A stretch of 64,000 bases of DNA from Diadema antillarum (taxonomy: Eukaryota). The stretch lies in contig NW_027270942.1 of assembly GCF_040938485.1 (NCBI RefSeq), positions 2,046,001-2,110,000 on the forward strand, read 5' to 3'. Shown here piece after piece: positions 1 through 64,000 of this stretch. Numbering within the stretch: the first letter of the stretch is position 1; each line of letters starts with the position of its first letter. The notes beneath the pieces are model-generated. The model saw nothing but the letters and a program-made list of their open reading frames with translations. It made no database searches and had not been told where the DNA came from. The translations under genes were made by a program, and so were the position numbers.

Positions 1-29
1 TTTCATTTTACTTCAAAAAATATACATAG

Positions 30-169
30 GTGTCGCTGCCCTTGTCCTCGCCGCCAGCCCGAGCTCTTCGCCCTCTTCCGTCTACTCATCCATCCTGAAC
101 AGCGCCACCAGTGGCCTGGTTACCGGCAGGGGATTCCTCTCACCCAACCTCATGCTTTACACCAACTAA
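30..169 (+). CDS. S8 subtilase (proteinase K/aqualysin-like) copy 1, last coding exon only; rest of gene lies upstream of the window
   Basis: AG acceptor at 28-29. Phase-1 exon reads (G)VAALVLAASPSSSPSSVYSSILNSATSGLVTGRGFLSPNLMLYTN*, stop TAA at 167-169. Nearly identical to exon 12066-12205 of copy 2. Confidence 0.9.
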
Positions 170-310
170 ATCGGGGAAAAAACCCAAACAAACATGGATT
201 CAGCCTTTGGACTGCCATGCTATCAAATTTAAATGAATTTATGACAATCATTACTTAAATTATGCCCATGTGACTTGAGAAGATGAATTGATGATGACAG
301 ATGATGTCCC

Positions 311-316
311 AATAAA
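311..316 (+). terminator. Candidate polyadenylation signal of protease copy 1
   Basis: AATAAA ~140 nt after the stop; conserved at the equivalent position in copy 2 (12347-12352). Confidence 0.55.
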
Positions 317-549
317 CTGAAGAAAAATGAAGTGGAAAGCAATTCGTCTTGAGACTTTATACGATTGTGTTGTAGATTGAAGAGAGTGACGCAAGCGATA
401 CAGAAAGAGATGTCCTTACTCTTTGTTGGTATTCATGCGTGCATGACTTACATTCATTTGTGTGTATGCCCACTTATAGTATTCATGAAGGAGTAAATGG
501 ATGAGATATGAAATATGAAAGTTTTGCGTCGGTGTGTAGTAATTAGATA

Positions 550-679
550 TCAAGTGTAAAAATAGTCGTATAAACACCGCAGGAGCCAAAAAATTGGACT
601 GACGTTTCGGTCAAAGACCTTTATCAAAGTGACTTTGATAAAGGTCTTTGACCGAAACGTCAGTCCAATTTTTTGGCTC
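550..679. mobile_element. Palindromic hammerhead-bearing element (paralog of 12745-12906), truncated by assembly gap
   Basis: Arms are reverse complements around the single base G631. + strand motif: GACT-TTGATAA-A-GGTC-TTT-GACC-GAAA-CG-TC-AGTC (631-665). Confidence 0.75.
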
Positions 680-934
680 NNNNNNNNNNNNNNNNNNNNN
701 NNNNNNNNNNNNNNNNNNNNNNNNNNNNNNNNNNNNNNNNNNNNNNNNNNNNNNNNNNNNNNNNNNNNNNNNNNNNNNNNNNNNNNNNNNNNNNNNNNNN
801 NNNNNNNNNNNNNNNNNNNNNNNNNNNNNNNNNNNNNNNNNNNNNNNNNNNNNNNNNNNNNNNNNNNNNNNNNNNNNNNNNNNNNNNNNNNNNNNNNNNN
901 NNNNNNNNNNNNNNNNNNNNNNNNNNNNNNNNNN
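680..934. other. Assembly gap (255 N)
   Basis: N run. It falls where the paralogous unit has fold-backs and (TA)n (about 12872-13540). Confidence 1.
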
Positions 935-2351
935 ACATGTATGTGGTGTAATTGTAAAGAGAGATAGAAATAGGGAGAAAGGAAAGAGGGGAGTAGAAAG
1001 AGAGAGAAAAATAGAAGAAATATACATAGTAACAATGTATAAGTCATCTTGAATTCTGAACTCGAAAATCAATGCAGACGTCTACATTATCCAAGATCTA
1101 TAGCAGAGATGCTGATGCACAACATTGCATTCCACCATTCTCATACATGCCATGTCAAATTTAACAAAACAAAAATAAAAAATCAAACCAGCAAATGAAT
1201 GAATAAATAAATAAATAAACAAATAAATAAATAAGCTAACGAACAATCACAATATCAAACTCACTGTATCACTCACACAAAACATAATTTTTCATGAATA
1301 CTCCTTACAATGGTAATAGAAAGAATACTTGAGTTATTATTTTTTAAATAAATGTTTTGTAGAGAAATAGAAACAATAAAAGGTACATACTTGAGTTAAT
1401 TAGAGAAACCACGTGCATCATCGATTTTAAAAGTAGGGATTTGATTTGATTAAGAGTTAAGAAACTAACAAAAAAAAGTCTGTTATCTTAGCAACCGGTT
1501 AACCTCAAATAATGTTACATTTTAGACATTCGAAGGTTTTCGGTTTTACCGAAGCATAAATTATATTATTTGGACGTTCTAACGCTTTCGGCGTTGACCA
1601 CATCTAAACCACAAAAGCAATCTGTGTACCATTCTTCGTACCTTTTCTGTGGTTTTGCGGATATAAAGCGATATGATAAATCATGGTTGCAAAGCTTAAC
1701 GTATTCACCGATTGGCGGGGGTAGGAGAGGGAGGAAATAATTTCGGCGACGGTACGTACCTGGTTTACGTGGTTACTCAGCACACAATCTTATGAGCACA
1801 AAAGCACGTCTTTTTTGCGACAATGGATTGGGAAGGTGTAAATAATGGACAGGAAACCATAAGACTCTATTTACTCTACTGTTTACTTGCGTTGTTGCAG
1901 TATGTGAGGAAATGGCATCTTGACCTTTTATACGTTGTGGGACTACAATGTAGAAAACAACCCTACATGAAAATGTGGGACCGTTTTTACAAAAGAAACC
2001 TCAGTCGTTCCATTTGTTTGATTGTATTCTATGTATGGAAATGAACGTGGACATGGAGGGTTTACTTTTATATTCAACAGTGCACAAAAAGTACTGTTAG
2101 GCAGTGTAATTAATCTGTAGCACGTAGCCTATGGTTCACACATTCTCATTAATTGTTCAACGGTACTCGGTATTCTAGCTGTTTTCAATAGTAATAACCT
2201 TTCCTGCTTAGAATTAGGAATAGAAATCAAATAAACTGCTATATATAAAGACAAAACAAAGCAGAACAAAACACGCAATTATATGAACTTGATCAATTTA
2301 GTATAGACCAGAAAATTGATACTCAACAACTATGCTTCGCACATCACAATA

Positions 2352-2577
2352 CACTCTAAGAAAAATAGGTTCAACTTTGCACCTTTACAAGTGCCACACT
2401 GGAAGCGCCTTTACGGGTTAAACTTTGCACCTTTCATACCAGTTAGTACCTTTAAAGGTGCAACTTTGCACTTTTCTGGTCTGAAAGGTGCAAAGTTGCA
2501 CCTTTGGAAATGTGCTTACAGTGCGACACTGATAACTGTGCTCCCAGTGTGACAAAAGGTGAAAACTTCTTAGAGTG
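2352..2577. mobile_element. Non-autonomous CMC/EnSpm-like MITE
   Basis: TA|CACTCTAAGAA...TTCTTAGAGTG|TA termini; internal ACTTTGCACC / GGTGCAAAGT subrepeats. Paralogous copy at ~15532-15765 and related fragment at ~22035-22208. Confidence 0.65.
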
Positions 2578-3689
2578 TAGAGGGATAAATTTCATCCAGG
2601 TCAGTATAAAGAGGTGAAATCCGCAAATGATTATCTGACAGCCGTGTGACTACATGGCTCTTCATTTGCATTTTAAAGCATTTCCGCCATGCCCACTGAA
2701 ATAAGTACGAGTTATATCTACTTAAACATTATAAATTGATACCTACAACTTAAAATATTTCTCAATCTCCGAAGACCTATACACTACCTCACTTTGTACT
2801 GGTATCAATCGGCAAAACTCCGAAATGTACAAATATGTTGAAGTTACTTTTGTCATAAATATTGTAAGGTGAAGAGAAGGAGGGGAATACATAATTATAA
2901 GAGAATATTGCTCTCACGTCTTTGAAGTGGTCTTGAAGAGTCCCAAGTCATTAGCCTGCCAATCAGGTACATGGACATGCACCTTACTTCCTAAACTAGG
3001 TCCGATTCATTTATGTTAAAGATCTAGTCATAAAGAACAAAAAGATTCAGAATTTGAATGTCATAGTAGTAAAATATCGTCTTGCATTGCCTTTGGCAAC
3101 ATCCAAGACCAAAACCCTTTTTAAGAATGAAAGAAAATGTCAGTTACTCAAACAAACACAAAAACATAAAAATCAAAGACACGCGTCCTACACCAGGTGT
3201 TTCTGTTCCTTCAAAGAGCACCATACTTAAACTCTAACGTCACCACCACATCATTACAGAGATAACAGACGATTAAATAGAACGGATTATAGTGCTCGTG
3301 AAACGGTTGTGTGCTTATTTCGCTAACTAAAATCCGACTAACAGTCATCTGTCTAATTTAAGACTACGGAGTATGAAGTACAAAGTGTCCTTTCTCATTT
3401 CAGTATTAATCGTCAATGAAATGTCAAGTATATTAACTTTAAACTCTAGCTTTTATTGTATTGTTTTGCTTTGTTTTTAGATCTTTTCGAGGATTGATAG
3501 TAAACCGATTTGAATATCATCTAACTGCGTCTGCTGAAAGCGTACCTCTCTTCTGTCGGTATAGATATATTTCAATTTCAATTTCAATTTTCATTTCATT
3601 TCTGACGGAAACATTTAGACATCACTTTCTTTGATAACAGAAATTAAGGTAAGTAAAGCTATGTGGAATGAAAAGAGTTCCACAATATA

Positions 3690-3861
3690 TTATCGGGCCA
3701 ATAAAAATCTTTAAGTCTGAAATTTTGATGGCCTGAGAAAGATATGTAGTGGCCCGACATACTAGTAAAAGCAAAAGTAACAATCCATTTGAATTTTTGG
3801 TGGCCCGGCCCCAATTTTTAGTAGACCCGGGCCATCGGGCTACCGCTATTGTGGAGCCCTG
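3690..3861. mobile_element. Probable hAT-like MITE 3' remnant
   Basis: GGCCC-rich subrepeats ending in GAGCCCTG; paralogous copy near 16900-17045. No matching 5' end found. Confidence 0.35.
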
Positions 3862-4286
3862 TATATATGATAGATGAACTGAATTTTAAAAAAAAAATCT
3901 ATAAAAAAATGAAAGTATCACATTGTAGTGAATTATGCACTACTCTAATTCTGATAACGTTTGCACTCCGTAAAGCGGAATGATGAATAGTTCAGGATTG
4001 TTAATTGTTAATGCTAAGTTGAAATATTAGCACCGATTTTTAGTCTTTTAAATGTAGCCATGAAGATTTTTTCTATGTTTTATATTATTTTGTCCCGGCT
4101 ACCTCTGAAACATTGAATTATTGATAATTATCTACGTCGATGAAGGGCAATTTGTAAATCAGTTGCAGTAAAAAAAAAAAATGCCGCAAGAATTAATCAA
4201 TTAAGAAAGATAAATAAAAATCTCCCAACAACACCATTTATTCATTTAAAGGGCCCGATTAAGAGAGGACCACAAAATGATTGAAA

Positions 4287-4322
4287 GTGTGTGTGTGTTT
4301 GAGTGTGTGTGTGTGTCTGTTT

Positions 4323-4354
<32 letters not shown>

Positions 4355-4364
4355 GCGTGCGTGT
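4287..4364. repeat. (GT)n microsatellite
   Basis: Interrupted GT run; paralog at 17469-17538. Confidence 0.9.
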
Positions 4365-6523
4365 CACGACAGCCATACTTAGAATGATATGAGATGTGCC
4401 GAGATGAATTGGTTATTCAATGACTGCTGAATCCATGTTGCTCTCGGACGATCGTAGAATATTGATTAAAAAGCTGAATACGAGTGAATACGTTGAATAA
4501 GAAATCATAAGTCGGGTTGTCGACGTACGAGGCAACGTTAACCACTTTGCGTTGCCTTATATAAATTGACTCTCATGTACGGCATAATACAGTACACAAT
4601 AACGAGTCTACTGGAGCAAATAATTGTTTCAGAACTCCTCTGACATATATATATTTTTTTAAATCCATCAACGGTAGCTAGAAAAATCATTGAGACTTTA
4701 TATCCTTGCCCAACAATATTGCTCTAGGAGGATAATTAGGGGGGGGGGGGGGTGGAAGACCATTTTGTCCACCTTGTCAACCAACATAAGTTCTAAACGA
4801 ACAGTTTTTTTTTAGGTGAGATGATAATCATAACACTCATAGCTAAGATCATTGTCGTGGTACGTTTTTGTGCCATGAATTACCATAATTTATACTGTAC
4901 GTAACTCATATCAACATCTATTTGCTAAATCTACTGTCTTGACACAGTAAACACGCATTTTTCTGATTTTTAGCATTATCATATGCCATTACTTTGGCTA
5001 TACACTTCCACTACTCTTCAAAAACTGGTCTCATACATCTCCATCTCAGGGCCAACATATCCGCCAAAAGTAAATTTTGATAACTACAAGTCTGTTATTA
5101 ATTACCTCATTTTATTCTTTAATAATGATGTCTTTACCCTATTAGAGCACTGACATTTTTGCTTGATCTTGCACATCAGCACCTAAATAACAGTATGTGG
5201 ATTTCTTTTTAGCTCCTTAATCACTATTAAGATATTTTGTTGTTGTATTATCTAATATTGCAGTATTTTGTTTTGCTGTGTTTTCTCTTATTCTAATGCT
5301 GTTCACACGTTTTGCTACTATTTTCGAAATTAAGTCTTCCACATCAATACCGCAAAACCAACGTCTGTGCAAATTTACTCTACAAAACTAGAACGTTTTT
5401 GTTGTCTTATCTTGATTCGTTTACCTAAACAAACGTGTAATTATCAAGACAAAGCAAGTTTTTACAGCCCTCGAAAAATGCATCTTAAAAAACTGCACAT
5501 GAAAGCCAAACTATATACGAGATATCACTTTAAACGCTCAAACGCTTACACACCACGGAAGCAGTCTAGCTTCACATCAGACCTACTAACCTACCCACCA
5601 ATCACAATGATTTCCATCCATCCCTTTGCACTTTGTTTGGTTTGGCGAAGGTATAAATAAGTTACATTATTAAAATAGATAAAGAGATGAAATAAAAAAG
5701 ACGGCTTAAACTACCGCATGATCCATTCGTGTGACCGCATGACCAATACGTAAAAAAAAAAAACGGTCCATGACGGGTGATGACAGTCTGTCCAGAATCT
5801 CCAAAATGGCGGCAATAATGCAGCGTATTTTTTTCCCCTCCATTATTGATTTGATTTCGTTTTCTTTAAATGAAAACAAGATACCAGTATATAATTTTTT
5901 AGTATGTATTAGATTATTATTAGATATTCAAAACTGAATGACACTGAATAACAATTGAATAACAGCAGCAACAACCTGTTTCAAAGAGGTTCATGCCTTT
6001 AAGTATCCTTAGCCCTGGTTAAGTCCTTTCCTATATCGCCACGCAGACACCTACCAATAATTAGGATTGCACCTGGCTAATGTTATTTATGTCATCGTTT
6101 TTGTTTGTATTACAAAACGGTATTATGCCGTCACAAAGTACACACAAAGATTAGATAATGCCGGATGTTGCCTCATACTTCACATGGTTTTCCATAACAT
6201 GATGAAGGTGCACAATACTTGTCATATGACATTAAAAATCCAAAATATTAAAGGCTCATTAACTGTTTTCTTCTCACGTATATCAAAGATATGGTTAAAC
6301 TAAAAAGACAAAGATACACCGAGGTCCCTTTGATTACCTCGCTTTTCATCTGCATAGAATACAGTAACTTGAATCATGAAAGACACATTCTGATTGTCAT
6401 AATCCCCATAGTCTACCGATATGATTACTGGAAGGTCAGTACTTATCAATCAAAGCGGATTATGACGACATTTTCTGCAAACAGTGGGCGAGGTATGTAT
6501 GGATGGTCTAGGTGAGGATGGGC

Positions 6524-6604
6524 TATAAAAGGAGGAGTCTTGGAGGACTTTCCTCATCGGTTCCAGCTTCGACTCTCAACCCAGCAAGCAACAGAACAAC
6601 AGCA
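6524..6604 (+). promoter_or_regulatory. TATA box and predicted non-coding leader exon of protease copy 2
   Basis: TATAAAA at 6524-6530; GTGAGT donor at 6605-6610; AG acceptor at 7506-7507 immediately before ACC-ATG (7511). Confidence 0.6.
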
Positions 6605-7510
6605 GTGAGTGTCCAGTCTTCGATTGCTTTCGCATTATTGCTTCATTTTTTTTTATACAAACTCTTAACATTAGTGCTGTTTTCTTCTCTTGGAATATTT
6701 TAAGAAAAATAAGTTGACAATAAGCCATGGTTTAATTAAAATGAACGTCATCATCCCATTCGTTTGATAAAGGTTCCCATTTTACTTGATTCTGAGATTC
6801 CCTACCATTATAATTATTCCAACAAAAATTTACGTTGCCCTCAAAAGTATTGGACTATGTCCATGTCAAAGCGTCGTGTTACATAGACAGATAGAGGGAG
6901 TGTGACAGTAAAGTAGGATATGGATATTATCTAGTTCGTTGTAGCAGTTGGGTTGTTTTGGGGGACTCTGCTTTTTCCCCCAATGTTTTCCACCGCATAT
7001 TACGCTTCGTGCACTCAACACATAATGACTTCGAAACTTCACGGCATGCTTTGCTTCAAAGACCAAGACGGTGAATTATCGGGAGCAACTTAAAAAAAAA
7101 TGCAGACGAAGAAGAAAAAGTAGACAAAGTCAACATTAATGATCATGATGATGATTCGGTGGAGAAATCAATTACAGCATGGGTGTATGAAAGGGCTCCT
7201 GTTAAGGACAAATTCCAAGTATCGTTACTGATAGCTGATTGGGTGACAGGTATAGAGGCTGGATACCAACTGTAGGAGTACGTGATTGGTTCAACATTTC
7301 CGATTCTCGTACCTCTTCGGTACACAGTGGGGCTGGATAACTCTGAATATGACGTAGTGAGACATGTGCCATCATTTACATTATGATTATTGCGATATTG
7401 AATCAAGATATAAGTGATAGAAGCAGACAAAATATATATTTAAGAACTTAAGTTCGTTTCTTTTTTTTTGTACATTGTTCATGCTTATTCTCCCTACTCC
7501 GTCTTAGACC

Positions 7511-12205
<4,695 letters not shown>

Positions 12206-12346
12206 AGCGGAGGAAAAAAACAAACAAACGTGGATTCAGCCTTTGGACTGCCATGCTATCAAATTTAAACGAATTTATGATAATCATTACTCAAATTATG
12301 CCCTTGTGACTTGAGAAGATGAATCAATGATGACAGATGATGTCCC

Positions 12347-12352
12347 AATAAA
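12347..12352 (+). terminator. Candidate polyadenylation signal of protease copy 2
   Basis: AATAAA ~140 nt after TAA 12205. Confidence 0.55.
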
Positions 12353-12656
12353 CAGAAGAAAAATGAAGTGGAAAGCAATTCGTCTTGAGTCTTTATACGA
12401 TTGTATTGTAGATTGAAGAGAGTGACGCAAGCGATACAGAAAGAGATGCCCTCACTCTTTGTTGGTACTCATGCGTGTATGACTTACATTCATTTGTGTG
12501 TATGCCCACTTATAGTATTCATGAAAGAGTAAATGGATGAGATTTGAGCGAATGGAAGAATGACATTTATAATAATTACATATGTACATAATTATTGTCA
12601 CCCTACCCAAGGTGACAAAAGCGTTTGGTAAAAAAAAAGTATCAGCATCATACCGC

Positions 12657-12703
<47 letters not shown>
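12657..12703. repeat. (TA)n microsatellite
   Basis: TA run. Further TA runs at 12908-12960 and 13446-13501 bracket the fold-back elements. Confidence 0.95.
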
Positions 12704-12705
<2 letters not shown>

Positions 12706-12744
12706 AAATATGAAAGTTCTGCGTCGGTGTGTAGTAAGTAGATA

Positions 12745-12904
12745 TCAAGTGTAAAAACAGTCGTATAAACACCGCAGGAGCCAAAAATTGGACTGACGTT
12801 TCGGTCAAAGACCTTTATCAAAGTCACTTTGATAAAGGTCTTTGACCGAAACGTCAGTCCAATTTTTTGGCTCCTGCGGTGTTTATACGACTGTTTTTAC
12901 ACTT

Positions 12905-12906
<2 letters not shown>
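12745..12906. mobile_element. Near-perfect palindrome, putative Penelope-like element end pair carrying a hammerhead motif
   Basis: 80/81-nt arms around the single base C12825, with one A/T-run indel; the right end abuts (TA)n. Confidence 0.75.
12826..12858 (+). ncRNA. Minimal type I hammerhead ribozyme motif, U3-A8 core variant (mirror copy on - strand at about 12792-12824)
   Basis: ACT | TTGATAA (12829-35) A | GGTC-TTT-GACC stem II | GAAA (12848-51) CG TC^ | AGT. Stem I is ACU/AGU; ACGU is self-complementary. Confidence 0.65.
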
Positions 12907-12960
<54 letters not shown>

Positions 12961-12963
<3 letters not shown>

Positions 12964-13385
12964 GAAAGAAATTGGACTGAGGCGGGACGTTGCTCTCGAT
13001 CTTAGTCTCCCTTTTATTTGTCAAGCTTTCGGCCCGTCATTGGGCCTTCGTCAGGACCTACCAACAGAACGATTATTATATGAATAACCTGATGTGTCAT
13101 ATAATATATAATGCAATTTCACATATTACCAATCTTCTAAATCATTTCCTTTATATACACAAATCAATCATTCAATTCAATACAAATATCGTACAAGGAA
13201 ATGATTTAGAAGATTGGTAATATGTGAAATTGCATTATATATTATATGACACATCAGGTTATTCATATAATAATCGTTCTGTTGGTAGGTCCTGACGAAG
13301 GCCCAATGACGGGCCGAAAGCTTGACAAATAAAAGGGAGACTGAGATCGAGAGCAACGTCCCGCCTCAGTCCAATTTCTTTCAAT
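12961..13385. mobile_element. Long inverted repeat (191-bp arms, 43-nt spacer), putative Penelope-like element end pair
   Basis: 12961-13151 is the reverse complement of 13195-13385 except a small mismatch near the spacer. Left end abuts (TA)n; right end is followed by TATAT. Confidence 0.78.
13289..13326 (+). ncRNA. Minimal type I hammerhead ribozyme motif, canonical core (mirror copy on - strand 13020-13057)
   Basis: GTC | CTGACGA (13292-98) A | GGCCC-AATGAC-GGGCC | GAAA (13316-19) GC TT^ | GAC. Stem I is GUC/GAC; AGCU is self-complementary. Confidence 0.72.
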
Positions 13386-13452
13386 TATATGCAACCAACA
13401 ATGCGGCACCGCGTACGTTCGGGACCCAGGGAACTATCTCTCACATTATATA

Positions 13453-13504
<52 letters not shown>

Positions 13505-14357
13505 GTGTGTGTGTGTGTGTATTTACACGTATGCATGTACATGTATGTGGTGTAATTATAAAGAGAGAGAAATAGGGAGAAAGAGAGAAAGAATGAAGGA
13601 AAGAGGGGAGTAGAAAGAGAGAGAAAAATATAAGAAATATACATAGTAACAATGTATAAGTCATCTTTAATCCTGAACTCGAAGATCAATACAGACGTCT
13701 ACATTATCCAAGATCCATAGCAGAGATGCTGATGCACAACATTGCATTCCACCATTCTCATACATGCCATGTCATGTTGACAAAACAAAAACAAACAATC
13801 AAACAAGCAAATGATTAAATAAATAGATAGATTAAATGAATAAATGAATGAATAAATAAATAAATAAATAAATAAGCAAACGAACAATCACACTATCAAA
13901 CTCACTTTATCACTCACAAAAAACAATTTTTCGTGAATACTCTTTACAATGGCAATGAGAAAAAATACTTCAGTTATTATTTTTTTTAAATAAATGTTTT
14001 GTAGAGAAATAGAAACAATGAAAGGTACATACTTTGAGTTCATTACAAAAACCTTTAAAAAAATAGCTCGTCTCCATGTAACCACGTGCATCACAGATTT
14101 CAAAAGTAGGGATTTGATTTGGTTAAAATTTAAGAATCTAACAAAAAAAGTTTGAGATCTTAGCAACCGGTGAACGTTCAAGAATTTTAGAAATTCAAAG
14201 GTTTTGAGTTTTACCGAAGCATGTTAATTGGACGTTTTAACGCTTTTGGCGTTGACCGCATCTAAACCACAAAAGCAATCTGTTTACCATTCTTCGTACC
14301 TTTTCTGTGGTTTCGCGGATATAAAGCGATATGATAAATCATGGTTGCAAAGCTTAA

Positions 14358-14917
14358 AGGACAAGTTCACCTTCATAAACATGTGGGCTGAATGAATGCA
14401 GCAATATTAGTAGAACACATCAGTGAGAGTTTGAGGAAAATCGGACAATCTGTTCAAATGTTATGCATTTTTGAAGTTTCTGCTCACTCAAGGCTGGATG
14501 AGAAGTCTACTATAGCTTGTGATGTCACAATGCGTACAACGATATAAAGAAAGAATAAAGAAAATTCAACATATTTTCACTTTTCTAGCATAACAAAAGA
14601 ACACTTAACTTCTCTCTTTCAGAAGGCAGGGGAATAATATTACCCTTAACATATTATGTCAGTAACAAGTTGAAGAAATGCGTACTTTATTCAAAAATTG
14701 ATGTTTTGTGAAATTTTCTTTTAATTTTCTTTATGTCGTCGCACGCACACGACATCATACACTGTAGTAGTCTTCTCATCCAGCAGTGACTGTGCAGATA
14801 CTTTAAAAATCATAACTTTTGAACGGATTGTCTGATCAGTTTCCCCATACTTTCACTGATGTGTTCTAATAATATTGTTGCATTCAATCAATCCACATAT
14901 GAAGGTGGACCTGTCGT
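14358..14917. mobile_element. Kolobok-like non-autonomous DNA transposon, 560 bp
   Basis: TTAA at 14354-57 and 14918-21; TIRs AGGACAAGTTCACCTTCATA / TATGAAGGTGGACCTGTCGT. The paralogous locus has a single TTAA empty site at 1696-1699. Confidence 0.85.
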
Positions 14918-17504
14918 TTAACGTATTCACCGATTGGCGGGGGAGGGGAGGGAGGAAATAATTTCGGGGACTGGATGTACAAAAGCACGTCTGCTTTGCG
15001 ACAATGGATGGGGAAGGTGTAAATAATGGACTGGGAACCATAACGCATGTAACATGTAACATTAAGACTCTACTTACTCTTACTCTACCGTTTATTTGTC
15101 TTGCTGGAGTATGTGAGGGAATGGCATCATGACCTTAAATAGTTTGTGAGACTGAGATAGCCAGCTGGCATCCCTGCAAAAACATGTGGAAAAGTTTTGA
15201 TATTATCAAAGAAACCTCCGTCGTTCCATTTGCTTGGTGGTATTCAAGGAGGGGATTACTCTTATATTCAATAGTGTACAAAAAGTACTTGATAGCGTAA
15301 CTAATTTGCAGTACTACTGTGATTCACACATTCTCATTTGAACAATGGCACTCGGTATTTTAGTTGCTTATAATAATGAAAACCTGCCCTGCTTAGAATT
15401 AGGAACAGAAATCAAATAAACTGCTACATAAAAACAAAACACGTAACCAAATGCGATGAACTTGATCAATTAAGTACAGACCACAAAATTAATAGGGCCT
15501 ACTGAACAACTATGCTTTGCACATCACAATAAACTCTGAAATAGGTTCTACTTTGCACCTTCACCTGTGTCACACTGGGAGCACCTTTACGGATGTAACT
15601 TTGTTACTTTGTGTAACACCTTTCAGACCAGTTGGGACCTTTAAAAGGTGCAACTTTGCACCTTCCTTGTCTCAAAGGTGCAAAGTTGCACCCGGAAATG
15701 TGGTCACAGTGCGACACTGGTAACTGTGCTCCCAGTGTGACAAAAGGTGAAAACTTTTTAGAGTGTAAGGGGATAAATTTTATCCAGGTCAGTATAAAGA
15801 GGTGAAATCCGCAAATGATTATCTGATAGCCGTGTGACTATGGCTTTTCATTTGCATTGCAAAGCATTTCCATCATACCCACTGAAATAAGTACGAGTAA
15901 TATCTACTTAAACATTATAAATTGATACCTACAACTAAAAATATTTCTCAATCTCCAAAGACCTATACACTACCTTACTTTGTACTGGTATCAATCGGCA
16001 AAACTCCAAAATGTTGTACAAATAATGATGAAGTTACTTTTGTCATTAACATTGTAAGGTGAAGAGAAGGAGGGGAATACATAATTATAAGAGAATATTG
16101 CTCTCACGTCTTTGAAGTGGTCTTGAAGAGTCCCAAGTCATTAGCCTGCCAATCAGGTACATGAACATGCACCTTACTTCCTAAACTAGGTCCGATTCAT
16201 TTATGTTAAAGATCTAGTCATAAAGAACAAAAAGGTTCAGAATTTGAATGTCACAGTAGTAAAATCTCGTCTTGCATTGCCTTTGGCAACATCCAAGACC
16301 AAAATCCTTTTTAAAAATGAAAGAAAATGTCAGTTGCTTAAACAAAAAGAAAAACAAAGAAAAAAATCAAAGACACGCGTCCGACACCAGGTGTTTCTGT
16401 TCCTTCAAAGAGCACCATATACTTAAACTCTAACGTCACCACCACATCATTACAGAGATAACAGACGGTTAAATAAAACGGATTACAGTGCTCGTGAAAC
16501 GGTTATGCGCTTATTTCGCAAACTAAATCCGACTAACAATTAATCATCTGTCTAATTTTTAAGACTACGGAGTATGAAGTACAAAGTAGTCCTTTCTCAT
16601 TTTAGTATTAATCGTCAATGAAATTTCAAGTATATTAACTTTAAACTCTAACTTGAATTGTATTGTTTTGCTTTGTTTTTAGGTCTTTTCGAGGATTGAT
16701 AATAAACCGATCTGAATATCCTCTCACTGGGTCTGCTCAAAGCGTATCTCTCTTCTGTCGGTATAAATATGTTTCAATTTCAATTTCAATTATTAATTTT
16801 GTTTCCGACGAAAACATTTAGACATCACTTTCTGTGATAACAGAAATTAAGGTAAGTAAAGCTATTTGGAATGAAAAGAGTTCCACAATATATTATCGGG
16901 CCAATAAAAATCTTTAAATCTGAAATTTTTATGGTCCGAGAAAGATATGTAGTGGCCCGAAATAAAAGCAAAAGTAACAATCCATCTTGAATCTTGAATT
17001 TCTAGTAGACCCAGGTCATCGGGCTACCGCTATTGTGGAGCCCTGTATATATGACAGACGAACTGAATTAAAAAAAAAAAAAAAACCTATAAAAAATAAA
17101 AGTATCACACTGTAGTGAATTATGCACTACTCTATTTCTGATAACCTTTGCTCTCCGTACGGCAGAATGATGAATAGTTCAGGATTGTTAATTGTTAATG
17201 TTAAATTGAAATATTTGCACCGATTTTTCAGTCTTTTAAATGTAGCCATGAGGACTTTTTTTTTTGTTGTTGTTGTCCCGGCTACCTCTGAAACACTGAA
17301 TTATTGATAATTATCTACGTCGATGAAGGGCAATTTGTAAATCAGTTGCAGTAAAAAAAAAATGCCGCAAGAATTAATCAATTAAGAAAGATGAATAAAA
17401 ATCTCCCAACAACACCATTCATATATTTAAAGGGCCCACTTGAGAGAGGACCACAAAATGATTGAAAATGTGTGTGTGTGTTTGTGTGTGTGTGTCTGTT
17501 TGTT

Positions 17505-17540
<36 letters not shown>

Positions 17541-18311
17541 ACGCCAGCCATACTTAGAATGATATGAGATGTGCCGAGATGAATTGATTATTCAATGACT
17601 GCTGAATTCATGTTGCTCTCGGACGATCATAGAATATTAATTAAAAAGCTGAATACGAGTGAATACGTTGAATAAGAAATTATAAGTCGGGTTGTCGACG
17701 TACGGGGCAACGTTAACCACTTTACGTTGCCTTATATAAACTGACTCCCATGTAAGGCATAATACAGTACACAATAACGAGTCTACTGGCAAATAGTGAC
17801 TGGAGCAAATAATTGTTTCAGACCTCCTCTGACATATATACATTTTTTAATCCATCAACGATAGCTAGAAAAACCATTGAGGTACTTTATATCCCTGCCC
17901 AACAATATTGCTCTGAGAGGATAATTGGAGGGAAAGATAATTTTGTCCATCTTGTCAACCAACATAAGTTCTAAACGAACAGTTTTTTTTTTAAGGTGAG
18001 ATGATAATCATAACACTCATAACTAAGATCATTGTCGTGGTACGTTTTTGTGCCATGAATTACCATATACTATAAGTCAAGTCAACATCTATTTGCTAAA
18101 TCTACATCTCTTGACACGGTATACATGCATATTTTTTTCTTCTGATTTTTAGCATTATCATATGCCATTACTTTGGCTATACACTTCCACTACTCTTCAA
18201 AAACTGGTCTCATACATCACCATCTCAGGGCCAACATATCCGCCAAAAGTGAATTTTAATAACGTACTAGTCTATTATTAATTTCCTCATTTCATTTTTT
18301 AATAATGATGT

Positions 18312-18782
18312 TTCAGTTTCAGTTTCAGTTTATCTTATTTAATCACGGCAATTTGCTTCAGCAAAGCTGTTCTTCTATAAATCCGTGAACAATATAAAAA
18401 TAGCAGAACTACATACAAAGTGCATATACAATAATAATGAACAAGTGTCAGGTAGCGACAAAAACAACGAAACATTAAAAAGGTACAGCAAAAAAAAAAG
18501 GAAACCGGAGCAAATACCCTATAGAGGAACATGTTATTTCAACAATATCAAGTAGAGACAGGGAGAAAGAAGGAGAGACAGAAAAAAAAAATCCTGGGCA
18601 GTTGCTTAGGCTACAGCAGATATACATCAAGAGCTCGTTTGAAACTCGACAGAGAGCTTACATTTCAAATCATAAGTTAACCAATTCCAACACTGGACTC
18701 CTCTACAGGAAAGAGTTCTTTTTCCGACTTCTGTTTTTACCTTACACAATATAAATTTCTTCACCAAAGCTAATAGGGTAAA
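18312..18782 (-). mobile_element. 5'-truncated LINE 3' end (L2/CR1-group-like)
   Basis: Absent from the paralogous site near 5130. (CTGAAA)n tail on -. Degenerate peptide KTEVGKRTLSCRGVQCWNWL resembles the C-terminal GKRxFSxRGxxxWNxL motif of L2/CR1-group ORF2. Possible ATGT TSD. Confidence 0.6.
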
Positions 18783-19969
18783 TGTCTTTACCCTATTAGA
18801 GCCCTGACATTTCTGCTTGATCTTGCTCATCAGCATCATCAGCACCTCAAGAACAGTATGTGGATTTCGTTTTAGCACCTTATTGTATTATCTAATATTG
18901 CAGTATTTCTTTTTTTTTTTGCTGTGTTTTCTCTTGCTGTTCACACGTTTTGCTACTACTTTCGAAATTAAGTCTTCAACATCAATACCGCAAAACCAAT
19001 GTCTGTGCAAATTTACTCTACAAAACTAAAAACGTTTTTGTTGTCTTATCTTGATACGTTTACCTATAAACAAACGTGTAATTATCATGACAAAGCAAGT
19101 TTTGACAGCCCTCGAAAAAATGCATCTTAAAAAGCTGCACATGAAAGCCAACCTATGTATGAGATATCACTTTAAACGCTTAAACGCTTTCACACCACGG
19201 AAGCAGTCTAGTTTCACATCAGACCTAACCTACCCACCAATCACAATGATTTCCATCCACCCCTTTGCACTTTGTTTGGTTTGGCAAAGGTATAGATAAG
19301 TTACATTATTAAAATAGATAAAGAGATAAAATAAAAAAGACGCCTTAAACTACCACATGATCCATTCGTGTGACCGCATGACCAATACGTAAAAAACGGT
19401 CCATGACGGGTGATGACAGTCTGTCCAGAATCTCCAAAATGGCGGCAATAATGCAGCGTAGTTTTTTCCCCTCCCTTATTAATTTGATTTCGTTTTCTTT
19501 AAATGAAACAAGATACCAGTATATGAATTGTTAGTATGTATTAGATTATTATTAGATATTCAAAACTGAATGACACTGAATAACAACTGAATAACAACAG
19601 CAACAACCTGTTTGAAGAAACACTCGTACATAATTTTAGGTTTTGTTTAATATCCATGATTTTGTAATGCCCATGATTAAAGTAAATACATTAGTGGTTA
19701 CAATCATTTTTGACAAAAGTTAAGTTACTACATTCAGGGCTTTCGATACATTCCATTGAAACAAATCCAGGCTCGTGCAGGAACGTCTTTGTTTTAGGCC
19801 AATTTTCTTTTTCAAAAAGACACGTGATGATAGTCTTTGACGTCAGTGCGGTATATGCGAGTACGTGTCAGAATATCAAAGTGACGTAACCGGAACGATG
19901 GATCGTCATTTATCACTAATCCTCTTATAGAAACATGTGAAGCCACCAGGTGACGGACTTTTCATCCTC

Positions 19970-20032
19970 TATAAAAGCTGGAAGAGGAGACGATTCTGTT
20001 ACTGGTTCCAAGCCATCATCAAGAAGACACTG
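19970..20032 (+). promoter_or_regulatory. TATA box and predicted non-coding leader exon of protease copy 3
   Basis: TATAAAA at 19970-19976; GTAAGT donor at 20033-20038; AG acceptor at 20523-20524 three bases before ATG 20528. Same architecture as copy 2. Confidence 0.6.
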
Positions 20033-20527
20033 GTAAGTGATCACTAGAATTTCAGTACTCTGTATTGATTTCAGTATACCAGTTTAATGGATCGACACCT
20101 TTGTGTCAGATGGGATACAGCGATCCGCCTTCATGGCCTTAAGAATCGGAATTTCCGACCAGTTGTTTCAAACTTATCCCAATATGTTTTTGGATCTTTG
20201 GAACATCCAATGACACTTCTTCGACAATGGATCGTGTGAGGTATATGGGTGTATTTAGTATAGTAGAAAATAAATTCACCCAACATTACCAGTGCAGATC
20301 GTAGTCAAAATTCCATAACCGAGTAGACGTCATACAGGCTCGTTCAATAATTATCATTAATGTGCAACATTATGTTTTATTACATTCATGACTGACCTCT
20401 TCCAATTAATTTTGCTCAGGTGAGTTTTTGAGATTTACAAATTTATCTAAACTGATATATCAGTGGAATATCTTCTTTTTTTATATTGATTGAGAAAAAT
20501 CTTTGTCTCAACTCTTAAATCCAGAAA

Positions 20528-25803
<5,276 letters not shown>

Positions 25804-25955
25804 GTGGTTCTACAAGAATCAAACCAAACAGAAATATGAAAAAAGAGAAAACTGCTGCAAGATTTTACGTCTGCCTAATCAATCGTTTTCAATTTGACCC
25901 CTTGGAAAAAGGGGAAACAGAAATCACTGAAATCCTCCACTGACTTGATGTCGTC

Positions 25956-25961
25956 AATAAA
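25956..25961 (+). terminator. Candidate polyadenylation signal of protease copy 3
   Basis: AATAAA ~150 nt after TAG 25803. Confidence 0.5.
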
Positions 25962-26786
25962 GTGTCAGAAATATGATCCCCAAATATCATACTTGCCTGT
26001 ATTTTCTTCTTGTGTATTCAGAGATATCCTTAATTAGAAATAACTACTCAGCGCTGACGATCCTGAAAAGAAATACAACGTTACATAAAATAAAAGCTAT
26101 TAGGAAAGGAGTGTGTGATTGATGTGAATTGAAAGAGTGTGGATGTGCTTGTAAGCCTACGTGTTACTACATTACAATAAATAATGGAATAAGGTATGTA
26201 TGCACTCTAATGGCTGTTGCATAACGGATCACTATTCGAGCTCCGAAAACGTTGAACATTATTCAAAGATGGACATTATGCAACAATGTAGAAAATAGTA
26301 TTCGTTCAAAGAGAATACAATGACGGGGAAAACAAGTATATTACATCCACCCATAGTTGCCCCTCTCGCAAAGATCTTCAAGTGCTAGCAACACAACACA
26401 ACACTAAGGTCAATAGATTTAAAATCTGAACGCGGATGAATAACAATCAACATTTTGAATATCACTGAATCAATGGTAATCAGTCATAATCAATAATATC
26501 ATGTACAAATACATGAGTAAATGGAATGTACATTTGTTGACATACCAACCGATTAGGCTTTTTCATTCTTCTTTTTTAGTACAACTGTTACAGAGCAACC
26601 ATGGAAACATTCAAATGGAGGTTGTTCTTATTTGAGGGGGTTGAGGGAGTAGCGTGAGGAGATAAATGATAAAAGAACAATGTTAATGCTGGATGTATCC
26701 CTTTATGAATGCAAATTCCTCAATCCTGACCATGAGGCTCGATAAATCTGACTTCCTGAAATTTTACCAGCGATCATAATTATGTA

Positions 26787-26790
<4 letters not shown>

Positions 26791-26837
<47 letters not shown>
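26791..26837. repeat. (TA)n microsatellite
   Basis: TA run directly abutting the 26836-27125 palindrome. Confidence 0.95.
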
Positions 26838-26840
<3 letters not shown>

Positions 26841-27125
26841 CAACAGTAGGTCAATATAAACTCCGTTGAAGACGTAAATTTGACGAATTTTCGCCCATAG
26901 GGCTTTGTCAAGTCAATACATTTGACACTTTATTTTGAAGCAGATCAAAATAAAAGATGCGTCGTCACTGTGATGGTAGCGCGTCCATCACAGTGACGAC
27001 GCATCTTTTATTTTGATCTGCTTCAAAATAAAGTGTCAAATGTATTGACTTGACAAAGCCCTATGGGCGAAAATTCGTCAAATTTACGTCTTCAACGGAG
27101 TTTATATTGACCTACTGTTGTGAAT
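26836..27125. mobile_element. Perfect palindrome (141-bp arms, 8-nt loop), putative Penelope-like element end pair
   Basis: 26836-26976 is the reverse complement of 26985-27125; loop TAGCGCGT; flanked by (TA)n and CTATA. Confidence 0.8.
27045..27081 (+). ncRNA. Minimal type I hammerhead ribozyme motif, U3-A8 core variant (mirror copy on - strand 26880-26916)
   Basis: TTGAC | TTGACAA (27050-56) A | GCCC-TAT-GGGC | GAAA (27069-72) AT TC^ | GTCAA. 5-bp stem I; AAUU is self-complementary. Confidence 0.7.
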
Positions 27126-27156
27126 CTATACTTTCTTATGACTCCGAGCAGAAACT

Positions 27157-27316
27157 NNNNNNNNNNNNNNNNNNNNNNNNNNNNNNNNNNNNNNNNNNNN
27201 NNNNNNNNNNNNNNNNNNNNNNNNNNNNNNNNNNNNNNNNNNNNNNNNNNNNNNNNNNNNNNNNNNNNNNNNNNNNNNNNNNNNNNNNNNNNNNNNNNNN
27301 NNNNNNNNNNNNNNNN
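27157..27316. other. Assembly gap (160 N)
   Basis: N run next to the palindrome and TA repeats. Confidence 1.
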
Positions 27317-28910
27317 ATATATATTTATACATTAAAAATTTCTTCATAATATCAAGAGTGTAGGAGATACAAGGCACATACAACATGCGATGTTTTCATC
27401 TGCGTTGCTTATTGAACATATTAGTTGTTTATGAACCATTACAAGAAAAAAAAATCTACAAAAACTTAACAATTCAAATTTACCTGAATAAACGCTTTAA
27501 AAAATGTAAGTAATATTCCCCAAACATTGATGCTTTGGTATCCAGTTAAACTTCTTAAACCTTATCAACCTTATCACACATTTCTCTTTCCTTCCCCTTT
27601 CTCCAACTCTCTCTAGATTTCAGGTCCTTCTTTCTACTATCTCCACATCCTCCCTTGTGTTTACCTTTTTCTCTCCTCGTTCACCTCTTTTATTTCTGTC
27701 TCCATTGTCTCCTTCTTTCATGTTTTCTTATCATTCATTCAAACCAACCTTACTCACTCCTCTCATATACTGGCTTCCTATCTAGTAAACTATGAAATAG
27801 TTGTATCGGAATGTAACAAGATTTTTCACTCAGTGCACGTCAGGGCTTCCTAATAGTGACATTTTACAAGATTTATTTTGCCGATGATGATAAAAGCAAA
27901 CTTTTGTTTCCAGTTTCGTCACGAAATTCCTTGTGCGCCCTCCTGATGGGGAGGGGCGAAGTACTACAGGTCACAAAGAAGGCAAAAAAAAAAAAGAAGA
28001 AAAAAAAGAAAAGAAAAGAAGACCAGATACAAAGTACTTGTAGATACAAAATGTATGTTGTTGTATGTTCGGACACTAGTTTCAAATATATGGTCGATGA
28101 TTGGTGGTTATGGGATTACTTGTGACCCCAAGATTCCCCCCCCCCCCTCGTATTTGACACAAGTTGGAGAGTGCTGTCGGTGGCAGAGGATGCAGCTCGA
28201 ACCTCGCGCACAGCGCACTTTTGTTTCGACGAGGTGATGTGCCTGTTTTCATCTCACCGTGCCCTTATACATGGTGATCTTGCAGCACAACTCCGGACGG
28301 TCCCGAGCATGATGTCGATGCTCCCCATGAACTTTAAGGTAATCTCTTGCTGGGTTCAGGAGAGGTGGAGGCGGAGGACTGGGGTCCGTATACAGCCTCC
28401 TATCGTAACTGTTGGCACATATTTGTCTAAATTAATTTTCATCTGCCTCTTTGCAAGACCAGGGGACCGTTTCATGAAACTTTTTGTCAGTGATTTACAC
28501 TGACAACTGTTAAAAGCTACTGAAATCCTTGCGTCTGATTGGCTGATAGCAAATTTGTCGGTGAAAACCTCCGACGAACTCGTTGATGAAACGCCCCCAG
28601 ATGTTCTGAAACTCCTTTTGCAGCGTTATACTTGCACAGGCAAGAGCATTTTTCTTGGCTTGTGACATAAGGGATCGTGCTGATGCGCTCATTAAGAGCG
28701 GATGTTTCACTGTCAGTATTATTTTGTATTATAGCATAATCATTCACATCAAACCAGTCATAGCGTTCTACTGGTTAATAGAGGAGACATGTTAAATAGG
28801 AGTATAATAGACAACGTCTCTGAAGCCCTTCTGTATGTAGCCCCATTGATCTGTGATGTGTCTATCCCGTCTGCGTTCAAGACCAACGCTCTGCAAGTGT
28901 TTCGTCGGTT

Positions 28911-29795
28911 ACAGTTCGTTATTCCGAAGGTTCCCTATGCCGAATGTTCGTAATTCTTAAAATGAAATAAGCTTCATAATTCTGACGTTTCATTAATCCA
29001 AAAAATGAAATAAGGTTCGTTATTCTAAAAAGTTATTTGATCTGAAAGTGCGATAAGGTTCCTTAATCCGAAAACGAAAAAAAAAATGTTTGTTGGTCCG
29101 AAGGTTCGTTCATCCGAAAATGAAAATCAGAGGTTTGTTAATCGGAAAACAGAAATGAAGCTCGCAATTCCGAAAAAAAAAACTTTATTCAGTTACAAGA
29201 TACGATGTTGCAGCTAAAGAACAAAATGGTAGAATATTAAGGAATGAAATTTAATGAAAACACCACATATACAGAGCCATGTATGTAAATACACATAAAG
29301 TAAACACAGGCAATATGCATACTTATTGGCAAAGTAGAATACAATCTTACGTGTAATCATTATGTTACACAATATTGATGAAAACAAAAGTAATACACTG
29401 TATTTTCTTCTTCTCCTCCGTATGCCATTCAATTTTCAATTCAAAATGATTTCATTTCCATAATTATAAGGTAATACAAAGTATACATAACGCCTAACAT
29501 GAGTACATGATATTTAAAGGAACTTTGAATCACGTAAGTTTCAACAAAACCATCCTTCCTCCTCTTCACCACAGATCATTCAGTTTTTCAGAATAAGGAA
29601 CGTTATTTCATTTTCGGATTAACGAACCTTCAGAATAACGACCATTCATTTCATTTCCGATCACTGTTGCCGATGAACGAATCTTCGGCATTGTCGGAAT
29701 AACAAAATTTACTTCATTTCCGGAATAAGGGAATTCAGTATGTTTATAGATATAGGGAATTTGCGTGTTTCAAAATAACGTATACCTTCTGAAGA
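28911..29795. mobile_element. Degenerate fold-back element with subterminal repeats
   Basis: Left block (~28911-29175) has repeated AAGGTTCGTTATTCCGAA-like units; right block (~29585-29795) has the reverse-complement TTCGGAATAACGAACCTT-like units. Confidence 0.5.
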
Positions 29796-30777
29796 CATAC
29801 CATATCACCCCGGGTTCTGTCTACCCTCTCATAAGAAGACGTTACGGTCGCGCCCACGCTAAAGGCACTGTCGTATGGACCTCAAGTCCCATCATGACCT
29901 GGTGGTGCCAACTGCTTGACCGATCACCGTCTCCGCTTTAGTGTTCAAGTTCAGGCTTCGCATTCTGCCCAGGAGAGAACAACCAAAGATTTGCAAAAAT
30001 CCAAACTGGCTAAATGTTTCCCAGCTTAAAAAAAGAAGACAAATGCACAAGCAAGGTTGTAAAAGATTAGTATTCTTGGACGACCAGGGAAAAATGTAAA
30101 GTAAAACGAAATGAGAGTATAATATACGTAGACCTATATATAAACCATTATGATTATCTTATGATAGACACATACACAGAAAAACAAGGAATGTGAATAG
30201 ACAAGGAAAATGAAAGGAAGCAAGGTGAGACAAATATATAAAGGGATAACTATTATCAACTCATTTTCCCGGCAAAGAAAGTAAGAAAGGGCAAAAACGT
30301 AGTTTGCATTCCTTGCCAGTGGTACGTGTAAACAACAGAGCCGGTTAAGCTGCTGCAAACGTGAGAGGGCGTTTTACATCGATTACTGACAGTATTCTTT
30401 ACTGCACACTAGAATCGTTTGTCTTTGTATGTACGCTCTCAATCGGGACTTGTACAGAAATATTACATGTGCAAAAGAACGCATCTTAGAAGAGCCTGAA
30501 ACCATTTTCTTTTAATTTACAATTATTATCACATCATGATGTGTGACATTTTATGACGGCATGTTCATAGTACAAATATTACAGTATTGTACGAGGCATA
30601 AAAGGCCATAAAGTGCTTGCTTGTTACGGATACCATACGTTGGCTGCTTTGTATAGTGTCTATGTTCAGTTCACTTTGCCTGTGCGATATGCTCCAGATA
30701 CTATGCACTAACGACTGAATGAAGTTACACAGCACGCATTCAGAAAAATATTATGCTCAGCAGCTAGTCGGGAGTCC

Positions 30778-30787
30778 GTCACATGAT
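30778..30787 (+). promoter_or_regulatory. CLEAR/M-box-like E-box upstream of the V-ATPase B start
   Basis: GTCACATGAT ~300 nt upstream of ATG 31079, in a CpG-rich stretch; GTCACGTGAT also at 31784-31793 in intron 1. Confidence 0.4.
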
Positions 30788-31078
30788 CGACCATCAGCTC
30801 ACGGATCACTCATACTTGTACACGCTGTATGTACGAGACGATATTTTCCAGCACAGTACACCACCATTACAGCTAGGTGGCCCACGATAAGTTGCTCGAT
30901 ACTCGAGTCCTAGCTCGGATCGCTCGCAGCTCGACAGAGGTACTTTGATCGAGATCAAGAGGGAGAAAATATCACACCCAGCCAGCTAGCTAATGCCAGT
31001 GAAACTATAATTCTCTAACAGTGACACTTTGATCAGTTCTACCCCGGTCTCTAAAACTGTGTAATCCATCCGCCAACA

Positions 31079-47953
<16,875 letters not shown>

Positions 47954-50900
47954 AAGACCTCTATCCGTGTTCGCTTACTATGTCAAGATCCCGCTCTTTC
48001 TTCATACCCGTCTAGTGGGCATTTGTCTTGTGCTTAATGAGCATTAACCTTTTCTTGTTCTATTTTTTTCTTTCCTTTGGGGCAGTAATGTATGTGGATG
48101 AAACGGTTTTGCTGGTATCTGTTGTATGCGTCATACCTTGAGTTGTACTGGAAATGTGTTCCCTGCTACTTAATTGCTGTGGTATCCATCTCCTGAGACA
48201 GCCTTTTTCTGTCAAAAGGACAATACATTGAGAAGCTAGGACAACAGTCATCATTGATTGTTATTCTACATCACACCAAGGTATGCAAACTATGTGAGTC
48301 AGAACTTACACATGTTAGGTTTTTAGTAAAGGACACTTGCAAATGGATGTGTAATTGCAGAGATTGGAATTTCATCCGTCTGGACTTGAAAATAGATACA
48401 GCTGGGTGAAATTTCATCTATCTTTTTGTCAGTTTAATGAGAACTTGTCACTGCACATGGCAGCTTGCCAGGATGGCTATTTAGGAGGCTTGTAAAAGTG
48501 AACTGTATGTCTCCTCCAACCAAGGTGTGTTAGGTTTATCCATTTGATAGGAAGGGCAAGGCATTTAGGGTTGGATCCAGCAAGAAAGAAGAATCTTATC
48601 TCTCCGGCATCTGTACACAGTATGTTTGTTTGACACAGCTGGCCGTGGAATGGTTCGTGAAGGAGCAGAAAATGGTGACTTATTTGATATTTGCAACTGC
48701 AGACTTTGGGTATTTGGCTGTCAACTCATGAAAAATATATTGGTTGCAAGAGGTAGCATATCAATGAATGGTGCTTGGCACGCAAGTGGGTCAGTACGTA
48801 CATGTATTACCATGTGAGTTTAAGGGAAAGTTGATATTGGTTGTTCACATAGTCATGTGATCAGTTATAGATATTTGTTATGTTCATTTTTTTTGTTGAG
48901 ATAGTGTAGGTCAGGTAGAGATGTGAGACATGTAGGACAATCACTCTACTGCACGCATATTGGACAATTAAATGTTTTGTTTTCATTTCTTACTTTTTTT
49001 AATCTGCTCAAGTGAATCAGTGAATAATCTGTGCATTTTGTGAGCATTTGACTTGGTGAAAATATTAACCCTGGCTTGCTTCCATGAAGAAACTTCTTCT
49101 TCAGTTTCAATTGGTCATTTTTAATGCATGTACACCTCGAAAGTTGAAGGGGACACATTTGATATACACAAGTATTGGCACTTTAAAGAACCAAACACAA
49201 GAACACTGTATACATGTAGCAAACAATGAAAGAGCCCACTTGATATCATATTTGTAATGGTCTGTATTGTGAGGCCAAAGGAATTAGGAAGAACTCACTG
49301 GATATGCATGTACATTCTGTCATTACTTCAGCAACAAGAAGTTAATGTGAACTTTGGATGTCAAGTAAGATGCCTTTCTCATTGACAATTAGAACACTAC
49401 CTTCACAAATTGTGAGTAATAGTGATAAAAATTCTTGTGCATTGCGTTTCGGCTAGCAGAGACGGCAAGGCATCTTTGGAGTAGCCGAAGTAGGTGAAAC
49501 AAGGAGCGCAGAAGCAAAATATTTCAATGTTTGGTATAGCTCTTTGTAGATTACAGCTTCTCAATCGCACATGGTCGGCATGTTCATGTTTGCTGCTCCC
49601 AGGGTTGTATATTATTTGATTTTTTTGTGTTTACATGGATGTGCTAGCCGTCCCAGTATGTATGAAGTACATAATTATACGTCCACAGTATGTAAGCTAT
49701 GCATGTTGACCTCTGCATTCAAAGAACTTGCCTGTCCAAGGACAAATGGATGGATTCCAAGCCTGTCCAGACCAGTTCTTTTTTTTTTTTTCTGCTCTGA
49801 AATTTGTGCTGCAGATGTGTTTTCTATTGTCTCCTACTCGTCTTGGTGGGTCTGTAAAGGGTCTTGCGCTGATAGCTGATACAAAACAAATGAACAAACA
49901 AACAAAGAAGGATAATTACCAAATGCGAAAAATAAATATGTTAGCAATGTCTTTAGCTACATTGTACATCATAGTTGCAAATAGAAGCTTGGTTTTGTGC
50001 ATTTCTGCTCCTTTGTCTAATATCCTCTAGTTCATGTGGAATGTTTATGTAAATGCTTTTCCAATTTGTGCCAAGAGATGCCATAGATATTATAGTGTTG
50101 GTTAGTATTGACAAACTTACATGTCTGAGCTGTAGAATCCTTATAGTTTGGATGCTACAGTGGAGTCCAGTATGCTTTGTATTGGTTTGCCCCCAGTTGT
50201 GACTGAAGAAGCTGTGCTCTGCCGGCCCATTCGGGACCTGTTTGACTCCATCCTCTCAAGCAGGAAGCTTGATTGAAGAAAAATTGCGCAACAGCATTTT
50301 AGTTTCAAGAACTTTTGTTTTAGCAGCGCAAGTCAACTGTTTGTCTATTCATTTTTCTCAGTGTTAATGCTTCAAACCAAATGCTACAATAGCTAATACA
50401 ACTGTATATGAATACAACCATGCCAAATTATTACAGCGATGCAAAGTTGACAATCGTCAGCAAATCCAGATGAGAATAATAACGTTGGTGACTTGCTTGT
50501 GGTATTCCCTTTTTATTTATCATCACATGCACAGTAGTGAAGCCATGAAGATGTTTTAGCCCAAAATGTGTGCAGATTTTGATCTGGTAACCTATATTTT
50601 AGAGTCCATGGAGCAATGTCCTGTTCACCAGCAGAATCTTGATTTGTGTGGGAGAAATGTGCGATTAGACATTCCAGCGTGAGCCAGATTTTAGAATTAT
50701 TCTTCTCTCTGGGGGGATGTGATTCGGAGTATGGTATTTTAGTGGCCCTGTGTAGGTAGGAAATGATTACGGTTGTCAAAAAAGACAAGCATGTTAAACG
50801 AAACTTTTGGAGAGAAAAATGTGCATGCATATTTTTGTGCTATGTGTTGTCTAGATGGGGGATGGAAAGTGATGGGTTGTATTATATTGTTAATCAGTGG

Positions 50901-51299
50901 ATGCAAAGAATATTTAGCTTCATAGATAATGTTTTATTAACCACAGTAAGATGTATAATGTTCTCCTGTTGTGAGGGTAAAAAAAAGAGAATATACTAGC
51001 TCATATTACTTCTATTAAAAAAAAAAATGGATGTTAAATGTCAGTACTGCAATAAATGAGACATACCATGTATATTTACCCAACCTGTGTTCTGTTTTTG
51101 TGTCATAATTCCATTGGTGAGGAGAGTTTTGTGTATCAAAGAAAGGAGGGTGCTCCTCTGGAATGGATCAATTGCAGAGTTTCTGCCTCTGTGAAATCCG
51201 TCTGACTCGGGTGTGGATTTTTCATGTAACTTATATTTGCAGGTTGACATTTGAAATTAAGTGCATAGCAAGGAGCTCAGTAAAGCATGAGTCTACTAA

Positions 51300-51386
51300 C
51301 CCGTGGAGGAAGGACTGATTTTGCTACACAACACGCATTTCCCATAGACACCTGCCCGAGTATACTCAAGACTCGTCCTCAACGGG
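51300..51386 (-). mobile_element. ~85-bp TTAA MITE copy
   Basis: CTAA|CCCGTGGAGGA...GTCCTCAACGGG|TTAA; reverse orientation of the 42222 copy. Confidence 0.7.
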
Positions 51387-51572
51387 TTAAAATGTATAAT
51401 GATCTCACTCAGAAATGAACAATTGAAGTTGTTTTGACTATCACTAGAACACGAGTGATATACTATTTTTGTTTTTCCAGTTCTGTTGTCATTCACAACT
51501 AAAGCTCTTCTCAAGGATTATGGTTACAAGAATTTCGTCATGAATGATTGATGATCTTGTGGAAGTTGTTAA

Positions 51573-52334
51573 CCCTATTCTAACCGGTGGTTCAAATTGA
51601 CCCCCCTCGACATTTTGCGCCACGATTCTGTAATGCGCAAAGATTTTGCTGCGTCGTTTCATAACTTTTTTCATTGAAGTCTCCCGCATATTTTGAGACC
51701 AAATTTGCGACGACCGGGCACACTGTTCTGAAGTTACGTAATATTTTGCATGTGCATGTCAACCCAAAAACGGCTCAAATTCATGATATCGTGTGCAAAT
51801 CCAAGGCAAATTGTTTTTTTGTTGTTGTTGTTGATTTGACATAAATTAGATTATATCAACTTTAAATCATTGAAATTAATTAATTCTAATGTAGATAAGC
51901 TTGAAAGAGTGCCTGCAACAAATTTTGGAAAAAAATAGAAAACAAAAGGACGAAAAAACAATAAAATATATAAGAAATTAACAAAACAATAAAACACAAA
52001 AGAAATTGAATTTGATTGTGCTATTCTTTTACAAGAAAATTGTTAAATGTGTCTTGAGGAATTCTGACACAAAAAATTTAGCAATCCTTCAGTCTTTTTA
52101 GTGGACTTGCAGGTGAAAATATGATTTCATGCATAAATTTGCATAATTAATTTACTCAAAGTAGAAAATCAATATTTTGTGTATTGTATGACCGTGTAAT
52201 CTTGTAGTCGACATCCGGCTCTATTATGTTCAGGCAAAATTTTGCGGCAATCGCGCCATCAGCGGCCGAGATCTGAAGGGGGGGTCAAATTGACCCCCCT
52301 TAGTAAAAAACTTGGTCTCAAATAGCCCATAGGG
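51573..52334. mobile_element. piggyBac-like non-autonomous element, 762 bp
   Basis: TTAA|CCCTA...TAGGG|TTAA with internal GGTCAAATTGACCCCC palindromic subterminal motifs at both ends. Confidence 0.7.
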
Positions 52335-53387
52335 TTAATCCAGATTCCAAACCATTTCTAATTGAAAACAATAATACAGTAATAGTGATAATGGTGGTGA
52401 TGGTGATGATGATGATGATGATGATGATGTTGGCAATCATGATAATACATTAAGATGGAGAGTGATATACATGTATTTTAATCTTAGTGCAGCTGCTCAG
52501 GGTTATACTTGTTGCTGAACCCAGAGATGTCAAGATGGTGGGAAATCCATTTTCTGGATTTTGGGTGTGTGTGCATGTGTGTACATGTACACAATACACA
52601 TGGTGTATGTTTTGGGCATACTATTATATCTTTGTGAGGCACAAGAAAAAGCATGACAGGCGTGTGAGACTATTAAAAGAGAGACCAACCCCTGAGACTT
52701 GAGTCTCACGCCTGAGGTGTGAGACTTGACGCATATGGTTGAACCCCAAGTATGTCATCGTAAAGCGTCAGAAATCTTGTGTCTTGTATGTAGAGCTACT
52801 GATTTGGTAGTGGAATTTGAAGTCTCAGGGCTGCATTGAGATCATCTCAAAGAAAAGGGGGAAAAGGAAAGGAATGGAAGGAGAAAAAGAGAGGAAAAGA
52901 GGGCAGAGTGTAGGGGCTTGGAATGAAAAGTATAAGCCTACTATGAAAGAAGATTGTGTGTGAGCCATGGGTGTCATCATCAGATGTCAAAATAAAATAA
53001 TGATAATAATAATACATAGAAATTATAGTAATAAAAAAATAGAATAGTTATAAATACATGAACAATACTACTAGACACATACATGTAGATAGACAACATC
53101 TACTGTCAGAATTAAATTAAATTAAATTAGATTATTTGTGTCATCAGTTCATGGCAGCTCCGATACAGTATTTCTTCATCTCCCAGTGTAATCAAGGAGG
53201 TACTACGCGAGCTGCCTCCTTGGTGTAATCAGTCATGAACGAGCCCTATGCAAAAGGAGTCCTCATTTAATACAATTGTAATCTTTATCATCTACGTCAT
53301 CGTCAGCGGTTAACCTGGCGGATGACCAGATTGCGCTCTGCATGAAAGCACGCGCGGTCTGAAATACAGACTAGCCATGCATTAACA

Positions 53388-55121
53388 ATGGCAGCGCCCA
53401 TGGAAGACACCAACGTAACAAAACTTGGTCAACTGTGCATTCCTGGTAAGTGATAGAAAATACTCATTCTTAACGCAGAGTTGAAGTGAGACCTAGATTA
53501 ATTTTTTTGAACAATATTGTAGATGTATTTAAGTCAAGCCATGTCTTTTAACGCCTCCATGTTGCAGCAGTGTAGCCAAGCCATGCTCTTGTGTAGTCCG
53601 ACATACTGGATATTGTGTATGCAATTGCGTTCATCTTCATTTAATAACCCTAACTAGTAGCACTGTGTAGATCTAGATCTACTGAGAATATTTATGAATT
53701 AGAATTCGCTTGCTCTCATGATTAATGGCTATTAGTTTGTAGGATGCAATTCACACTGACTTTAAAATGATCAGTAAGATCAAGACTTGTGAGAACCAAG
53801 CAAGACTCAAAGAGGGAGGTTGGCTTTAATAGCTGGACCACTCTGGATAACATTTTTTTAACAAAATGATGGTTAATCTAGCTGGAACCCCCCTCTTCTA
53901 TAATTTATAAAATGACCACAAAGTGCATCACATCATATGTTAACTATACACAGCCCAGTCGCCGATGCGAGATGCCGGAGCACGCCGTCTGGTCGGGCTA
54001 TTAAAACGTGTGTGTTTGCCATGCACGTCCTCACTCAATCCCAATGTCAATTCTGAGCAGTTTGCATTCATTACCACTATCTGTAGTATCGCTTTGCATT
54101 TTAGTGCATTAGGTATGTACCGTTACAAACATTGTATGTCTTTGTTCCCCCTTGCAGAATTACGTGGCACTCTTTTCTTTTTTAAGGGATTATGGAAGTT
54201 TATTGCAGTCAATATCACTGTTCCCACTGTTCCCCCTCGCAGAATTGCTCTTTTTATATTACAATATGTATTTATGGAAGGTTATTACAGTCAATATCAC
54301 TGTGCTCTCAATGCATTTTACGAAATTGTAGGAGAGCGGCTTGCAGGTGAGAGTGAATATCACTCAGGTCCAGGCACATACATCAAGCATGGGCTCATCT
54401 ACTCTAGTCTGGCAGGACATGTGTGTACGAGACACAACACTGAACAGGAGGTGAGAAGTATGATTTAATCAACCGTAATTCTCTTGAGTGGCATCAGATA
54501 ATGAAATGATATGAAAAAAAAATATTGAAGGCTATAATTTTAAGATAAATTGATGATAATAGTCTTAAGTATCGTGCGTGTTCAAAGCACACCCCCCCCC
54601 CCCCCCCCGCAAGTAAATATCATTGGTCTGCATTTTGTGCAGTTTAGACATCTATATGCCAGCTACAATCTGAAATGCATATCCTACCCTACTCTTCCCA
54701 TTTTGTAGTTCATGCAGTGTCATATTACTTATTTGATTTCTAAAAACGGCATGTACGATTCAATTTAGAGTACAAGAATATTTGAATGTTTGGGGTTTTG
54801 TTGTACAGTACAGTATTTGTTGTTCATTCCACACNNNNNNNNNNNNNNNNNNNNNNNNNNNNNNNNNNNNNNNNNNNNNNNNNNNNNNNNNNNNNNNNNN
54901 NNNNNNNNNNNNNNNNNNNNNNNNNNNNNNNNNNNNNNNNNNNNNNNNNNNNNNNNNNNNNNNNNNNNNNNNNNNNNNNNNNNNNNNNNNNNNNNNNNNN
55001 NNNNNNNNNNNNNNNNNNNNNTTCTGTAATCCAGAATGCTTTCACTGTAACTGCCAGCAACAAACATGAAATATTTCATAATTTAGCACTCATATGAACT
55101 ATCACAACATTAATAACACAG

Positions 55122-55153
<32 letters not shown>

Positions 55154-58100
55154 GTCGGCAATACAAGTATCTTTTATACAAGAATACTTTATCCAAAAAA
55201 TTCAGCATTTAAATTACATTGTAGTTCAGTGGAGATCAGTACTCTCTCAGAAAAGAAAGAAATTATATGAAAAGAAGACATTTAGTTAGAATTGATAAAG
55301 AAATAAATCAGCACAGAAGTTGACTGATATATAAATGTAATAAAGATGGAAATGCATAATACCCTACACTCAAAATATCAAATAAATTGCCTTCATAATG
55401 CTTGAGGTACACTAGAACAGCTAATACAAGTAGATATGATTGAGGAGCATACTAACAGTGCTTGTTGTATCAATGCTTTCTGCTTTGTCTCCTGTAAATC
55501 TTTTGTTATTTTTGAGAGTTTTAGAAAAATCCCTTACCCGAGTTTGCTTTTCTAGCTTCCAGAGTTAACTGTTCTGCGAGAAGAAGTACAGACAACAGTT
55601 CCACAGCAGAATTCTTTAGTAACATGTAAGGTATGTACATCATCTTTCTCTTTCTTTCTCTTTATCTCTCTCTCTCTCTCTCTCTCTCTCGCAATTTATC
55701 TATTTATCTCTCTATTCATGTACTGATCTATTCATAATGTTTGTTTGTCCTTCTCTTTGAAAAACATTGGTCAAAACATTTGAAAATTGCATTAAAAAAG
55801 TAGTGAGAAAGGAAAAAGCAGAAGTACACAGTATTGAAGAGTACTGTTCCCCCCCCCCCCATGAAATTTTTGAGCATTTTCAAATCAAGTTGTTATGAAT
55901 CAAGGCATTTGATTTGAAAGTGGATGATAATTCTTGGATGTGTGTAAAATCTTTTTTTTTTTATGGTGCAGTTTTTTTTCTTTTGTCTTTTTAATCATAA
56001 ATTGTTTTATAGTTATGGTGCAATTAACATATTAGTGATCTTTGACCCAGGACCATCATATCATAACATTTGTTGAGAAAATTCAACCATAATTGGAATT
56101 CTCAGTCAATCTTGACTTTTTAGACCAATGCTTCTACACCTATTTTGCATCCATCAACCACAGGCTGTGAATATCACATCCAAGTTTTGCCGCTGTGACA
56201 TCCTTAGCGTGGAAGGCGTCCAGCTAACATCCACTTTTCGGGGAATGATTCGCAAAGAGGACATCCGGGCCACGGAGAAGGACAAAGTGGAAGTCCACAA
56301 GTCGTTCAGACCGGGAGACATCATTTTAGCCCGAGTTGTATCCTTTGCCATTTGAAATAATTAGGAAATATTATTGAGGGGGAATAATTTGAGGAAGAAT
56401 TAACCATTATCCCCAAGGTTCAATTCAACTTTTGAAAATTACGAGATGCATACAGAATATGTTTCATTGTCTGCAAGAATGCATGGAAAATGAACTTGCA
56501 ATAATACTCAGGTGAGTGCTAGACCCATTGGGTCTCTTGTTTTTTATTTGATGTGTCACAAGTAATCACATTACCCTGATAGAGTTACAGAAGCCACAGA
56601 AATGAAATAAAAAAGAATAGATTAAGATAGGCTGGAAAATAGGTAAATTGACCAAAAAACTAATAGTTGTGGAATACCAAAACAAAAGAATGTTATGAAA
56701 TTAAAAATTTGTTGCAGAAAAAGTTGTTGAAAACTGCTTATCCAATAGTGGTAAACCAATGGAGTGTAAAGTGAAGTCAAAAGGGGTGTGAGCTTTCAGT
56801 CCTAGGAGAATCTTGCCTCTGATGAAGATTCTGCAAGGATCGCAAGCTCCGGCCCCTTTTCAAAAAAAAAAAAAAATTGTACTCATATTATGAAGAATGT
56901 TGATATACCTGTAGTATTTTGAATTAATCTATAATGTTTAAATGCCTAATCTCATGCACTCATGACTGCATCTCACTTTGAAATTATTTTTTTTTTAGTA
57001 TGTTTGATATTACAACTTACTTTCTTACTGCTTGTGTTGTTATTTGTGTTTTATGAAAGTGGAACAATTTGAAATGCCTGAATTGGGAATTCCATGTTCA
57101 AAAACTTTTATCGCACTTTCTATTGTATCGAAGATATTTTCTGTGCAATATTTGGGGAAGTAAATACCTCATGGATCTGCTGAATATTTTGTGTATCATC
57201 ATTGTTATTGCCAAACAGACGAACAAACGTAAACAAAAAAAAAAAAAATTGAAAAATGGAATCCTCATATTGGAGGTTCATGTGTACCTAACAACTGTGA
57301 TTTGCAATTGAGCCCTCTTTGAAGGTGAAGTGGAAGTTTGGAGAGATGGTTTCACACTTACAACTTATTGGCCAGAAAGTTTTCTATTGCAATTTCAAAA
57401 AATTTGATAATCCTATTGTAACATACAGGGAATCCATACGAAGCTTGTGTATATTTCATTAGAAGGTGGTTCCTCACAAGTTCAGTGCAAACTTCAAGAA
57501 GATGTTTGAAGTCTTTAGTGAGTTATGAGTTACAGTTTTACAAATTTAAATCACAACATCAGCCTTGAAATTAAAATTGCTGAATTGTCTATCTGGACTA
57601 ATTGGTGTTGATGTATGAGGGCTTCTCATATTTTGACAAGATGAATTTTAAACATGACATACAAGTACACTCAGGGTGAGATAAACTTTTAAAATAGCTC
57701 TCCCACCAAAATACACAAACACAAAGGAAGGGGAATAGAAGAGGGGAAGGGAGTGAACTGCTTTGGTTACACTTTGTCCTCAATGACCTTTTGTCACCTT
57801 AACAAGTGGCCTCAGCTGTCTCTTGGGGATGCACAGTCGTACCTCCTGACTACGGCAGAGAATGAGCTGGGTGTTGTCTTGGCCAAAAGTGAAGCTGGTG
57901 AGTAGGGTACCTTAGTTGTTGCTATGCAGAGTGTGTTTCACAATTGCTGCAATTGGAAATCATGTCACAGTAATGCCAGCCTGCCATGAATGTAGTAGTG
58001 TCCATGTCCTGCTATGTGTACCGTGTGCAATCATGGGATAGCTGCTTGTCTGGTTGGATGTTTTGCACACAATCAAGCTTGAACTTTGTGAGGCAAGGCG

Positions 58101-58476
58101 TGGAATATAATATGATCACTGGTACATGTATCTTCTACACCACAATGTAATAATGGTCCAAAATTTCTGGCATTGTGTCTCAATGCATGCAGTGCACAAG
58201 TTGATGACTTTGTATTGGTGACTTTGGAGTACCAACCTAGCAACCTTGAACACCCTATTTATATTCTGAATGATTTATTTCAAAAGAGAACTACAGCATT
58301 TGTCCAGTTAGATAATGAAATGATTGGTTGTGTCTTTTTTATTGCATTTCCCCCTGTACCAAGGTGTTCCAATGATTCCAATCAGCTGGTGTGAAATGAT
58401 CTGTCCAAAGACTCACGACAAGCAGCCACGAAAAGTTGCCAAAGTGCAGCCTCAGTACATTGCTTACTCCAGCTAG
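53388..58476 (+). CDS. EXOSC1: Exosome complex component CSL4, 206 aa
   Basis: Exons 53388-53445, 54332-54450, 55556-55630, 56164-56337, 57816-57897, 58364-58476; 621 nt open frame. Peptides LCIPGERL, GPGTY, IYSSLAG, FRGMIRKEDIRATEKDKVEVHKSFRPGDIILARV, YLLTTAENELGVV, PISWCEMICPKT, RKVAKVQP match CSL4. Confidence 0.95.
54835..55021. other. Assembly gap (187 N)
   Basis: N run in EXOSC1 intron 2. Confidence 1.
56338..57815 (+). other. U12-type (minor spliceosome) GT-AG intron in EXOSC1
   Basis: 5' splice site GTATCCTTT (56338-56346); branch point CCTTAAC (57797-57803), 12 nt before the CAG acceptor; splicing restores ARV|LSLGDAQ. Confidence 0.9.
56815..56853 (+). ncRNA. Decayed minimal hammerhead motif
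   Basis: GCCT | CTGATGA (56819-25) A | GATTC-TGCAA-GGATC | GCAA (GAAA mutated) GC TC | CGGC. Confidence 0.4.
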
Positions 58477-59308
58477 CAAAGACCATTAGCAAAGACTGGC
58501 GTGAATAGAATGGACACCATGCAGCATCCAAGCAAGAGACTCAGTGGAGACATGGATGTGTACAGAGGACTTCTCGCGAGGGTTGTGTGCGCACGCATAT
58601 TCTTAGATATGTGCTTGGAATTGCCATTGAGATAATAATGGCACACCTGTCGCACTGATGGTACAGTGTAGCAACCTATGGTCCGCAGGAAGTTGGAGAG
58701 TAGGCTCGGCTTCCCTCGGCTCCACCCACCTCGCTGGACCAGTGTTGCAGGAAATTGTTTACTGCCGTTTATTACAAAGCAGTCGTAACCCTGTGCGCTA
58801 TTGTAATATTGCATGTGCCGCGCTTCCAGTAGATTCTCACTTGTTGCAGAGGATTTTGTCCTGGAGTGATGTACAAAATGTGGGAATCCCAATGTACTTC
58901 AGCGTAGACAAATGTATTATGCGTCGATGCCATACTCATTCAGTGTTGCCTCTCACCTTTTGAGGAATGTACGTTCTAAATGATTAAACCAACATTATGT
59001 GTTCCACATGGAAGCATGTCTATAACTGGGGACTTAAGCACCTGAAGTCAAGACTTTATTAGAACTCTGATGTTATATTCACCCTTGACGTGACCAGATA
59101 CAACACCCCGATTTTGAATTATCAGTGCCTGTCCCTTTCCTTAAGCTCAGATTCGGAGAGAAAAAGAAGATTCTCGACTATTAGATGGTCAACTCCTCAA
59201 TATGTTCAATTCTCACCCCACTTATCGAAATGAATACTGGAAATTCAAGCATGTGAGAGTACTTACTACTTTTGACAAAAAATAAAGAAGCTTTGAAGGT
59301 TTTCTTAA

Positions 59309-59392
59309 CCTGTTGAAGACTATTCCTGAGTATACTCGTGCAGTTGTCTGTGGGAATTGTGTGCTATAGCAAAATCAGCTCATCCTCAATGG
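59309..59392 (+). mobile_element. ~85-bp TTAA MITE copy (diverged)
   Basis: TTAA|CCTGTTGAAGAC...ATCCTCAATGG|TTAA. Confidence 0.65.
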
Positions 59393-59562
59393 TTAAGTGA
59401 AAGCCCACTGATTCACCCTCCATTATAAGTGACAAAAATAGGAAGATTGAGAGCTCCGTGACAACCCCCCTAAAAACAGCAACAACAACAACAACAACAA
59501 GCAAACAGACAAGCAAACAAACAAGCAAAAACAAGATCAGTCAAGTTGACCCCAAGTGCGTA

Positions 59563-59900
59563 TGTGACCCTGCATCACAAAACCAACAAAAAGTTGCCAG
59601 ACAAGGATTTTTACTGAAAAAACACACTCGAAGCTTTAAAATGATGTAAAGCTCAACTGAAATGGACTCTCCTATTGAAACCTATTGAAATATTGGAAAG
59701 AAAGCACACATTCTGGAAAAGTGTGACCCAAGAAAAGAGGCTCTGAAGTAGGGTTTATTCAAGCGCTTCTTCACCAAACCGTGCTAGCTGTGGGATGAAT
59801 GGGACAAAAAACAGGGTGTAAACCAGCGGAGTAACAACAATGAAGATATTATCAGATAAAGGTGAAATTGAGCATGTTTTACGAACACATTCTGTCCAAG
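59563..59900 (-). mobile_element. Partial copy of the E1/E2 TA-flanked transposon family
   Basis: TA|TGTGACCCTGCATCACAAAAC terminus, collinear with 40383-40730. Confidence 0.7.
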
Positions 59901-60002
59901 ATCATTGCCACGATGAACATGGAACAAATACCCAAGCTCTGACGCTTCGGAGCGTGGGTATTTGTTCCATGTTCCATGTTCATCGTGTCACTGCCGGCAA
60001 CC

Positions 60003-60065
60003 AGGGACAGCCTGGTGGTAGTGTCGCTGCCCGGAAAGCATTAGATGACAGGTTCGAGTCCCACT
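60003..60065 (+). mobile_element. tRNA-derived SINE head
   Basis: A-box-like TGGTGGTAGTG and perfect B box GGTTCGAGTCC (60051-60061); no complete cloverleaf. Confidence 0.45.
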
Positions 60066-61669
60066 GGTTCCTTTTTTCCGACATGTTTGTTAATTTACAG
60101 ATCAGCAGTTGCGATCTTAACAAATTTAATTTGTAGAGGGAGACGGTGAAGAAACTCACAACTGAACCTTCACCCCTCTGAATAATATCTTTCTGTCAAT
60201 GTTATCATTGTCAAATCATTTCTTGATATTGTCATTAAGGTTCTCATTGTCATTTTACTTGTCCTGTGTGCATGATAGTTTGACATAGCAAAAGTCAGTG
60301 TAAAAAACATACACAATATGTAGGCCTTTACAAGAATGCTGACAATTTAGCAAGGAAGTTTCTGTTGAATTTTATTTTTTCTGAGCATAGAGGGCCAAGT
60401 TGGTGCTCATAGATGTCCATTTTACTATGCTATAATATTTTACTGACACATACGTAATTCAGGCCACTAAAATCTTTGATATTTTGGTGGCTCAAAAGAG
60501 AGATGTGGAGTAGCCCAATATGAAAGGAAATGGTGGTTTTGTGGTGTAGGATCACGTGTATATTTAGTTATCTAAATATGTGTTACATGCAAAGCATTCC
60601 TAAAAATAACTGCATGATAATTGCGTAGTCACGCGCAAACACGTACTTCAGTAATGTCAATGATATCAGAATACCGAGACAAAAGTTAAAGAAGCACATT
60701 TTTTGCTTGGTGCCTCATGGAAACCCGGTTGCTATAGCACGTACACCTCCGACTACTGAAGAAACGAAAAGACGGGTTTCCCAAGCATTTCGTATTTCTT
60801 TTGAGTTTGTTTCCTATCAAAAGAGGGCGGGGGCAATCCAAATATTAAAAAAAAAAGAAGAAGAAAATTGTCTTGATCCAGCGGAGGCTCTCATAAATAT
60901 GACTGTGCTGTAGAGGTTAAAATATCATGTTTCTTTCCCCGATGACAAGCGAGTCCTCCTCGATGGAGCGATAAAAGTCACCGTCTCTGAAATGTCTCCT
61001 CAGAATAGAAGACGGAGAGCTAGTAGAGGGGGAGGGAGGTAAATCTTGGGCCGGAGACTTGCGCCAACGAATTCCCACTCCTGTCGTCCCATTCATAACG
61101 CAGTGATTTACGCACGTCGCCAATGTATTGGAGCGCGCGCGCATTCCCGGCGACGAGTCTTGCAGTCTTGTCTGCGGTAATGGTTGCATTGTGCATAATA
61201 TGCGCTTTCAATGGTTGACACTGCTGTACTGTCCGTCAGATGTGCTTGTTGCGCCGGTTACGAGAACCAATTGGCGTGTTTTACTACCACTACTTACAGC
61301 CAGTTTTGTTTATAAAGGCACTTGGTCAGGTTACCTCATTTGTCAATAAATGTCGACGCAAAGGTGGACGTTTATGAGCATGAATAAACTCAAAGGTTCA
61401 TGTATTGTGACTTTACGCTTTAGTTATTTACGTACGTTTAAATGTGTAATGTGTTCACCATCTCTACGCCGCAGGGACTACAATTTTATTCGTTCCCTCA
61501 CCATCCCCCCCCCCCCCCCCTTCCTCACATCCCTATTACAGACTAAACTGTGAAGCGTTCACACTCCCGAGAAACTTGAATGAGATGTCGCGATTACACA
61601 CCTAAATGCACATTTGGCCTGTACAACAAAACCAAACACTATATAATTACTTAGTATTTGAGTTTGGTA

Positions 61670-61870
61670 CAGTGCACCTCCGTTATAACGAACACCGTTA
61701 TAACGAAATTCCGGTTACAACGAAGTATAAATTCAGGCCGCAACAATATCCGCGCTATATTTCTTATTGTTTACTTGTTCGGTTTTAACGAAATTTCGAT
61801 ATACACTGTACACTGTATTAAGAAAGAAAACTACCGGTCCCGAGGAATTCGGTATAACGGGTGTCCACTG
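61670..61870. mobile_element. Tc1/mariner (pogo/Tigger-like) MITE
   Basis: TA|CAGTGCACCTCCGTTATAACG...TATAACGGGTGTCCACTG|TA. Confidence 0.75.
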
Positions 61871-62176
61871 TATTGTAAGTTTTCGTGTGTGTGTTTGTTT
61901 GTTTGTTTTTTAAGGAAAGGTAACTATTCTGATAGTAAAATTTGTGGTAAACATTGGAACGTTCATTCTCTTCATTACAAGCTGAAAGATTTGATTACGC
62001 GTTGTCTTGTTCTGTGGATCAATGTTGACTGCGATCGCATGTAAATCCGTTTGAAACGGGCATTGCATCGCATTTTAGAGTTAACATGATTTTTTTTTTC
62101 TTTAAAAAAAGTCGTTATAATCCCGACGCATAATGGCTAGCCAAGGGAACCGGGTTCATGAGTTGTTTGCTCTTAT

Positions 62177-62520
62177 AAAGGGCAATTTCGGACCAGATAC
62201 AAAATTAACCTGAAGAAGAAGAATGGATTTTATAAGCACAACAGTGACAATTTGTTCAAAATCGAATAAAACTTAAGGAAGTTATGAAACTGTGAAGTTT
62301 CGCTAATTTTTCAGACAGTTCTCGCGCAGTTGTTATGAATATGCAAATGAGTTGAGTTGATGTTATCACCTCACAATTATTGTCCGTCGATCGTGTGCAA
62401 AAAATCTGATGAAAATTCAATTTTCTGGGCACTGCAATTCCAGGTTGAATAACTTCAAAATAACGACAGCGGCATATACATACTTGCGTTTAAACAAACA
62501 AGTGGATATATGACTAATCA
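62177..62520 (+). mobile_element. Possible Kolobok-like fragment
   Basis: AAAGGGCAATTTC start with AAAATCG...AAGTTATG subterminal pattern similar to the 14358 element; no second TIR identified. Confidence 0.3.
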
Positions 62521-64000
62521 TAAATGTGTAGTAATATATGATCTTTAATGAATTACAAGCCTACTACTAGATTGTATTCATGACAAATGCATTATTCGTC
62601 CAAGTGCAGCTTTATTTCACCAACGCCAAGGTGAAATTAGCCTTTTGCAAAGGTGAAATGAGCGAAATAAATGAATGTCAAGTGGTACCCATTCGAAGCA
62701 TCACAAATTTTCATGTATAAAACTCACATTCTTTCGGATATGAAAATGTAAAAAAAAAAAACCTCGTTAGGACTAGGAAGCTTAAAGAGTAAAGACATAC
62801 TCAAGTCGATGTTACGTAAACTGATTATAAGCATCCATTATTCTAGAAACAGAATGAAATATTGGGCGAAAGTTCAAGTTTACTTTTGCTGTATCAGATG
62901 TAATGTATGGCCTTCTACTCTTAACACAATGGCCTATACCCGATTTAGCCCTTTCGGACGCATTTCTTTCAGTTGTAGTAATTGATTATGACGACAAAAT
63001 GGACTACTAAGTGTGATCAATCCATTTCGTTTCAATACATAGGCCTACAAATGGTTTAATCCTACTATCCAGTATACGTCCATCACCTTCCTTCATTTAT
63101 CAACTTTCCATGCCCATCAACTTTCCAAGACCATCAGCAACCAGATCTCCACGCTCATCATTTTACCGCCCATCCAGCCTACCAATATTCCGTGCCGAGA
63201 TCGACGCGTTCACACTGAGGTTCTTTCAAGTGAGCAGGCCATCATCTTTACATTGTTTGCCCATCCATCTATTCTGAGGCTCTCGAAAACAGCGTGACGA
63301 TCCCACTCACGGACATCATCCGTCAAACCATAGGCAAGCGGCACCACTACATTATGCCACGTGTCCGCAATCAGCTCGGAAAATTAATTTCGACCCCCTT
63401 GACCACGTAGCAAATTGACAACGTTGTCACTCAGCGAGGATCAATCGGGTTGCTTGGTTCAGTCGGCGTTACCGGAGGTCACGTGGTGACCTTCGGAGGT
63501 GACCTGAGATTCGATCAAGGTCAAAGTGATGACAAGCATGTGAAATCTTTTCCAGATTTTTTTTTCCACAGAATATCCACAAAAACTGAAGTAAACAAAC
63601 CATGAGCTAACATAAAACAATAGTAGAACTACGTATGTATGCATGATTTATCGAAAAAGGTAATAACTACCGTTCCATGACCTTGTCTATGCCTTGTAGA
63701 TAATGTTTTGCTCAGCACTCATGACTCAACAAACATACACAGCCATGACAGTAGCACGTTGAATAAACGATGTGATGCGAGTGGTAAAATGGCTAACACC
63801 GTGGGGATGAGGAACTATAGTTTGATCCGTTCTTTAAGGTCATTTTGCCATTTTCGACTGGGAAAATGATTGTGGATTCCAGGTGTAATAACGTTAAAAC
63901 CCACACTCTAAGGATCCGATTAAGGAAACTAAAAATAAAAACCCGAGCAAAGCAAACTTTTCAGTATGATTTCATTTTTTTAGAAACCATTTACGGATGT

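What the first reader, a model, noticed from the sequence alone, without database searches (positions are those of the whole stretch)
12745..12906. Palindrome whose symmetry centre is the 5' edge of a U3-A8 hammerhead
Seen: the core reads UUGAUAA instead of CUGAUGA. Established: positions 3 and 8 form a Watson-Crick pair in the active hammerhead fold, so U3-A8 is a compensatory double change rather than random decay. Seen: the axis (single base 12825) sits exactly at the start of stem I. Inference: the fold-back point was set by the ribozyme or pLTR boundary.
Basis: partly seen in the sequence, partly recalled or inferred. Interest (0 to 1): 0.75.

Follow-up and report, generated by a model that had tools for sequence, protein, structure and literature searches.

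The report
Head-to-head Penelope-type hammerhead stubs
The palindrome is real and consists of two short, mirror-image copies of a hammerhead-ribozyme-bearing retrotransposon tail inserted in a TA repeat, an arrangement and a ribozyme variant (U3-A8) that are both already described for Penelope-like elements, so it is largely ordinary.

Summary
Observation confirmed. Bases 12745-12906 are an 80/81-nt-arm palindrome around C12825 with one indel. Each arm carries a complete minimal hammerhead with a UUGAUAA core, starting 1 nt from the axis.

It is not a new kind of thing. U3-A8 minimal hammerheads, the extra base before stem II and the self-complementary stem III are published for Penelope-like elements (PMC4209133). 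Head-to-head copies in (TA)n with a one-sided 30-40-bp tail are published too (PMC8557442). All these features are present here and in two other palindromes of the window. One of those (26831-27130) is a homologue of this element, so its U3-A8 core is shared by descent.

The copy at 511-679 shares the axis, but it is a paralogue in a 13-kb tandem subtilase-gene duplication.

Contigs of public runs show a multi-copy family. Several copies share this axis within 2 nt and at least one single-arm copy starts at 12826, but seven inverted pairs join elsewhere. The hammerhead edge is therefore a preferred 5' end for this family, not a rule.

A transcript of the locus folds into an 80-bp hairpin, so the ribozyme is inert here.

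The scan has noted about 19 such palindromes in this genome.

The parts
12657..12703 (.). (TA)23 tract on the left of the insertion unit
   Evidence: Tandem Repeats Finder; sequence. It is absent at the same place in paralogous unit 1.
12704..12744 (-). One-sided 3' extension ('tail') of the minus-strand copy. It is not part of the palindrome but is part of the repeat family.
   Evidence: Many contigs of X1 and X2 cover it contiguously with the left arm, at depth similar to the arms (tables 2 and 8). It is homologous to the one-sided tail of the 26831-27130 palindrome.
12745..12824 (-). Left arm: the minus-strand copy of the element. Its hammerhead occupies 12825-12791 (core UUGAUAA 12821-12815, stem II 12813-12803, GAAA 12802-12799), with the cut predicted after C12795.
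12825..12825 (.). Symmetry centre, a single unpaired base. It is C here and G at the paralogue (631). Read as G on the minus strand, it is the fourth pair of stem I.
12826..12906 (+). Right arm: the plus-strand copy, without a tail. Its hammerhead occupies 12826-12859: ACU, UUGAUAA 12829-12835, extra A 12836, stem II 12837-12847, GAAA 12848-12851, ACGU 12851-12854, C17 12855, AGU(C) 12856-12859.
12908..12960 (.). (AT)26 tract between this palindrome and the next
511..679 (.). Paralogous copy of the same insertion unit: tail plus left arm 511-630, centre G631, right arm 632-679, cut by the N gap at 680-934. It was inherited with the ~13-kb tandem duplication.
12956..13445 (.). Neighbouring palindrome of a different family. 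Arms are 12956-13151 and 13195-13390 with a 43-nt spacer. Each arm carries a C3-G8 minimal hammerhead (CUGACGA at 13292 on + and 13054 on -). A one-sided tail at 13391-13445 is followed by (TA)28.
26831..27157 (.). Palindrome of a sister family. Arms are 26831-26976 and 26985-27130. Each arm carries a U3-A8 hammerhead (UUGACAA at 27050 on + and 26911 on -). The one-sided tail starts at 27131 and runs into an N gap; (TA)23 lies on the tail-less side.

Best explanation
The palindrome is an insertion scar of a short Penelope-like-element (PLE) type retroelement, or a non-autonomous derivative of one.

What it is. Two copies of the element's 3' portion lie head-to-head in a (TA)n tract, with their 3' ends pointing outward. 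The minus-strand copy keeps a 40-nt 3' tail. The plus-strand copy ends where that tail turns TA-like. Each copy carries the minimal, dimer-dependent type I hammerhead typical of PLE pseudo-LTRs, here in the known U3-A8 covariant form.

Inferred mechanism. Both nicked strands of the TA target primed reverse transcription by TA microhomology, one at the RNA's 3' end and one about 40 nt further in. The two cDNAs were then joined at their 5' ends. Alternatively, one cDNA switched strands and copied itself.

Why the axis is where it is. In this family the copies tend to stop at the first base of hammerhead stem I. This is most simply explained if the template RNA usually begins there. That makes the two arms equal and puts the axis at the ribozyme's 5' edge.

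At this locus the ribozyme is a passenger and is inert.
For: Shown:
- The full minimal-hammerhead architecture is present in each arm: 8 hits against 0 in 200 shuffles.
- The published hallmarks are all met: a base between positions 9 and 10.1, G10.1-C11.1, and self-complementary 15.1-16.1 (ACGU, AAUU, AGCU in the three families).
- Differences among the three families in stems I, II and III are all compensatory.
- All three palindromes abut (TA)n, each has a tail on one side only (40, 55 and at least 27 nt), and arm identity runs 3-6 nt into the TA tract on the tail-less side.
- PMC8557442 describes exactly this for PLEs: an inverted 5'-truncated copy, a 30-40-bp tail at one end, (TA)n bias and assembly trouble. 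N gaps abut two of the four palindromes here.
- The family is multi-copy in organism A. Other copies also end against (TA)n at 12742 and 12906. Other centre variants and at least one single-arm copy share the 12826 boundary.
- PMC4209133 reports U3-A8 cores and dual hammerheads on opposite strands 100-700 bp apart.
- A transcript across the locus folds as an 80-bp hairpin of -143.5 kcal/mol, z = -22, which buries the core.
Against: - No PLE reverse transcriptase or GIY-YIG ORF lies in the window; the longest ORF is 246 aa. The link to PLEs therefore rests on architecture and literature.
- Rfam hammerhead models do not match.
- Copies sharing the axis could all be paralogues of the subtilase array, or descendants of one truncated or palindromic master, rather than independent stops.
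- Centre-spanning depth is only about 10-15% of arm depth, and seven other junctions exist.
- No RNA evidence was found: the one RNA run laid nothing.
- The priming and joining steps are inferred, not shown.
Confidence: 0.75

Rival explanations
1. The 162-bp palindrome (or its 81-nt half) is itself an amplifying master. Under this view the shared axis in other copies is inherited, and says nothing about the ribozyme setting the fold-back point.
For: - The only second copy in the window is a paralogue.
- Contigs spanning the centre differ from the window by only 1-2 nt at the axis (table 4).
- Another scan note reports a 163-letter palindrome 'behind the protease genes' on another piece of the genome. 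This is an unchecked lead.
Against: - Arm depth is 6-9 times the centre depth, not the 2 times expected if all copies were this palindrome.
- Seven inverted pairs have other junctions.
- At least one single arm has unrelated sequence on both sides.
Confidence: 0.15
2. The palindrome is a fold-back or miniature DNA transposon (Stowaway or Tc1-mariner type) that inserted at TA. Its arms would be terminal inverted repeats, and the hammerhead likeness would be incidental.
For: A near-perfect palindrome flanked by TA repeats. Three different palindromes share one layout.
Against: - The 40-55-nt tails make the ends asymmetric.
- The ends merge into (TA)n by microhomology instead of showing a 2-bp duplication.
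- Hammerhead stems covary between families.
- Single arms and asymmetric pairs with filler bases exist.
- The motif does not occur by chance: 0 hits in 200 shuffles.
Confidence: 0.05
3. The fold-back is an assembly or library artefact, for example chimeric fold-back reads.
For: N gaps abut two of the four palindromes, and palindromes are known to trouble assemblers.
Against: - Two paralogous units each carry the palindrome with private differences: centre G versus C, a T/C difference, and an A-run length difference.
- Contigs from two different studies span the centre.
Confidence: 0.03
4. The locus is a hairpin-RNA gene (a miRNA or siRNA precursor) and has been kept for that reason.
For: It forms an 80-bp perfect hairpin of -143.5 kcal/mol. 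Sub-threshold matches to plant miRNA-precursor models were found.
Against: - All those matches are far below the gathering scores, for example 85 bits against a cut-off of 500, and are of the kind any long hairpin gives.
- No RNA was seen.
- The sequence belongs to a dispersed repeat.
Confidence: 0.02

Closest known systems
Minimal hammerhead ribozymes of Penelope-like elements (Cervera and De la Pena 2014, PMC4209133), including the U3-A8 core variant of Schistosoma mansoni Cercyon-type elements
   Same: - Type I topology with a short stem I (3-5 bp).
- An unpaired base between A9 and G10.1, and a G10.1-C11.1 pair.
- No stable stem III, only a self-complementary tetranucleotide suited to dimer formation.
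- U3-A8 in place of C3-G8.
- Mostly single or opposite-strand copies without an ORF.
   Different: - Stem II here is 4-5 bp, against 7-8 bp in the main S. mansoni families.
- The host appears to be a marine invertebrate. An earlier scan note calls it an echinoderm, which I did not verify.
- In this family the motif sits at the extreme 5' end of the copies.
Complex PLE insertions: an inverted 5'-truncated copy, a one-sided 30-40-bp tail and (TA)n target bias (Craig et al. 2021, PMC8557442; Evgen'ev and Arkhipova 2005 as cited there)
   Same: - Head-to-head inverted copies.
- A tail on one side only (40-55 nt).
- Insertion in (TA)n.
- Assembly gaps next to the structures.
   Different: - The arms are only 81 nt and no full-length copy is attached.
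- (TA)n bias was stressed for Naiads, which lack canonical hammerheads, whereas these elements carry hammerheads.
Metazoan non-LTR retrozymes (Cervera and De la Pena 2020, PMC7229834; Li et al. 2026 preprint, 10.64898/2026.07.22.740005)
   Same: Short non-coding elements with a type I hammerhead, probably mobilised by PLE machinery.
   Different: Retrozymes are direct tandem repeats of 170-400 nt with canonical hammerheads (loop-loop contacts) and give circular RNAs. Here the copies are inverted, minimal, and shorter than any reported retrozyme.
Twin priming, as in L1 inversions (Ostertag and Kazazian 2001; cited from my own knowledge)
   Same: Both strands of a nicked target prime reverse transcription. 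The second primes internally by microhomology, giving inverted segments.
   Different: L1 twin priming inverts non-overlapping parts of one RNA. Here both arms copy the same part, which needs two templates or a strand switch.

Membership tests
Hammerhead ribozyme (catalytic core) | Conserved core: U4 G5 A6, A9, G12 A13 A14, A15.1-U16.1, H17, and a Watson-Crick pair between positions 3 and 8 | tested here: met
   UUGAUAA ... GAAA-CGU-C. All invariant bases are present. Positions 3 and 8 are U-A, a Watson-Crick pair, instead of C-G.
Hammerhead ribozyme (catalytic core) | Self-cleavage activity | not testable with these tools
   No assay was possible. Published PLE minimal hammerheads cleave weakly, and only as dimers or with an engineered stem III.
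Hammerhead ribozyme (Rfam models RF00163, RF00008 and others) | Score at or above the gathering threshold of a curated covariance model | tested here: not met
   No hammerhead family was reported at gathering thresholds or at E<=10. This is expected for a motif without stem III and with a U3-A8 core.
PLE minimal hammerhead (min-HHR, PMC4209133) | [quoted passage not shown] | tested here: met
   An extra A lies at 12836 (12814 on the minus copy). The same is seen in the two other families of the window.
PLE minimal hammerhead (min-HHR, PMC4209133) | A conserved G10.1-C11.1 pair closing stem II | tested here: met
   GGUC/GACC, GCCC/GGGC and GGCCC/GGGCC.
PLE minimal hammerhead (min-HHR, PMC4209133) | Palindromic 15.2-16.2 region allowing a dimeric stem III | tested here: met
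   ACGU here, AAUU and AGCU in the sister families.
PLE minimal hammerhead (min-HHR, PMC4209133) | Consensus families with covariation in the stems | tested here: met
   Every difference in stems I, II and III among the three families keeps pairing. The families at 12745-12906 and 26831-27130 are homologous over about 115 nt.
Penelope-like element insertion | Reverse transcriptase plus GIY-YIG ORF, or sequence identity to the 3' end of such an element | tested here: not met
   No ORF longer than 246 aa lies in the window and no copy is attached to a coding body.
Penelope-like element insertion | An inverted 5'-truncated copy, a one-sided tail, and microsatellite (TA)n targets | tested here: met
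   compared.
Non-LTR retrozyme | Direct tandem repeats with canonical type I hammerheads that give circular RNA | tested here: not met
   The copies are inverted, not tandem. The hammerhead has no loop 1 or loop-loop contacts. No RNA was seen.

The most novel reading that the evidence does not exclude
This family may be an ultra-short (about 80-120 nt) retroelement whose template RNA begins exactly at the first base of hammerhead stem I. The start would be fixed by a processing or initiation event that abuts the ribozyme, much as the Penelope intron of Drosophila virilis ends at the 5' edge of stem I. The perfect palindromes would then arise when two such RNAs, held together as a hammerhead dimer, are each reverse-transcribed to their ends from the two nicks of a TA target. 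The central G/C could be an untemplated or cap-derived base.
Probability: 0.15. Interest if true: 0.6.

Novelty: new member of a known kind. Interest (0 to 1): 0.3.

Why it matters
The finding adds a marine-invertebrate family to the known U3-A8 minimal hammerheads, with in-genome covariation that supports the 3-8 pair.

It also gives a clean, very short example of the head-to-head, one-tailed, TA-targeted insertions of Penelope-type elements, whose integration mechanism is still unsolved.

If the preferred 5' end at the ribozyme edge holds genome-wide, it would offer a handle on how the template RNA of these elements is defined. As it stands, it is a correct observation of an already described kind of repeat.

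Tried and rejected
- Rfam search at gathering thresholds and at E<=10 gave no hammerhead hit, only generic hairpin matches.
- An exact search for the 24-nt hammerhead 3' half in metagenome contigs gave 0 hits.
- A sensitive blastn of the three elements against the window found no further copies or single arms.
- A MAFFT alignment of the three hammerheads misplaced the loops, so I read the covariation from the descriptor parse instead.
- The earlier-findings look-up by sequence was blank.
- I considered that the 81-nt arm is a slightly more-than-unit copy of a ~74-nt tandem or circular unit, because both 3' ends (CACUUGA-UAU and UUUUGA-UAU) resemble the 5' start (CACUUUGAUAA). I set this aside: the likeness is short, is explained by TA microhomology, and no tandem copy exists.
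- I considered arm-to-arm gene conversion. One difference in 81 nt against about 3.6 expected gives a Poisson P of about 0.13, which is not significant.
- The N runs were neither filled nor looked up.

Full report
**1. What is in the sequence**

Bases 12745-12824 and 12826-12906 are reverse complements of each other around the single base C12825. The only blemish is an A5-versus-T6 run. (TA)23 lies to the left at 12657-12703 and (AT)26 to the right at 12908-12960.

Read outward from the centre, each arm is (G/C)ACU-UUGAUAA-A-GGUC-UUU-GACC-GAAA-CGU-C|AGUC, followed by 47 more bases. This is a type I hammerhead with these features:
- all invariant core bases;
- U at position 3 and A at position 8;
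- one extra A before stem II;
- a 4-bp stem II closed by G10.1-C11.1;
- no real stem III, only the self-complementary ACGU;
- a 3-4-bp stem I.

A strict descriptor for this architecture finds eight sites in the 64-kb window. All eight lie in four palindromes, and none appears in 200 Markov shuffles. Rfam's curated hammerhead models do not report it, even at E<=10.

**2. Surroundings**

The window holds a tandem array of subtilase (Peptidase_S8) genes with a unit of about 13 kb. The palindrome lies about 540 bp after the stop codon of the second copy (12200-12202).

The same insertion unit is present behind the first copy at 511-679, with its axis at G631, and runs into an N gap at 680. Around it the two units differ by about 4.5%, and within the element by about 3%. 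This second copy was therefore inherited with the duplication. It is no independent test of where the fold-back lies.

No reverse-transcriptase ORF is present anywhere in the window.

**3. Two more palindromes of the same build**

- 12956-13390: 196-nt arms, a 43-nt spacer and a canonical CUGACGA (C3-G8) core.
- 26831-27130: 146-nt arms, an 8-nt centre and a UUGACAA (U3-A8) core.

All three share the extra base after A9, the G10.1-C11.1 pair, and a self-complementary tetranucleotide after GAA (ACGU, AGCU, AAUU). Every difference in stems I, II and III preserves pairing.

The element at 26831-27130 is homologous to the one studied here over about 115 nt. The homology covers the hammerhead, the 3' region and the extension beyond the palindrome (alignment score 69, against 14.8 +/- 5.2 and a maximum of 36 for shuffles). 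Its U3-A8 core is therefore shared by descent, not a second independent origin.

Each palindrome abuts (TA)n and has an extension on one side only:
- 40 nt at 12704-12744;
- 55 nt at 13391-13445;
- at least 27 nt from 27131.

On the tail-less side, arm identity continues 3-6 nt into the TA tract, because the tail of the partner copy begins TA-like (TAT, ATAT, TCTATA).

In these two other palindromes the hammerhead begins 65 and 97 nt from the inner arm ends. A hammerhead at the axis is therefore not a general property.

**4. Other copies in the species**

Contigs of two DNA runs from different studies (organism A, coded) hold the locus flank. I laid four runs on 12705-12908 at >=85% likeness.

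- **Copy number.** The family is multi-copy: 87 contigs in X1 and 198 in X2.
- **Tail.** The 40-nt tail is as deep as the arms, so it belongs to the repeat.
- **Core conservation.** No alternative letter reaches 10% of depth anywhere in the hammerhead, so UUGAUAA is the family state.
- **Outer ends.** Other copies end against (TA)n at 12742 and 12906.
- **Centre.** Depth in the centre bin falls to about 10-15% of the arms. Even so, several distinct contigs span the centre, including variants lacking 1 or 2 nt at 12825/12826.
- **Single arm.** A 1,444-nt contig of a third run matches exactly 12826-12906, with unrelated sequence on both sides.
- **Other junctions.** Seven inverted pairs of the same family join elsewhere and asymmetrically, with 4-18 filler bases (for example 12773>12851, 12779>12856, 12769>12860).
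- **RNA.** The one RNA run laid nothing.

The hammerhead's 5' edge is thus a recurrent, probably preferred, 5' end for this family, but not an obligatory fold-back point. Contigs cannot separate independent insertions from further paralogues or from descendants of a truncated master.

**5. What is known**

Cervera and De la Pena 2014 (PMC4209133) describe minimal hammerheads in the pseudo-LTRs of Penelope-like elements across metazoans. Their description includes:
- the unpaired base at the 5' end of stem II;
- the conserved G10.1-C11.1 pair;
- palindromic 15.2-16.2 positions;
- weak, dimer-dependent cleavage;
- mostly solitary copies;
- pairs on opposite strands 100-700 bp apart;
- explicitly, a U3-A8 covariant core with about 1,300 hits in Schistosoma mansoni.

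They also note that in Drosophila virilis the Penelope intron ends at the 5' edge of stem I.

Craig et al. 2021 (PMC8557442) describe the insertion structure: heavy 5' truncation, an inverted truncated copy adjacent to the element, a 30-40-bp tail often at one end only, (TA)n bias, and trouble for assemblers.

That positions 3 and 8 form a Watson-Crick pair in the active fold is established structural knowledge (Martick and Scott 2006, cited from my own knowledge).

Every defining feature I could test matches these descriptions. The exception is a link to a coding PLE, which the window does not contain.

**6. Mechanism (inferred)**

The outward-pointing 3' ends, the one-sided tail and the TA microhomology at both outer junctions fit target-primed reverse transcription from both nicks of a TA target. 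One priming would occur at the RNA's 3' end and the other about 40 nt further in.

The equal inner ends need one of two things:
- both cDNAs run to the same template 5' end and are then joined, with one extra base (C/G) at the junction; or
- a strand switch, in which the first cDNA is copied back.

A 1-nt centre is awkward for an intramolecular snap-back. Together with the single-arm copy that starts at 12826, this mildly favours the first option for this family.

The axis is about 30 nt upstream of the predicted cleavage site (after C12855), so ribozyme cleavage did not create it.

A transcript across the locus folds into an 80-bp hairpin (-143.5 kcal/mol, z = -22), which buries the core. The two motifs are also on opposite strands and cannot dimerise in cis. 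At this locus the ribozyme is therefore a fossil of the template RNA.

**7. Verdict**

- The compensatory reading of U3-A8 is supported, but it was published in 2014.
- The claim that the boundary sets the fold-back is only partly supported.
- The structure is a new family member of a known kind of repeat.

The scan has noted about 19 hammerhead palindromes in this genome. An earlier follow-up on another locus reached the same reading.

Noticed in passing
window 1-25800: A tandem array of at least three subtilase (Peptidase_S8) genes on the + strand, with a unit of about 12-13.6 kb and 91-99% identity between units. The third unit diverges right after its stop codon (~25800).
   Followed up: partly
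window 631 versus 12825: The single centre base is G in one paralogue and C in the other. This is what a flip of the palindrome centre by recombination between the arms would give, though a C/G transversion cannot be excluded.
   Followed up: no
window 12546-12703: Unit 2 carries about 160 extra bases that unit 1 lacks at the same place. They include a small hairpin (TTGTCACC...GGTGACAA), an A9 run and the left (TA)23. In unit 1, therefore, the tail of the element does not abut a TA tract.
   Followed up: no
window 12852-12868 and 13356-13380: The two neighbouring palindromes share TCAGTCCAATTT. In the first it spans the hammerhead cleavage site. In the second it lies about 40 nt after that element's own cleavage site and is preceded by AACGTC. 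It looks like a relic of the 3' half of a second, related hammerhead.
   Followed up: no
window 680-934 and 27158-27306: N gaps start inside the right arm of the paralogous palindrome and inside the tail of the 26831-27130 palindrome.
   Followed up: no
window 40379-41824, 32984-33184, 59557-59910: A large inverted repeat (arms of 377 and 192 nt, 93-96% complementary), with pieces repeated in inverted orientation about 8 kb and about 18 kb away. This is probably another transposon family, and no hammerhead motif was found in it.
   Followed up: no
window 12705-12908 in run X8: One contig of run X8 ended in an Illumina adapter sequence at 12762, so that run's contigs contain some library artefacts.
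   Followed up: no
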